From an uncultured delta proteobacterium (GTDB lineage: Bacteria; Myxococcota_A; Polyangia; Polyangiales; Polyangiaceae), in the NCBI GenBank assembly GCA_963850305.1, contig CAWKKR010000005.1, positions 96,001 through 160,000 of the forward strand: DNA of 64,000 bases, given 5' to 3'. Both the position numbers and the translations under genes were made by a program. Below, piece by piece: positions 1-64,000 of the stretch. Positions within the stretch are counted from its first letter, which is position 1. Every line of letters begins with the position of its first letter. Under the pieces are notes generated by a model, which was given only the letters and a program-made list of their open reading frames with translations, ran no database searches and was not told the DNA's origin.

Positions 1-534
1 CCGCTCAACCTCCATACAAAAGACCGGGGGGTACGGATCCCACGAGGCCGCGTACGCGGGGCTGCGGAAGGCATCGAGCGTGCTGTGCTTCCAGTCTGGT
101 CCGCCGAGCCGCTTTCTGGATAATGTACTGTCATCACACCGGTTTTCACCCGGTCCGAGCCGCTGTGTCGCGTGCACTGTGGACGCGAAGCCCCCGTCGC
201 TTGGCGTTCGGGCTCTGCGATACGCGAACGAGCCGAGATGCGCCTGAGGGTGCGTCTGGGAACGTTCGGGCGAGATCTCCCTGTCGTCTACCGTGCTTGA
301 GCCGTGTAAACGCCGTGTGAGAGCCGTGCCAAATGCCGGCACGTAACCTCGTCCCGCGATTTCGTGTGCAAGTTGCGAGCGCGGTCCCGGTTGTGGCTCC
401 ATGCCTCGGTCCCTATCTTTCTAAGTTGCGGTTATCACAGTGGGATTTTCTGCCGTTCGGGCTCTGCCACGCCCCGTTGCGCACGAGAGTTCGCGTTTCG
501 TCTGCCCGTAGCTCTGACGTTCCGCCAACCTTAG

Positions 535-1975
535 CACTACTGCCAGGAAGTTTTCCATCGGTCGAGTTTCGTGAGACGGGGCTGTCATGGCCCAAAAAGT
601 CTCGGAAATCGCAGCAGCGGCTCGGCTTGAACAGTTCTTCGGCCGCATCGGCACTCACCTGAAGGACTGGCGGAAGCGAGAGTCGTTCGCGATGTACGCT
701 TTCGGCATCCTTGGAGACGGCGAGCGTAAGAGCGCGGAGCCGATCGCGGCGCGGGCGTGCGCGGACCCGAGCCAGACGAACAACGTGCACAGCAAGCTCT
801 GCTACTTCCTCGGCAAGAGCGAGTGGGACGACCGAGAGGTCCGGCTGGAGGCCGCTCGGTACGCGATCGACACGGTCCAGAAGCGCGAGCCGATCACGAC
901 CTGGATCATTGACGACACGGGCTTTCTCAAGCAGGGAACGCATTCCGTTGGCGTGCAGCGGCAGTACACGGGCTCGGCGGGTAAGATCACGAACTGTCAG
1001 ATCGGGGTGAGCCTCGCGGTGGCCACGAGCACCGAGCAGATCCCCGTCGATTTCGATCTCTACCTTCCGAAGACGTGGGCCGAGGATCCGGCGCTTCGAG
1101 CTGAGGCGAAGATCCCGGACACGGTCACATTCAAGACGAAGATCCAGCTGGCGCTGGAGATGATCGAACGGGCCGCGCTTGCCGAGCTCCCGGGGGAGAT
1201 CATTCTTGCCGACGGAGCGTACGGCGACAGCTCCGATTTCAGGAACACCATCCGCTCGCTGGGATTCGACTTCGGCGTCGGCATCCAGTCGACCGTGCGC
1301 GTGGTGCGGCTCGATCTTCTCGATCGAGCTCGCGGCGACACGACCACCGTCCTCGATCTGGTAACGACGCTCGGTCGGAAGGCCTTCCGAAAGATCACCT
1401 GGCGTCACGGATCGAAGGCGAAACTGAGCTCGCACTTCTGCTTCGTGCGCGTGAAGACCATGCATGACGACGGGCTCACCGTTGCCGATCGAGAGCCGCT
1501 CTGGCTCGTAGCCGAGTGGCTCGACGGTGAGGACAAGCCCACGAAATTTACGCTCACCACGCTGCCGCGGCGCATGAGCCGGAAGCAGATCGTCAGGATT
1601 TTCAAGGAGCGTTGGCGCACCGAGCGCATGTACGAGGACCTCAAGGGCGAGCTCGGACTCGACCACTTCGAAGGTCGATCGTTCCCCGGTTGGCACCATC
1701 ACGTCTCCGTCGTCTTATGTTGCTACGCCTTCGTCGTTGCCGAGCGCGTCAGCGCTTTTCCCCCCTCGGCCGGAAGGCGCCGTCCCGACCGTCAGATCTC
1801 CGTCGCGGCCTGAGCGACACTTCGCCGACTCCTTCATCACCGCCCGCCTCGCCATCGCCCTCTTCCTCACCCGCTGGCTCCCACGCTGCCCCTTCTGCCA
1901 CCGCCCCCATGCCCCATCACGATGCCCGCAGGAGCAATCTACCCGTGCCGCATGACGGAATCTCTGGCAGTAGTG
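535..1975 (+). mobile_element. IS701-family insertion sequence
   Basis: Terminal inverted repeats CACTACTGCCAG (535-546) and CTGGCAGTAGTG (1964-1975); 4-bp direct repeat TTAG at 531-534 and 1976-1979. Confidence 0.92.
587..1813 (+). CDS. IS701-family DDE transposase
   Basis: Motifs IIDDTGFLKQGTHSVGVQRQYTGSAGKITNCQ, LADGAYG, RWRTERMYEDLKGELGLDHFEGRSFPGWHHH. Confidence 0.95.
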   Translation: MAQKVSEIAAAARLEQFFGRIGTHLKDWRKRESFAMYAFGILGDGERKSAEPIAARACADPSQTNNVHSKLCYFLGKSEWDDREVRLEAARYAIDTVQKREPITTWIIDDTGFLKQGTHSVGVQRQYTGSAGKITNCQIGVSLAVATSTEQIPVDFDLYLPKTWAEDPALRAEAKIPDTVTFKTKIQLALEMIERAALAELPGEIILADGAYGDSSDFRNTIRSLGFDFGVGIQSTVRVVRLDLLDRARGDTTTVLDLVTTLGRKAFRKITWRHGSKAKLSSHFCFVRVKTMHDDGLTVADREPLWLVAEWLDGEDKPTKFTLTTLPRRMSRKQIVRIFKERWRTERMYEDLKGELGLDHFEGRSFPGWHHHVSVVLCCYAFVVAERVSAFPPSAGRRRPDRQISVAA

Positions 1976-2132
1976 TTAGCGGGATAAGGTTAGAGCGTGT
2001 CAGATAGGCGGGGTGCGGGGCGACGCCTACGTTCCGAGAGGGGGACATTACTGGACACGCCGTGGTGGCGAAGCAGCATTTCGCGTGAGAATCCCGGACG
2101 TTTGATCGAACTACCGAGGACGCGCCGCTGGC

Positions 2133-2804
2133 GTGCGTAGTCGATCGCGTCGCGCTAGCGTGGACCGCATGCGGGAAAAGGCGAAGCTAGATGGCGGCAC
2201 CAAAACCCGGCTCTCGTCGCGCGAGGAGCTGGAGAGGTTGTTCGAACGGCACTTCGGGCAGGCATGGGACGCATCTACGAGGGAGCAGGTTCTTTCCGCC
2301 GTCCGCATACGCAAGGACGGCTTCCTCGTGCTCCGTGAAATCGAACGCGTCGTTGCCGGCGCCACGGCACTCATGCGCATGTTGGACGGCGTGCCTCCCC
2401 CCGGCAAGGAGCCGCGGTCGGTTTTCGGCGGCGATCGAAAGCGCAGCCAGGGCTTCCTGATGGTGTGGGCGTTTGAGGAAGGCCTCGTGCCGTTCGCGTC
2501 CGACCCTGTCTCAGTCTCACCCCGGATGCTCGCCGTCGTTAGCATGCTCATGGGGTACGAGCCTGACTCCCTCAAGGAAGGCGTTTTTCAGAGAGCCGAG
2601 GAGCGCATGGAGAAGACTCGCCAACGATACCGGCGGGGGCGCGCTCCGACGACTCCGGAAACCAAGCAACTCGTTGCTCAGGCTGATGCGTTGCGTGCCC
2701 TCGAAGGGCCAGCGCGCCAAGCGCTCGACACCCTCATGCAGATGTTCGGGGGGACGATTCACCAGAGCGAAAGTGTCCCTGTAGGGACAGTTTCTCAGAG
2801 CTGA
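2133..2804 (+). CDS. hypothetical protein (island cargo)
   Basis: 223-aa ORF with plausible composition upstream of xis/int; start uncertain; no recognised motif. Confidence 0.5.
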   Translation: MRSRSRRASVDRMREKAKLDGGTKTRLSSREELERLFERHFGQAWDASTREQVLSAVRIRKDGFLVLREIERVVAGATALMRMLDGVPPPGKEPRSVFGGDRKRSQGFLMVWAFEEGLVPFASDPVSVSPRMLAVVSMLMGYEPDSLKEGVFQRAEERMEKTRQRYRRGRAPTTPETKQLVAQADALRALEGPARQALDTLMQMFGGTIHQSESVPVGTVSQS

Positions 2805-2850
2805 ACCGTCATCTTTCGCGCTACGCCGAGCATGGCGAGAATGCTCGTCG

Positions 2851-3573
2851 ATGGCGCACGACGAGCAGAAACGGGACGGGACGCAGTTCGCGTTCATCCG
2901 CGCGACCGATATCCCGCGCGAGGACGTGGATGAGGGCTGGCGAGACCGGATGGCGCGTCGAGTCGCCACCCCCGCGCCCTCGCAATCGTCGTCATCGACA
3001 AGCTCACCGAGTTCAAGCTGCTCGGGCGGCAGCGACGGCCCGAGGAGCGATGGCGAGTCGACACAACCCGGGTCCGCAAGGGGTCAACTCGTCGTTGCCG
3101 TCGTGGACGGCATCCGGACGGAGTTCGTTCTCGGCGCGCGCCGCGTACTGACGTCGCGAGAAGCTGCTGCCTACTGTGGCTTCGAGACCACCGGCGCGAT
3201 CCGCAAGGCGAAATCGGAGGGACGTCTCGTTCCCGTCGGGCGCCGCGGAGGGACGGGAACGTGGATGTTTGCGATCGAAGAGCTCGATCGCTTTCTGCGC
3301 GGGGATCCGCCTGGTACGGTCACCTTGGATCGTCCGCGTTTGCCCCTCATCACAGGAGCAAATCATGGACAAGGTGAAGTGGAAGAATCGTTGGAACAGC
3401 CTGGTCGCCCCGACGGGGCGCCGCGGCATCTGGAAAGAAAGGAAGGAGGTCATCTAGTGCGAGCCCGAGCAGTCGATCCAGCACGGGGCGCACGAAAGAG
3501 ATCCGAAAGGTGCTGCCGCTCGCGGACGAAGCGACGGCGTACCAGTGGCTGGAGGAGCAGCGAGCACTCCTGA
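2851..3573 (+). CDS. helix-turn-helix excisionase-like DNA-binding protein (3' end uncertain)
   Basis: VLTSREAAAYCGFETTGAIRKAKSEGRL...WMFAIEELDRFL resembles an HTH_17/Xis domain; lies directly upstream of and overlaps the integrase. Confidence 0.65.
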   Translation: MAHDEQKRDGTQFAFIRATDIPREDVDEGWRDRMARRVATPAPSQSSSSTSSPSSSCSGGSDGPRSDGESTQPGSARGQLVVAVVDGIRTEFVLGARRVLTSREAAAYCGFETTGAIRKAKSEGRLVPVGRRGGTGTWMFAIEELDRFLRGDPPGTVTLDRPRLPLITGANHGQGEVEESLEQPGRPDGAPRHLERKEGGHLVRARAVDPARGARKRSERCCRSRTKRRRTSGWRSSEHS

Positions 3574-4680
3574 AGTCTGGCCAAGTGGCGGCCCCGCCAC
3601 TGCAGGCTGCACTTCGGAGAATTCGCAGCCTTGCTGATGGAGCGGAAGCTCGCCGCGGGAATCGATCCGCGGCAAGCAGGGGAGAAATCGCTGGAAGTCC
3701 ACCCTCGTGCACCTCGTCGACGGAATCCGTGATTCCGACGGCAAGGTGGCGGTGCATGGCTTCGGCGAGATCTACCTCGACCGGATCCGCGTCGGGCACA
3801 TCGAGCAGTGGAAGGCGGACGTCGGCAAGCTCATCCAGAAGCAGGCCGTTTCGCTCCGACGACCACGAACTCGTGGCTCGCGCATCTTGCGCACCATCAT
3901 GAGGGCGGCGAAGCGGGAGTTCGAGCTTCCGCGGCTCGTCACCGAGGGCGTCACCGACTTCGATTTGTCGACGCACGTCGTCTACACAGAGGAGTCACCG
4001 AACGCGCTCGCGCCCGAGCAGGTACCGGAGTTTCTGAATCGCATGCGGGAGATGTTCCCCCAGCACTTCGCGATGGTGTTTCTCGGTTTCGCCACCGGGT
4101 TACGTCCGTCGTCGCTTCGCCCTCTGCGGCGCAGCGGCCCCTCGGCAGACGTGCAATGGGACGAAGGACCGGATCCTCGTCCGACGCTCGCAAACGGGCC
4201 CGAACGAGGTGAAGGAGACCACCAAGCAGAAGGTCCGGTATCGGATCGAGGTGCCGCCGAGGTGATGAAGGTGCTCCGGTGGCACGTCCAGACGCAGCTC
4301 GACACGCCGGAGCAGCAGGAGTCAGAACTCCTGTTTCCGTCCGTGAAGGGCAGCTTCCGGGCGGTGACGTCGCTCTGCAAGCCGTTCGCGGCGGTCGCGA
4401 AGGACATCAAGTTGCCCTTCCCGTTTTCGCCGCGGGGGATGAGGAGGACGTTCAACGACCTGGCGCGTGCTTCGAACGTCGAGGCCATCGTGACGCGCTC
4501 GATCAGCGGGCACTTAACCGAAGAAATGCAGAACCACTACAGCACGGTCCGGGGACCCGAGCAGCGCGACGGGATCGCGCGCGTGGTGGACCTCATGACC
4601 GCCCCGTCAGAAGGCGCCGAGTGGTACTCAAAGTGGTACTCAAGGCGATTTGGCACCCCGAAAGTGGTACTCAAGAGCGC
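3365..4680 (+). pseudogene. tyrosine recombinase/integrase with multiple frameshifts
   Basis: ATG at 3365 (MDKVKWKNRW) then several frame changes up to ~3710; catalytic motifs TGLRPSSL, RGMRRTF, SISGH and HY; abuts the tRNA-Val 3' end. Confidence 0.8.
4620..4674 (+). repeat. three copies of AGTGGTACTCAA (putative integrase arm-type sites)
   Basis: Exact copies at 4620-4631, 4632-4643 and 4663-4674, between the integrase and the tRNA. Confidence 0.7.
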
Positions 4681-4708
4681 CCGACGATTCACTAACTGGC
4701 AGGATTTC

Positions 4709-4783
4709 TGGTGGGCGCAGCAGGGATCGAACCTGCGACTTCGACCGTGTGAAGGTCGCACTCTACCGCTGAGTTATGCGCCC
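4709..4783 (-). tRNA. tRNA-Val(CAC)
   Basis: Reverse complement GGGCGCATAACTCAGCGGTAGAGTGCGACCTTCACACGGTCGAAGTCGCAGGTTCGATCCCTGCTGCGCCCACCA folds as a cloverleaf with anticodon CAC and encoded CCA. Confidence 0.96.
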
Positions 4784-4879
4784 GGATGCGGACGCCGGGC
4801 GGAAGCCCGGCTGAGGAAACGCTTTTTAGCCCGTGGTTCTGGGTTCCGCAATCGCGGACGTCTGATATATGTCGCCGCG

Positions 4880-5560
4880 TTGGAAACGGACATTCGCGCT
4901 CGTCGCCGGGACCGCTGGATGGGGCTTCTCATCGTCGGGACGGCATTCGTCGCGGCACTGTCGGTCTCGTGGTGGGCGCGCGGCAAGGCAGCGCCGGAGG
5001 AGGAAGGGCCGCCCGCGCCGCCGACGACCGAGGGCGTCGTTGGGTACCCGCACGCAGTGGACGCGATCGCGACGCTCGAGACGGCACGGGGGATGACCAA
5101 GCGCGCGGACCTCCGCGGCATCGCACTTTACGGCGTGGCGAGCAACGGGATGGTGGACGTGTCCGTGCCCGGGCACCGCATCCGGTTTGCGTTCTCGAGC
5201 GCTCGCGGGGAAGGGCCGCAGCCTCCGCACCCGCCCGGGACGCTCGCGCGACATGCGTTTTGCGGGCGGCAGAATATCCACGTTCGTCCGGACGGCATCG
5301 TCGCGGATCCGGATCAGGCGACGGCACCGTGTTCGCCCCTGGGCGAGCCGCTTCCGGAGCCCCGTTGCGGTCCCAAAGAAGTCTGGCAAGTGGCCGTGCG
5401 TCACGGTGTTCCCACCAATCGCCCCGCGAACATCGATTACTTCCGGTCGGTGGCGGGTCCCGCGTGGCGGTTCAATCAAATCGGATCCGCGCCGTTCGTG
5501 CTCTACGGGGATTGCGTGCGTGAGCTCACGGGCAGGGACGTGTTCGGGTCGGTCCCCTGA
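4880..5560 (+). CDS. hypothetical membrane-anchored protein
   Basis: C-terminal part of ORF 3707..5560; N-terminal TM segment WMGLLIVGTAFVAALSVSWW; start (TTG 4880) uncertain. Confidence 0.65.
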   Translation: METDIRARRRDRWMGLLIVGTAFVAALSVSWWARGKAAPEEEGPPAPPTTEGVVGYPHAVDAIATLETARGMTKRADLRGIALYGVASNGMVDVSVPGHRIRFAFSSARGEGPQPPHPPGTLARHAFCGRQNIHVRPDGIVADPDQATAPCSPLGEPLPEPRCGPKEVWQVAVRHGVPTNRPANIDYFRSVAGPAWRFNQIGSAPFVLYGDCVRELTGRDVFGSVP

Positions 5561-6186
5561 TCCGCTCCGACGCCGGCGGTGCGACGGATCTCGCGAAAGA
5601 GGTCCGCATGAGTTTGTCGGTCCGACTCCGAAAAGCCGATGACTCGCTTGCCGGCAGAGGCGACGAGCCTGGCGAGCGCAGGCTTTCGCGCGGACGCCGC
5701 GAGCTTGTCGAGCTTCGTCGCGACGACGATCGCGTTCACCGTCGGTCGCGAGACGCTTGCAGGGGAAGCAATCAGATCGAGCAGTCCCTGGTCGTCCTCC
5801 TCGATCCCTCGGCGAACATCGACGAGCAACACGACCGCGCGCAGGGTGGCTCGTCCGAGCAGGTAGTCTTCGATGAACCCGGCCCACGCGGCGCGCTCGG
5901 TCTTCGATCGCTTGGCGTACCCGTAGCCCGGCAAATCGACGAACGTCATGAGCGCGGCGTCGCTGGTCCTCGCCTCGAAGATCACGAGCTCGCGCGTGCA
6001 CCCGGGCGTCGAGCTCGTGCGCGCGAGCCCCTTGCGTTCGAGGAGCGCGTTCAGGAGCGTGCTCTTTCCGACGTTCGAGCGCCCGGCGAAGGCGATCTCG
6101 ACGCCGGTGGGCGGCGGTAAGAGCCGCGCTTCGGGCGCGCTCGCGACGAAACGGGCAGACGCGATGCGCTGAGCCGGCAGGGTCAT
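5503..6186 (-). CDS. engB: ribosome biogenesis GTP-binding protein YihA/YsxC
   Basis: EIAFAGRSNVGKSTLLN, ARTSSTPGCT, FVDLPGYGYA, TKLDKL. Confidence 0.93.
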   Translation of the reverse strand: MTLPAQRIASARFVASAPEARLLPPPTGVEIAFAGRSNVGKSTLLNALLERKGLARTSSTPGCTRELVIFEARTSDAALMTFVDLPGYGYAKRSKTERAAWAGFIEDYLLGRATLRAVVLLVDVRRGIEEDDQGLLDLIASPASVSRPTVNAIVVATKLDKLAASARKPALARLVASAGKRVIGFSESDRQTHADLFREIRRTAGVGADQGTDPNTSLPVSSRTQSP

Positions 6187-6203
6187 CGCGCGACTCTAGC
6201 GCG

Positions 6204-6827
6204 TCAGCCGGACTTCCGCTCGCCGGCGTCCCTCGGGGCCTCCGCCTTCGCGAGCGGCGCGGCTCGAACAAGGTCTCCGACCTTCGCGAGCGTGCCCGCG
6301 TCGAGCTCCGGGGCGAGCTTCGCGAGGCGGTCGATGAGGTCACGCGTGCCGAAGTACGCCCCGGCGCACGTCAGATGAATCGTCCCGATCGGGTTGACCC
6401 GGCCTTCTTCGAACATCTGGAGACGCAGGCGATAGGAGTCCTTCGCGATGGGCTCCCGGCACGAGCGGCACGTCGCGCGACCCGAGCTCGCCCGCTCGAT
6501 GCCCGCGAGCCGCGGCAACCTGTGGTGAGCGACGCCGAACTCCGCGGTCGTTCTGAGCCACTCGCGGTCATCGATCTGCCCTGCGGCGTCGAGGACCGGC
6601 AAGAGCCTCTCGGGGCGCATCAAGGCCGCGCAGGGTACGTGAAACCAGCTCTGCGCTTCGCCCTCGGCGTACGGGTTCGCGAAGCTCTCGCCGAAGCGGA
6701 GCTCGCCCTTGGCGATGGGTCGTCCGCAGCCGCGACATTTGGCGCGGCCGCTCGGTGCTGGAGCGAGGACGTCGGGCACGTCGAAATTGAAGCGCGTACC
6801 GTCATTGCGGTCAACTTCGGCGAGCAT
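6204..6827 (-). CDS. protein with two PARP-type zinc fingers
   Basis: APSGRAKCRGC...IAKGELRFG...WFHVPC and ASSGRATCRSC...IAKDSYRL...IHLTC (CxxC...HxxC). Confidence 0.8.
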   Translation of the reverse strand: MLAEVDRNDGTRFNFDVPDVLAPAPSGRAKCRGCGRPIAKGELRFGESFANPYAEGEAQSWFHVPCAALMRPERLLPVLDAAGQIDDREWLRTTAEFGVAHHRLPRLAGIERASSGRATCRSCREPIAKDSYRLRLQMFEEGRVNPIGTIHLTCAGAYFGTRDLIDRLAKLAPELDAGTLAKVGDLVRAAPLAKAEAPRDAGERKSG

Positions 6828-6839
6828 CGGGGTCGGGTG

Positions 6840-8447
6840 TCACCCATGGGCACGACGTCGCGACGCGGTTGCGAGGATTGCTCGCAGTTCCTCGCTGCCG
6901 AGGGCGCGTGCGGCCAGCAGGAACACGACGACGAAGACGATGGCGCTTGCGGCGCCCGGGAGCGCCGATGAAAAGGGGAACATCGCCGTGGCGATCCTGA
7001 CGGTGTGCGCCGTCGCGATGCCGGCCAGCGCGCCGGTGATGCCGGCACCGAGCGTGCGCGCCGCGGAAGTACCAATCTCGCGGAAGCGAAGGCTGGGGAC
7101 GTGCTTGCCGAGGCGCCACCAGAGGAGCGCCATCTGCACCGCGCTCGATCCGGTCACCGCGAGGCTGATCCCGACGTGTCCGAGTCTGCCCCGCAGGCCG
7201 ATCGCGAGCGCGATGAACGCGGCGAGATCGATGAGCGAGACGATGACGGGCGTCCGCGTGTCGCCGACCGCGAAGTACACGGCGACGAGCTGACGCACCA
7301 TGGCGACCATCCAGATGCCGAGCCCCTGGGCAACGAGTGCGCGCGCGGTTTCGTGGACCGCGTGCGCGCCGAACTCGCCCCGCTGGAACAGTAGCGCGAC
7401 GACGGGCTCCGAGAGACCGACCATGAGCGTGGTCGCGGCGATGGCGACGAACAGCGTGAGTCGCACCCCGAAGGCATACGTCGCCTCGAGTTCCGCGCGG
7501 TCCCCGCGAGCCGCGAGGGCCGCGAGACTCGGCAATGCCGCGGTCTGGATGGCCATGACGAAGATCCCCTGCGGGAAGTCGCATAGCCGGAGCGCGAAGC
7601 CGAAGTAGGTCTGGGCGCCGACGCCGAGCTCGGAGAGAAAGCGCCGGGCGATGACAACGTCGACCAGGTAGATGCCGAGTCCGAATACCGTCGGCCCCAT
7701 GCGGCGAAGCGCGTCGCGGACGCCCGGATGACGGAAGTCGAGCCGCGGTCGTTCGAAGAATCCGGTGCGGCGCAGGCTCGGCCATTGCGCGACTACCTGG
7801 AGCGCGCCGCCGACGAGCGCTCCCGCGGCCATCGATAGAATCGGGTCCCGGCCGTGAGCGAGGAGCCACGAGGGGAGGGCGATCGCGAACACGATGCACG
7901 ACACGTTGAGGAGCGCCGGCGCGAACGCCGTGACGGCGAACTCCTTCGCTGAATTGAGCGCCGCGGCGCCGAGGGCGGCGGTGCCCATGAAGAAAATGTA
8001 CGGAAAGAGCCAGCGCGTGAGCGTGACGGTGCGCTCGAGCTGGCCGGGCACGGCGCGGAATCCGCCCGCGAAGAGGTCGACGAGCGGCCCCGCAAAGACG
8101 ACGCCGGCGACGCTGACGACCGCGAGCGTCAGGAGCGACACGCCCCGCGCCGCGGCGAAGAAACGCCGGGCTTCCGCGGCGCCCTGCTGCTCGCGCGTCT
8201 TCGTGAGGACGGGGAGCACGGCGGTCTGGACGGCGCCCTCGGCGAGCAACTGTCGCAGCGTGTTCGGGATCGTGAACGCGACCATGAACGCGTCGGTGGC
8301 GCCGCGAGTGAAGAGCGCCGCGAGCGCGAGATCGCGGCCGAGTCCGAGCACGCGGCTCGTCAGGGTGCCGAGCGCGACGATGCCCGCTCGGCCCGTGAGC
8401 GCGTGACGTTCTTTCTCGGCGTCGTTCGTCGCGGGGAGGTCGGTCAC
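6840..8447 (-). CDS. murJ: lipid II flippase MurJ (MviN)
   Basis: TLTSRVLGLGRD, DAFMVAFTIPNTLRQLLAEGA, many TM helices; GTG start at 8447 overlaps the recO stop. Confidence 0.93.
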   Translation of the reverse strand: MTDLPATNDAEKERHALTGRAGIVALGTLTSRVLGLGRDLALAALFTRGATDAFMVAFTIPNTLRQLLAEGAVQTAVLPVLTKTREQQGAAEARRFFAAARGVSLLTLAVVSVAGVVFAGPLVDLFAGGFRAVPGQLERTVTLTRWLFPYIFFMGTAALGAAALNSAKEFAVTAFAPALLNVSCIVFAIALPSWLLAHGRDPILSMAAGALVGGALQVVAQWPSLRRTGFFERPRLDFRHPGVRDALRRMGPTVFGLGIYLVDVVIARRFLSELGVGAQTYFGFALRLCDFPQGIFVMAIQTAALPSLAALAARGDRAELEATYAFGVRLTLFVAIAATTLMVGLSEPVVALLFQRGEFGAHAVHETARALVAQGLGIWMVAMVRQLVAVYFAVGDTRTPVIVSLIDLAAFIALAIGLRGRLGHVGISLAVTGSSAVQMALLWWRLGKHVPSLRFREIGTSAARTLGAGITGALAGIATAHTVRIATAMFPFSSALPGAASAIVFVVVFLLAARALGSEELRAILATASRRRAHG

Positions 8448-9149
8448 GGGGTACCTGCGTGCGACCGGAGCGCCTGCTCGACGAGCCCGAGCGCCGCGTC
8501 CACGTCTTCGGGCAAGAGTGCTCCCCGCGCGACGCGCGCGCGCGTCGCGCCGCTCATTCGCAGACGTGCGCCGCCGCAAGCGCGGCACACGAGACCGCCG
8601 CGATCCGCGTCGATCATCGCCGCGCGGCCTGGAGCGCACTGCTTGCCGCAGCGCACGCAGCGCTCGAGTTCGAGGGCCCACCCGAACGCGGCGAGGAGCA
8701 AGAGCCCCTGTTCCGCGAGCACCTGGCGCTGATCGACGGCGACGGCGTCGTTCAGGCGGTCGAGCAACTCGACGAGGGTTCGCCACACGGCGGGCTCCGC
8801 CGTTCGCGCGGGCGTCGCAACGCGGATCCAGCCGAGCGCGCGGCCCGCGGCGTCCATGCGCGCGAGGTTCGACGTGAGCGTGAGCCGTGTCGTCTCCAGC
8901 GCCGCGTCGCGCAGCGGGAACAACTCGCCGGACGCGGGCTCGTCGAACTCGACGCGGACCGTGTGGAAGGGCTCGAGCGCGCCGCCGAAACGCTTCTTGC
9001 TCTTGCGCGCGCCGCGGGCGAGCGCCGACACGCGGCCGAGGGACTCCGTGAACAGCGAGAGGATCGAGATCCGCTTCCCCGTGCTCGATGCGACGGAGCA
9101 GGAACGCACGCGTGCGGTGCGTCTGGCGCGCCGCGCGGCTGCCCCTCAC
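8444..9149 (-). CDS. recO: DNA repair protein RecO (apparent 1-bp frameshift near 9066)
   Basis: N-terminal AFLLRRIEHGEADL in one frame, then ILSLFTESLGRVSALARGARKSKKRFGGALEPF and CVRC...CRAC in another. Confidence 0.88.
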
Positions 9150-9574
9150 GCGACGAAGATCGTCGGATCGCCGGGGAGCGACGAGAGCTCTTGCGGCATG
9201 TCGTGGCCGCGCGGCTTCAGCACGATGCTGAGCGCGAGCGTGAACAGGATGAGCAGAAGGACGAACGCAATCGCGACGCCGAACCGACGGCTCCGAGCCG
9301 GCTTGGACGGGCTCGAAATCGGCAACGGCGTGACCCACGCGACGCGCCGGCTCGCGGTATAGCGGGCGAGCACTTCTTCCGTCGAGACGCCGACTGCCCG
9401 CGCGTACGACTTCAGGAAGCCGCGCACGAAGACCTCGCCGGGGAGTTCGTCGAACTGGTTTGCTTCGATCCGCGTCACGCTGTCCATCGGCACGCGCGTC
9501 GAGCGCGCGATCTCTTCCACGCTCATCTGGCGCTCCTCGCGACAGCGACGAAGAAATTGTCCGACGGGTTCCAT
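9146..9574 (-). CDS. RodZ-like HTH_25 membrane protein
   Basis: VGQFLRRCREERQMSVEEIA...LPGEVFVRGFLKSYARAVG plus a TM helix. Confidence 0.85.
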   Translation of the reverse strand: MEPVGQFLRRCREERQMSVEEIARSTRVPMDSVTRIEANQFDELPGEVFVRGFLKSYARAVGVSTEEVLARYTASRRVAWVTPLPISSPSKPARSRRFGVAIAFVLLLILFTLALSIVLKPRGHDMPQELSSLPGDPTIFVA

Positions 9575-9586
9575 GTAGCGACGGGT

Positions 9587-10384
9587 TTACTTCAGTTTCT
9601 CGAGTAACGCGCTGCATTCTCGTCCGGCGGCGGTGCGTTGATCAAGCTGAACGCATCGCACGACGTCGGGGCGGGCCGCGTCGGGGCGACCGAGGGCCAG
9701 CAGGCACCGCGCGCGCCCCGCGTAGGCCACCTGGAGACCCTTGCACTCCGGGTGGTCCGTCTCGAGCGCGCGGGTGTATGCCTCGACCGCGGCGGCAGGG
9801 GACTGCTTCTTCTCGTACGCGAGGCCGAGCCGGTAGTTTCCCACGCAGAAGTTCGGCTGTGCGGCCACGCTCCGCCTCAGCGCGTCGATGGCCGGGTCCA
9901 GATCGCCTTTTTCGAGGTAAGCCCAGCCCAGATTTCCCCAAGCATCTTCAGGGGTTTGGTAAAGGATATCCTGCGAGAGGGGGCGCAGAACGGCGATGGC
10001 GTCGTCGTACCGTTTCTCGTGGACCAGGATCACGCCGAGAGTGTTCTTCGCTTCCCGAAAGTCGGGCTTGATGGCGATGGCCTGGCGCGCGTAGCGCTCG
10101 GCCTCCGAAAGCCGGCATTCATCGATGCTCCGGCGGCAGAAGTCCAGGTAAAGGAGCGCCACGAGGTGGGCCGCCTGGGCGTTCTCGTCGTTGAGCTCCA
10201 CTGCCTTCAGTGCGTGCCCGAGAGCGACTCGCGGCTCGTCATGGTGGAGCCAGATATCGGCGGCCAGGTTTTGCTCGGCGACGCTCTCGCGTTCCGGGTC
10301 TTTCGGGGGCATTCCATTGTTTGCGCTGGGGGCGCACGCCGTAAACAAAGTCGCCGCAACAAAAAACCACCCTCGATGGGTCAA
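9587..10384 (-). CDS. TPR lipoprotein, Tgl/PilF pilotin-like
   Basis: Lipobox LFTAC; TPRs EAKNTLGVIL, ILYQTPEDAWGNLGWAY; GGAGG precedes TTG 10384 (alternative GTG 10426). Confidence 0.8.
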   Translation of the reverse strand: MTHRGWFFVAATLFTACAPSANNGMPPKDPERESVAEQNLAADIWLHHDEPRVALGHALKAVELNDENAQAAHLVALLYLDFCRRSIDECRLSEAERYARQAIAIKPDFREAKNTLGVILVHEKRYDDAIAVLRPLSQDILYQTPEDAWGNLGWAYLEKGDLDPAIDALRRSVAAQPNFCVGNYRLGLAYEKKQSPAAAVEAYTRALETDHPECKGLQVAYAGRARCLLALGRPDAARPDVVRCVQLDQRTAAGRECSALLEKLK

Positions 10385-10385
10385 G

Positions 10386-11102
10386 CTAGTCTTGCCTCCG
10401 CGCGGGCCGCCCGGGCTCGCTCCCACTGCCGCCGACGATCTCGTCCTTCATCTCGAGCAAGCGGCGGAGCTCACGCAGACTTTCCGGATCGGGGATCTGG
10501 ATTTGCTCCCCGTCGACGCGGACGTGGCCACTCGTCCGGAGCTGCTGCACGTTGCGTTTGACGGTCTCGACGTCGAGCCCCACCCGCGCGGAGAGCTCCA
10601 TCGGAGAGACCGAAAGTATTACGGATTCTGCGCTCGTGGGCCGGCCGCGGGTGGCCTCTTGCGCGAACTGAAGGAGGGCGGCGGTGATTTTGACCTGTGC
10701 GTCCCGGAGCATGAGGAGCTCGATCTGGTCCTCGGCATCGTGGAGCCGGCGTACGAGCTGGTGAAGGACGCGCATGCCAATTGCCGGATTCCCCGAGAGG
10801 AGATGCTCGAACGTCGACTGAGCGAGGACGAGTGCTGCACTTTCGACCAGCGCCACGGCCGTCGAGGTCCGTGTGCTCCCCGCGGAGAGGGCCTGCTCGC
10901 CGAAGAGCTCCCCCGGGCGAACCACCCGCAGGCTGCGCTCGCTCGCCCCGGCGCGCTTGATGAGCCGTACCCGGCCTTCCTGGAGAAGGTACGCCTCGTT
11001 CGCGGGGGCTCCGGCCTCGAACACGACCTCGCCGGCCGTGAAGCGCCGCCCGAACCGAGTCAGGAGCCGCGACTGTTCGTCGGGACCGGCGTCGATCGTC
11101 AT
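10386..11102 (-). CDS. Crp/Fnr-family transcriptional regulator
   Basis: cNMP-binding domain (VVFEAG...PGELFGEQAL...RTSTAVA) plus C-terminal HTH; ATGA overlap with the tsaB stop. Confidence 0.88.
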   Translation of the reverse strand: MTIDAGPDEQSRLLTRFGRRFTAGEVVFEAGAPANEAYLLQEGRVRLIKRAGASERSLRVVRPGELFGEQALSAGSTRTSTAVALVESAALVLAQSTFEHLLSGNPAIGMRVLHQLVRRLHDAEDQIELLMLRDAQVKITAALLQFAQEATRGRPTSAESVILSVSPMELSARVGLDVETVKRNVQQLRTSGHVRVDGEQIQIPDPESLRELRRLLEMKDEIVGGSGSEPGRPARRQD

Positions 11103-11779
11103 GTCGGCTCGCGCGAAGATAGCGGAGATCGGGGCAGCTTGGGACGGATTGCGTCCGCGGGGCGCACGTATTCGGCCGCTGGCGGAGCGCCCGCGTGAGT
11201 CCCCGAGAGCTTCCCGCCGACGCGCGCCACGGCCGTCGCATGAGGAAGGTCCGTCGAGGCCGACCGGAACGCCACCTCGAACTCTGCCGCGGCCTCGCCG
11301 ACGAGCACGCGAGGTCCGTCCCCGAGCCGCCGCAGCCAATCCTGAAGCTCGGTCCGAGGGAACGCCCGCGGCGAGACGATTTCGGTCCCATCGGCATCGT
11401 AAACAGCGCCGAAAAGCTCACTCCGGTGCGCGTCGAGCAGGGCGCACCGCGGTCCGGCGAGCTCGTCGGGCACCGCCGCGCACATCGCCCGGAGCGAGCC
11501 CACGCCCACGACGGGACGGCCCAGCCCGAGGCCGATCCCCTGCGCGAGCGCGAGCCCAACGCGGAGTCCCGTGAACGAGCCGGGCCCCACGCCGGCGGCG
11601 ATGCAATCGAGGCTCGTCCTCGACCACCCCGTGCGCCCGAGAGCCTCGTCGATGAGCGGCAAGAGGCGCTCGCCGTGCGGGACTTCGCCCTCGTTCGCGA
11701 GCGCGATCGCTTCGCGTCCGTCTTCCACGAGGGCGACCGTTCCGCGTCGCGACGACGTCTCGATGCCCAGGACTCGCAC
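11099..11779 (-). CDS. tsaB: tRNA threonylcarbamoyladenosine biosynthesis protein TsaB
   Basis: VLGIETSS, HGERLLPLI, GPGSFTGLRVGL; GGAGG upstream of GTG 11779. Confidence 0.93.
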   Translation of the reverse strand: MRVLGIETSSRRGTVALVEDGREAIALANEGEVPHGERLLPLIDEALGRTGWSRTSLDCIAAGVGPGSFTGLRVGLALAQGIGLGLGRPVVGVGSLRAMCAAVPDELAGPRCALLDAHRSELFGAVYDADGTEIVSPRAFPRTELQDWLRRLGDGPRVLVGEAAAEFEVAFRSASTDLPHATAVARVGGKLSGTHAGAPPAAEYVRPADAIRPKLPRSPLSSREPT

Positions 11780-11860
11780 GGCTCCTCCGCGTCTATCACG
11801 ATTCCCGAGGCACGCCGGGTCTTTGGAGTTCGCGAAGGGGCGCGCTAGTCTGGGCTCGTC

Positions 11861-13120
11861 GTGTCGCAAACCCAGTCGGAGATCGTGCCGCGGTTCGACT
11901 TTCGCGTCGCATTCAAGGTCGTCGAGGACATCGGCCGGAGCCGCGAAACGAACGAGGACGCGCACCTCGTCGAGCCGGGGCTCGCACTCTTCGCCGTGGC
12001 CGACGGGATGGGCGGACACGCTGCGGGAGAAATTGCGTCGCGCGTCGCCGTCGCGGAGGTCAAAAAGTCCATCGCATCCCAGCGTTCGCAGGCAACGATG
12101 GAAGCGTACGTCCGCGAGCCCACGCCGAACGCGCGACGCCAGGTACTCGCACGCCTGCGCCGTGCCATCGAGCACGCGAACGACCGCGTGCGCGAAGAAG
12201 CGCGGGTCGACCCGGAGCGCAACGGCATGGGCACGACGCTCGACGTCGTGTGGCTCGCACGCGACCACGCCTTCGTCGCGCATGCCGGCGACGGCCGGGT
12301 ATACCTCGCCCGTCCGAGCGCCGTGCTCCAGCTCACGCAGGATCATGCCGAGGTCGACAAGCTCAAGGCGACCGGCGTCCTCAGTGCACACAACCGGAGC
12401 CGGAACAGCCGCTTGCTCAATGCGGTCGGCATCGCGCCGCGCGTCGACGTGGACACACTCTTCGTCGATCTCACCAAGGGTGACCGCTTGCTCCTCTGTT
12501 CCGACGGCGTGCACGGGCAGCTCGACAGCGAGGCGGAGCTCGGCGAGCTCCTCCGCACCGGCAATGCCGACACTGCATCACGCGCGCTCGTGGCCCGCGC
12601 GGCCCTCAAGGGCCGCGACAATGCCACCGCGCTCGTGATCGAAGTCGCCGATCGTTTCGTCAAGCGCAACGACGAAGATCACGGCTTTCGTTCGCGCGAC
12701 GTCGAGCGAGCCCAGCTCGCGCCGATCTTCGCCGATCTCCCGCTTCCCTCGGTCATGGCCGCGCTCGCCGCAGCCGTCGAGATCGAATTCGAAGCCGGCC
12801 TGCAAGTGCCGCAGGTCGTCGCGAGCGATCTCGTCGCCTACGTGGTCCTCGACGGCCTCGTCCGCTGCGACGGTGATCGCGTCGTGACCGTCGGGGCCCT
12901 CCTGTTCCCCGAATCCCTCGTCGGTGTTCCGGTCGTCGGCGAGCTTCCCATCGTTGCGGAACGTGCGCGCCTGCTCCGTCTCCGTGCAGACGACTTCGCC
13001 GAAGTCTGTGCCGCCGATCGGTCGCTCTCGTGCGAGCTACATCGTCGCCTCGCCGTCCATCTCGCGCGCGCGCGCCAGCGCCCCGTGCCTCGAAAGCCCG
13101 GAAACCCCCCGCAAACCTGA
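11861..13120 (+). CDS. PP2C-family Ser/Thr phosphatase with degenerate C-terminal cNMP-like domain
   Basis: DIGRSRETNEDA, VADGMGGHAAGEIAS, GMGTT, LLCSDGV, GRDNAT. Confidence 0.9.
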   Translation: MSQTQSEIVPRFDFRVAFKVVEDIGRSRETNEDAHLVEPGLALFAVADGMGGHAAGEIASRVAVAEVKKSIASQRSQATMEAYVREPTPNARRQVLARLRRAIEHANDRVREEARVDPERNGMGTTLDVVWLARDHAFVAHAGDGRVYLARPSAVLQLTQDHAEVDKLKATGVLSAHNRSRNSRLLNAVGIAPRVDVDTLFVDLTKGDRLLLCSDGVHGQLDSEAELGELLRTGNADTASRALVARAALKGRDNATALVIEVADRFVKRNDEDHGFRSRDVERAQLAPIFADLPLPSVMAALAAAVEIEFEAGLQVPQVVASDLVAYVVLDGLVRCDGDRVVTVGALLFPESLVGVPVVGELPIVAERARLLRLRADDFAEVCAADRSLSCELHRRLAVHLARARQRPVPRKPGNPPQT

Positions 13121-13223
13121 TTGCCGCCGGCTCGTCGCGACGAACCTCCTTGCATTCAGACTCCGAACGACTACGGTCCCCGGCACTCGCCAGAGCCCAT
13201 GGAAGCTCGAAGCGGGTTGGTCT

Positions 13224-13300
13224 CGGGGCGTAGCGCAGCCTGGTAGCGCATCAGACTGGGGGTCTGAGGGTCGTCGGTTCGAATCCGGCCGCCCCGACCA
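13224..13300 (+). tRNA. tRNA-Pro(GGG)
   Basis: CGGGGCGTAGCGCAGCCTGGTAGCGCATCAGACTGGGGGTCTGAGGGTCGTCGGTTCGAATCCGGCCGCCCCGACCA. Confidence 0.96.
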
Positions 13301-13720
13301 TTTCTGGCCCACCTTTGGCCCACCCGGCCGCGTGACCGTGACCGATCCTTACCGTGTGGGTCGGGCGGGTTCGGCCCCTTCTCCGGATGCGCGGATAGCT
13401 TCCGCAGGAGTGCCTCGAAGGCGGGGATGGGGTTGAGCTCCGGAATGCAGAACACGAGGGGCCAGACGTCGCCCATGGCGAGTTCCTCGAGAGCCTTGGC
13501 TGCTTGGCGGTATTTCAAAATTTGATCGCCCCTGTGTCCCGTGCGGCGCCGCACAGTGTCCTCGTTCATTCCGAGCGCCAGGTTCCGGGTAACCATGCTC
13601 CGCCGGAAGCAGTGGCTCCCGAAGCGTCCCTTGTTGGAGCCGACGCTGTAGAGGTCGGCGCGGTCAAGCCCGGCTTCGCGCATCCACTTGCGGAGCGGCG
13701 GGTCGACGAAGGGGACGGCT
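13301..13720 (-). pseudogene. C-terminal remnant of a tyrosine integrase
   Basis: HCFRRSMVTRNLALG...RRRTGH...LKY (HxxR, GH, Y) reading toward the tRNA-Pro 3' end; N-terminal domains are absent. Confidence 0.75.
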
Positions 13721-13946
13721 TTGCTTCTCCTGGCCTCCCGGAATTACGGCATTCCGCGTATCTCTGGTCGCCTGACCGACGTCCACGTCGTATGAGGTAA
13801 CATCTCCAATTGCTGCGTGAGCAACTTCAAGCCAGGGGAAACTCGCCCGGAAATCACAGCTTCGGGGTGGCACAGCTTGGCCCACTGAGGTGCTTATTCC
13901 ACGGTTTCTGCGATTGGTTCGCGTCTTGCTTTAGCTGGCGCGGTCC

Positions 13947-15123
13947 ATGAAGATCCACCTTGCTTTCGTGTTGTCGGCGCTAACGGCTGTTTCAGGTCTT
14001 GGCTGCGATGGGCGTGTGAGCGGCGGCACACTGTCGCCGAGCACATCGAGCTCGAAGGAAAAACCGAGAACATCGGCGCCCGGGGGCTTGGATGCGGGCA
14101 GCGGCGGATTCGATGGGCGATGGGTCACCGGGTCCCATCTCGAGCGCATTACCGCCCGGGGCGCGCGCCATCGCCTCCGACTCCACGGGAATGAACCTCG
14201 TCGTCGTGGACACCGACGTCTGGACGTCCACGAACGGAGGGACGAGCTGGATCGACCAGACTCCCTCGGGCCCGGCGCACAATCAGGACTGGACGTCGGT
14301 CGCATCCGACACGACGGGGCAGAAGCTCGTCGCGTTGGTCAACGGCTTCTACGACGGTCCCGACGAGGATCCTGCGATGTTCAGCGGAGACGTCTGGACT
14401 TCAACGAACGGCGGCGTGACGTGGACCGACCGGACGGCGTCGAGCGCCGCGCACGGCCTGGTGTGGAGGGGAGTCGCGTCGGACGCGACAGGGACCAATC
14501 TCGTCTCGGTCGCCTCGAGCGCAGGCGTCCTCGTACCGACGGGGAGCATCTGGACCTCCACCGATTCGGGCGCGACCTGGACCGATTGCACGATGGTCAC
14601 GAGCCCCACGGGGTCGCAGGCGTGGCAAGCCGTCGCCTCGGACGCGACCGGGCAGAACCTCGTCGCAGTCGGCACCGGCGCGATCTGGACCTCGACCGAC
14701 GGCGGCGCGACCTGGACCGACCACACGCCGCCCGCTTCCGCTCAAGTTATCGGCGGGTTCGGCTTTCAGTCCGTCGCGTCGGACGCAACTGGAAAGAAGC
14801 TCGTCGCGGTCGTCAACACCGGCGACGTTTGGACGTCCACCGACGGCGGCGTCACGTGGATCGACACCACGCCGTCGGGCCCGACATCGGACCAGGTCTG
14901 GATCTCCGTTGCTTCGGATTCCACTGGAACGAACCTCATTGCGACCGACGCCCTAGTGCACGGCTACAACGGCGACGTCTGGACTTCGGCCAATGGCGGC
15001 GCGACCTGGACCGATGTGACCACGAGCGATCCCTCGGCCAGCGGAGAGTGGCAGGTCGTCGCGTCAAGCGCGGACGGGGCCCACCTCGTCGTCATCGGGG
15101 GCGGGAAGGTCTGGACGCGCTGA
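13947..15123 (+). CDS. BNR/beta-propeller repeat lipoprotein (frame break near 14100-14160)
   Basis: Signal peptide with lipobox GLGC in ORF 13947; repeated VWTSTxGGxTWTD and VASDATG units in ORF 14092..15123. Confidence 0.75.
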
Positions 15124-15400
15124 TGAATGCGGAGGCAAAAAATGGCCAATCCGAGAGCCGGCACGAACCGTGCTTCGTGTGACAACCCAGACAACCATGC
15201 CCCCCTTTCACACCGTTCTTCGCCTCGTCGATGTTCACTCGTTCCGCGCGGCACTCGCTGCGACCGTCGCGGCCGTCGCGCTCGCTGACCCCATCGACCC
15301 CGGGTGCAATTGTTCTATCGTATTTAGCTTGCGGAGGTGGAAGTGGTGAAGGCCCGGACTGCTGGATTCTTGGGCTCCTTGGCGGTGGTGGGTCACGTTG

Positions 15401-17040
15401 GGGTGCAGTTCCCGATCTGCTGACGAAAAACAAAGCGAGATCGATCGGTTACGACGCGTAGGTTGAAAGGAGGGGCTCATTCGCGGCAGATATCCGGTTG
15501 CTAAAACAAGAACACCAACCGGAAGGAGCCCCATGGCGACGACTATCGAGCGCGCCGAACGGGATGTCCAGAGCGCGAGCGAGCGAGTTCGTAGATGCGC
15601 GGAAACGAAGGACGCGACGACGCTTTCTGCTGTCGAGCGAGAACTCTGGACAGCGCTGCTTCATCTCGGGCGTGCGGTAATGGCCCTGTTTCTCGTGCGA
15701 TACGCTGCCCGTCCGCAACCATCGACCTACGAGCATGACGGCGGGCGATTCGCGCTCGACACGGACACGCGGCGTCGGAGCGAGATCGGCACGCGGTTCG
15801 GCAAGGTCGCGTTCGTACGACCCGTGGGTCGTCCAATCGGAGGTCGCCGCTGCACCGACCTTCCCATCGATCGCGAGCTCGGCGCGTGCTCGGGCTTCAG
15901 CCTCGGGACGGTAACGGCGGTCGTGCATCTCTGCGCGCTGATGGCCTTTGGGACAGCGCGTCGCCTGTTCGCGGAGTTTCACGAGTGGGCGCCGAGCTCG
16001 CGTTCGACGCTGCGCATGGTCGACGCGGTCGGCGCCGAAGCTCGCGGCTTTCTCGACGCGGATGCTGTGCCCGAGGACGACGGGGAAGTTCTCGTGATCC
16101 AGGTCGACGGCCGCGGCGCACCGATGATCACCGCGACAGAGCACGCGCGACGCTGTCAGGCGCGACAGAAGGTCAAGGGAACGAAGCGACACGGGCGCCG
16201 TCTGCGGCGACGCGAGCATCCGCGTCCTCGTCGCAAGAAGGGCGACAAGAGCAAGAATGCCAAGGTCGCTTTCGTCGGCGTGATTTACACACTCCGGGCG
16301 ACGCGCCACGGATGGGAGGGACCTATCAACAAGCGCCTGATCGCGACATTCGAGAGCCACGAGGCGCTCTTTCGGTGGCTCGCCGTGCACGCGGAGCGCC
16401 GCGGTTACGGTCGCAAGCGATGCTTCTTCCTCGCCGATGGCTCCGACCACATCTGGAGAAACCAGCAGGTCCATTTCCCGAAGGCGGTGCCCTGCATCGA
16501 CTGGTACCACGTCGCCGAGAAACTGTGGGAGGCGGAGGCTGCCTCCATCCCGAGGGCAGCCCGCTGCTTCGTCCGTGGGTCACTGCTCAGCTCGGCAACC
16601 TGCGACGAGGCAAGGTTGCCGAGGTGCTCGAAGACATGGCCACCGCACACAACGCGATCTCGAAGACGGGCCCGGGCAACAAGGGCCGTCGCAAGCGGCT
16701 GCTCGGCATCATCGAGTACCTCGCCACGCACGAGCAACGCATGCCGTACTGTGCACTCCGCCGTGACGACCTCGACATCGGTACCGGCGCCGTCGAAGGC
16801 GCCGTGCGCAACCTTGTCGGCCTTCGTCTCGACGGGCCCGGAATGCGCTGGGGGCGAGACCGCGCCGAGATGGTCCTCCACCTCCGTTGCATCGTCCTCA
16901 ACGAGCAGTGGAGTGACTTCTGTCGCCACCTGGAACGACGCACGCTCAGGCTTGCCGCGACGCCCGTCCCCGCACGAACGCACGACGCGAAACCTCAGCA
17001 ATCACGCGAGGCCGCGTGATGCAAATTGGGATCTGCACCC
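15401..17040 (+). mobile_element. ISKra4-like (prokaryotic MULE) insertion sequence
   Basis: 20-bp inverted repeats GGGTGCAGTTCCCGATCTGC and GCAAATTGGGATCTGCACCC (3 mismatches); 9-bp TSD GTCACGTTG at 15392-15400 and 17041-17049. Confidence 0.9.
15533..17019 (+). CDS. ISKra4-like DDE transposase (frameshift near 16534)
   Basis: VIQVDG, FLADGSDHIW, DWYHVAE in one frame; IGTGAVEGAVRNLVGLRLDGPGMRW in another. Confidence 0.85.
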
Positions 17041-17523
17041 GTCACGTTGTCTTCTTACAGCTGAGTTGCGCCAGTGATACCCTCGAAAGCTCGCGGAGCG
17101 GCGTAAGCGACGACTCAGGGGTGGGGAGAAGCCTAGCGACGGGCGGCAGCAACAACGCAGGGGCGGGGGGAAGCCTCGGGACGGGCGGCCTTCTGCCGAG
17201 CGGATGCCTTGACTGGCTCGGCGGCCAAGGCGGCACTGAATGCGGCTCGCCGATGGTTACGGTGGTCGACGGCGATACGGGCGCGGTGATCTGCGATCCG
17301 AGCTTCACGGTGACGGCGGACGCCGGAGTCATCTGCTATCCGACCGGGAACCCGCGGGAGCAGCTCGAAGAGCCCGATGGGGCGCCGACGTGCTCGTTCT
17401 TGCTCGGGAGCCTGAACGGCCTCGAAGGCCAGGTCGAAGTCCAAGTGGTCTCGCCCGGATATCAGCCAACCCTCACTTCGATCAAATCGTGCGTCCGGGA
17501 CGCGACCTCGAAAAACCGCGAGA

Positions 17524-19410
17524 ATGTACGACGGATCGCGGACTGGCGGGAAAGCTTTCATGGTTGACCATCCGGTACAGGACACGAGCGAGCGACGAAT
17601 GATCTCCGTCGCGAGCGTCGTCGGGCGTCTCCGGACGCGCTGGCTCGACATCGCGGCGAGCTGCGCCGCCATCTTCGTGGTGCTGCCCACCTGCTGGTAC
17701 CGCTACGGCATCGATCAGGCGCTCTATCACTACGTCGGCGCAGGCTGGCTCGCGGGCAGAGTCCCATATCGAGATGCCTTCGACATCAAGTCGCCGGGCA
17801 TCTACGCGGTGTACTCGGTTGCGATTGCGTTGTTCGGACCTGGACAATCATCGATTCGCATCCTCGAGCTTCTCGGGATCCTGGCCACGGCGGCGATGGT
17901 CGCAAGAACGGTGGGCAAGAACCCTCCCGACGGGGTTTTCGGGCTATCCGCCCTGGCGCTTGCGATGTGGAACGCGACCCTGTTCGGATTCTGGGACACC
18001 GCGCAGGCGGAGTTCTGGGAGTCCGCCTTCGTCGTCGCCAGCTACGCAGCGTTGCTCGCGGACGGGCATCCCCGCCGCTCGCGCGGAATCGCCGGGACGC
18101 TGGCGGCCATTGCCACGCTCATGAAGCCCACTGCAGTGGTGGCGCTTCCGATCCTGGCGTTCCGCGCGGTGCACACGTCGGACGGCAAGAGCCGGGTGTC
18201 CGCGCTGACGGCCTTCTCGATCGGCCTGGTCGTGCCGTTACTTCTGACCGTCGGCTATTTCCACCTGGTCGGGGCTGGCGCTGCCTTCCGGGAATGGATC
18301 GGCTACGTCCCTCACTACGCTGCGGCGCCGCTCGACCCAGATTGGGTGCACTGGACGGGCCCCGAGCTACTCCTTGCTCGCTCGGGCGCCGCCATCGGGA
18401 TCCTCCTCGGCATCTGGGTCTTCGCGCCAAACCTCTGGACCATCAGTCTCCTGACGGCGACTGCGCTCGGAATCGTGCTGCAACGCCGCTATTTCAGCTA
18501 TCACGCGGCTTGCCTCGGCCCTGCGCTCGTCCTTTGCGCCGCGGGCGGCATTCGCGAAGTCATCGTGACGAGGGGGCGTTCGACGGCCGCGGGAGCGGCA
18601 GCAATTCTAGCAGTCGGCGCTTTTTTGGGTTCGCCTCCATGGACCGGAACGGAGTTCACGACTTACCGCTCGTACGTCCTTCATTCGTTCTGGCCCCTGG
18701 CGTTCGGACGGATTTCGAGGGCGACGTTCGACGAGGCGTTCAACGGCCCGTTCGACTACCGATATACGGAAGAGGTGGCGGTCTCCGAGCTCGTAGAGAG
18801 TCGCCACCCGGCGCCGACGGACGGCCTGCAGGTTCGTGGATTCGATCCGACCATCTACGTGCTGACGGGGCTCCATTCCCCGTCGCGGTTCTTGATGGAA
18901 ACGCCACTGGAGAATGCGTACTTGCTGAGCTACGCGTCGGGCTGGAACGCGGAGCACGATCGCGCGTTGTTCGGTCCGAGAGCGCCTCGCTTCTTCGTCA
19001 CTTCGCTCGGCGATACGGATGACCTGTCACGCCTAGAGGTCAGGGGATTCCAGCCGCTAGGATCGCGAGGACGGTACGTCGTTCTCGAGCGTGGTCTCGC
19101 GCAGCACGGCGCCACCAGGTCCGAAGTCGAGACGGTCCTCGCGCGACGGAATTTCGAGGGACTCATGTTTGGCACAATGCCGGCTCGAGCGCTGTTTCGA
19201 GAGGCTGGCACGTATTCCTTTTGGCTCGGCGACAAGGTCTTTCGCGGAACATTTCACGTTACCGATGGTGGCGAGGTCTGCATTGAACCGGAACTGGGTC
19301 AGCCGGGAACGTGCGGGAAAATCTACGCTCGCGGGACCGAATTCGTGGCCTTCGAGGGCAACGGACGCGAACTCGGTGACTTCCACCCCTCGAACGCACG
19401 AGCGGACTGA
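17524..19410 (+). CDS. polytopic membrane protein, GT-C/PMT-like glycosyltransferase
   Basis: DQALYHYVG...GRVPYRDAFDIKSPGIY, AQAEFW, multiple TM helices; start may be 17560 or 17599. Confidence 0.7.
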   Translation: MYDGSRTGGKAFMVDHPVQDTSERRMISVASVVGRLRTRWLDIAASCAAIFVVLPTCWYRYGIDQALYHYVGAGWLAGRVPYRDAFDIKSPGIYAVYSVAIALFGPGQSSIRILELLGILATAAMVARTVGKNPPDGVFGLSALALAMWNATLFGFWDTAQAEFWESAFVVASYAALLADGHPRRSRGIAGTLAAIATLMKPTAVVALPILAFRAVHTSDGKSRVSALTAFSIGLVVPLLLTVGYFHLVGAGAAFREWIGYVPHYAAAPLDPDWVHWTGPELLLARSGAAIGILLGIWVFAPNLWTISLLTATALGIVLQRRYFSYHAACLGPALVLCAAGGIREVIVTRGRSTAAGAAAILAVGAFLGSPPWTGTEFTTYRSYVLHSFWPLAFGRISRATFDEAFNGPFDYRYTEEVAVSELVESRHPAPTDGLQVRGFDPTIYVLTGLHSPSRFLMETPLENAYLLSYASGWNAEHDRALFGPRAPRFFVTSLGDTDDLSRLEVRGFQPLGSRGRYVVLERGLAQHGATRSEVETVLARRNFEGLMFGTMPARALFREAGTYSFWLGDKVFRGTFHVTDGGEVCIEPELGQPGTCGKIYARGTEFVAFEGNGRELGDFHPSNARAD

Positions 19411-19779
19411 CGAGGTCACTTCGGGATGCAGGCGTCCCTCCTGCTTCACCGCGGTGGCGCCAGAATCCGCCGCGCGTGGCTTGACGTCCGTGGGCGGCTC
19501 GGGCGGCAGTTCGTGCAGGGGGCCGTCTCGCATGCAGACGGCCGTGTCGCGGCCACGGATGCAGCCGTATTCGAGCCAGTGTCCGCAACCCCTGGCGACG
19601 ATGACGCCGCCGCTCGCGCGGTAGGTTCGAATCTCCTCCGCGGGACACCCGAGATCGGTGACGGCGCGATCACGCGCGGCAAGGAGAACGGTCGACGTGC
19701 AGGCCGTCGCCGAGAGGCACGCGAGCAGCGCCGCTCTCGACGTCCAATGCTGGCCAACCGTGGCCGACGCGACCCGCAT
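19057..19779 (-). CDS. hypothetical lipoprotein (3' end doubtful)
   Basis: Signal-like ALLACLSATAC and DLGCP...ARGCG; the C-terminal half overlaps the opposite gene. Confidence 0.4.
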   Translation of the reverse strand: MRVASATVGQHWTSRAALLACLSATACTSTVLLAARDRAVTDLGCPAEEIRTYRASGGVIVARGCGHWLEYGCIRGRDTAVCMRDGPLHELPPEPPTDVKPRAADSGATAVKQEGRLHPEVTSSVRSCVRGVEVTEFASVALEGHEFGPASVDFPARSRLTQFRFNADLATIGNVKCSAKDLVAEPKGIRASLSKQRSSRHCAKHESLEIPSREDRLDFGPGGAVLRETTLENDVPSSRS

Positions 19780-19841
19780 GCTGCGTGTGTACTACAGTGT
19801 GGGCCAGTTGCGCAGACCGTCGCGCGGGGCCGCGCCGGCGC

Positions 19842-20790
19842 TCAACCCACGGCGGCGACGCTCAGCCCCGAGCGCTCGAGCAGGGCGTCGAGCGACGGCT
19901 CACGGCCCATGAAGGCGCGGTAGAGGCTCTCGGGGTCGTCGCTGTCGCCGCGTTCGAGGACCTTGCGACGGAACTCGTTGCCGACGGTGCGGCTGAACAC
20001 GCCGTCCTTCTTGAACCGGGTGAACGCGTCCGCTTCGAGGACCTCCGCCCACTTGTACGAGTAATAGCCAGCGGCGTAGCCGACCGCGCTCGAGAAGAGG
20101 TGCGTGAACGACGCGATCATCGCGTAGTCGACGTCGAAGGCCGCGGGCGCGTACTCCTGCATGATGCGTCGCGCGTACGCGAGGACGTCCCCGTCGCGCG
20201 CGGCGTCGTAGTCGACGTGAAGGGCGAGATCGACGGCGGCAAAGCCGAGCTGCCGCATCATCGCCGTCGCATCGCGGTACGTTCGCGCCTTCAGCATCTT
20301 CGAGAGCAGCTCTTCGGGGACCTTCGCACCCGTCTCGAAGTGCTCGGCGAAGGTGTCGAGCGCGGCGCGCTCCCAGCACCAATTTTCCATGATCTGCGAC
20401 GGGAGCTCCACGAAGTCCCACGCGACGTTCGTGCCGGCGAGACTCCGGACGCCGACGCGGCTCAGGCAGTGATGCATCAGGTGACCGAACTCGTGAAAGA
20501 GCGTCGTCACTTCCTGGTGCGTCAAGAGCGCGGGCTTTCCGCCGACGGGCGGCGTGACGTTCGCGCAGATGAGCCCCAGGTGCGGACTGCCCGTGCTGCC
20601 CTCCGCCACGCCGGTGACGAGGCCGTTCATCCACGCGCCGCCGCGCTTCTCTTCTCGCGGATAAAAATCGGCGTAGAACGATGCGAGGAACGTCCCGTCC
20701 TCGTCTTTCACGTCGTAGACGCCGACGTCCGGGTGCCAGGTCGAGAGCTTCCGGTTCGGCTCGATGCCGACGCCGTAGAGGCGGCGGGGG
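19842..20790 (-). pseudogene. C-terminal half of an M3-family oligopeptidase A (PrlC-like)
   Basis: KRGGAWM, TLFHEFGHLMHH, WDFVELPSQIMENW, GYAAGYYSYKWAEVL; N-terminal half is missing. Confidence 0.85.
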
Positions 20791-21140
20791 ACGCGCCCGA
20801 GACGATGCAATCCGCGGGCAAGTGAGAGCGCCCCTTCGGAATCGAGACCGCGAAGCAGGTGCCCCGCCCGACTTCGCTCGTCACTTCCACGGTGCCGCCG
20901 TGGAGCCGCACGAGCTCGTGCACGAGGGACAGGCCGATACCGCTGCCCTCGAAGCTTCGTCCGCTCGCTCCTTCGACACGATGAAAACGTTCGAAGATTC
21001 TCGGCAGTTCTTGCGCCGGGATGCCGGTACCCGTGTCGCGAACCGAAAGGACGACACGGTCGCCCGAAGATTCTCATGGTCAGGCTCACCTCGCCCTCGA
21101 ACGTGAACTTGAACGCGTTCGAGACGAGGTTCCAAACCCG
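20790..21140 (-). pseudogene. histidine kinase HATPase_c fragment
   Basis: NLVSNAFKFT, DTGTGIP, IFERFHRV, GSGIGLSLVHELVRLHGG, with one internal frame change; no HisKA or sensor domain. Confidence 0.8.
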
Positions 21141-21225
21141 TCCCCGCCTTCACTCCGCCGCTCCCCGCTGTCCACGACGGCCCGAGCCGTCAGGGACGGG
21201 TAATTTCGTAATATCGTGAGCAGTG

Positions 21226-22167
21226 CTAAGCGTGGGAAAGCGCCGCGCGATCCCACCCGGCGAGGTCCGCCGCGGCGTCGTACGTGGTCTCGAGGAATTC
21301 GAGGAGGACGCCGTCGGGGTCCGGCGCCGTGCGTACGGCCTCGTACGGCAGCACGAACTCCCGCAGGACCGGGTGATAGAACGCGCTGCGCGGACCGACG
21401 TTCGCCGAGAAGAGCCCCGACGGCTCGGGATACGCGTAGGCGTAGAACGAGGCTTCGCGAACCGGGCCACCACCCGGCCAGAACCCTGCACTGATGCACT
21501 CGTGCGAATAGGCCTCTTCCTGGACGAAGTCGGGGCAGTTCGGGACGCCGCCCGGGTGCTTCGGCGCGGTTCGACCCGAGAAGCGCGTACAGGCGAGATC
21601 GAACGCGCCCCACCAGAACTGGACCGGGCTGCATTTGCCCAAGAATCGCCCGCGGAATGCCTTCATCACGCGATCGGCCTGCACCGTGGCGCGAAACCAA
21701 CGATGCACGGCCTCCGAGTCGTAGGAAGCGTGCGTGTGATCTTGCGTGAACGGGATCGCGTCGTTCAGTTCCCGCGGGACGGGCCAGATCTTCGGTTCGA
21801 TGTCCAGCGACCGCAGCAGCGCCACGTACTCCCGGTAAAACGAGGCTACCGGTTCGGCGGTGAGCACCATCGATCCCTCTTCGCCGCGGCTCGTCCGGAC
21901 GATCAGGAGATGATGGTCGAAATCGAATTCCACCTCGAACGTGTGCGTCCCGTAAGGGATCGACGAGGTCGTCAATCCGAGTGGCGTCACGTAGAGCGTC
22001 ACGTGCCACCAGTGGTTCACCATCGGCGAGTGCATGAGCCGCGTCTTGCCCACCATCTGCGTCCAGCGGTGGACCGTTTCATACGTGTCCTCCCAGCCGT
22101 CGACGAGGGGCAGCGCCGGCCACGGTTCCGAGCCCGGAGTTCGTTCCAGTTGCGTCGCGGTGTTCAT
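21226..22167 (-). CDS. DUF5996-family protein
   Basis: NHWWHVTLYVTPLGLTT, FLGKCSPVQFWWGAFDLACTRFSGR, EAYSHECISAGFWPG. Confidence 0.85.
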   Translation of the reverse strand: MNTATQLERTPGSEPWPALPLVDGWEDTYETVHRWTQMVGKTRLMHSPMVNHWWHVTLYVTPLGLTTSSIPYGTHTFEVEFDFDHHLLIVRTSRGEEGSMVLTAEPVASFYREYVALLRSLDIEPKIWPVPRELNDAIPFTQDHTHASYDSEAVHRWFRATVQADRVMKAFRGRFLGKCSPVQFWWGAFDLACTRFSGRTAPKHPGGVPNCPDFVQEEAYSHECISAGFWPGGGPVREASFYAYAYPEPSGLFSANVGPRSAFYHPVLREFVLPYEAVRTAPDPDGVLLEFLETTYDAAADLAGWDRAALSHA

Positions 22168-22457
22168 CGAATATCGCCCGGCGCGCTCGGCGCCGGCTCC
22201 ATCAGGATTTCCTCCGGGTAGCACCATCCCCAGTCCTCCCCGGGTTCGAAGCTCCGCATCACGGGATGCTCGGTCTGGTGATAATGCCCGGTCGCATGCT
22301 TGCCTGGTGAGCTGTCACAGCAACCAACATGCCCGCACTCCAGACACAGCCGGAGGTGCACCCACCGGCCACCCGTCCTCAAGCACTCCTCGCAGCCGCG
22401 CGGCGTGCGAGGCGCGATTTTGCGGACGTGATCGAGGTGAGCGCAGCGCGTTGGCAT
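22164..22457 (-). CDS. UBP-type zinc finger protein
   Basis: GCEECL...WVHLRLCLECGHVGCCDSSPGKHATGHY...SFEPGEDWGWCY. Confidence 0.88.
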   Translation of the reverse strand: MPTRCAHLDHVRKIAPRTPRGCEECLRTGGRWVHLRLCLECGHVGCCDSSPGKHATGHYHQTEHPVMRSFEPGEDWGWCYPEEILMEPAPSAPGDIR

Positions 22458-22583
22458 CTGGGGGAACCTGACTCGATCGTGGTAGTGCCGCCCCTCGAAT
22501 GTCGCAATCGAACGAGCCGCTTCCTGCCGTCGTCAATTGCGCGACTCCCGGTGCGAGATTCATCCTAGGCTTCGCGGCGCTCG

Positions 22584-23801
22584 ATGACGGCGATACTGAT
22601 CTTCGCGTTCACCTACGTTGCCCTCGCGTTGGGTCGCATCCCCGGTCTTCGCTCGGACCGCGTCGCGGCCGTCGTGATCGGAGCGGCGCTCATGATCGCG
22701 TTCGGCGTGCTCGCGTTCGGCGAAGCCGAGCGCGCGGTCGACGGCGCGACCATGGCCCTCCTCTTCGGGATGATGCTGATCTCGGCCGCTCTCGACGTCT
22801 CGGGCGCGTTCGAGACGCTCGGCTGGGTCGTCATGCGCCGAGCACGGAAGCCCATGACGCTGCTCGTCGCCGTATCCGCGGCGACGGCTCTCCTCTCCGC
22901 GGTGATGATCAACGACGTGGTGTGTCTCGCGTTCACGCCACTGCTGCTCCATGTCTGCGACGCACTCGAGTGCGAGCCCAGGCCGTACCTGATCGCGCTC
23001 GCGACATCGTCGAACATCGGCAGTGTCGCGACCATCACCGGGAATCCTCAGAACATCCTCATCGCGTCGCTGTCGCACATCACCTACGCGCACTTCGCCG
23101 CCGCGCTGTCGCCCGTCGCCATCATCGGGCTCGGAGTGAATATCGCCGTCATCTCGCTCGTCTATCGCGAAGACCTGTCGCGTCCCTTCACCGCGCGCGA
23201 CGCCGTTCCGCGACCCGTGACGAACCGCGCGGGCCTATGGAAAGGGGGCGTCGTCGGCGTCGCGGTGCTCCTCGCATTCCTCGCCGGCGCACCGCCGCCC
23301 ATCGCGGCGATTCTGGGCGGCTCGGCGATGCTGGTCACCCGCGCCACGGACCCGAAGCGCCTCTATGCACAGGTGGACTGGACACTCCTCGCTCTGTTCG
23401 CGGGGCTCTTCGTGGTCATTCGCGGGATCGAACACGCGGGACTCGCGGGCCACCTGCTCGGATTTCTGGCGGCGTTCCGGACCGACACGATCTGGGGCCT
23501 GTCCGTCGTCACCGCGATGCTGTCGAACCTCGTGAGCAATGTGCCGGCGGTCATGGTGCTGAAAGCGGGGATCCCTCACCTCCCGGATCCGCAAACCGCC
23601 TGGCTGACGCTCGCAATGGCGTCCACGCTCGCCGGCAACCTGACGCTCCCCGGATCGCTCGCCGCCATCATCGTCGTCGAACGCGCGAAGGAGCGGACCA
23701 CCATCTCGTTCCTCGACTTCATGCGCGTCGGCGTGCCCACGGCGGTCCTCACCGTTCTCCTCGGGGCCTCATGGCTAGCGCTCCGGCAAGTGCTGTTCTG
23801 A
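22584..23801 (+). CDS. ArsB/NhaD/CitMHS-type anion transporter
   Basis: SNIGSVATITGNPQN, SNLVSNVPAV, STLAGNLT; many TM helices. Confidence 0.88.
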   Translation: MTAILIFAFTYVALALGRIPGLRSDRVAAVVIGAALMIAFGVLAFGEAERAVDGATMALLFGMMLISAALDVSGAFETLGWVVMRRARKPMTLLVAVSAATALLSAVMINDVVCLAFTPLLLHVCDALECEPRPYLIALATSSNIGSVATITGNPQNILIASLSHITYAHFAAALSPVAIIGLGVNIAVISLVYREDLSRPFTARDAVPRPVTNRAGLWKGGVVGVAVLLAFLAGAPPPIAAILGGSAMLVTRATDPKRLYAQVDWTLLALFAGLFVVIRGIEHAGLAGHLLGFLAAFRTDTIWGLSVVTAMLSNLVSNVPAVMVLKAGIPHLPDPQTAWLTLAMASTLAGNLTLPGSLAAIIVVERAKERTTISFLDFMRVGVPTAVLTVLLGASWLALRQVLF

Positions 23802-24042
23802 TCGAGTTCTCTGGGGGGCGTTCCTGCTGTTCCTGCCCCCCGAGCTTCGCGGCTGCTCCCCCCGGTATGCCGCGAGCGTTGCCGCGTCCATCGCTTCGAA
23901 GAAAACAGGGTCGCGCAGAAGCCTACGGAGCTCGCTCCGAGAGCAGGATTCGAGGAAGTCGACAAGTTCGCCTTGGGTGCGAGCGATCACGGAGACACGC
24001 TCGCTCTCGGCACGCTGACGTCCCTCGTCTCCTGCGCGTAGC

Positions 24043-24852
24043 TCATTGGGCTTGAACGGGCGCAGCGTCGGGCGCTTCGTTCTCCCACGAATAGCCCACG
24101 ATGAACTTTGCGACGAAGGGGTCGCTCGCGCTCGTGAGCCCCTCGCCGATCCCCGCGTTCAGCTCGACGCGGGGGATCGCGAGCACGTCCACCGCTTCGT
24201 AGACGTACTGGGCTTCGCGAGCCCAGGGCAAAGGTGACGAGATTGGCCCGAACGACGAGTAGTACTCGATGCCGACCGCCACCTTGCCCACGATCTTGAC
24301 CTTCGCCATCCCCGCGGGCTCGAACGATGGACCTTGGGTCGCGCCGGGCGCGGCGAGTGGCACGTCGGCGATTGGGTTGATCGCGAAGAGCCAGTGTTCA
24401 TCTTCCCACGCCGCGATCGGCCGAATCTCGCCGCCCCAGCGGTTTCGGTCGTAATGCTGCGGCAGTAACGACACCTCCAAGTTGAGCCCGAGGCGAAGGT
24501 GCTCGCGCCAGCCCGCGGGTGTCACGAATTTCGCTCTGAGCTTCGTGCCCGCGTACTCGAACGTGCCGTCGCCGAGGAGTGCCGTTTGGAGATACCCGCC
24601 GAGCTCGAGAAAGCGGGTCACGCCGATCGACGGCTCGAGCGTGAAGTGAGTCTGATGCTCCATCGGGAGCTCGGGAGGGTCCGCGGTCTTCACGCCACCG
24701 AAGGCGTGGTTCAGGTGGAGCTCGAGCCCTGGGGTGCCGGGTTCGTCCGCCGTCGCGTCGTAGACCTGGATCTCGAACGGATCGATGGCTGACGCCTCGC
24801 GCGACGAAAGCGCGCAGGCCACGACGAGGAGCACGATGCGAAGCGGGCGCAT
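24043..24852 (-). CDS. secreted or outer-membrane hypothetical protein
   Basis: Signal peptide, then FEIQVYD...LELHLN and beta-strand-rich body ending in VGYSW. Confidence 0.7.
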   Translation of the reverse strand: MRPLRIVLLVVACALSSREASAIDPFEIQVYDATADEPGTPGLELHLNHAFGGVKTADPPELPMEHQTHFTLEPSIGVTRFLELGGYLQTALLGDGTFEYAGTKLRAKFVTPAGWREHLRLGLNLEVSLLPQHYDRNRWGGEIRPIAAWEDEHWLFAINPIADVPLAAPGATQGPSFEPAGMAKVKIVGKVAVGIEYYSSFGPISSPLPWAREAQYVYEAVDVLAIPRVELNAGIGEGLTSASDPFVAKFIVGYSWENEAPDAAPVQAQ

Positions 24853-24877
24853 GCCGTCCGGAGACATTGTGCACCCA

Positions 24878-25207
24878 ATGGCGCACGTCCGACGCGAAGC
24901 CCGACTTGCGAACCGCAACGTCTCTCGCGGTCGGCGTGAAGGTTCGGGCCGCGACTCCGGAGGTCTTTACGCCAGGACGCTCACCTGCACGCACCAGGGA
25001 TGCGAGGTCGAGCCCGTCGGCACCGGCGATGCGGCGATGCTCGTCTGTCCGTGCCACGGAAGCCAGTTCGATCGTAACGGAGCGGTGATCCACGGCCCCG
25101 CCAGATCGCCCCTCACGCACTTCACCGTCGCCGTCGCCGCGGGCGGCAACATCACCATCGACGGAAACTCCGAGGTCTCGCCGAGCACGCGGACACCCGT
25201 GGTCTGA
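24878..25207 (+). CDS. Rieske 2Fe-2S domain protein (N-terminus uncertain or degraded)
   Basis: CTHQGC and CPCHGSQFD...GPA. Confidence 0.75.
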   Translation: MAHVRREARLANRNVSRGRREGSGRDSGGLYARTLTCTHQGCEVEPVGTGDAAMLVCPCHGSQFDRNGAVIHGPARSPLTHFTVAVAAGGNITIDGNSEVSPSTRTPVV

Positions 25208-25728
25208 ACGCGGGGACGGCGAGACCGTCCGAGCTCGAGCCGCTGAGAGCCCTCGCTGGCGTCCAACTCTATGGCCGTGCGGCGATGCTGACCTGAGTGC
25301 TGCCCTCTGCCCCGCTGATTTCGCCGGTGTACGACGACGCGCCCCAGACGTTCACGGAGACCCAGTGTCCCGGCACTACGATCGCCGTGTAAAACTGGAT
25401 CCACCCACAATCGACGCCGCTGCCGCACGCGAGCGGGATGCCGAGGAAGGTCCGCTCGACGGCGGCGGGGCGGCGTCTGGACCTGGCCATCCGACCGAGC
25501 ATCACAGCAACGCGGTGCTCTCGAAGACCGCGCCGCTGGCGAGCCATCGGCAAAAGGTGTCGGCGGCGTCGGGCTCATCGAGCGACGCGTGGTGCCGCAC
25601 GTCGGGCCATGGCTCTTCGATGCCGTGTCGCAGCCGGCTTGACTCGACCGAACGACGGTGAGACGGTCGTTCTCGCCGACCCGCGAGGACAGGGTAATTG
25701 GGCTTGGCGCGAGCCGAAGGAAGTCAGG

Positions 25729-26883
25729 ATGCAAGTCTCGAAGTACCTTCTCGTCTCTCTGGCGGCATGGCTCGCGGCGTGCTCGAGCTCGCCGAATGCA
25801 TCGACCGGAGGTGCGCTCGACGGAGGCCCGAACGCGTCCGGCGGGGGATCGACCGGTTCGGGGGCGAGCGGAAGCGGCGGAGCCACGAGCGCCGGGCCGA
25901 CGATGGGCGGCTTCTGCAAGGTCGACTCGGATTGTCCGAGCGGCGAACTGTGCCTTTCTCCCGGCCTCGGGGTGGGCACGGACAAGTACTGCGCTCCCCC
26001 GTGCGCGCAGCAAGGTGACTGCGTCGCTTTCGCGCAGACATCGTTCAACATTCAGGTCCCGGACACCGTCACGCCCCAGGGCGGCTCGCCGACACCCACC
26101 GTCTTCCAGTCGACCACGCTCGCCCGCGGCTATGCGTGCGCTCCCGTCAGTGGGCAGACGTCGAATTACTGCCAGTTCGCGTGCTCGGCGACGGAGGCGC
26201 TCTCTACCGACAATCATTGCTATTGCCTGCCCGGCTACGAGATCAACGCGACGAAGACCGATTGCGTGTTCGCAGCGGACATCCAGTGCTCCATCCTGAG
26301 CTCCCTTGCTCCGGACCAGCAGGCGGCCCTGAAGGCGAGCTACGGCATTCAGGTGGCGAGCCCGACGTGCGACGCGTGCGACAGCGACATGTCGTTCGCC
26401 AATACGTTGAAGTGCCACACCGGGCTGTTCGGCTGCGAGATCAACGACATCGGCTTGAAGGGTCGCTGCGCGGAGTTCCTCACCGACGACGCGTTCAACG
26501 CCTGCCTCGCGAGCGCTACGAACTTTACCTGCCAGGACACGTGCGGCAGCTCGTGCGACGTCGGGGACGTCACTTGCCTCAGCAACTGCTACACGTGCAC
26601 GGCCGCACCGAGCTCGCCGGCACCGACGTGTACCACCGGCAATGGCGGCGCAGGCTCGGGCGGTTTCGGAGGCACCAACGGCGCGGGCGGCAGTGGTGGC
26701 GGGACTGGTTTGGGCGGCAGCGGCGGCTCCGTTCGCCCCGACGCTGGCTCCGGCTCGGGCGGCGCGGGCGGAGGCGTCGGTGCCGGCGGTGGTATCGCCT
26801 CTGGCGGACACACTGGCTCGGGCGGCTCCGGCGGAACCTTCGGTTCGGGCGGGTCAGGTGGAAACTTCGGCGCTGGGGGATGA
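25729..26883 (+). CDS. Cys-rich lipoprotein with Gly-rich linkers
   Basis: Lipobox LAAC; many paired Cys; Gly/Ser-rich tracts at both ends. Confidence 0.75.
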   Translation: MQVSKYLLVSLAAWLAACSSSPNASTGGALDGGPNASGGGSTGSGASGSGGATSAGPTMGGFCKVDSDCPSGELCLSPGLGVGTDKYCAPPCAQQGDCVAFAQTSFNIQVPDTVTPQGGSPTPTVFQSTTLARGYACAPVSGQTSNYCQFACSATEALSTDNHCYCLPGYEINATKTDCVFAADIQCSILSSLAPDQQAALKASYGIQVASPTCDACDSDMSFANTLKCHTGLFGCEINDIGLKGRCAEFLTDDAFNACLASATNFTCQDTCGSSCDVGDVTCLSNCYTCTAAPSSPAPTCTTGNGGAGSGGFGGTNGAGGSGGGTGLGGSGGSVRPDAGSGSGGAGGGVGAGGGIASGGHTGSGGSGGTFGSGGSGGNFGAGG

Positions 26884-26929
26884 AGCGATTGCGGAACTGC
26901 GCCCATGAGGCTCGTTTCGCGAAGGCGGC

Positions 26930-27230
26930 TCCGCGCAGTTTCGAAATCGAACCCGACGGCGCGCTTCTTCGCGCCATCGAGGCCGTACATCACGTTGATC
27001 GACAGACCGCTCTCGTAGAACACATAGGCGAAGCGGGTGCCGTCGACCTCGAAGGACGTGGCCTCCAGGGGCCGCGACGCGATGACGATGTCGCGCTCTT
27101 CCTCGAGGATGCGGTGCACGTACGCGACGATATCCTTCGCCTTGCTCGCCGGCTCCACTGTGAAGACGTGGTCATACTTGTTCTTGAAGTAGCGGGCTTC
27201 GTTGGCGCGCAACGAAGGCCCCACGTCGAA
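26930..27230 (-). pseudogene. internal fragment of a conserved hypothetical gene
   Basis: Protein-like segment PSLRANEARYFKNKYDHVF...YVFYESGLSINVMY...KRAVGF with no start of its own; its 5' side abuts a repeat element. Confidence 0.55.
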
Positions 27231-27360
27231 GGGGGGCCTTGCCCCCGCGGCTTGCTTCGCAACCGCTCCCCCCGGCGCCTTCGGCGGGCTCGCTCCGCTC
27301 GCGTAGTTCCGCACCTCTTTGATCCCTCGGGGACGACGTGCATCGTCGATGCGGAACTAC
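27231..27360 (-). repeat. GTAG-hairpin repeat element, copy 1 (head plus 1 unit)
   Basis: Head GTAGTTCCGCA...TGCGGAACTAC at 27303-27360; one unit at 27231-27302. Confidence 0.9.
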
Positions 27361-27387
27361 TGATGCCGACTCAAGGAGCCGACCAGA

Positions 27388-27864
27388 ATGAAAGCGAAGA
27401 ACACAATCTGCCTCTGGTTCGACAAGGACGCGGAAGCCGCGGCGCGCTTTTACGCCGCTACCTTCCCGGACAGTGAAGTCACCGCCGTTCACAAGGCGCC
27501 GGGCGACTTTCCGGGCGGCAAGGCCGGCACCGTGCTGACGGTGGAGTTCACCGTCCTGGGAATTCCCTGTCTGGGTCTCAACGGCGGCCCGCAGTTCAAG
27601 CAGAGCGAGGCATTCTCGTTCCAGATCGCCACGGACAATCAGGAAGAGACGGACCGCTACTGGAACGCGATCGTCGGCAATGGCGGCGTGGAGAGTCAGT
27701 GCGGCTGGTGCAAGGACCGCTGGGGCCTTTCCTGGCAGATCACGCCGCGTGCGCTCACGGACGCCCTGGCCGCGGGTGGAGCCGACGCCAAGCGAGCCTT
27801 CTCGGCAATGATGTCGATGAAGAAGATCGACGTCGCCACCATCGAGGCAGCACGGCGCGGGTGA
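27388..27864 (+). CDS. VOC-family (PhnB-like) protein
   Basis: ICLWFDKDAEAAARFY, LNGGPQF, CGWCKDRWGLSWQI. Confidence 0.9.
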   Translation: MKAKNTICLWFDKDAEAAARFYAATFPDSEVTAVHKAPGDFPGGKAGTVLTVEFTVLGIPCLGLNGGPQFKQSEAFSFQIATDNQEETDRYWNAIVGNGGVESQCGWCKDRWGLSWQITPRALTDALAAGGADAKRAFSAMMSMKKIDVATIEAARRG

Positions 27865-27924
27865 CGAAGGCCCTTCCTTGCCGAACCGCGGAACGACCAA
27901 ACGCGAGCGCCGTCGCGGTGCCCG

Positions 27925-28045
27925 TTACAAACTCCACGGCGTCGTCGCCTGGAGCACGGCTTCGGTGAGCGCTTCGGTTCTCAGGTTCGTGAATGCCTGG
28001 TAATCGGGGTCCGCCACCATCCGTGAAAACGCCTTGCGCGTTGCA
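27925..28045 (-). pseudogene. short C-terminal gene remnant (DUF1330-like)
   Basis: TRKAFSRMVADPDYQAFTNLRTEALTEAVLQAT with no own start. Confidence 0.4.
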
Positions 28046-28046
28046 C

Positions 28047-28406
28047 TCAGATGCTCCGGCCGTCGAATTGCATCACCGTCAGCTCGTTCACGTCCACGCC
28101 GTCGAGACAGCGCGCGTTCACCGCGATCATCGGCTGCCCCGCCTTCTCCCCCCTCGCGAACGACTTGATGCCGCACTCTGTACAGAAGAGGTGGTGAATG
28201 TGCTTCTTGTTGAACTGGTAGTCTTTCAGCGTAGCCTCACCGGCTTTCAGTTCGAAGTCCGACGCGGGCACGAAAGCGAGAAGAGTGCCTGCTCTGCCGC
28301 ACATGGAGCAGTTGCAAGCGATGACCGGCTTCCTCAGATCCACCTTCACTTCGTAACGCACTTTGCCGCACTGGCAGCCGCCCGCGTAGGTCTTGAGGTC
28401 GCTCAT
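28047..28406 (-). CDS. GFA (glutathione-dependent formaldehyde-activating/CENP-V) family protein
   Basis: GGCQCGKVRY, CNCSMC, HLFCTECGI. Confidence 0.9.
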   Translation of the reverse strand: MSDLKTYAGGCQCGKVRYEVKVDLRKPVIACNCSMCGRAGTLLAFVPASDFELKAGEATLKDYQFNKKHIHHLFCTECGIKSFARGEKAGQPMIAVNARCLDGVDVNELTVMQFDGRSI

Positions 28407-28451
28407 CCCGGCTTTCTAAATCGGAAGCGACCGCGTGCCCAGCCCCGGACC

Positions 28452-29108
28452 TCACGGTCCCACCGTTCCCTTCACGACCGTGCTCGAAGGGAAATCGAAC
28501 TGTACCGAGCCGCACTTCGGGGGGCCGGTGTTGACGCACTGTTGCTGAAAGCCGCCATCGGGTCCCGTGAGATCCCCGGGCGTGGCGCACATCTTGGCCG
28601 TGTACGTGCCCGGTTTCGCAAAGACGGACTGAACGCACGTCGTTCCAGGGCCGCACGTCGAGGTCGTGTTGTAGCTCCCGTCCCAGTCGAGCGTTGCGCC
28701 GGTCACCCCGATGCCTCTGACCTGGCAAGCGTAACCGGGGCAGGGGGATGTCATGCAGGTCCCGCACGAGACCGAGGAGCAGCTCGAGACGATGCTGAAG
28801 AGCGAATGCCCCGAAGAGTCCTCGACGTCGATCGACGGTCCTTGGCCGCACGTGGACGTCATGCAGTACGGGCCACCGACCGCCGTGAACTCGATGGACG
28901 CCTTCCCGGGCGAGGTCCCGCCCCCGCTTCCTCCAGCTCCACCCGTGCTGCTACCTCCGGCTCCGAGAGAGCCGCCTGTTCCGAGAGAACCTCCCGAGCC
29001 CGTCTCCCCGCTGTCTGAGGTGCTGCCGCCGCAGCCGACGACCAGCATCATCACCGTGCTAACCCCGACCACGAAGCTGTAAGGCGGAGGCTTGGTGGCA
29101 AAGATCAT
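28452..29108 (-). CDS. Cys-rich lipoprotein
   Basis: Lipobox VVGC, Gly-rich linker, Cys-rich domain. Confidence 0.7.
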   Translation of the reverse strand: MIFATKPPPYSFVVGVSTVMMLVVGCGGSTSDSGETGSGGSLGTGGSLGAGGSSTGGAGGSGGGTSPGKASIEFTAVGGPYCMTSTCGQGPSIDVEDSSGHSLFSIVSSCSSVSCGTCMTSPCPGYACQVRGIGVTGATLDWDGSYNTTSTCGPGTTCVQSVFAKPGTYTAKMCATPGDLTGPDGGFQQQCVNTGPPKCGSVQFDFPSSTVVKGTVGP

Positions 29109-29247
29109 AGTCCGAAACGCTAGCCTGGCGGCATCCGGCGCACGAAGCAAATCCGCATTGCCTTGATGCTTCTCCTGGCATTTCCCTGTCCGACGGCGAC
29201 GCTCATCGGTGCCGCCGGCCCCGACGGTGCTAGGCTTCCTTGGTCGC

Positions 29248-29985
29248 ATGGCACACACGGAGCGTTCACGGGGGATGGTCGTCGTGGTCCTCACGGCGGT
29301 GGCCTTCATCACCGGATGCGGTGGCCAGACGACTGGCAGCACCAAGTCCAACGTCGTCGGCGGCGCGGGATCGGGTGCGACAACCGCGGACGCTTCCAGC
29401 AGAGGAGGCGCGGGCGGTCTCGAAGCGGGGAGCATCGACGGATCGGCGACGGGTGGAGCCAGCGTCACGAACTGCGACTGTTTCGCCGGACCCTGTGCTC
29501 CCGGTACCCATTCGGTGCAGGTACCCGATCAGTGCTGTCCGTCGTGCCAGCCCTGCGGCGCGGTAAACTGCCCGAACATGCCGGCGTGTGGTCCCGGCGA
29601 GCAACCGATCACGTCACCCGGACAGTGCTGCCCCACGGCGTGTGGCCCGACGCATGACGGAGGAGCAGGAGGCGTCGGGTCAGGTGGAGCCACGGGCACC
29701 CTGACCGGATGCGACGCAGCGGCGAGCTATACGCCGGACAAGACATGCGCCTCTGATGCCGACTGCGTGATCGCAGATAGTGGTGACTGCTGCGGCACGA
29801 CCGAGGTGGGGGTCCGCAAGGGCACCGAGGCCGCCTTCGTAGCTGCCAACCAGCAGGCACTTTCCTGCATTCCGGGCTGCGGCCTCCGTGGCTGTTTTCA
29901 CGCCGACGTGGATGAAGAGGGGAAGACGGGGTCGTCATTCATCGCGACGTGCGACACGGGTGCTTGCCGAAGCCACGCACAGTGA
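29248..29985 (+). CDS. Cys-rich lipoprotein
   Basis: Lipobox ITGC; repeated QCCPxC motifs. Confidence 0.7.
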   Translation: MAHTERSRGMVVVVLTAVAFITGCGGQTTGSTKSNVVGGAGSGATTADASSRGGAGGLEAGSIDGSATGGASVTNCDCFAGPCAPGTHSVQVPDQCCPSCQPCGAVNCPNMPACGPGEQPITSPGQCCPTACGPTHDGGAGGVGSGGATGTLTGCDAAASYTPDKTCASDADCVIADSGDCCGTTEVGVRKGTEAAFVAANQQALSCIPGCGLRGCFHADVDEEGKTGSSFIATCDTGACRSHAQ

Positions 29986-30181
29986 ACGTTCCCGCAGTTC
30001 CGGCGCCGACTTCACCAGGCACATCAGATCCGCGGGCACGGCCTTCGCCGAGGATCGTTTGAGGCTCGAGCTCGAGACGGAGCCACCTTGCGCCGAATCG
30101 TCCGCCCCGTAAACACTTCGGAAACAGCGGCGTCACCGGGGGCGCCCAACCATCGGATGTCCGGGCGCTGTCGGAGCGGTC

Positions 30182-32941
30182 GTGTCGGCTCGGTCGATTC
30201 AGATGTATGCCTCTCTCCCGAACGCTGCTCGCAACGCGAAGAGCGTCGATATTGCGGCTTACCTGAGTCTTCATCGCACCGAGCTCGTCACCATGCTCGA
30301 CGGGAACGGCTCGTCCGGCGAGTTGCTGGCGAGGCGCCACGCCAAGATCATGGACGGCCTGCTCATGACGCTCTTCCCCGTCGTGCTTGCAAGCCTGAAG
30401 GCCGAGGAGCGTCCGCACCCGGTGCTGCTGTCGGCGGTCGGCGGCTACGGGCGCGGCGTCCTCGGCTGGAAGAGCGATCTCGACGTGCGGCTCGTCACGA
30501 ACGAAGCTCCCGAGCTTATCGTGCCCCTCGCGGAGGCGCTCCTATATCCGTTGTGGGACACCGGAGTGAGCATCGGACACCAGGTCGCCAGGGTCTCCGA
30601 TGTGATCGAGGGCGCGCGCCAAGATCTCCCCACCGCCACGTCGTTGCTCGATACACGCCGGATCGCGGGTGACGCAGCACTGGCGAACGAGCTCGAGGAG
30701 CGGGCCTTTGCCGGCCTGTTCAGCGAGAGTGAACTGCCGGCCTTCATAGAGCGGCTGGAAGCCGAGGTGAGCCAGCGCCACCGCCGGTTCGGCGACTCGG
30801 TCTATCTGCTCGAACCCGACGTGAAGAGCGGCGCGGGCGGGCTCCGCGATCTCGACATCGCGCTGTGGGCCGCTCGCGCGCGCTATCGCGTCACGTCGAT
30901 CCACGACCTGCTTCGAGTCGGCGTGCTCGGTGCTCGTGAAGCCGCGGAGCTCGAGGAAGCCTCGAATTTTCTCTGGACGATCCGGAATCATCTCCACTGC
31001 GACGCCAGCCGGAGAAGCGACAGACTGACGTTCGAGGAGCAGGAGGTCATCGCGAAGCATCTCCGCTACGACGAGCGTATCGGCCGGCAGCCGTCCGCCA
31101 CCGAGGACGAAATTCAAGGTGCCATGGTGGAGGCGTTCATGTCGGACTACTACCGGCACGCCCGCGTCATCATGCGGGCGCGCGAGCAGATCGTCGCGCG
31201 TGCGACGCCGCACCCAGGTCGCAAGCGGCCTCACATAGAGGAGATCGGGCACGGGGTGCAGGTGTTCGACGGAAAGCTCACGTTCAGCGACCTGAGCCAG
31301 CTCGACAGGGAACCCGCGCTGATCCTGCGTCTGTACGCGCAGGCCGTCGCGCGCGGGCTTCCCGTCCTGCCATTCGCGCGTGACGTGGTCATCCGCAAGG
31401 CGTCCGAGCCCGTCTTCTGCGCGCGCTTGCGGGAGAGCTCCGAAGCGGCGACGCTCTTCGTGAGCCTGGTCTCGGCGGCCCAGGAGACCGTCTTCCACAA
31501 CGGCTCGGTCCTCTCGGCCCTCCACGAGGTCGGGCTCTTGACGGCTATGGTCCCGGAGTTTTTTCCGGTCGTCGGGCGCGTGCACCACGACGTGTATCAC
31601 GTGTACACGGTCGACGTTCACTCCGTGGCCGCGGTCGATCGTCTGCGCGCACTCATGCGGGGGGATCTCGTGCACGAGTATCCTCTGGCGTCGCGGCTTG
31701 CGGCGGAGGTCCTGCGCCCGGAGATCCTGTGCCTGGCGACGCTGCTTCACGACGTCGGGAAAGCCATCGGCGGCCGCGATCACTCGCGGCGTGGCGCGGT
31801 CATGGCCAAGGACATTCTCGCGAGGCTCGGATTTTCGCCCGAGGACATCGAGGAAGGCTGTCATCTCATCCTCCAGCACCTGGTCATGTACCTGGTGGCG
31901 GCGCGTCGCGACCTCGAGGACCCCACGACCATCGGGGAATTTGCGAAAGAGGTGCGCGGGCGCGAGGGGCTCCGGGATCTCTACCTGCTCACGGTCGCGG
32001 ATCTTTCCACGACGGGCCCGACGTCCATGACCAAATGGAAGTCCCGCATGCTCGACGACCTGTTTCTCGCGACCGACGACATGCTCTCCGGGTCGTCGGG
32101 GCTCGATGCGCAGCGCCTCTCGGGCGTTCGCAAGCAGGTGAAGGAACGATGGGCGGTGCCGGAGGCCGACGGCTTTTTGGACCAGTTTCTCGACTCCATG
32201 CCCGAGCGCTATCTGCTGTCCCACGCCGCGGACGAGATCGTCGCGCATGCGAGGGTCGCGCTCGAGGGGAGGGAGAGTGTGGTCAGTGCGGATTTCGTTC
32301 CGTCGCGCCATCCGGAAGTTGCAGAGCTCTGCGTCGTGACGGGCGACGTTGCGAGCGCGCCGGGGCTCTGCATCGTGACGGGCGATCGGCCGGGGCTCCT
32401 CGCGTCCATCACGGCCGCCATCGCGTCGAACGGGCTCGAGGTCCACGCGGCGCAGATCCATACGCGGCAGCTCGCCGACGGCGGCACGCAGGCGGTCGAT
32501 CTGTTCTGGATCACCGACCGCACCGACGAACCCGGCGACATCAGCCTCGTTCTTCCCAGGCTCCGGCGGGATCTCCAGCGAGTGATCACCGGATCCGTCC
32601 CGGCACGCGATCTCATCCGGAAGCGAAGTGTCTGCCGCTGGAGCGAGCGCCCTCTCCCCGCCGTGAGCACGGAGATCGTCGTCGACAATCGCTCGTCCGC
32701 GCGCCACACCCTCGTGGAGGTCGTGACGCGCGACCGGCCGGGCCTCCTCTACATGCTCTCGCAAGCGCTCCACCAGCTCGACCTCACGATAGTCGTCGCG
32801 AAGATCAACACCGAAGGAACGCGCGTCGTGGACGTCTTCTACGTCACGGAGCTGGACGGCAAGCGCCTCGAGACGGCGGGGCGCATCCAGGCGGTGAGGG
32901 AAGGGCTGTTCGCGGCGTTGAAGCCATCAGTCGCGGCATAG
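30182..32941 (+). CDS. glnD: [protein-PII] uridylyltransferase
   Basis: AVGGYGRG...SDLD, LEPDVKSGAGGLRD, HVYTVDVH, LLHDVGK, two C-terminal ACT domains (DRPGLL). Confidence 0.95.
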   Translation: MSARSIQMYASLPNAARNAKSVDIAAYLSLHRTELVTMLDGNGSSGELLARRHAKIMDGLLMTLFPVVLASLKAEERPHPVLLSAVGGYGRGVLGWKSDLDVRLVTNEAPELIVPLAEALLYPLWDTGVSIGHQVARVSDVIEGARQDLPTATSLLDTRRIAGDAALANELEERAFAGLFSESELPAFIERLEAEVSQRHRRFGDSVYLLEPDVKSGAGGLRDLDIALWAARARYRVTSIHDLLRVGVLGAREAAELEEASNFLWTIRNHLHCDASRRSDRLTFEEQEVIAKHLRYDERIGRQPSATEDEIQGAMVEAFMSDYYRHARVIMRAREQIVARATPHPGRKRPHIEEIGHGVQVFDGKLTFSDLSQLDREPALILRLYAQAVARGLPVLPFARDVVIRKASEPVFCARLRESSEAATLFVSLVSAAQETVFHNGSVLSALHEVGLLTAMVPEFFPVVGRVHHDVYHVYTVDVHSVAAVDRLRALMRGDLVHEYPLASRLAAEVLRPEILCLATLLHDVGKAIGGRDHSRRGAVMAKDILARLGFSPEDIEEGCHLILQHLVMYLVAARRDLEDPTTIGEFAKEVRGREGLRDLYLLTVADLSTTGPTSMTKWKSRMLDDLFLATDDMLSGSSGLDAQRLSGVRKQVKERWAVPEADGFLDQFLDSMPERYLLSHAADEIVAHARVALEGRESVVSADFVPSRHPEVAELCVVTGDVASAPGLCIVTGDRPGLLASITAAIASNGLEVHAAQIHTRQLADGGTQAVDLFWITDRTDEPGDISLVLPRLRRDLQRVITGSVPARDLIRKRSVCRWSERPLPAVSTEIVVDNRSSARHTLVEVVTRDRPGLLYMLSQALHQLDLTIVVAKINTEGTRVVDVFYVTELDGKRLETAGRIQAVREGLFAALKPSVAA

Positions 32942-33007
32942 CGGGGCGTCCTCCCGCCGGGATCACGCGTCCTCCCGCCGGGATCACGCGTCCTCCCGTC
33001 AGGGTCA

Positions 33008-34564
33008 GGTGCAAACCGGGTGCTCTGGTGACACTTTAGACCGGGTCCCTGGGTGACACTTTTTGGGTGACGGGTCTGCCTGACGGCGGGCTGACGGCTA
33101 ATTGCCGCCATGCCGTGGAAGGAAGCCCGGATCGTGGACGAGCGAGTTCGATTCATCGCGGCTGTCGCGGAGGACCCGAGGGGAAACTTCACCCGCCTGT
33201 GCGCCAGCTTCGGCATCAGCCGGGCGAAGGGCTACAAATGGCTGGAGCGGTACGAGCGGCTAGGCCCGGCGGGGCTCGAGGACCAAAGGTCGGTCGCGAA
33301 GAGCTGCCCGCACCGCACGCCGGATGACGTGGTCGACCGGATCATCACGCTGCGGAAGCGGTTTCCATTCGACGGTCCCAAGAAGCTGCGCGTCCGGCTC
33401 CGAGACATCGATGGTGCTGACTTCGCTCTCCCCGCAGCGAGCACGATCGGTGAGATTCTGGATCGCTACGGGCTCGTGCGTCCGCGCCGCTCGCGGCTTC
33501 GTGTTCCGCCGAGCACGGAGCCCTTGGCCCACGCCGAGCTGCCCAACGACGTCTGGTGCACGGACTTCAAGGGGCACTTCGCTTGCGGCGATGGCACCCG
33601 CTGCCACCCGTTGACCATCACCGACGCGATGAGCCGGTACCTCGTCAAATGCGAGGGGCTACCCGGTGAGAAAGAAGGACCGGTGCGTGAGCAGTTCGAG
33701 CTCGCGTTCCGCGAGTTCGGAGTGCCCCGTCGCATTCGCTCGGACAACGGGTCGCCGTTCGCCAGCAAGGCTTTAGGCGGACTTTCCCGCCTCAGCATGT
33801 GGTGGATTCAGCTCGGCATCGTGCCCGAGCGCATCGAGCCAGGGCAACCGCAACAGAATGGTCGTCACGAGCGCATGCACAAGACGCTCAAGGAGCAGAC
33901 CGCCAATCCACCGGCTGCAACGCCGATTGATCAGCAACGCGCCTTCGATCGCTTTCGCGCCGACTACAACGACCATCGTCCGCACGAAGCGCTCGGCCTC
34001 ACGCCGCCTGCGCGACACTACGAGCCGTCGCTGCGTCCCATGCCGGAGCGTTTGCGAGCTCCCGCTTACGGCGACGATTTCGACGTGCGGCGAGTTAACA
34101 CAAGCGGGGTTCTGAAGTTCAAGGGCAAGCAGCTGACCGTCAGCACACTCTTCACCGATCAGCCGCTCGGTCTTCAGCGGGTCGACGAGGAAGAGTGGGA
34201 CCTTCACTACGGCCCGGTGCTCCTCGGTCATGTTCTCCTGCGCAACGGCGAGCTGCGACTCGAGCGGCCGTAGCCCAGAGCTCAGCCGCCCCCCTCCATC
34301 TACCGCGTCCGTCTCTCGCTCCCGGACTGCGCTTCCGTCGCCTCCGGCTCCGTCAGCCCGAACCCGGATTGCGCCCGGATAGCGTCTTCGCTCGCTGAGG
34401 CTTTGTCTCTTCGCGATCGGTCCGTGTCGTTGCGCTTCCCGGTCTGTGTCTTAGAGGCACCCGGTTTACGTCCCCACAGCACCGAATCTGTGATTGAACA
34501 GAGCCGGACCTGTAACCAAGGGTCCCGGTCTATTCCGTCACCCAGGCACCCGGTCGCTCACCCC
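33008..34564 (+). mobile_element. IS481-family insertion sequence
   Basis: About 50-bp imperfect inverted repeats with doubled ACCGGGT...GGTGAC sites (33010-33058 and 34511-34560); GTCA duplicated at 33004-33007 and 34565-34568; exact termini uncertain by a few bp. Confidence 0.85.
33110..34273 (+). CDS. IS481-family transposase (rve DDE)
   Basis: MPWKE start, FGISRAKGYKWLERY, PNDVWCTDFKG, IRSDNGSPF, PQQNGRHERMHKTLK. Confidence 0.95.
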   Translation: MPWKEARIVDERVRFIAAVAEDPRGNFTRLCASFGISRAKGYKWLERYERLGPAGLEDQRSVAKSCPHRTPDDVVDRIITLRKRFPFDGPKKLRVRLRDIDGADFALPAASTIGEILDRYGLVRPRRSRLRVPPSTEPLAHAELPNDVWCTDFKGHFACGDGTRCHPLTITDAMSRYLVKCEGLPGEKEGPVREQFELAFREFGVPRRIRSDNGSPFASKALGGLSRLSMWWIQLGIVPERIEPGQPQQNGRHERMHKTLKEQTANPPAATPIDQQRAFDRFRADYNDHRPHEALGLTPPARHYEPSLRPMPERLRAPAYGDDFDVRRVNTSGVLKFKGKQLTVSTLFTDQPLGLQRVDEEEWDLHYGPVLLGHVLLRNGELRLERP

Positions 34565-35243
34565 GTCATGCGGCAAACCCGCCGGGATCGCCGGCACTCC
34601 CGTCGGGATCATGCACACTCCCGTCGGGATCACGCGTCCTCCCGCCGGGATCACGCGTCCTCCCATCGGGATCATGCACTCTCCCGGCCGGGATCGCCGA
34701 CACTCCCGTCGGGATCACGCGTCCTCCCGCCGGGATCACCGACACTCCCGTCGGGATCACGCGTCCTCCCAGCCGGGGTCACGCGTCCTCCCGCCGGGAT
34801 CACGCGTCCTCCCGTCGGGATCACGCGTCCTCCCAGCCGGGATCACGCGTCCTCCCGGCAGGGTCAAGCGACAAACCCGACGGGAGTGCCGACGATCCCG
34901 CCGGGATCGTCGGTTACCCTGGTGAGGTCGTTCCGGATTCCGGGAGAACCGGCGCTCGTGCCGCGACGCGGGTCGATGATTCCGTATGGGAGCGGCGCTG
35001 ATCTCCGCGGGATCGTCGGCCATCGCGGCGAGATCGGCGTGGACCTCGCGTGGGATGGCGCTGGCCCCGGCGGTCGAAGGCACCCTGTCGACGAGGTCGC
35101 GAGCAAGCGCGGCGCGCGAGGCAGGTAACGCGCGCAGCGATCGGCCCACCCTGCGTCGCGATCGATCGTGACCTCGTCGCAGTGCGCAGGCTGCTTCGCG
35201 ACCGCGTGGCCGACGCGCGAGAGTGTCGTCGAAATGCGCCGGT

Positions 35244-35605
35244 GGCCTTGCCCCCGCGGCTCGCTTCGCGCCCGCTCCCCCCGCCGCCTTCGGCGGGCTC
35301 GCTCCGCTCGTTAGGTAAAGGGGGCCTTGCCCCCGCGGCTCGCTTCGCGCCCGCTCCCCCCGCCGCCTTCGGCGGGCTCGCTCCGCTCGTTAGGTAAAGG
35401 GGGCCTTGCCCCCGCGGCTCGCTTCGCGCCCGCTCCCCCCGCCGCCTTCGGCGGGCTCGCTCCGCTCGTTAGGTAAAGGGGGCCTTGCCCCCGCGGCTCG
35501 CTTCGCGCCCGCTCCCCCGCCGCCTTCGGCGGGCTCGCTCCGCTCGCGTAGTTCCGCGCTTGTTTCATCCCTCGGGGACGACGTGCATCGTCGATGCGGA
35601 ACTAC
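35244..35605 (-). repeat. GTAG-hairpin repeat element, copy 2 (head plus ~4 units of 79 bp)
   Basis: Unit period 79 (35251, 35330, 35409, 35488); head at 35548-35605. Confidence 0.92.
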
Positions 35606-35713
35606 TAGGAACGTAGATTTCCAACCGGTTCATACATCGAGTCGAGTGTTGCGATCCCGCGGAGCGAGGGGTTTACTCTGATCACACTGTATGCACAGGG
35701 GAGCGAGCGGCAC

Positions 35714-36904
35714 ATGAAAACTCACACCGGCGCACCGCGGGCACGTCTTGATTCCATGCTTATCGGGTTGGCGCTGACGCTGCCCCTCAGCGCCGCGTGC
35801 TCGGCGTCGAGCGGCGGAAGCGGCTCGGGCGGCGAGGCCGGTGGTCAATTCAACTCGGGCGTCGGCGGCACCTCCGGGAGTAACGGCGGCACGTTCGGCG
35901 AGGTGGGTGGGGGTAACGACCTCGGCACCGGTGCGGCCGCCGGGGGCAGCAACGTCGCCAGCGGAGGTTCTTTCACGGACAACGGCAGCGGCGGCGAGCT
36001 CGCGGGCAACGGGGGCGAGCCGAGCGGAAGCGGAGGCACCACGGGCGGCGGCACGGGCGGCACAGTGGAGACAGGCGCGGGAGGCGCGACTCAGGTGCAA
36101 CCGGGAACATTCTGCTTGCAAGCTGGCTCGGGCGACTACTCGAAAGCGGGTCCGTACGCGGTGAGCACGATGGCGAACGTGGATCTGGCGAGCGTACTAC
36201 CGGCGGGGACCGCGACGCCGACGACCTATACGATCTTCTACCCGACCAACATGGAAGCAAACTGCCCGCACCCCGTGATCGCCTGGGGTAACGGCACCGG
36301 AGTCACGGGCTCCCAGGTGTACGGCTTCTTCAACAACAATGCGGCGAGCTGGGGCATGGTCGTCATCGCTTCGGACAATTCGAACGTCGGGAGCGGCGTG
36401 TATCAGACGGCAGGCGTGGACTACCTCATGGCCGAGAACGGGGATCCGACGAGCCCGTTCTATCAAAAGCTCGGCACGCGGGCGGGCGTCTCGGGGCATT
36501 CCCAGGGCGCCTTCGGCGCTACCGTCGCGACGAGCGACCCGAACATCGTCTCGGAGGTGCAGGTGGAGGGGGGCGGAAACCCGAAAGCCGGCATCTCGTT
36601 CCTGGCCCTCTCCGGAACCGCGGACAACGTCGTGACGACGGGACCGCCCACCGCGAGCTACGCCGCGGCGACCGGTCCATCCATGCTCGCGATCTACACC
36701 GGCGCCGATCATGTCACCACACCCACCCTCGCTGGCTGGGCCCAGCAGAACCCGGGCACCATCCAGTTCATGCGCTTCTACACCGCGTGGTTCCGCTGCT
36801 TTCTCGCGGACGACGCCAACGCCTGCGCGATGTTCAAGGGCGGACAGAGCTGCGGCGTGTGCAAGGACCCGAACTGGTCGTCGATAGAGACGAAGAACCT
36901 GTAA
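35714..36904 (+). CDS. lipoprotein with alpha/beta-hydrolase (cutinase/polyesterase-like) domain
   Basis: Lipobox SAAC, Gly-rich linker, GPYAV, WGNGT, GHSQG, GTADNVV, GADH. Confidence 0.8.
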   Translation: MKTHTGAPRARLDSMLIGLALTLPLSAACSASSGGSGSGGEAGGQFNSGVGGTSGSNGGTFGEVGGGNDLGTGAAAGGSNVASGGSFTDNGSGGELAGNGGEPSGSGGTTGGGTGGTVETGAGGATQVQPGTFCLQAGSGDYSKAGPYAVSTMANVDLASVLPAGTATPTTYTIFYPTNMEANCPHPVIAWGNGTGVTGSQVYGFFNNNAASWGMVVIASDNSNVGSGVYQTAGVDYLMAENGDPTSPFYQKLGTRAGVSGHSQGAFGATVATSDPNIVSEVQVEGGGNPKAGISFLALSGTADNVVTTGPPTASYAAATGPSMLAIYTGADHVTTPTLAGWAQQNPGTIQFMRFYTAWFRCFLADDANACAMFKGGQSCGVCKDPNWSSIETKNL

Positions 36905-37091
36905 CCGACTCCGGGCGGAGCTTCTCCGGCCGCCCGAGATTCGGGCCGGCGATCGCGCACTGAACGTGATTGACGCCGGATTGACGAAACCGTGGGCGGA
37001 AGCGCGAATGGCTTGCTAGGTTTCCGATCGGTTCACGCCAGTGGACACTGGCACGGCGCGGGGCTCTCCCCCCGGCGTCATTCCCGTTAGA

Positions 37092-37475
37092 ATGGCCGAC
37101 GATCGCCTTCCAGAAGTCGTCAGGACGCTAGTGGCCCAGTGCATCGAGTCGGTGCCGGCGCTCGAGACGTTGCTGCTACTGCGAGCCGCGGCGCCGGAAC
37201 GGATGACGCTCGAGCGCGTCGCCAGGATGATTTTCGTCAGCGAGCCCGCCGCCGCGATCGTGCTGACGCAACTGGAGGAGAGCGGCCTGGTCGCCTCTAC
37301 CGCCGGCGACCAGTTTCTGTATGCCCCTCGCACGCCGGAGCTCGCCGCCGCGGTCGACCAGCTTGCGCGCTCGTACATGACGCATCTCCTGCCGCTGACA
37401 CGACTCATTCACGCGAAGCCCGGCGCAAATGTTCTCGCCTTCGCAGATGCATTTCGCATCCGAAAGGACAAGTAA
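37092..37475 (+). CDS. hypothetical winged-helix-like protein
   Basis: IESVPALETLLLL...LTQLEESGLV...AFADAFRIRKD. Confidence 0.7.
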   Translation: MADDRLPEVVRTLVAQCIESVPALETLLLLRAAAPERMTLERVARMIFVSEPAAAIVLTQLEESGLVASTAGDQFLYAPRTPELAAAVDQLARSYMTHLLPLTRLIHAKPGANVLAFADAFRIRKDK

Positions 37476-37477
37476 GC

Positions 37478-37735
37478 GTGGCCGCACTCATCTACTCCGT
37501 CTGTGCTCTGGCCGCCTTCACCTGCGCGTTCGTCCTGTTGCGCGCATATCGGCGCTCGGGGATGCGCTTGCTGTTCTGGAGCGGCCTCTGCTTCTCGCTC
37601 CTGACGCTCAACAATGCGCTCATCACCGTGGACCTGCTGGTGATTCCCGACACGGACATCTTCTTCGTGCGGAACTTGAGCGCGCTCCTGGCAATCGGAT
37701 CGATGCTCTACGGCCTCGTCTGGGAGGCGAAGTGA
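37478..37735 (+). CDS. DUF5985-like small membrane protein
   Basis: LLRAYRRSGMRLLFWSGLCF...LYGLVWE. Confidence 0.75.
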   Translation: MAALIYSVCALAAFTCAFVLLRAYRRSGMRLLFWSGLCFSLLTLNNALITVDLLVIPDTDIFFVRNLSALLAIGSMLYGLVWEAK

Positions 37736-37737
37736 CG

Positions 37738-38010
37738 ATGGACGCTTTCAACCGGACCCTGCTCGGTGCCATCGCGATGGGTTTTCTCGTGTCGGGGGTA
37801 TTTTTCGTTCGCTTCTGGCGGCAGAGCCAGGATCGGTTCTTCCTGCTGTTCGCGCTTTCATTTCTTCTGCAAGGAGTCGATCGAGCCGCGCTGGGTCTCC
37901 TCGAGCGGCCGAACGAGGGGAACCCGGCCATCTACCTGCTCCGGCTCGTCGCCTACCTGTTCATCCTGATCGCCGTACTCGAGAAGAACGCGATCAGGAG
38001 CAAGCGCTGA
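37738..38010 (+). CDS. DUF5985-like small membrane protein
   Basis: [21 protein letters not shown]...[19 protein letters not shown]. Confidence 0.75.
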
Positions 38011-38026
38011 ACGGCGGGCACCGGCT

Positions 38027-44291
<6,265 letters not shown>

Positions 44292-44300
44292 GGTCGTTCC

Positions 44301-46022
44301 TCACCGTTCCGAGGTTCTGTCAGTGCCGTCAGACGCGAGGTCTTCGTCCTGTCGCCGGCGTCGACTCAGGTCGATGAACACGGCGACCTTCTTCCGGACG
44401 ATCTCGGAATCCAGCGGCTTGACCAGATAGTCCACGCCGCCCGCCGCGTAGGCTCGATGGATCTGTTCGGGGTCGTCACCGTACGCGGTGATGAAAATGA
44501 TGGGAATGTCGCGGCTCCGCTCGAGCTCCTTCAAGTGGGTGGCGACCTCGAGCCCGTCCATTCTGGGCATCGCGACGTCGATGAGGGCCACGGAGAACTC
44601 CTCGCGCAGCGCCAGCCGGAGCGCCTCTTCTCCCGAGTCCGCGGTCACGAGCCGGTAATCGGGGCGCTCGAGAATGGCCTTCAGCGAGAGAAGGTTCTCG
44701 GGACGGTCATCGACGAGCAGGATGTTCGAAACCGAATTCGTCTTCGGCCGGGGAGGTGTCTCTGCAACGCTCGGGACGGTGAAGAAAAGGGTCGTTCCCG
44801 CGCCGGCCGTGGTCTCGGCCCAGATCTGGCCACCGTGGGCCTCGACGATCGCCTTGCAGATCGTCAGCCCGAGTCCGGTGCCGCGCCGTTCCTTTTTCCT
44901 CGCCTGCCAGAATCGATCGAAGATGTGAGGCAACTGCTCCGGCGCGATGCCCGAGCCACTGTCCTTCACCCAGATGAGCACCTCGCCCTCTTTGCGCGCT
45001 GCCCCCACGACTATCGTTCCCCCGGCGCTCGTGAACTTGAGGGCGTTGCCGATCAGGTTCTCCAGCACCTCGAGAAGGCGCTCCTCGTCTGCTTCGAGAC
45101 GCGGCAGGTCGGGTGAGAGATCCGTTGCGACGATGACGGACGCTTCCGAGGCAGGGCCATGCTGCGACTCGAGCGCCGTCAGTACCAATTCTGCCGTTTC
45201 GACCGGTCGCGTGTCGATGGTGAATCCATTCGTCGCGATGGCGTTGATCTCGAGCAAGTCCTGAACGATCCGGTCCGCTCTCTGCGTGCCCCGCATGATC
45301 CTGTGGATGGATCGCCGGGTCGTCGAGTCCGGGAACCTGAGGAGGAGCGTATTGGCCGCGATCGAGATGGCGTGGAGCGGGTTCCGCAGATCGTGGGCGA
45401 CGACCGCCAGTACGTCGTCGCGAGACCGAACTCCTTGCACCAGGGTTTCGTGGTCTGCCCGTCGGACGATCGCTGCCGCGGCCGGTGTGGACAGGGCGAC
45501 CAAGAGGCTTCTTCGTTGCTCCGGAAGGTCGTGCTCCGCGAATGTGCCGAGGTAAAGAACCCCTACTGTCCCGTCGACGTCGACCAGCGGCAGAGCATGG
45601 AGCGCGCGCACTCCTTTCTCTCGGATGGCGTCGCTTCTTGCCGCTGACTCCAGCCTGACGGCCGAGATGAGCGGCGCGGGGCTTCCCGGCGTCCTTTCGG
45701 GAAGGCCTTCCGCGATGGGGAGCGAGAAGCCGTTCAGCACCTCCTCCTCGAGCCCCAGCGCGGCGCGGGACACCAGTCGATCGTTTTCGCAGAGCCGCAG
45801 TACGCCGACGTCCACGCGCCCCGCTTCCACGAACAGTCGGACCAGGTCTTGCAGAAGCTCCTCGAGGGTCGCGCGTGCAGTCACGACGGTCGCGAGCTGC
45901 TGGAATGCCCGGGCGATGGACGCGTCAGGCTCGGCTTCGAGCACCACGCGGTTCCGCAGGCGACGCTCCTGTTCGAGCTCGCGCGAAAGGTCCTCGCTCG
46001 AACGCCCCTTGTCAGCGGTCAT
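44301..46022 (-). CDS. GAF-HisKA-HATPase-REC hybrid sensor kinase
   Basis: VAHDLRNPL, NLIGNALKFT, GTGLGL, LLVDDRPENL...DVAMPRMDG. Confidence 0.92.
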   Translation of the reverse strand: MTADKGRSSEDLSRELEQERRLRNRVVLEAEPDASIARAFQQLATVVTARATLEELLQDLVRLFVEAGRVDVGVLRLCENDRLVSRAALGLEEEVLNGFSLPIAEGLPERTPGSPAPLISAVRLESAARSDAIREKGVRALHALPLVDVDGTVGVLYLGTFAEHDLPEQRRSLLVALSTPAAAAIVRRADHETLVQGVRSRDDVLAVVAHDLRNPLHAISIAANTLLLRFPDSTTRRSIHRIMRGTQRADRIVQDLLEINAIATNGFTIDTRPVETAELVLTALESQHGPASEASVIVATDLSPDLPRLEADEERLLEVLENLIGNALKFTSAGGTIVVGAARKEGEVLIWVKDSGSGIAPEQLPHIFDRFWQARKKERRGTGLGLTICKAIVEAHGGQIWAETTAGAGTTLFFTVPSVAETPPRPKTNSVSNILLVDDRPENLLSLKAILERPDYRLVTADSGEEALRLALREEFSVALIDVAMPRMDGLEVATHLKELERSRDIPIIFITAYGDDPEQIHRAYAAGGVDYLVKPLDSEIVRKKVAVFIDLSRRRRQDEDLASDGTDRTSER

Positions 46023-46428
46023 GATCCGCTCTCCCTGCGTCGAGGGCTCGCGCGATCACCTCGAGAAGAGTCGGGACATTCAGGGGTTTGCTGAGGAGTG
46101 CCGTGAGCTCGAGTGACGCCGCGTCGTCCTTCACGGTCGGGTCTCCCGTGACTGCGACGACGGGAATCGTCGCATCGGAACCGCTCGTCAGGTGCTTCTG
46201 CCGGAACTCTCTGCCGTTCATGTTCGGCATCTGGATGTCGAGCAGGATGAGATCGGGGCGTGAAGAAGGCCGATCGCCGACGTTCCGGAGATATTCGAGG
46301 GCACGCGCGCCGTCACCGACGGCGGCAACGGCGTATCCTGCTTCTTCGAGTAGCTCGCTTAAGCCGTCTCTCTGATCCGGATCGTCTTCCACGACGAGGA
46401 TGCGGCGCGGTTGGTGCGGATGGGACAT
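46012..46428 (-). CDS. single-domain response regulator
   Basis: ILVVEDD, PDLILLDIQMPNMNG, LSKP. Confidence 0.92.
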   Translation of the reverse strand: MSHPHQPRRILVVEDDPDQRDGLSELLEEAGYAVAAVGDGARALEYLRNVGDRPSSRPDLILLDIQMPNMNGREFRQKHLTSGSDATIPVVAVTGDPTVKDDAASLELTALLSKPLNVPTLLEVIARALDAGRADHDR

Positions 46429-46863
46429 GCCTGTTCTCCGTTGAGGGCTCCGCCAGTCATCGATCCCCTCGAAACTTTAGAACTTTGTTAGACCAATTGG
46501 CGGCTGGACGGCAAGACGCCGGGTCGACCGACGCAGACGTGCGAGCCATTTCCACCGGCGCACGACCCACCCAAGGTGCGGTGATGCCTGGTCTTTCAGC
46601 CGCGTGATGGTCCCTCGTCTCGTGGCGCCGAAAAATCGCGGGTCGTCACTTCGCGCGCCCCGACCTCGCCGGGCTGAAGACGCGGCGACGTGCCGGGTGG
46701 GACCTGCGTCGCGGCGCGCGCCACGCCATGGCCGCTAATTGCGAATGTCGCTCGCGGGGGCACATCGCGCCCACGAGATCGTCCAATCCACCGGAAGGGG
46801 AGCGACCGATTTTCGGCGCCTCAAGGACGAGGGATTTCGCCCGTCGCGGACCCCGCTACGCCG

Positions 46864-47139
46864 TCACACCTGCTTCTCGACGAACTTCCGGATCGAACGA
46901 GCAACGTCGAGCGCGGCGTTCGCCGAAGCCGCCGTTACTTTCTCGGCCCGCTTCGTGACCTTCCGCTGGAGCGCCTGCGTCTTGACCTCGAGATCGCCCA
47001 GCGCACGGCGCGCCTGGATCGAGAGCACCTCGAGCTTGACTCGAGCCGCATTGCGGGCGCCATCGAGCTCGCTCACTGCTTCGTTCAACGTTTTCATCGA
47101 TCCGTTCAACATCCGCGTGTCTCCTTTGGTGTGCTCCAC
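46864..47139 (-). CDS. small helical hypothetical protein
   Basis: 91-aa Lys/Ala-rich ORF; AAAGGAG precedes the internal ATG near 47112. Confidence 0.5.
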   Translation of the reverse strand: MEHTKGDTRMLNGSMKTLNEAVSELDGARNAARVKLEVLSIQARRALGDLEVKTQALQRKVTKRAEKVTAASANAALDVARSIRKFVEKQV

Positions 47140-47399
47140 GTCAGTGGTCCGCTCGCCGAATCATCCGAGCTTCGTCCCCGGGCTCCTTCGACTGCTGGAG
47201 TAGCTCCCACGAGTTTCCCGATCTGGCAAGCCGTCGAAACGCGTTCAGCCACGCGGTCATGGTCGGCCCGATGCGTGACCTGAACGTATCCCCCGCGTTT
47301 CAGAGGGGCTCCAGAACGACCGCTTCATCCTGGACGAGCCCACCGAGACTGACCGAGCAGCGGGGCGCGGGAAGCATCTCCCGGGCTCGCGCGGATCAG

Positions 47400-47670
47400 G
47401 GCAGCAATGACATCCGCTCGGGCACAGGTACTTCGAGCAATCCCCGGCGCAGTACTGCCCGGTGCCGGCGTCGTCACACTTCTCGCCCGCCGCGGCGTTG
47501 ACGACGCCGTCGCCGCAGACGACGGGCGAACAGTCGCCGTCGCAGGTCGCGGTCGCTTTGCCGTCGTCGCAGGTCTCGCCTGCTTCCACGATACCGTCGC
47601 CGCACAGGGGACGCGGATCCCGGTACTGCTTGCAAACGAAGGGCTTCGTCTCGAAGTCGCATGTGACCCG
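47400..47670 (-). pseudogene. fragment with myxobacterial Cys-rich (DUF4215-like) repeats
   Basis: CGDGIVEAGETCDDG and CGDGVVNAAAGEKCDD; flanking sequence in ORF 47257..47793 does not look protein-like. Confidence 0.55.
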
Positions 47671-47831
47671 ACCACCCTGGCGCTCGGAAAAAACACCGGA
47701 TCCCTCGGGCGGAGGGGGAGCCGAGCGTCGCCGAGGGGGTGTCGATGTGATAGAATCAAAGGTTGGTTCAGCAAGTTGGGTCGATGGCGCCACTCATCAG
47801 GGGGGCCTTCCCCCTGAAAGCGACGCTTACC

Positions 47832-49790
47832 ATGCGCACCCTCCACATCACTCTCAGTGCGCTCGGCGCGACACTGGCTCTCGGATGCTCACCCGGAAAC
47901 GCTAGTTCGGCTCCGGGGAGGGTGGGGAGCAGCTACGGCGGGGCCACGGCCGGCTCGGGCGGCGGCGGCACTTCGTTCCCGTCCGGCAACGGCGGAGGCC
48001 TGAACCTCGTCACTGTCACGCCCACCGATGCAGGCCAGTCGCCGGGGGTCGTGGCCACGGTCCTCCCGCCGACGAACACGCCCGTGAACATCGACGATTG
48101 CTCGCCGACGAACGCCGCGGGCATGAGCGCGGCGGCGGTTCAGACCCTCGAGGCGGGCAGCGGCGGTCCTGGGGATCTTCAGATCCTCAATCCGTACGAC
48201 GGCACGGTGCTCCCGCGCGGGCTCATCGCGCCGCTCCTGATGTGGAACGGCGGGGCGGGCGCCAACGTCGTCTACCTGCACATCGAGTCGAGTACCTTCG
48301 AATACAAGGGGTGCCTGGTGCCGACCGCGCCGGGCCAGCTCCAGATCCCGCAGGATGTCTGGGACCAGGCAAGCGCCCACACCGGGGGCCCGAGTGATCC
48401 CTTCACGCTCGAGCTCACCACGTCGGCGGGCGGCACCGTGACCGGCCCGGTCACGGAGACGATCATCGTCGCGCAGGCGACGCTCAAGGGAACGATCTTC
48501 TACAACAGCTACAAGTCGAAGCTCGTGCAGCCGACGGACCTCATCGGCGCGTTCACCGGTGGACAGGGTGCCGTGCTTCGTCTCGTGCCCGGCCAGCAAG
48601 CAGACGTGTTCCTCGGGCAAACGACGTGCACGGGGTGCCACGCGGTGTCGGCGAACGGCACGCGCATGGTCGCGTCCCTGATCGGCGGACCGAGTACGAC
48701 GGGTGGCTCCACGTATGCGATTCCGGTGGGCGCGCCCCCGGCCCCGCCGCAACTGGTTCCGAATGCGGTGAGCAGCAGCTTCGTCGGGGTATCGCCGGAC
48801 GGTTCACTCTATCTGTCGAATGCGCATCCGAACGGCATGGGCACACGCACGGGTGCGAGCATCGGGGCGGCCAACGCATCCCTGTACGAGACGGACACCG
48901 GGAACGAGGTTCTGAACTCGGGCCTCCCCGTGGGCGCGATGACGCCGATATTCTCACCGAGCGGCAACTTCATCGCGTTCAACGACTACGCCATCGGCAA
49001 CGGGCACGGCCTGGCCACGATGACGTTCAACCAGAGCGCGCGCACCTTCGGCGGGTACAAGCAGGTCTTCCAGATCGCCGACCAGACGAAGTTTCCCGGC
49101 TGGCCATTCTTCTTGCCGGACGAGAACGGCCTCGTGTTCGCGGTGGGCAGCGCCAGCGACTTCTCGGGCATGGCCACCGGCATCGACGTCGCGGGCATTC
49201 CCTCCGGTGCCAATGCAACCAGCGATCTCTTCATCCTGGATCTCGCGAGCGGCACCTCCACGCTACTCGCCAACGCCATGGGCTTCCGCTCCGCGCAGGA
49301 CGCGCAATCCGGAAACACGTACCTGCCGTTCGGCGCCGAAGAGCTGCACCACACGTTCTACCCGACGGTGTCGCCGGTAGCTGCGGGCGGCTATTTCTGG
49401 ATCTTCTTCGACTCCTACCGTCACTACGGCAACCACTCGGATGGCCTCGTGCGCCAGCTCTGGGGCACGGCGCTCGACATCTCGGCGAACGGCACGTACA
49501 CGACGGACCCGAGTCACCCGGCGTTCTACCTGACGGGTCAAGAAGACGTCGGCGGCAACCATCGCGCGTTCACGGCGCTCGATCCGTGCAAGACCGATGG
49601 CGCCACCTGTACGACCGGCATCGACTGCTGCGGTGGCTTCTGCACGGACGGAGTCTGTGGGGCTCCACCGCCGCCGGTGAGCGGACCGCCTCCGTGCGCC
49701 CAGACCGACGAGAAGTGCACCACGCAGAGCGACTGCTGCACCGCCAGCGACCGGTGCATCAGCGGATTCTGCGGGGAGATCCTGCACTAG
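47832..49790 (+). CDS. TolB-like beta-propeller lipoprotein with Cys-rich tail
   Basis: Lipobox ALGC, NPYDGTVLPRGL, CTGCHAVS, PIFSPSG, WIFFDSYRHYGN, C-terminal CC motifs. Confidence 0.8.
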   Translation: MRTLHITLSALGATLALGCSPGNASSAPGRVGSSYGGATAGSGGGGTSFPSGNGGGLNLVTVTPTDAGQSPGVVATVLPPTNTPVNIDDCSPTNAAGMSAAAVQTLEAGSGGPGDLQILNPYDGTVLPRGLIAPLLMWNGGAGANVVYLHIESSTFEYKGCLVPTAPGQLQIPQDVWDQASAHTGGPSDPFTLELTTSAGGTVTGPVTETIIVAQATLKGTIFYNSYKSKLVQPTDLIGAFTGGQGAVLRLVPGQQADVFLGQTTCTGCHAVSANGTRMVASLIGGPSTTGGSTYAIPVGAPPAPPQLVPNAVSSSFVGVSPDGSLYLSNAHPNGMGTRTGASIGAANASLYETDTGNEVLNSGLPVGAMTPIFSPSGNFIAFNDYAIGNGHGLATMTFNQSARTFGGYKQVFQIADQTKFPGWPFFLPDENGLVFAVGSASDFSGMATGIDVAGIPSGANATSDLFILDLASGTSTLLANAMGFRSAQDAQSGNTYLPFGAEELHHTFYPTVSPVAAGGYFWIFFDSYRHYGNHSDGLVRQLWGTALDISANGTYTTDPSHPAFYLTGQEDVGGNHRAFTALDPCKTDGATCTTGIDCCGGFCTDGVCGAPPPPVSGPPPCAQTDEKCTTQSDCCTASDRCISGFCGEILH

Positions 49791-49820
49791 CGCGGCGGTC
49801 GAGCGGAGCGCGGGTCGCGC

Positions 49821-50444
49821 CTATGTCGGCGGCATCAGGCGCTTGCGAAACTCGTCGGTCGTATTGACGTGCGGAAACGGCTCCTCCGGAACCGGGAGAC
49901 CGAGTCCGGTACAGAGCGGTCCCCAGCCGTCCGCAGCGCGCCACTCGACCAGTCGATTTGCCGGGATGCGACGGCGCACTTCCTCGGTGTGCCGCTCGAA
50001 CGCCGCGATCGAGGCGGCTCGATTGTCCACCGCGCCCTCCACGAAGCGCCGGTTCAGGAGATCGGTCACCATGCCCAGCCAGGGCGTGTTCTCGCCTCGG
50101 GCGATCTGCCGACGCAATCCTTCGAAGATGGTCGCGTCCGCGCTCTTCCACCAGCTCGCCGCGTCCCTGAGCGAGAGAAGGACGATGGCGTCCGGAAAGG
50201 CTTCCGCCATTTCCTCGTAGAACGCGGACGCCGGCCAATCGACGGCGGCGACGTAACCGGAGAGCAGCGCCGGAAAGTCGACCTTTTCGCCGCGCGCGGC
50301 CGCGTGCCAGACCGGCACGTGTTCCGGGTGCGGGAACACTTCCACCATGTGATAGCAGGGGCCACCGAGGAGCCGCTCGAGCGCAAGCTTCAGAGAGTGA
50401 GTTCCAGTCCGTCCTAGCCCAGCGCCGACTACACGCATCGCCAT
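49821..50444 (-). CDS. sulfotransferase-family P-loop protein
   Basis: VVGAGLGRTGTHSLKLALE...PCYHM, AAVDWP, GWGPLC...PFPHVN. Confidence 0.88.
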   Translation of the reverse strand: MAMRVVGAGLGRTGTHSLKLALERLLGGPCYHMVEVFPHPEHVPVWHAAARGEKVDFPALLSGYVAAVDWPASAFYEEMAEAFPDAIVLLSLRDAASWWKSADATIFEGLRRQIARGENTPWLGMVTDLLNRRFVEGAVDNRAASIAAFERHTEEVRRRIPANRLVEWRAADGWGPLCTGLGLPVPEEPFPHVNTTDEFRKRLMPPT

Positions 50445-50579
50445 TTATGGAGCCTCCAGCGCAGGACGGTATCCGTTCGCATCGCGTGCCACAACCCGAG
50501 AAAAAGTCGCGCGCGCCGTCACCTGCGCGATGGACTGGAGCTTCGATCCATTGCCGCCTCTCTGGCGCTCGCGTACTGG

Positions 50580-51521
50580 ATGCGGCGAATGAAGCCGAGC
50601 CCGCGCGCCCCTGAACGCATCGTCTCGTTGCTGGCGAGCGGCACGGAGCTCGTGTGTGCGCTCGGGTTGGGGGACAAGCTCGTCGGACGATCGCACGAGT
50701 GCGATCATCCGGAGTGGGTCAAGCGCCTGCCGCAGGTGAGCCGGCCGACGTTCGACGTGACCGGCTCGAGCCACGACATCGACGAGCTCGTGCGGCAGCG
50801 CCTGCATGCGGGCGACCCTCTTTACGTCGTCGACGAGGCGCTGCTGACGTCGCTCGCGCCGGACGTCGTCATCACGCAGACGCACTGCGAGGTCTGCGCC
50901 GTGAGTCCCGCCAATCTCGCGCACGGCGGCGCGCCCCGGCTCGTGCGTGAGCGCGTCGTCGCGCTTCACGCGAGCACGCTCGACGGCATCCTGGACGATT
51001 TCATGGACGTGGCGCGAGTGCTCGCCCGGGTGGACGCCGGACGCGCGCTCGTCGAGCGAGAGCGCGCCCGTCTCGCAGCCGTCGAGGCGCGCACGCGCTC
51101 GCTCGAAAGGCCGCGCGTCGTCTGTCTCGAGTGGGCGGACCCCGTCTTCGCGATGAGCAACTGGGGACCGGAGCTCGTCGAGTTCGCAGGGGGCGAGAAC
51201 ACGCTCGGCGCTCCCGGCGCCCATTCCACGACGATTCCCTGGAACACCGTTGCGGATGTGGACCCCGATGTGCTCGTGCTGGCGCCCTGCGGGTTCGGTC
51301 TCGAGCGCGCGCTCCGTGAGATGCCGCTGCTCGAGCGCCAGCCCCGGTGGGGCGAGCTTCGAGCGGTGAAAGAGAAGCGCGTGTTCGTCGCGGACGGCAA
51401 TCTCTACTTCAACCGCTCCGGTCCCAGCGTCTTCGAGACCGCCGAGATTCTCGCGGAGATCCTTCACCCCGGGGCGTTCCCCCCGGAGCACGAGGGGCGC
51501 GCCTGGAAGTCCTGGGGCTGA
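50580..51521 (+). CDS. BtuF-like cobalamin/Fe-siderophore-binding protein
   Basis: RIVSLLASGTELVCALG...VGRSHECDHP, DGNLYFNRSGP. Confidence 0.85.
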   Translation: MRRMKPSPRAPERIVSLLASGTELVCALGLGDKLVGRSHECDHPEWVKRLPQVSRPTFDVTGSSHDIDELVRQRLHAGDPLYVVDEALLTSLAPDVVITQTHCEVCAVSPANLAHGGAPRLVRERVVALHASTLDGILDDFMDVARVLARVDAGRALVERERARLAAVEARTRSLERPRVVCLEWADPVFAMSNWGPELVEFAGGENTLGAPGAHSTTIPWNTVADVDPDVLVLAPCGFGLERALREMPLLERQPRWGELRAVKEKRVFVADGNLYFNRSGPSVFETAEILAEILHPGAFPPEHEGRAWKSWG

Positions 51522-51587
51522 GCCTGTGCCACGCTTGTCGTGGGCTCGTCGATGCCCTAGGCACTCCTCTCAACCAGGGAGAGTGAC

Positions 51588-52235
51588 ATGAGCAAAGTCG
51601 CGGTATTGGGTTCCGGGCAGGTCGGGCAGGTCCTTGCGGATGGCTTCCTGAAGCACGGGCACGCCGTGATGCGAGCGAGTCGGGATCCGGCGAAGCTCGC
51701 GGCGTGGAAAGCGGGAGCAGGAGCGAAGGCGAGCACGGGCACCTTCGCGGAAGCGGCCAAGTGGGGCGACCTCGTCGTGCTCGCCGTGAAAGGCGCCGCT
51801 GCGGAGCAGGTCGTCGAGCAAGCGGGGGTGGGGAACCTCGCCGGCAAGGTCGTTCTCGACACGACCAACCCCATTGCCGAATCGCCGCCGCAAAATGGCG
51901 TCCTCCGCTTCTTCACGAACCTCGACGAATCGCTCATGGAGCGACTTCAGAAAAAAGCCCCCGCCGCACATTTCGTGAAGGCCTTCTCCTGCGTGGGGAG
52001 CGCGCTCATGGTCGACCCCGTCCTTTCCGGTGGACCTCCGACGATGTTCATCTGCGGCAGCAACCCCGGAGCAAAGGCGACGGCGCGTGAGCTCCTGACC
52101 CAGTTCGGGTGGGAAACGGCGGACATGGGTGCGATAGAAGCCGCGCGCGCCATAGAGCCCTTGTGCATCCTCTGGTGCATCCCCGGCATGACCGGCGGCG
52201 GCTGGACCCACGCCTTCAAGCTCCTGCGGTCCTAG
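51588..52235 (+). CDS. NADPH-dependent F420 reductase-like dinucleotide-binding protein
   Basis: VAVLGSGQVG, KVVLDTTNP, VKAF, ARAIEPL. Confidence 0.88.
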   Translation: MSKVAVLGSGQVGQVLADGFLKHGHAVMRASRDPAKLAAWKAGAGAKASTGTFAEAAKWGDLVVLAVKGAAAEQVVEQAGVGNLAGKVVLDTTNPIAESPPQNGVLRFFTNLDESLMERLQKKAPAAHFVKAFSCVGSALMVDPVLSGGPPTMFICGSNPGAKATARELLTQFGWETADMGAIEAARAIEPLCILWCIPGMTGGGWTHAFKLLRS

Positions 52236-52378
52236 ACCAACCCTCGCTCCACGCGAGCCGACAGGCAGGGCCCCGTCGGCCGCCGAGACCACGATCGGCC
52301 AAAAAAGGGCGCGTGAGAAATGCCGGCATGGCCGGCGAGGGCCGCTCGCAGATAGCGAACGACGCGATGCGGGCTAGT

Positions 52379-52426
52379 CAAAGAGTCAAAGAGCCAAAGA
52401 GCCAAAGAGCCAAAGAGCCAAAGAGC
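52379..52426. repeat. 8-bp tandem repeat (CAAAGAGC)x6
   Basis: Six contiguous units, the first being CAAAGAGT. Confidence 0.92.
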
Positions 52427-52498
52427 CCTAGTAAATGGCCGCCTCGCCAGGCTACGCTCGAGAGTCCGTCTTTAGCATCGGATCAAGGAGCCCTGGCA

Positions 52499-53080
52499 AT
52501 GCACAGAGTGATGGTGGGAGCGGTACTGGCGAGTGTGATTGGGGGCACGTGGGGATGCGTGCCGCGTCTAGCAACAGAGGAGGAACGCGTATTTTCCGCG
52601 CGATCCGTCGTGAATGTGGCGCCCGGGTCGTCGCCGCCGCTCGTGGGGACGTATGATTTCGACTTGCTCGGCGATGCGCAGGGACAAGCCTGCGCGGAAT
52701 GGGGCGACATGAACAAGCTCGGATTCCGGCAGATCCTCGTCGACGGACACCCGGCCATCTACACGGCCGCGGTCGCTGGCGCGACCTTCGACAGCGACGA
52801 TCCCCTCGTCCGGCAAGCGGAGTCGGCGGCCGTGTTCAACGCGCTCAGCAAGCTGAACGGCGCAGATCTGATGTTCGTCACGCGATCGTCGTTGACCTCG
52901 GACACGGCGGAAAAGCTCTGCGCGACGGTCTGGGGGCAGATCGTTCGATTGAAGAAGGGGCCAACGCTGTCGCCGAAGGCCATCGCAGAGCTGCCGGCGA
53001 CCATGCCGTCGCCGTCGCCGGCGCCAGGCACGGCACCGCCGCCCCCGCCGGCCGCCGCGCCCGCGCCCGCCGCTCAGTAG
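52499..53080 (+). CDS. hypothetical lipoprotein with Pro/Ala-rich tail
   Basis: AAGGAG ribosome-binding site; signal peptide ending in TWGC. Confidence 0.7.
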   Translation: MHRVMVGAVLASVIGGTWGCVPRLATEEERVFSARSVVNVAPGSSPPLVGTYDFDLLGDAQGQACAEWGDMNKLGFRQILVDGHPAIYTAAVAGATFDSDDPLVRQAESAAVFNALSKLNGADLMFVTRSSLTSDTAEKLCATVWGQIVRLKKGPTLSPKAIAELPATMPSPSPAPGTAPPPPPAAAPAPAAQ

Positions 53081-53210
53081 ATGCCCATCGGCGAGAGCGC
53101 CTTCCCCGAAGCATGAAGCTCGGGTCGTCGCGTGGACGGTGGAGTCGAGTGTATCCTGCCGCGGCGTCGGGAACGAGGTCGGCCGTGACTTGGTGCCAAG
53201 AACCCGTTCA

Positions 53211-53340
53211 GTAGTTCCGCATCGACGAGCAGCGTCGTCCCCGAGGAATGAAAGCGGTGCGGAACTACCGAGCGCAGCGAGTACCGGGGGGAGGGGTTGC
53301 GTAGCAAGCCCCGGGGGGCGGGCAACGCCCCCCTTTCCTA
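53211..53340 (+). repeat. GTAG-hairpin repeat element, copy 3 (head plus 1 divergent unit)
   Basis: Head at 53211-53268; unit ends CCCCCTTTCCTA at the IS110 junction. Confidence 0.85.
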
Positions 53341-53344
53341 GTAG

Positions 53345-53455
53345 ATGGACCCGGAGCCCTGCGAGCACCCCGAATTGTGACCACGGGTCGAAAGATTCCG
53401 GGAGCACGCCTAGTAGACTTCGATGACGAGGGCTCCTCTCGACGCGCCGAAAGGA
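53345..53455 (+). ncRNA. candidate bridge RNA (IS110 left non-coding end)
   Basis: Stem GGAGCCCT (53353-53360) with AGGGCTCC (53429-53436), nested hairpins, CCTAGTAGA at 53409-53417 matching the junction; function inferred from IS110 biology. Confidence 0.6.
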
Positions 53456-53459
53456 GGAG

Positions 53460-54692
53460 ATGGTCATGGAAGTCATGTATCCCCGTTGCGCGGGCCTCGA
53501 CGTCCACAAGGATAGCGTCGTTGCCTGCGTGCGCTGCGTCAGCGAACCAACGCGGCGCGAGGTCCGAACGTTCGGCACGACCACACGTAGCCTCTTCGAG
53601 CTGGCGGAATGGCTCGAGGAGCACGGCGTGACCCACGTGGCGATGGAGGCCACCGGCGTGTACTGGAAGCCGGTCTGGCACATGCTCGAAGGGAGCTTCG
53701 AACTCGTGCTCGCGAACGCCCAGCACATTCGCAACGTGCCAGGGCGCAAGACCGACGTGAACGACGCGACGTGGATCGCCGATCTGCTCGCGCACGGGCT
53801 GATCCGCAGCAGTTTCGTGCCTCCTGCGCGAATCCAGGAGCTGCGCGATCTCACTCGAACGCGCAAGCAGCTCGTGCGAGAAATCGCCCAGCACACGCTG
53901 CGCATACAGAAAACGCTCGAGGACTCGAACATCAAGGTCGCGAGCGTCCTGTCCAGCGTGCTCGGGACCAGCGGCCGGGCGATGCTCGCCGCTCTCATCG
54001 CCGGAGAAGATGACCCCGAGCGCCTTGCCGATCTCGCGGTCGGTACCGCGCGCAAGAAGAGGGCCGACTTGATCGAAGCGCTGCGCGGGCGGGTTACCCC
54101 TCATCACCGAGCCATGCTGAAGCTGCATCTCGGCGTCATCGGCTCGCTCGAAGGGGCCCTGGCCGAGATCGATGCAGCTGCGGGAAAAGCGCTGGAGCCG
54201 ATCCGGGCGCACGCCGAGATCCTGACGACGATGCCGGGAGTGAGTGACATCGTCGCGAACGTGATCGTGGCGGAGATCGGCGTCGACATGTCGCGCTTCC
54301 CGTCTGCGGGACACCTCGTGTCCTGGGCCGGCCTCTGCCCCCGCAACGACGAGAGCGCCGGCAAGCGTCGCTCGACGCGCGTCCGCAAGAGCGCCAACTG
54401 GCTCAAGACGACGCTCGTCACATCCGCCTGGGCCGCGGTGCGCACGAAGGAAAGCTACCTTCGAGCCCAGTTTCTCCGGCTCAAGTCCCGCCGTGGAGCA
54501 AAGAAGGCGATCTTGGCCGTCGCCGCATCGATGCTCACCGCCGCCTTCTACATGCTCCGCGACGGCACTCCCTACCGCGACCTCGGACCCCATCACTTCG
54601 ACCGCCGCGACCAGAGCAAGACCATCAAACGCCTCGTCCGCCGCTTGACCGACCTCGGCTGCGAAGTCGAGATCAAACCTCATGCGGCGTAG
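53460..54692 (+). CDS. IS110-family DEDD recombinase/transposase
   Basis: AGLDVHKD, VAMEATGVYW, GRKTDVNDA, LVSWAGLCPRNDESAGK. Confidence 0.96.
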   Translation: MVMEVMYPRCAGLDVHKDSVVACVRCVSEPTRREVRTFGTTTRSLFELAEWLEEHGVTHVAMEATGVYWKPVWHMLEGSFELVLANAQHIRNVPGRKTDVNDATWIADLLAHGLIRSSFVPPARIQELRDLTRTRKQLVREIAQHTLRIQKTLEDSNIKVASVLSSVLGTSGRAMLAALIAGEDDPERLADLAVGTARKKRADLIEALRGRVTPHHRAMLKLHLGVIGSLEGALAEIDAAAGKALEPIRAHAEILTTMPGVSDIVANVIVAEIGVDMSRFPSAGHLVSWAGLCPRNDESAGKRRSTRVRKSANWLKTTLVTSAWAAVRTKESYLRAQFLRLKSRRGAKKAILAVAASMLTAAFYMLRDGTPYRDLGPHHFDRRDQSKTIKRLVRRLTDLGCEVEIKPHAA

Positions 54693-54701
54693 AGCTTCCT
54701 A

Positions 54702-55111
54702 GTAGTTCCGCACCGACGAGCACCGTCGTCCCCGAGGGATCAAAGAGCTGCGGAACTACGCGAGCGCAGCGAGCGCGCCGAAGGCGGCGGGGGAGCGGTC
54801 GCGGAGCGAGCCGCGGGGGTCAAGACCCCCTTGCGAACACGAGCCCGCCGAAGGCGGCGGGGGAGCGGTTGCGAAGCAAGCCGCGGGGGTCAAGACCCCC
54901 TTGCGAACACGAGCGCGCCGAAGGCGGCGGGGGAGCGGTCGCGAAGCGAGCCGCGGGGGTCAAGACCCCCTTGCGAACACGAGCGCGCCGAAGGCGGCGG
55001 GGGAGCGGTCGCGAAGCGAGCCGCGGGGGTCAAGACCCCCTTGCGAACACGAGCCCGCCGAAGGCGGCGGGGGAGCGGTCGCGAAGCAAGCCGCGGGGGT
55101 CAAGACCCCCC
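54702..55111 (+). repeat. GTAG-hairpin repeat element, copy 4 (head plus 5 units of 70 bp)
   Basis: Head at 54702-54759; period 70 (54781, 54851, 54921, 54991, 55061). Confidence 0.93.
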
Positions 55112-55148
55112 TTGAGCAGCCCTGGCCGGGTAAGGACCTCGCTGCAGT

Positions 55149-56150
55149 TCAGTACGGCGCCTCGCCGATGTAGTTGCCGGCGGGGCTGTAGTTGCAGATC
55201 CAGATGTCTTCTTGGAACGCGCCGTCCTGGCAGGTCGAGACGCCGCAGCCGAGCTGGGTGCTGTTCCGCCAAACGATCTGCGTGTAATGGCCGCACCCGT
55301 CGCTGTTGAGCGCCTCGTAGCACGTCGGATTGCATTGCTCGGTCCCGGAGATCGTCCCGTACGTCCAGCACGACTCCTCCGCGGCCCAGCCGCTCACGGC
55401 TTGCTGCGCCGTACTTCCGTTGCCGCCGGCATACCTGAAGACGGCGAGGTTTTCTCCGTACCCCACCTGCTCGAGTTCTTGCTCCGTGCGGTGGTGCGGG
55501 CTGGCGCAGTCGGTCTGCGCGAGGCTATCGGCCCATTGCTGTGCATACGCGGCGATCGTCGGTGACCACGTGAGCGGTGGCAACGGTGTCGAAGTCTGGA
55601 CCGCCGCGCGCACGGCGTTGTGTGCGGCCGTGATACCGGCGAGCCGTCCCGTTTCGGGATCACCGCCACTCGACCCGCCGGTGCCGGCACCCCCCGCCCC
55701 AGCGCCACCGTTGCCGATCGCGCCACCGTTGCCGATCGCGCCACCGTTGCCGATCGCGCCACCGTTGCCGATCGCGCCACCGTTGCCGGAGCCGATCGCG
55801 CCACCGTTGCCGATCGCGCCGCCGTTGCCGATCGCGCCACCGTTGCCGGAGCCGATCGCGCCACCGTTGCCGGAGCCGATCGCGCCACCGCTGCCGATCG
55901 CGCCACCGTTGCCGGAGCCGATCGCGCCACCGTTGCCGATCGCGCCGCCGTTCCCGGAGGCGTTCGCACCACCATTACCGACTGCGCCCCCGTTTCCACC
56001 GAACACCATCGCGCCGCCCTGACTTCCGTTCCCGAGTTGCGATGGCGGCGGGCTCGCGCCGTCCGCGCTGCACGCGACGGCGCCCAAAGTGCACCCGGCG
56101 GCCACTACCGCGCACCACAGTCGAGACGTCTGCGCCATCACACACCTCAT
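55149..56150 (-). CDS. CAP (SCP/PR-1) domain lipoprotein with GNGGAI repeats
   Basis: Lipobox AVAC, HNAVRA, YGENL, CGHYTQIVW, ICNYSPAGNYIG. Confidence 0.9.
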   Translation of the reverse strand: MRCVMAQTSRLWCAVVAAGCTLGAVACSADGASPPPSQLGNGSQGGAMVFGGNGGAVGNGGANASGNGGAIGNGGAIGSGNGGAIGSGGAIGSGNGGAIGSGNGGAIGNGGAIGNGGAIGSGNGGAIGNGGAIGNGGAIGNGGAIGNGGAGAGGAGTGGSSGGDPETGRLAGITAAHNAVRAAVQTSTPLPPLTWSPTIAAYAQQWADSLAQTDCASPHHRTEQELEQVGYGENLAVFRYAGGNGSTAQQAVSGWAAEESCWTYGTISGTEQCNPTCYEALNSDGCGHYTQIVWRNSTQLGCGVSTCQDGAFQEDIWICNYSPAGNYIGEAPY

Positions 56151-56315
56151 GGCAAAAGAAGAGGCCCGACTCTAGCGAGCCATCGCTTGATCCGACATCG
56201 ACAAATCCAATTTTGCTTCGGGACGACAGTGACGGCGGAGACGTTTCAGCGGAGCGCAACGCGAGGGCGTGCTGGTGTGAAATGCCGTCCGAAGTGCAAT
56301 CCCGGGAGCCGGTGG

Positions 56316-57782
56316 CTAGCGAATCCAACCAGCGCGGTAGGCGTATCCCTCGAGGTAGAGTTCGTCATGGACGTCGACCTCCGGATCGGAGGAGAGCTTC
56401 GCCCAGATGCCCTGCAGCGTGCTCGCCGACAGTACGCCTTGATTCGATAGCCAGGCACCGGCGGAGAAGATCGTCGCGGCGGAGGAGCGGAAATCCGGCA
56501 CGTCCCTGTAGCCTTCGACATAGGCCGCAACGTCCTGCCCGCCGTAAGTGCGGACCTGAAATGCGGCAAGGTAGTTGGCCACGTTGAAGTCGAGCGGCGC
56601 CCCCGCCGTGGTCAACATCGCGACCAGGGCCGACGAACCCGCGGCGAGCCCGGCTGCGACCGATGTGGAGAGCGCCGCGGTCGCAAACGACGCGAGGTAA
56701 AGGTCGGGCTGGTCATCGTCGCCGAGTTCCGTCTGGTCGACCTCCTGGTATCGCCGGGCCCAGTCGCCGGGAACGGCCGGGCACGTCTCGGCGGATGACG
56801 TGGGCGTGGCGTCGGAACGGCACTCGATCCATGAGGCCGCCTCCGTGCACGGGGCGAGAACGCCCGCAAGCTGATCGATCGTCTCGGTAGCGGGGGCCGC
56901 GAGTGCCGCGTCGCACGCGGTACTCAGCAGATCGAGAATGCCGTCGGGATTGCCGTCGACGAGCGCAGTGGCGGTATCTGCGTTGAGGTAAACGGCCTGG
57001 TTGGCGAGGACCTGGTCCGCCGTCGTGCTTTCGCCGACCGAAATCATCGACGCGGGCAGCGGGTTTCCGAGCGCGGCGTGCAGTGGCGCCGACGCGGTGG
57101 CGTCGAGCGCGACGTTCACCGCGTCCCCTGCGATGAGATCCTCGCCGGAGACGGCGTGATGAGCCAGCCCGACGAGCTCTCCGTCGTCGTCGAGCAAAGG
57201 CGAACCGCTGTTGCCGGGAAGGATGTACGCGTCGGACCGGACCCAGTCCCCTTCGACGTCGTAGACGATGCCGTCGGTCCATTTTTTCAACCCGCCCTCG
57301 GGGTGCCCGACGATGGTGACGTGGCTCCCGAGCAGAGCCGTCGGGGAATGGAGCGCCCAGCGTAGATAGTCGGGTGTGGAGAGCATGGCTCCGGCGCGCG
57401 TGTCGAAGAGCTGAACGACCGCCATGTCGAGGCCCTCGTCGACGGACGTCGGGATCCCGAACACTCGTTCCGCCTGCGGCGGCGGTGAGCCCCGCTGGTA
57501 GAGCCGCGTGATCTCGAGCGAGCAGCCCTCGATGGGACAAATCGGCACCCCGAGGACGTGGTTGTTGGTCAGGAGAAGACCCGTCGGAGAGATGAACGAG
57601 CCCGTCGCCACCTGACCCGAGGTCCCGACCCGGACGACTGCGCGCGCGGCCGTCCGAATCGCGCTGGGCGCCGTCTCGACGTCGTCGAAGTGCGGCAACC
57701 TCGTCGATGCCGCAGGGCTGCACGCGCACATGCCGAGTGCCGAGACGAGCCGCCACCGACCCGCGCGTCGACGCTGCTGCAT
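56316..57782 (-). CDS. trypsin-like serine protease, probable lipoprotein
   Basis: ATGSFIS...LLTNNHV, LDMAVV, PGNSGSPL. Confidence 0.82.
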   Translation of the reverse strand: MQQRRRAGRWRLVSALGMCACSPAASTRLPHFDDVETAPSAIRTAARAVVRVGTSGQVATGSFISPTGLLLTNNHVLGVPICPIEGCSLEITRLYQRGSPPPQAERVFGIPTSVDEGLDMAVVQLFDTRAGAMLSTPDYLRWALHSPTALLGSHVTIVGHPEGGLKKWTDGIVYDVEGDWVRSDAYILPGNSGSPLLDDDGELVGLAHHAVSGEDLIAGDAVNVALDATASAPLHAALGNPLPASMISVGESTTADQVLANQAVYLNADTATALVDGNPDGILDLLSTACDAALAAPATETIDQLAGVLAPCTEAASWIECRSDATPTSSAETCPAVPGDWARRYQEVDQTELGDDDQPDLYLASFATAALSTSVAAGLAAGSSALVAMLTTAGAPLDFNVANYLAAFQVRTYGGQDVAAYVEGYRDVPDFRSSAATIFSAGAWLSNQGVLSASTLQGIWAKLSSDPEVDVHDELYLEGYAYRAGWIR

Positions 57783-58076
57783 GAAAGGAGATTGTACGGG
57801 AAGCTTTTCCCCTCGTCGCGGGTTGTTCGGATATGCGCCCGCGACCCCTGCGAGAGTGCGAACGAGCCGTGGGCGTGGCCGCCCTCGTCGCGATCACGCT
57901 GGGCGCGCTGCCGAAGTCCTGGCAGTTGCCAGCCGGCATGTTGCTCGTCGCCGCTGCCATTGGCGCCATGCTCGGCGGGTTTCGGTTCGGGGCGGATCGG
58001 CCCGTTCGTCCGCGGGGCCTCGGTGGTCACCCGCACTCGCGCCGACGCTGAAGGGCCGGCCGGCGCGAGAGGTGGG

Positions 58077-58916
58077 ATGGTGGTAGCCTCAAGCGCTCTC
58101 GCGACCATGGACTTCGCCGACCTTGCCGCGCTCCCGGACGATCGGATCGACGTGCTCACCGGCGCGCTGCTGATAGCGAAGGATGAGTACCCGTCGCTCG
58201 ATCTCGGGTGCGAGCGACGGCGCGTGGACGAGCTGGCCGCGTCGCTCGGGCGACTCGACGGGCTCGACGCCGCGGATCAAGCGAACCTTCTCGCCGAAGG
58301 CCTGTTCGGCGACGGCGGTTTTCGCGGCAACGCGGACGACTATTACGATCCGCGGAACTCGTTTCTCAACGCGGTCATGGATCGCAAGCTAGGCATCCCC
58401 ATCTCGCTCTCCGTCGTCTATGTGGAGGTGGCTCGCCGCGCCGGCGTTCGCGCGAGCGGGGTCGGGTTTCCCGGCCACTTCCTCGTGCGCATCGAGACCC
58501 ACACGGGTGAGCCGCTCATGATCGATCCCTTCGGCGGAGGGCGCATCGTCGGGCGCGGGACGCTCGAGGCGCTCATCGAACGAGGCCCGCACGTGAAACC
58601 GGGCCTGCGTGCTTTGCTCTCGCCGACGTCGCCGCGGGTAATCCTGTCGCGCATGCTCGCCAACCTGAAGGGCATCTACGCGTCCCGGGGCGAGCTGTCC
58701 CGGTTGCTCGTCGTCACCAGCCGCATGCTCGAGCTCTGTCCGGATTCCGCCAGTGACCTCCGGGATCGCGGGCTCGTCGCCATGCGATTGGGATCGGTCC
58801 GGGTAGCCGAGAGCGATCTGACCCGCTACGCGGAGCTTTCGCCGGACGCATCGGACATCGCCGAGGTCCGGCGGATGGTCGAAAAGCTGAGGGACCAGGA
58901 AAGGCCCACCAACTGA
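58077..58916 (+). CDS. SirB1/transglutaminase-like protein with C-terminal TPR
   Basis: FRGNADDYYDPRNSFLNAVMDRKLGIPISL, GFPGHFLVR, IDPF. Confidence 0.88.
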   Translation: MVVASSALATMDFADLAALPDDRIDVLTGALLIAKDEYPSLDLGCERRRVDELAASLGRLDGLDAADQANLLAEGLFGDGGFRGNADDYYDPRNSFLNAVMDRKLGIPISLSVVYVEVARRAGVRASGVGFPGHFLVRIETHTGEPLMIDPFGGGRIVGRGTLEALIERGPHVKPGLRALLSPTSPRVILSRMLANLKGIYASRGELSRLLVVTSRMLELCPDSASDLRDRGLVAMRLGSVRVAESDLTRYAELSPDASDIAEVRRMVEKLRDQERPTN

Positions 58917-58934
58917 TTCACGGCCGGCGTCGGG

Positions 58935-59362
58935 ACTACCAGGAAAGGGGGCCTTGCCAGCCTTGCCCCCGCGGCTCGCTTCGCGCCCGCTCCCCCGCCG
59001 CCTTCGGCGGGCTCGTGCTCGCAAGGGGGTCTTGACCCCCGCGGCTCGCTTCGCGCCCGCTCCCCCGCCGCCTTCGGCGGGCTCGCGCTCGCAAGGGGGT
59101 CTTGACCCCCGCGGCTCGCTTCGCGCCCGCTCCCCCGCCGCCTTCGGCGGGCTCGCGCTCGCAAGGGGGTCTTGACCCCCGCGGCTCGCTTCGCGCCCGC
59201 TCCCCCGCCGCCTTCGGCGGGCTCGCGCTCGCAAGGGGGTCTTGACCCCCGCGGCTCGCTTCGCGCCCGCTCCCCCGCCGCCTTCGGCGGGCTCGCTCCG
59301 CTCGCGTAGTTCCGCAGCTCTTTGATCCTCGGGGACGACGCTGCTTGTCGATGCGGAACTAC
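58935..59362 (-). repeat. GTAG-hairpin repeat element, copy 5 (head plus 5 units of 70 bp)
   Basis: Period 70 (58971, 59041, 59111, 59181, 59251); head at 59306-59362. Confidence 0.93.
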
Positions 59363-59640
59363 TGCTTCTCGCAGTGGTACTCGCCGAAGAAGATCGCCGT
59401 CCGCGCGCACTTCACGGCGACGTGGCCGCCCTTTTCGAGCTGGTACGCATACTCGTGCGAAAACGGTGAGCGCTGGAATTCGGTCATCTGGGCGGGGCAC
59501 GGAGTTCCGCCGCACGCCGTCTGCATCGCCAGGCGTTCGACATCCGTGGAGTCGCCATACGTGTTCAGGAGCCCCGCGGTGGTGAGCACCACGACCACCA
59601 GCGGCAACAGGACGCGACGCACGACACCGGGTTCGGACAC
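59359..59640 (-). CDS. small secreted or membrane hypothetical protein
   Basis: GTG 59640, TM segment LLPLVVVVLTTAGLL, four Cys. Confidence 0.65.
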   Translation of the reverse strand: MSEPGVVRRVLLPLVVVVLTTAGLLNTYGDSTDVERLAMQTACGGTPCPAQMTEFQRSPFSHEYAYQLEKGGHVAVKCARTAIFFGEYHCEKQ

Positions 59641-60239
59641 TATTTCGTTCCTCCGATCTCGAGTTCGTAGAACGGCGCTTCCCGATCCTTCGGCCAGTAG
59701 AGTCCAGCGCCGATGATGAGCAGATGTTTCGCGAGGAGCCCGCGGTAGTAAGAACCGTTGCGCACGAAGATGTCGGAGTCCGTCCGCGTTCTGTCCGTGT
59801 TCTCCCGGAGATCGCCGCGGGTGGTGATCTCCAGGTACACCAGCCCCTTGGCCATCGCGGCGATGTTGGCCACGGCGGGAGCGACGTCGGGATCCGGCAA
59901 GTACTGGAGCACGCCCTGGCAGACGATGAGGTCGTACTTTTTCCGGTCGCGCCACCGTGCGATGTCGCGGTGCTCGAAGCCGTGCTTCTTGCACATCGCC
60001 TGACTGACCTCGGTGCCGGTGTACTTCGCCGACTTCTCGTGCTTCGCGATGTAGTCTCGCCAGAGGCCGACGCCCGCGCCGATGTCGAGCACGGATTTCA
60101 CCTCGAGCTTGTTCCACTTCGCGAAGGCAAAGACGAAGTCTGCCAGGTGCGCGTGTTCCTCGGCGGAGTGCACGCGCGTCGCGGGATTTTCGTAAAAGCG
60201 ATGATAATAGGCTTCGTCGAAGCGGCGAAACCGGTCCAT
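59640..60239 (-). CDS. class I SAM-dependent methyltransferase
   Basis: [23 protein letters not shown]. Confidence 0.88.
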
Positions 60240-60334
60240 GCGGGTGAGTCTAGCCCGAAGTGCCAAGCATCCCGGGCCGTTGCGCCATGGTTCCGTCGTT
60301 TTCGAGCGTTTGCCGCGGGCGTCGCTCGCAAGTG

Positions 60335-60362
60335 TTGAACTTTACTTGCTGTTATATATTCT
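60335..60362 (+). promoter_or_regulatory. putative sigma70-type promoter for ahcY
   Basis: AT-rich patch TTGAAC-N16-TATTCT in a high-GC background. Confidence 0.4.
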
Positions 60363-60522
60363 TCCCGTTCGCGCCCCGGTCGGCGCATCCGTCGTCGAAG
60401 TAAGCCCGCGAGGCGCGTTCAGCGGGCGTCGCGCTCCAAGGTGTGAGATCACGGGGCGAACGCGTTTGCCAGAAATCCCCCGCGGCCGGGCCGCGGGCTC
60501 GGAAAATAAGGAAGCTGAAGCA

Positions 60523-61881
60523 ATGGCTCAAACGAACATCGACCCCACCGGCAAGAGCACCGCGGTTCCGACCCGCGACGGCGGCACCTACCACGTCGCG
60601 GATCTCGGTCTTGCGGACTGGGGCCGAAAAGAAATCCAGATCGCCGAGACCGAAATGCCGGGCCTGATGGCGCTCCGCGAGGAGTACGGCGCGAAGCAGC
60701 CGCTCAAGGGCGCCCGCATCGCCGGCTGTCTGCACATGACCATCCAGACCGCGGTGCTCATCGAAACGTTGAAGCACCTCGGTGCCGAGGTCACATGGAC
60801 GACCTGCAACATCTACTCGACACAGGATCATGCGGCCGCGGCGATCGCGAGGGCCGGAATTCCCGTGTTCGCATGGAAGGGGGAGACGGAGCCCGAGTAC
60901 TACGAGTGTATCGAGCGGCAGCTCAAAGCGTTCGCGGGCGGCAAGGCCCCGAACATGATCCTCGACGACGGCGGGGATCTGACCCATGTCGTGCACGACA
61001 AATATCCTGAGATGTTCGCGGGTGTGGATCCGATCCGCGGGCTCAGCGAAGAGACGACGACGGGCGTGCACCGGCTCTACGAAATGTTCAAGAAGGGCAC
61101 GCTCAAGTGTCCGGCCATGAATGTCAACGACTCGGTCACGAAGAGCAAATTCGACAACCTGTACGGCTGCCGCGAGTCGGGCATCGACGGGATCAAGCGC
61201 GCCACCGACGTCATGTTCGCCGGCAAGGTCGCGGTCGTGGCCGGCTACGGCGACGTGGGTAAAGGCTGCGCGCAGTCGTTGAGAGGGCAGGGGGCGCGTG
61301 TTCTCATCACGGAGATCGATCCCATCTGCGCGCTCCAGGCGGCGATGGAAGGCTATCAGGTCGTCACGATGGACGAGGCGGCCCCGCTTGGCGACATCTT
61401 CATCACGGCGACCGGGTGCCTCGACGTCGTTCGCGGCGACCACATGCGCGCCATGAAGAACGAGGCGATCCTGTGCAATATCGGCCACTTCGACATGGAA
61501 ATCGACATGCGATTCCTCGAGAGCACGCAGGGGATCAAGGAAGAGAACATCAAGCCCCAGGTCGACCACTTCACCTTCCCAGACGGCAAGAAACTCATCG
61601 TGCTCGCCCGCGGACGGCTCGTGAACCTCGGTTGCGCGACGGGTCATCCGAGCTTCGTCATGAGCACGAGCTTCACGAATCAGGTCGTGGCGCAGATAGC
61701 GCTCTTCAACGAGAAATTCCCGATCGGCGTGCACCTCATTCCGAAGAAGCTGGACGAAAAGGTCGCGCGGCTGCACCTCGGCAAGCTCGGCGTGAAACTC
61801 GACAAGCTGACGACGAAGCAAGCGGAGTACCTCGGCGTCTCCGTCGAGGGCCCATACAAGGCCGATCTTTACCGGTACTAG
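60523..61881 (+). CDS. ahcY: adenosylhomocysteinase
   Basis: [58 protein letters not shown]. Confidence 0.97.
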
Positions 61882-62203
61882 GGGGTCTTGACCCCCGCGG
61901 CTCGCTTCGCGACCGCTCCCCCGCCGCCTTCGGCGTGCTCGTGCTCGCAAGGGGGTCTTGACCCCCGCGGCTCGCTTCGCGACCGCTCCCCCGCCGCCTT
62001 CGGCGTGCTCGTGCTCGCAAGGGGGTCTTGACCCCCGCGGCTCGCTTCGCGACCGCTCCCCCGCCGCCTTCGGCGTGCTCGTGCTCGCAAGGGGGTCTTG
62101 ACCCCCGCGGCTCGCTTCGCGACCGCTCCCCCGCCGCCTTCGGCGTGCTCGCTGCGCTCGCGTAGTTCCGCAGCTCTTTGATGCTTCAGGGACGGCGTGC
62201 TCG
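61881..62203 (-). repeat. GTAG-hairpin repeat element, copy 6 (4 units of 70 bp plus truncated head)
   Basis: Period 70 (61901, 61971, 62041, 62111); GTAGTTCCGCA at 62162 with the distal arm degenerate. Confidence 0.92.
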
Positions 62204-62243
62204 AGCGGACCCGCCCCCCGTAGCGCGGGGGCGGGGCTTCTTC

Positions 62244-63413
62244 TCAGTCCCGCATCGCGACGAGCGGCGACGTTCTCGCGGCGCGGAGGGCGGGCAAGAG
62301 GCCCCCCAAAATCCCCATGAGGCCACCGGAGATCAGCGCCGTCGCGATGATCTTCGCCGTTGGCTCGAAGGTGACGACTACCTCGGACCACGTCGTCATG
62401 TTCATGATGCTGAACTTCACCCACATCATGCAAAGAGACGCGAGCGCGCCCACGGCTCCGCCGAGCACGGCGAGCAGGAACGCCTCCAGCAGAAACGACA
62501 CGAGCACCTGGGTACGCGAGAAGCCGAGTGCGCGGAGCGTGCCGATCTCACGCTGCCGGTTCGCGACCGCCGCGTACATCGTGATCATGGCGCCGATCAT
62601 GGCGCCGAGAGAGAAGAAGAAGACGATCGCGTTGCCGAGGAAGCGAACGAAGTCCGCCGTGCCCTCGGACTGCTTCTCGTAGTACGTGCTCTCCCGCTGT
62701 ACCTTCAACCCGAGCTGCTTGTCGTGCTCCATCGCCGCAGCGAACGCGTCGTAACTCCCTCGCGACGCGAGCCGGACGGTCACCGAAGACACGGCCGCCG
62801 GTCGGCCGAACGCTGCACGCATGAAGTCCAGATCCGTCCAGATCTCCGATTCGAAAGACGAGCCGCCGCTCTCGAAGACGCCGACCACGGTGACGGGGCG
62901 GTTCTTGTTCAGGTCGAAGGTCGAGCCGAGATCGATCCCCTTGAAGCGTCCGATGACCCGCTTGCCGATGATGACCTCGTTCGTCCCCGGCTTCGCGGAT
63001 CGACCTTCGACGATGTGAACTTGCGGGCGCACGTCGAGACTCCCTCCGTCGATGCCCCGGACGAGGACGTTCGCGATTTGCCCCGGTGATTCCGCAAGCT
63101 CCGCCGAGATCACCATCACGAGCTCGCCCGCGCCGAGCGGGGTCCCATCCGGCTTCTTCTTCACGCCCGGAGCGGATTCGATGATGCCGACGACGTTATT
63201 TTCGATGTTGCTCGCCAGCTCGGCGTCCGACCCCTTGCGCAGCACGAGCGCATTGTCGTCGCTCCCGGAGAGGGTCATCGTCTTCTTGATGCCATGCGCC
63301 AGCATCTGCGACGCCGAGAGCACGAACACGACGAGAGCCACGCCGAAGATCGTCGCGAGCGTGGTCGTCTTCCGGACGAACAGGCTGCGCACGTTGTAAG
63401 AGACGGGGATCAT
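62244..63413 (-). CDS. ABC transporter permease (MacB/FtsX family)
   Basis: RQREIGTLRALGF, GGLLPALRAAR, periplasmic domain. Confidence 0.9.
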   Translation of the reverse strand: MIPVSYNVRSLFVRKTTTLATIFGVALVVFVLSASQMLAHGIKKTMTLSGSDDNALVLRKGSDAELASNIENNVVGIIESAPGVKKKPDGTPLGAGELVMVISAELAESPGQIANVLVRGIDGGSLDVRPQVHIVEGRSAKPGTNEVIIGKRVIGRFKGIDLGSTFDLNKNRPVTVVGVFESGGSSFESEIWTDLDFMRAAFGRPAAVSSVTVRLASRGSYDAFAAAMEHDKQLGLKVQRESTYYEKQSEGTADFVRFLGNAIVFFFSLGAMIGAMITMYAAVANRQREIGTLRALGFSRTQVLVSFLLEAFLLAVLGGAVGALASLCMMWVKFSIMNMTTWSEVVVTFEPTAKIIATALISGGLMGILGGLLPALRAARTSPLVAMRD

Positions 63414-63425
63414 GTCGTCCGGTTC

Positions 63426-64000
63426 TCAGCCCACGCGGCGGAGCGCGTCGATGGTGTTGAGCTTCGAGGCCTGGTAGGCCGGCAGCGCCGCCACCCCACA
63501 GGCAAGTCCGACGGCCAGGGCTGCGGACAGGAAGACGTCCTTGGCTGCGACCCGGAAATAGGGGAAGAACGAAGCCATGTTCTCCTCGAGGTATCGCCCG
63601 ACGCCGTGATCGATCAGCGGCACCGCGACGGCGAGTCCGATCGCGGCGCCGACGACACCGATGACGACCGCCTCTCCGAGAATGAACGCGACGAGGTGCT
63701 TCGGCAGGAAGCCGATCGCGCGGAGCACGCCGTATTCGTGGGTTCGTTCGCGCACCCCCATGGCAATCGTGTTGCCCAGGATGAGCGCCATGATGACGAG
63801 AATGATGATCGACACGAAGTTCATCGCCTTCAGGATGGCCGAGAACATGCCGAGGAACGAGGTGTTCATGGCGCGCTCGCTCATCGTCAGCGTCGGCGTG
63901 TCCTGGGTCGAGAACGCGTCGTCGATGCGCTTGGCGATGGTCGCGGCTTGTCCGGGGTCGTCGATGCGCGACGTGATCCAGCCGACGCGATCCTTCCGCG
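63426..64000 (-). CDS. ABC transporter permease (MacB/FtsX family), 5' partial
   Basis: NTIAMGVRERTHEYGVLRAIGF; runs off the window end. Confidence 0.88.
   Translation of the reverse strand, partial: RKDRVGWITSRIDDPGQAATIAKRIDDAFSTQDTPTLTMSERAMNTSFLGMFSAILKAMNFVSIIILVIMALILGNTIAMGVRERTHEYGVLRAIGFLPKHLVAFILGEAVVIGVVGAAIGLAVAVPLIDHGVGRYLEENMASFFPYFRVAAKDVFLSAALAVGLACGVAALPAYQASKLNTIDALRRVG

What the first reader, a model, noticed from the sequence alone, without database searches (positions are those of the whole stretch)
53211..55111. IS110 sits precisely at the tail-to-head joint of two repeat elements and shares a 10-bp core with them
Seen: TTCCTAGTAG flanks both ends. The empty site is CCCCCTTTCCTAGTAGTTCCGCA (tail end of copy 3 plus GTAG head of copy 4). 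The predicted circle junction is AGAGCTTCCTAGTAGATGGACC. Known: IS110 recombinases such as IS621 use an RNA guide, share only a short core between donor and target, and can target REP sequences. Inference: the IS homes to this repeat family. Because three repeat tails also end in CTAGTAG, CTGGTAG or CTAGTA, the recombinase might itself mobilise or concatenate the repeats as non-autonomous partners.
Basis: partly seen in the sequence, partly recalled or inferred. Interest (0 to 1): 0.8.

Follow-up and report, generated by a model that had tools for sequence, protein, structure and literature searches.

The report
IS110 with its own hitch-hiking mini-elements
An RNA-guided jumping gene in this soil bacterium appears to have spawned a genome-wide family of small gene-less copies of its own two ends, and one such copy has landed inside the very guide sequence that steers the jumping gene.

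Summary
The letters are as reported, but the boundary is wrong. All 8 genomic copies of this IS110 begin 264 bp further left (53081, after TCAGTAG). Repeat 'copy 3' (53215-53344) is an insert inside the left-end bridge-RNA gene, present in 2 of 8 copies. Covariation across homologues gives a 2-nt AG core, not 10 bp, with target guide TCAGTAG and donor guide CTAGTAG.

7 of 8 copies abut a repeat head. The repeat head is homologous to the IS left end and its tail matches the IS right end. 48 solo copies follow a TCAGTAG-like 7-mer, which at 3 empty orthologous sites is host gene sequence. No RAYT was found. The repeat is best read as a non-autonomous IS110 MITE, like MITEPpu9/ISPpu9, but with at least 64 heads here and copies in 5 of 6 congeners.

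The distinctive point is a precise insertion into the DNA that encodes the target guide, which necessarily copies the target. This probably disables the guide or swaps it. Circles and recombination were not tested. This scan already noted IS110 MITEs in other genomes.

The parts
53074..53080 (+). Left target + core (TCAGT-AG); the TAG is the stop codon of the upstream ORF
   Evidence: 7 of 8 IS copies are preceded by TCAGTAG; it ends a 329-codon open frame with GC3 0.87
53081..54705 (+). True extent of the IS110 copy (1625 bp; 1494-1495 bp in the 6 copies without the insert)
53081..53125 (+). IS left-end 'A box' (donor right end plus hairpin), homologous to the repeat head
   Evidence: head consensus vs this segment z=5.3, 0 of 1000 shuffles; congener repeats 89-93% identical over 30-35 nt
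53161..53449 (+). Predicted bridge RNA (about 158 nt without the insert), interrupted in this copy
   Evidence: alignment and consensus fold of homologues; folds; no Rfam hit
53183..53190 (+). Target-loop 5' guide (CCGTGA-CT), reads the right flank loosely
   Evidence: covariation 30 of 78 nt vs 19.4 permuted, p=0.003
53208..53214 (+). Target-loop 3' guide (TCAGTAG), equal to the left target; also the landing site of the internal repeat
   Evidence: 55 of 55 non-core nt match the left junction in 11 elements vs 21.2 permuted
53215..53344 (+).
   Evidence: absent from 6 of 8 copies with exact flanks; 100% identical to the insert at C8:718270; best free copy 96%; joined form without it in run X3
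53411..53417 (+). Donor-loop 3' guide (CTAGTAG), equal to the IS right end and to the repeat tail
   Evidence: 63 of 65 non-core nt in 13 elements vs 36.3 permuted
53460..54692 (+). IS110 DEDD/Ser recombinase, 410 aa (D14, E63, D99, D102, S299)
   Evidence: PF01548 98 bits, PF02371 80 bits; IS621 E=1e-12; motif positions
54693..54705 (+). Short right end ('B box') with core AG
   Evidence: identical in 8 of 8 copies
54706..55111 (+). Downstream repeat: head plus five 70-nt units; no intact tail
   Evidence: first 112 nt identical to the repeat after the C11 IS copy
58938..59364 (-). Solo member of the repeat family (GCAGTAG| ... TTTCCTGGTAG|)
61880..62203 (-). Head-truncated member of the repeat family
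35241..35606 (-). Member of the repeat family
27226..27362 (-). Member of the repeat family (TCAGTAG| head)

Best explanation
An active IS110-group element (AG core, bridge RNA in the left end) lives with a non-autonomous MITE family built from its own clade's two ends: left-end 'A box' head, GC-rich hairpin body that can expand to tandem 70-mers, and right-end 'B box' tail. The recombinase-bridge RNA complex recombines at AG. It reads TCAGT-AG as left target and CTAGT-AG as left donor, so the IS, the MITE, or IS+MITE can circularise and land after TCAGTAG-like 7-mers, often stop codons. MITE heads keep a target 7-mer on their left and partly match the right-flank guide, so the IS lands at, or travels with, them. 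MITE tails differ from the target only at the two most tolerant positions, which explains tail-to-head tandems. Because the guide-coding DNA is itself a copy of the target, one MITE was recombined into it, and that IS form now stands at two loci, most likely moved in trans. Shown by sequence: boundaries, core, three of four guides, end homology, flank consensus, exact insert. Inferred: circles, catalysis on repeat ends, trans-mobilisation, effect on the guide.
For: Guide-junction covariation. Solo heads were found without using the flank, and are preceded by T29 C26 A38 G44 T40 A47 G45 of 48 with no bias at -8. Tails read C34 T32 A29 G30 T25 A25 G28 of 43, then near background. The head aligns to the left ends of 11 of 22 homologues at <=1 of 1000 shuffles. 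Congener repeats carry IS-type heads (L141-L143), as does C8:1022567. At 3 of 7 syntenic sites the 7-mer is the host gene's last codons and the orthologue is empty. The insert in the guide is exact. No RAYT in the genome. Precedent: ISPpu9/MITEPpu9 circles (PMC12288879).
Against: No circle or repeat-only junction was observed; only contigs were available. Only 7 of 48 solo heads have an exact TCAGTAG. The fourth guide showed no covariation (p=1) and the handshake test was not significant (p=0.09). A profile HMM of homologue left ends did not separate repeats from background: at E<1 it gave 8 IS ends, 2 repeats and 4 other sites. The body is shared with a second head family of 27 copies, so it has another origin. 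Congeners carry the repeat but no close transposase was found in the 5 searched (best 37%; fragmented assemblies). All three empty orthologues end TAA, not TAG. 11 of 54 parsed elements lack a recognisable tail.
Confidence: 0.75

Rival explanations
1. The repeats are IS110-end-bounded but never move alone. They spread as cargo in IS+repeat circles and stay behind when the IS excises, or are homogenised by gene conversion between IS copies. The internal copy arose when the transposase-bearing part moved from the head to the tail of a resident repeat.
For: IS-adjacent repeats are more alike than random sets (0.929 vs 0.882, p=0.005; 7 of 44 elements); the window and C11 copies are identical over 112 nt. 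Three variants are private to them (3/7, 3/7, 5/7 vs 0/47). At C5:297446, 3 of 5 congener loci show both flanks with neither IS nor this repeat. C8:718135 has no repeat on its right.
Against: The 7 downstream arrays end in different terminal units. No left-end-plus-repeat relic without transposase exists (the segment occurs at 8 places only). This route still needs the recombinase to act at repeat ends, so it differs from the best explanation only in route.
Confidence: 0.15
2. The repeat is an ordinary GTAG-type REP/REPIN made by a RAYT that has been lost; the IS110 only evolved to target it, as IS621 does.
For: GTAG tag plus inverted repeat GTAGTTCCGC..GCGGAACTAC; conserved in 5 of 6 congeners; the right-flank guide of L145 matches the head at 5 of 7 positions plus a wobble; Y1_Tnp genes occur in 3 of 5 congeners.
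Against: No PF01797 or NF047646 match in this 94.8%-complete genome. None of 12 fetched Y1 loci (of 16 matches) carries the repeat (best E 0.018). The GTAG tag overlaps host sequence. The head is homologous to left ends of IS from other phyla, and in 5 such genomes a strict left-end pattern found only the IS itself, or nothing. The tail equals the donor guide.
Confidence: 0.07
3. The internal repeat is an assembly artefact of a repeat-rich metagenome-assembled genome.
For: Source reads were not available; the two insert-bearing copies differ at an IS site (AA vs GC) that otherwise splits by contig.
Against: Two loci on different contigs carry a 100% identical insert at the same base, and no free copy is closer than 96%.
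Confidence: 0.03

Closest known systems
ISPpu9 and MITEPpu9 (ssr9 module) of Pseudomonas putida KT2440 (PMC12288879; read: abstract, introduction, part of results, discussion, supplement passages)
   Same: IS110 group with AG core; non-autonomous module bounded by copies of the IS left (A box) and right (B box) ends; found directly downstream of most IS copies and also alone or in tandem.
   Different: End sequences differ from ISPpu9's (supplement Table S2; compared by eye). MITEPpu9 has 8 copies in three near-clonal strains and lands in a separate REP; here there are at least 64 heads, in 5 of 6 congeners, and the MITE itself is the REP-like repeat. The body is an expandable 70-nt array. One copy sits in the bridge-RNA target guide. 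Circles are proven for ISPpu9 and untested here.
IS621 of Escherichia coli (PMC11208160, PMC13626964; read: search passages and abstract only)
   Same: DEDD + Ser recombinase, left-end bridge RNA with two guide loops, 2-nt core, association with REP-like repeats.
   Different: The core reads AG on the coding strand (CT on the other). The well-matched guide here is a 7-mer and the other target guide is loose. In the passages read, IS621's REP target is not described as derived from the IS.
GTAG-tagged REPs / REPINs with RAYT (PMC3733652; read: abstract, outline and a term search)
   Same: GTAG next to a palindrome, intergenic, often just after stop codons, many copies, clustered.
   Different: No RAYT found; the tag is target plus core of an IS110; the unit is 120-130 nt with asymmetric ends. 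The paper's main text has no hit for IS110 or for myxobacterial genera.

Membership tests
IS110 family, IS110 group | N-terminal DEDD RuvC-like domain plus C-terminal Ser domain | tested here: met
   PF01548 and PF02371 over cut-off; D14, E63, D99, D102, S299
IS110 family, IS110 group | Short shared core, no target duplication | tested here: met
   Left and right junctions share 2 nt (AG) in 4 of 10 elements, 3 and 4 nt in one each, and 5 nt in 4; a homologue's RE|LE joint is at AG (L128)
IS110 family, IS110 group | Long left end, short right end | tested here: met
   About 250 nt (379 with insert) vs 13 nt
IS110 family, IS110 group | Bridge RNA whose guides covary with target and donor | tested here: met
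   Three guides covary (55/55, 63/65, 30/78); the fourth did not
IS110 family, IS110 group | Circular intermediate and expressed bridge RNA | not testable with these tools
   No raw reads and no RNA holder listed
IS110-derived MITE (MITEPpu9 type) | Both ends homologous to the ends of the IS | tested here: met
   Head; tail:
IS110-derived MITE (MITEPpu9 type) | Free copies sit at the IS target consensus, with the boundary at the core | tested here: met
   48 solo heads; 3 of 7 syntenic empty sites informative
IS110-derived MITE (MITEPpu9 type) | Transposase-dependent MITE-only circles | not testable with these tools
   Needs inverse PCR or raw reads
IS110-derived MITE (MITEPpu9 type) | Carries an expressed small RNA (ssr9) | not tested
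   No RNA data; no Rfam hit
GTAG REP/REPIN-RAYT | GTAG tag beside a palindrome | tested here: met
   Sequence, but the tag overlaps host target sequence
GTAG REP/REPIN-RAYT | RAYT gene flanked by the repeats | tested here: not met
   None in own genome; 0 of 12 congener Y1 loci carry the repeat

The most novel reading that the evidence does not exclude
The guide-coding DNA is a built-in landing pad, and the MITE rewrites the guide by landing in it. The insert buries the original TCAGUAG guide in its own hairpin (mean unpaired 0.14 vs 0.63) and leaves CUAGUAG open (0.84) next to the loop's closing stem, at a similar folding cost (8.3 vs 6.8 kcal/mol). If that RNA still works, 2 of 8 copies now aim at repeat tails and IS right ends, building tandem arrays: a parasite reprogramming its host's RNA guide in one step. 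It would also show that a GTAG REP-like family can be made by a bridge recombinase with no RAYT.
Probability: 0.12. Interest if true: 0.8.

Novelty: new variant of a known kind. Interest (0 to 1): 0.5.

Why it matters
It reverses the usual reading 'IS110 targets REP': here the REP-like family looks like the IS110's own offspring, a second route to GTAG-tagged repeats besides RAYTs. The genome holds the autonomous element, dozens of MITEs and a natural insertion into the guide-coding DNA, so the model can be tested with one recombinase and one RNA. That the guide's DNA is itself a target is a design point for bridge-recombinase tools and a possible natural brake on, or re-targeting of, these elements. 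The basic arrangement (IS110 plus MITE) is known from ISPpu9, which limits the surprise.

Tried and rejected
10-bp core and boundary at 53335: rejected.

The idea that the IS consists of separate cassettes bounded by AGTAG was dropped: the internal AGTAG motifs are the guides.

RAYT origin: not supported.

A single-sequence fold of the left end was no better than shuffles (z 0.93); the loop model rests on the alignment.

The profile HMM of homologue left ends was uninformative.

A full 7-nt target duplication was rejected. Left and right 7-mers agree slightly more than permuted (210 vs 197.9), driven by the base two before the core's end (34 vs 28.1, p=0.003; 56 of 90 elements, 9 tests, some rows mis-anchored). 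This is weak, and compatible with the 2-nt heteroduplex next to the core described in PMC13626964.

Empty-site searches for this copy and for C8:832045 found no orthologue reaching the junction. At C11 the right flank was not syntenic.

Sequencing runs: no RNA holder listed; contigs only, share <=0.24. The X3 joined form may come from the same source.

Metagenome pattern scan: 1 of 2 hits (L144) is a gene end without transposase.

An order-wide search found no parent closer than 64% in 400 genomes.

Literature: searches found no paper on this repeat family or on insertion into a bridge RNA's own guide; the two reviews listed were not read.

Full report
OBSERVATION. The 10-mer TTCCTAGTAG stands at 53335 and 54696, around a 410-aa ORF at 53460-54692. 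It is far above chance: 25 copies in the genome against 0.33 expected; by my reading, 23 of the 25 are IS right ends (8) or repeat tails (15). The ORF is an IS110 recombinase (PF01548, PF02371; IS621 E=1e-12; D14/E63/D99/D102/S299). The genome (6.26 Mb, 11 contigs, 94.8% complete) holds 8 copies at >=99.6% identity.

THE BOUNDARY IS WRONG. All 8 copies share a further segment upstream, found nowhere else. The left junction is TCAGTAG|ATGCCC in 7 of 8 and GTAGTAG|ATGCCC in 1. The right junction is CTAGTAG| in 8 of 8, followed by a repeat head in 7. Six copies are 1494-1495 bp. This copy and C8:718135 are 1624-1625 bp because a 130-nt repeat lies between TCAGTAG (53208-14) and ATGGACC. Removing it gives the insert-free sequence exactly at that joint; the two inserts are 100% identical and the best free copy is 96%. 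A soil-metagenome contig shows the insert-free joint (possibly the same source). An independent IS at 95% aa identity (L145) and the homologues aligned are also insert-free there.

CORE AND GUIDES. I took 41 related loci, used the 21 with a readable left end, and collapsed near-duplicates and one broken copy (6 rows dropped). The 7-mer after the conserved CCCG matches the left junction at 55 of 55 non-core positions (11 elements where a junction rule independent of the guide gave a call; permuted 21.2). The 7-mer after GAGCACG matches the right junction at 63 of 65 (13 elements; permuted 36.3). The 6-mer before CT-TGGTG matches the reverse complement of the right flank at 30 of 78 (permuted 19.4, p=0.003). 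The fourth guide showed no covariation (p=1) and the 2-nt handshake position was not significant (22 of 22, p=0.09), both because left ends start almost always with TT. Left and right junctions share only AG in 4 of 10 elements, so the core is AG. This fits the bridge-RNA model of PMC11208160 and PMC13626964 (passages). A consensus fold puts the guides in two internal loops. Homologues with the same TCAGTAG guide have unrelated right flanks, so the right side of the target is read loosely.

THE REPEAT. A pattern on the 13 nt after the core found 69 heads. I dropped 5 that lacked the repeat body, leaving 64: 48 solo, 7 tandem, 7 after an IS, 2 inside an IS. The pattern missed some true heads seen; a looser merge gave 127 related loci including fragments and a second family (output partly cut).

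Left flank: although the flank was not part of the pattern, solo heads are preceded by T29 C26 A38 G44 T40 A47 G45 of 48, with no bias at -8 and beyond. That is the target guide and its exact length, most tolerant at the two distal bases; only 7 of 48 are exact.

Tail: of 54 elements with a parsed body, 43 have a T-run followed by C34 T32 A29 G30 T25 A25 G28 and then near-background sequence. That is the donor guide and IS right end.

Head: the consensus aligns with the first 42 nt of this IS (z 5.3) and of 11 of 22 homologues at <=1 of 1000 mononucleotide shuffles; a profile HMM was not discriminating. Some repeats carry IS-type heads outright: C8:1022567 and L141-L143 in congeners, 89-93% identical over 30-35 nt to this IS's left end.

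Congeners: the family occurs in 5 of 6 congeners with the same flank consensus (G006 n=23, G002 n=10). That sample is biased, because the query that found them included 6 flank bases. Of 7 congener sites syntenic with this genome, 3 show the 7-mer as the last codons of a host gene whose orthologue here has no repeat (GAT CAG TAG vs GAT CAG TAA; CTC CAG TAG vs CTC CAA TAA; CGT AAG TAG vs CGA AAG TAA), 1 is ambiguous and 3 cannot be aligned. IS left junctions are gene stops in 4 of 8, solo heads in 6 of 48, and control sites in 79 of 1604.

RAYT: none was found here, and 0 of 12 fetched congener Y1 loci carry the repeat.

MECHANISM (inferred unless stated). The repeat is A box + body + B box, a non-autonomous partner. 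Its tail|head junction CTAGT-AG-TTCC is a donor for the present guide, and the same sequence as the IS right junction. Landing after TCAGTAG-like 7-mers gives solo copies. Landing after a tail (5 of 7 match, mismatches at the tolerant positions) gives tandems. The DNA encoding the target guide reads TCAGT-AG-ATGG, both a left target and a near copy of the IS left junction TCAGT-AG-ATGC; recombination there with a repeat junction yields exactly the two joints seen at 53214 and 53344. An intramolecular route (the transposase part moving from head to tail of a resident repeat) gives the same product. In folds, the insert buries the original guide and leaves the donor-type 7-mer open beside the closing stem, so these two copies have a dead or possibly re-aimed guide and were probably moved in trans.

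TARGETING OR CARGO. For targeting: downstream arrays end in different terminal units, and L145's right-flank guide matches the head at 5 of 7 plus a wobble; this IS's guide matches 3 of 6 plus a wobble (read). For co-transfer or conversion: IS-adjacent repeats are more alike than random (p=0.005), two are identical over 112 nt on different contigs, three variants are private to them, and at C5:297446 3 of 5 congener loci have both flanks without IS or repeat. Both probably occur.

COMPARISON. The closest system is ISPpu9 with MITEPpu9: AG core, A/B boxes, and circles of IS, IS+MITE and MITE alone (PMC12288879). The element meets the IS110-group tests that could be run. The repeat meets the sequence tests for an IS110 MITE and fails the RAYT test for a REP. 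Five literature searches found no report of this family or of an insertion into a bridge RNA's own guide; subscription journals and ISfinder were not searchable. Earlier AI notes of this scan describe IS110 MITEs in other genomes (unchecked; seen after my reading was formed); none holds this sequence. The label Polyangia comes from such a note and fits the 80% homologue from a Polyangiaceae genome.

VERDICT. A new variant of a known kind; interest 0.5.

Noticed in passing
G000, 27 copies, e.g. C6:150557, C7:219690, C11:250360, C11:64641: A second repeat family shares the GC-rich body but has a different head (GCTTG[C/G]TCCAGCCGATTCACGG) and tail (CCCCCAGGAACAAAACCCCACG). A few copies are preceded by A-box-like sequence of another IS110 subtype, so it may be the MITE of a different IS110.
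   Followed up: partly
G000:C11:256316-256353: A perfect head-to-head palindrome of two repeat heads, without body.
   Followed up: no
IS position 522; copies on C8 vs other contigs: All four C8 copies (within 150 kb) carry GC where the four copies on other contigs carry AA; the internal repeat occurs on both haplotypes, implying conversion, recombination or strain mixing.
   Followed up: partly
G000:C8:864850-866347: One IS copy has a 1-bp insertion near the 3' end of the transposase: frameshift or long-read error.
   Followed up: no
window 53151-53158: A TAnnnT motif just upstream of the predicted bridge RNA recurs in homologues; it may be a native -10 element, as ISPpu9 has a native promoter.
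   Followed up: no
L128 (G145:C225): A homologue's right end is joined directly to its own left end at AG: a tandem or circle junction.
   Followed up: partly
L037, L040, L041: Alphaproteobacterial homologues sit inside classical GTAG palindromic REP-like repeats, unlike the TCAGTAG group.
   Followed up: no
window 52376-52431: 8-nt tandem repeat (AGCCAAAG, about 6 copies) upstream of the gene that precedes the IS.
   Followed up: no
window 55149-56150 (-): CAP-domain protein with a Gly-Asn-rich 18/24-nt repeat linker.
   Followed up: no
window 40830-43930: Eleven 276-nt in-frame repeats, probably a poly-HAMP sensor kinase (label from my own knowledge, not tested).
   Followed up: no
G000:C8:1489761: TTCCTAGTAG followed by ACTTCG, like the donor-guide region, outside any IS or repeat.
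   Followed up: no
L157 (G006:C44): A different short palindromic repeat pair sits at the site orthologous to the C5:297446 IS insertion.
   Followed up: no

What the first reader, a model, noticed from the sequence alone, without database searches (positions are those of the whole stretch)
53345..53459. Unusually compact candidate bridge RNA
Seen: only ~115 nt separate the core from the start codon, and the right end is ~3 nt plus core. The left end folds into one 8-bp-closed domain (GGAGCCCT/AGGGCTCC) with inner pairings (CCCGAAT/ATTCCGGG, GACC/GGTC). It contains CCTAGTAGA (53409-53417), matching the donor junction over 9 nt and the target over 8 nt. Inference: since donor and target are nearly identical, a minimal or single-loop guide may serve both, which would be useful for programmable recombination.
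Basis: partly seen in the sequence, partly recalled or inferred. Interest (0 to 1): 0.7.

Follow-up and report, generated by a model that had tools for sequence, protein, structure and literature searches.

The report
Half a bridge RNA, hitchhiker-split
The "compact guide RNA" is only the back half of a predicted ordinary two-loop guide (bridge) RNA of an IS110 jumping gene: a 130-base hitchhiker element sits in the DNA for the front loop, at a site that matches the element's own target, which likely made a false left end and likely disables that loop in this copy.

Summary
The 115-nt stretch is real but it is not the whole left end. The IS110 transposase gene (53460-54692) has 8 copies in the genome. 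All 8 share about 134 more bases upstream; the true left end starts at 53081. In 6 of 8 copies that part joins 53345 directly, giving a 248-nt left end. In the window copy and one other, a 130-bp non-coding mini element (53215-53344) sits in between.

Across 45 related left ends there are two loops. The first guide (TCAGTAG, 53208-53214) equals the target flank in 40 of 44, with guide-blind boundaries. The second (CTAGTAG, 53410-53416) equals the element's own right end in 28 of 38 and the target in 0 of 44. The two guides are never identical (0 of 45).

What remains: a predicted ~170-nt bridge RNA with its guides in mirror order to IS621, an ISPpu9/MITEPpu9-like hitchhiker family, and a likely self-targeted insertion into the target guide. 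No RNA was observed. Interest 0.3.

The parts
53074..53080 (+). Target-left flank plus AG core (TCAGTAG); true left junction of the IS
   Evidence: All 8 copies diverge upstream of here; coordinates
53081..53119 (+). True left end: about 40-bp cis box (like the ISPpu9 A box), ending in ATGAAGC whose GAAGC complements GCTTC of the right end
   Evidence: inverted-repeat pair covaries in 36 of 37 clusters
53163..53214 (+). 5' half of the predicted bridge RNA: outer stem arm and target-binding loop
   Evidence: Alignment A1, pair counts, model R1 hit of 45.9 bits
53183..53190 (+). Predicted right-target guide (reverse complement of core plus right flank)
   Evidence: Covaries with the right flank in relatives; no significant match to this genome's own mini-element right flanks
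53208..53214 (+). Left-target guide TCAGTAG; also the site in which the mini element sits
   Evidence: Equals the target flank in 40 of 44 clusters with guide-blind boundaries
53215..53344 (+).
   Evidence: Absent from 6 of 8 IS copies; identical copy at G000:C8:718271-718400; family; skipped by contigs
53345..53445 (+).
   Evidence: model R1 hit of 96.9 bits against about 169 for intact copies
53373..53376 (+). Predicted short right-donor guide (about 4 nt)
   Evidence: Pairing possible in most relatives, but the columns hardly vary and this element mismatches at +1; weak
53410..53416 (+). Left-donor guide CTAGTAG
   Evidence: Equals the element's own right end in 28 of 38 clusters, the target in 0 of 44
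53450..53459 (+). Shine-Dalgarno-like purine run
   Evidence: Sequence
53460..54692 (+). IS110 transposase/recombinase, 410 aa; D14, E63, D99, D102, S299
   Evidence: PF01548 + PF02371, NF033542 283 bits against cut-off 140, IS621 alignment, motif positions
54693..54705 (+). Right end: GCTTC repeat arm, donor-left CTAGT, AG core
54706..55110 (+). Second mini element directly after the IS, with 4.9 tandem 70-bp units (54770-55110); its right end was not resolved
   Evidence: A mini element follows the IS in 7 of 8 copies; repeats

Best explanation
The interval is the donor-loop half of a predicted ~170-nt two-loop IS110 bridge RNA whose target loop is split in this copy by a 130-bp mini element, likely inserted there by the element's own recombinase because the DNA for the target guide is itself a target-like site. 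Shown: the true left end, the insert, 8 IS copies, the mini-element family, and the covariation of each guide with its own DNA partner. Inferred: intact copies transcribe the left end, and the RNA folds into a three-way junction (outer stem, target loop, donor loop). The target loop reads TCAGT+AG; the donor loop reads CTAGT+AG at the right end; recombination occurs at the AG core. In each loop the guide that pairs with the top strand comes first and the 7-nt guide that pairs with the bottom strand comes second. That is the mirror image of IS621, equal to IS621 geometry with the site turned round (AG is CT read on the other strand). The two bases after the target guide match the first two bases of the element, as handshake guides would. 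The mini elements carry both cis ends but no gene, so they would move in trans to the same TCAGTAG sites. The split copies would keep a working transposase and donor loop but would need a target loop from the 6 intact copies.
For: All 8 copies share the upstream part; the insert is in 2 of 8. Run contigs skip the 130 bp. With guide-blind boundaries, guide 1 equals the 5 target bases before the core in 40 of 44 clusters (mean 4.89 of 5, shuffled 1.98, 0 of 5000), and guide 2 equals the 5 donor bases in 28 of 38 (4.47 against 2.60, 0 of 5000); the cross comparisons are exact in 0 of 44 and 0 of 38. There are 27 and 22 distinct guides. The right-target guide covaries at +1 to +3 (n 33, 1.64 against 0.75, 0 of 5000; 4 registers were tried). 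The handshake dinucleotide equals the element's first 2 bases in 40 of 44, including 7 non-TT cases. Structure: 91.8% of cells paired, 22 of 33 pairs with changes on both sides, 0 of 500 shuffles; slid controls 25-50%. Mini elements: 35 by a strict pattern; 24 of the 25 not preceded by another element's end have at least 5 of 7 matches to TCAGTAG; their lengths run from 130 to 630 bp. Precedent: ISPpu9 with AG core, A and B boxes and MITEPpu9 (PMC12288879), and one-sided matches that suffice for IS621 insertion (10.64898/2026.08.31.748434).
Against: No RNA was observed, so ends, strand and binding are predictions. Single-sequence folds are no more stable than shuffles (z about 0). The two target-loop helices are nearly invariant and show no two-sided changes. 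In this genome the right flanks of 18 mini elements do not match the predicted right-target guide (1.33 against 1.18 of 5; 590 of 2000), and the site inside the guide matches only on its left side. The right-donor guide cannot be tested by covariation, and this element mismatches it at +1. 50 of 68 genomic TCAGTAG sites are not followed by an element. Clusters are kin, so the permutation counts overstate. The two split copies carry an identical insert but differ at other sites, so one event or two cannot be told.
Confidence: 0.9

Rival explanations
1. One reading: a minimal single-loop RNA in 115 nt guides both donor and target because they are nearly identical.
For: The 9-mer, the duplicated 10-mer and the closing stem are real. 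IS621 donor-loop-only recognition can drive excision and insertion at donor-like half sites (10.64898/2026.08.31.748434). Two related loci lack the target loop (L129, L037).
Against: The left end extends to 53081 in all 8 copies. 103 of 124 donor-loop hits have an adjacent target-loop hit. CazIS110-1 donor-loop-only RNA was inactive (10.1101/2025.10.25.684509).
Confidence: 0.03
2. The two-loop RNA is right, but the insert reached the guide by homologous recombination or gene conversion between repeats, or is an assembly artefact, not RNA-guided self-targeting.
For: The two split copies carry a 100% identical insert yet fall on different sides of a 2-base difference that follows contigs. No laid run contig spans the insert in place. 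The genome is rich in these repeats.
Against: The insert has exact element ends and one AG core on each side, like the other mini elements. It lies at a perfect TCAGTAG, the family's preferred site. The shared sequence at the junctions is only about 5 bases, short for homologous recombination (established knowledge). It occurs in two loci with different flanks, one with no downstream mini element.
Confidence: 0.1
3. The mini element is the preferred target of the IS (a REP- or MITE-targeting IS) and not its passenger.
For: A mini element follows the IS in 7 of 8 copies and in the closest relative L042. REP targeting is known for ISPpu9.
Against: The target guide matches host DNA left of the junction, not the mini element. 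The mini elements themselves lie at TCAGTAG-like sites and carry copies of both IS ends. Only 2 of 53 anchored loci have such a box right after the right end.
Confidence: 0.08

Closest known systems
ISPpu9 and MITEPpu9 (ssr9) of Pseudomonas putida KT2440 (PMC12288879; abstract and sections 4, 13 and 18 part 1 read)
   Same: IS110 group; AG core; a left box of about 40 bp with an inverted repeat and a short right box; a gene-less partner with near-copies of both boxes that sits directly after the transposase gene in most copies (5 of 7 there, 7 of 8 here) and also alone and in tandem. The ISPpu9 cluster row in the Durrant supplement shows similar RuvC motifs by eye.
   Different: Here there are at least 35 mini elements (8 there); no antisense or partner RNA was tested; the target is a short linear site, not a known REP; the parts read do not map ISPpu9's guides or report insertion into the guide region. 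Protein identity to ISPpu9 was not computed.
IS621 bridge RNA and recombinase (PMC11208160, PMC11208158; passages and section 12)
   Same: DEDD plus serine recombinase; RNA region of about 170 nt in the left end; target loop before donor loop; 2-nt core inside each guide; handshake dinucleotide; short sub-terminal inverted repeat.
   Different: 410 aa against 326-328 aa and only distantly alike (E 1e-12); guides in mirror order (top-strand guide 5', bottom-strand guide 3'); core AG on the sense strand; the long guide is 7 nt; three-way junction; the inverted repeat is 5 bp and its left arm lies about 35 bp inside.
IS1111-group seekRNAs (ISEc11, ISKpn4, ISPa11; PMC11187229; passages)
   Same: [quoted passage not shown]
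   Different: Their RNA lies downstream of a 330-350 aa transposase with 7-17 bp inverted repeats; here it lies upstream of a 410-aa transposase, in the 395-455 aa range that the paper gives for the IS110 subgroup.
ISArsp3 family (named hits H37-H40)
   Same: Closest ISfinder-named transposase among the 40 plasmid rows listed, 44.6% identity over 99% of the query.
   Different: Its left end and guides were not examined.

Membership tests
IS110 family (bridge recombinase) | RuvC-like DEDD domain plus Transposase_20 domain with catalytic D, E, D, D and S | tested here: met
   PF01548 and PF02371, NF033542 above cut-off, D14, E63, D99, D102, S299
IS110 family (bridge recombinase) | Short core shared by target and both ends, no long terminal inverted repeats | tested here: met
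   AG core at both junctions of 8 copies; AG in all but one of the 45 clusters listed, AA in L030
IS110 group bridge RNA | Structured non-coding region in a long left end with two internal loops | tested here: met
   248-nt left end; 33-pair model, 22 pairs with two-sided changes
IS110 group bridge RNA | First loop covaries with target, second with donor | tested here: met
   40 of 44 and 28 of 38, cross comparisons 0; right-target guide
IS110 group bridge RNA | Both strands of the donor are read (left and right donor guides) | tested here: inconclusive
   Left-donor guide clear; right-donor columns nearly invariant, one mismatch in this element
IS621/ISEc21-type bridge RNA | Bottom-strand guide 5' of top-strand guide in each loop | tested here: not met
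   Order is mirrored against PMC11208160 and PMC11187229
IS110 group bridge RNA | RNA is expressed, binds the recombinase and directs recombination through a circular donor | not testable with these tools
   No RNA holder listed; no assay possible
IS1111 group | 7-17 bp sub-terminal inverted repeats and RNA downstream of the gene | tested here: not met
   5-bp repeat, 13-nt right end, RNA upstream
IS110-dependent MITE (MITEPpu9-like) | No transposase; near-copies of both IS ends; same core and target; multicopy | tested here: met
IS110-dependent MITE (MITEPpu9-like) | Forms transposase-dependent circles | not testable with these tools
   Needs junction PCR or raw reads; the laid contigs showed no such joint, which proves nothing

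The most novel reading that the evidence does not exclude
Because a mirror-order bridge RNA spells its 7-nt target plus core in its own DNA, the guide gene is a built-in target. The element's hitchhikers can knock out the target loop and leave donor-loop-only copies that still spread in trans and may steer insertion to donor-like ends, building the IS-plus-mini tandems seen here. Self-targeting of the guide would then be a natural brake on, and remodeller of, RNA-guided insertion sequences; L129 in G286, whose recognisable left end begins at the guide, would be a second case.
Probability: 0.2. Interest if true: 0.55.

Novelty: new member of a known kind. Interest (0 to 1): 0.3.

Why it matters
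The compact single-loop guide that would have been useful for engineering is not there. The family still offers a clean natural set of 27 target guides and 22 donor guides for a long-type (about 410 aa) IS110 recombinase with an AG core and mirror-order guides, plus natural minimal cargo ends (about 40 bp left, about 12 bp right). It also shows a pitfall: a mini element's end can pass for the IS boundary, and a guide template can be hit by its own recombinase, which matters when a bridge RNA is expressed from DNA in the cell being edited.

Tried and rejected
Rfam: 0 matches at E up to 1 in 50000-58000. Single-sequence folding: z about 0 for the 115-nt stretch and for the intact left end, so it was not used as support. 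No sigma-70-like promoter in 53000-53500; the best hexamer pair across an in-silico circle junction scored 7 of 12, so a junction promoter is not shown. The 9th matching base (53417) was rejected as a guide position: it equals the element's first base in only 4 of 44 clusters, and the 8th base upstream (53409) matches in 15 of 38. The '94 of 95' and '55 of 58' follow counts used boundaries set by best match to the guide, so they were replaced by the guide-blind test. Row L123 in alignment A1 has wrong coordinates: it was dropped but is included; L079 was left out of A1; L020's donor guide was mis-anchored and counts as a miss. Model R1 was trained with an intact own copy, so its scores on G000 show the split but are not independent support. 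Literature searches for self-insertion found nothing on point: 'IS110, self-targeting, bridge' gave 2 reviews, listing only; 'insertion into its own' gave 0; 'bridge RNA, RTG, LTG, reversed' gave 2, of which one was read at the word and is unrelated; 'IS110, MITE, non-autonomous' gave 15. Earlier scan notes near this place and by sequence: none.

Full report
Observation. The interval 53345-53459 precedes a 410-aa IS110 transposase (53460-54692; PF01548 and PF02371; NF033542 283 bits against a cut-off of 140; catalytic D14, E63, D99, D102, S299 by alignment to IS621). The fold is no more stable than shuffles (z 0.01) and Rfam has no match.

The boundary is wrong. The genome holds 8 copies at 99.6-100% identity. 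All 8 share about 134 further bases upstream, starting right after TCAGTAG at window 53074-53080 (one copy has an extra TAG there). In the window copy and G000:C8:718271, 130 extra bases (53215-53344) lie between. Contigs of 2 of 4 laid public DNA runs, all from one study, skip exactly these bases. A covariance model scores the 6 intact copies at 168-170 bits and splits the other two into about 100 plus 46 bits (the model was trained with one intact copy).

The insert is a hitchhiker. A loose pattern gave 72 hits, some spurious; a strict one gave 35. They begin with a copy of the IS's ~40-bp left box and end like the IS's right end; the 21 with a called right end are 130-630 bp long. Of 25 not preceded by another element's end, 24 follow a site with at least 5 of 7 matches to TCAGTAG (5 perfect, 12 with 6). 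One follows the IS directly in 7 of 8 copies. This is the arrangement described for ISPpu9 and MITEPpu9: AG core, 43- and 16-bp boxes, a gene-less partner that circularises alone (PMC12288879).

Relatives show two loops. Searches gave 138 loci. After dropping 5 own-genome duplicates, 121 had the N-terminus, 104 had 250-330 nt upstream, 69 passed motif anchors, and these fell into 45 clusters at 90% identity, 49-100% protein identity, one being an intact own copy. The 35 unanchored loci were printed; most show the same layout by eye and a few lack parts. The cross comparisons are exact in 0 of 44 and 0 of 38. The guides are identical in 0 of 45; there are 27 and 22 distinct ones. Left ends are 222-265 nt. 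On the 5' side of the first loop a segment is the reverse complement of the right flank at +1 to +3 (n 33, 1.64 against 0.75; best of 4 registers). The two bases after guide 1 equal the element's first two bases in 40 of 44, including AT, TC, TA and AC cases, as expected of the handshake guides described for IS621 (PMC11208158). A 5-bp inverted repeat between right end and left box covaries in 36 of 37. The consensus is a three-way junction of about 170 nt: 91.8% of cells paired, 22 of 33 pairs with two-sided changes, slid controls 25-50% (44 rows including the misplaced L123; without it). Kin are not independent, so the counts overstate, but the many distinct guides make shared ancestry alone an unlikely cause.

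Results against. The target-loop helices hardly vary. The right-donor guide is untestable by covariation and mismatched at +1 here. In this genome 18 mini-element right flanks do not follow the right-target guide (590 of 2000). 50 of 68 TCAGTAG sites are not followed by an element. The two split copies share an identical insert but differ at a 2-base site that follows contigs, so one event or two, or a polishing effect, cannot be told. No RNA has been seen.

Mechanism. Shown: anatomy, insert, covariation. Inferred: intact copies make the RNA, the recombinase joins donor and target at AG, and specificity here rests mainly on the 7-nt left guides. The order of guides is mirrored against IS621 (5' side pairs with the bottom strand there; PMC11208160) and equals the order reported for IS1111 seekRNAs (PMC11187229), though the RNA is upstream and the protein is of the long IS110 type. 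Since guide 1 is the target sequence written in DNA, a mini element could insert there on a one-sided match, which suffices for IS621 in vitro (10.64898/2026.08.31.748434). The split copies likely depend on intact ones: donor-loop-only RNA was inactive for CazIS110-1 (10.1101/2025.10.25.684509), while donor-only recognition drove IS621 excision. Of 124 donor-loop profile hits, 103 have an adjacent target-loop hit; of the other 21, 2 are the split copies, 2 inspected loci (L129, L037) lack the target loop, and the rest were at locus edges or were not inspected further. L129 and L037 are single partial copies in draft genomes and are leads only.

Novelty. Two-loop bridge RNAs, IS110 hitchhiker MITEs and tandem growth of IS110 loci (10.64898/2026.08.14.744561) are in print. 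Mirror order in a left-end RNA and insertion into the element's own guide were not found in searches. [quoted passage not shown] Other notes of this scan mention mirror-order guides and elements inside guide genes (unchecked).

What was read. PMC11208160: passages, section 12, supplement search. PMC11208158, PMC11187229, 10.1101/2025.05.14.653916, 10.64898/2026.03.19.712850: passages. PMC12288879: abstract, sections 4, 13, 18 part 1, passages. 10.64898/2026.08.31.748434 and 10.64898/2026.08.14.744561: abstract and section 8, plus passages of the latter. 10.64898/2026.10.21.760802: passages and section 8. 10.1101/2025.10.25.684509: first fifth and passages. PMC13626964: abstract.

Verdict. The compact single-loop RNA is an artefact of a nested insert. 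The locus is a well-supported new member of a known kind, with two modest points of interest: mirror-order guides and a likely self-targeted insertion. Interest 0.3.

Noticed in passing
L019:1440-1510: A relative with the left box joined directly to codon 11 of the transposase, lacking the whole RNA region: a natural deletion that marks the minimal left end.
   Followed up: no
L129 (G286:C184, about 7470) and L037 (about 1370-1500): Relatives with a donor loop but no target loop; in L129 the recognisable left end begins at the target guide.
   Followed up: partly
L087: A 94%-identical relative whose target guide reads TTAGTAG and whose left flank looks like a mini element's right end: possibly re-aimed at the hitchhiker's end.
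   Followed up: no
G000:C1:765206-765326: Orphan target-loop remnant joined to a short decayed transposase-like piece.
   Followed up: partly
G000:C8:1022309-1022660 and C7:290986-291390: Head-to-tail tandems of mini elements; the third unit in C8 has a left box close to the IS's own.
   Followed up: partly
window 53248-53254 and 54739-54745: Two variants of the mini element's left box; the variant right end TTTG occurred only with the ATCAAA variant (5 of 5), as the inverted repeat would predict, but that variant also pairs with TTTC in 13.
   Followed up: partly
window 53345-53346, 53081-53082, 53417: This element and two close relatives start with AT, not TT, and their target-loop handshake changed with it; the donor-loop handshake base A now matches the own donor, which is inhibitory in IS621 and might favour the TT-starting mini elements.
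   Followed up: partly
window 52379-52427: 6.1 tandem copies of an 8-mer upstream of the gene next to the IS.
   Followed up: no
window 35602, 58936: Further mini-element right ends on the minus strand of the window.
   Followed up: partly
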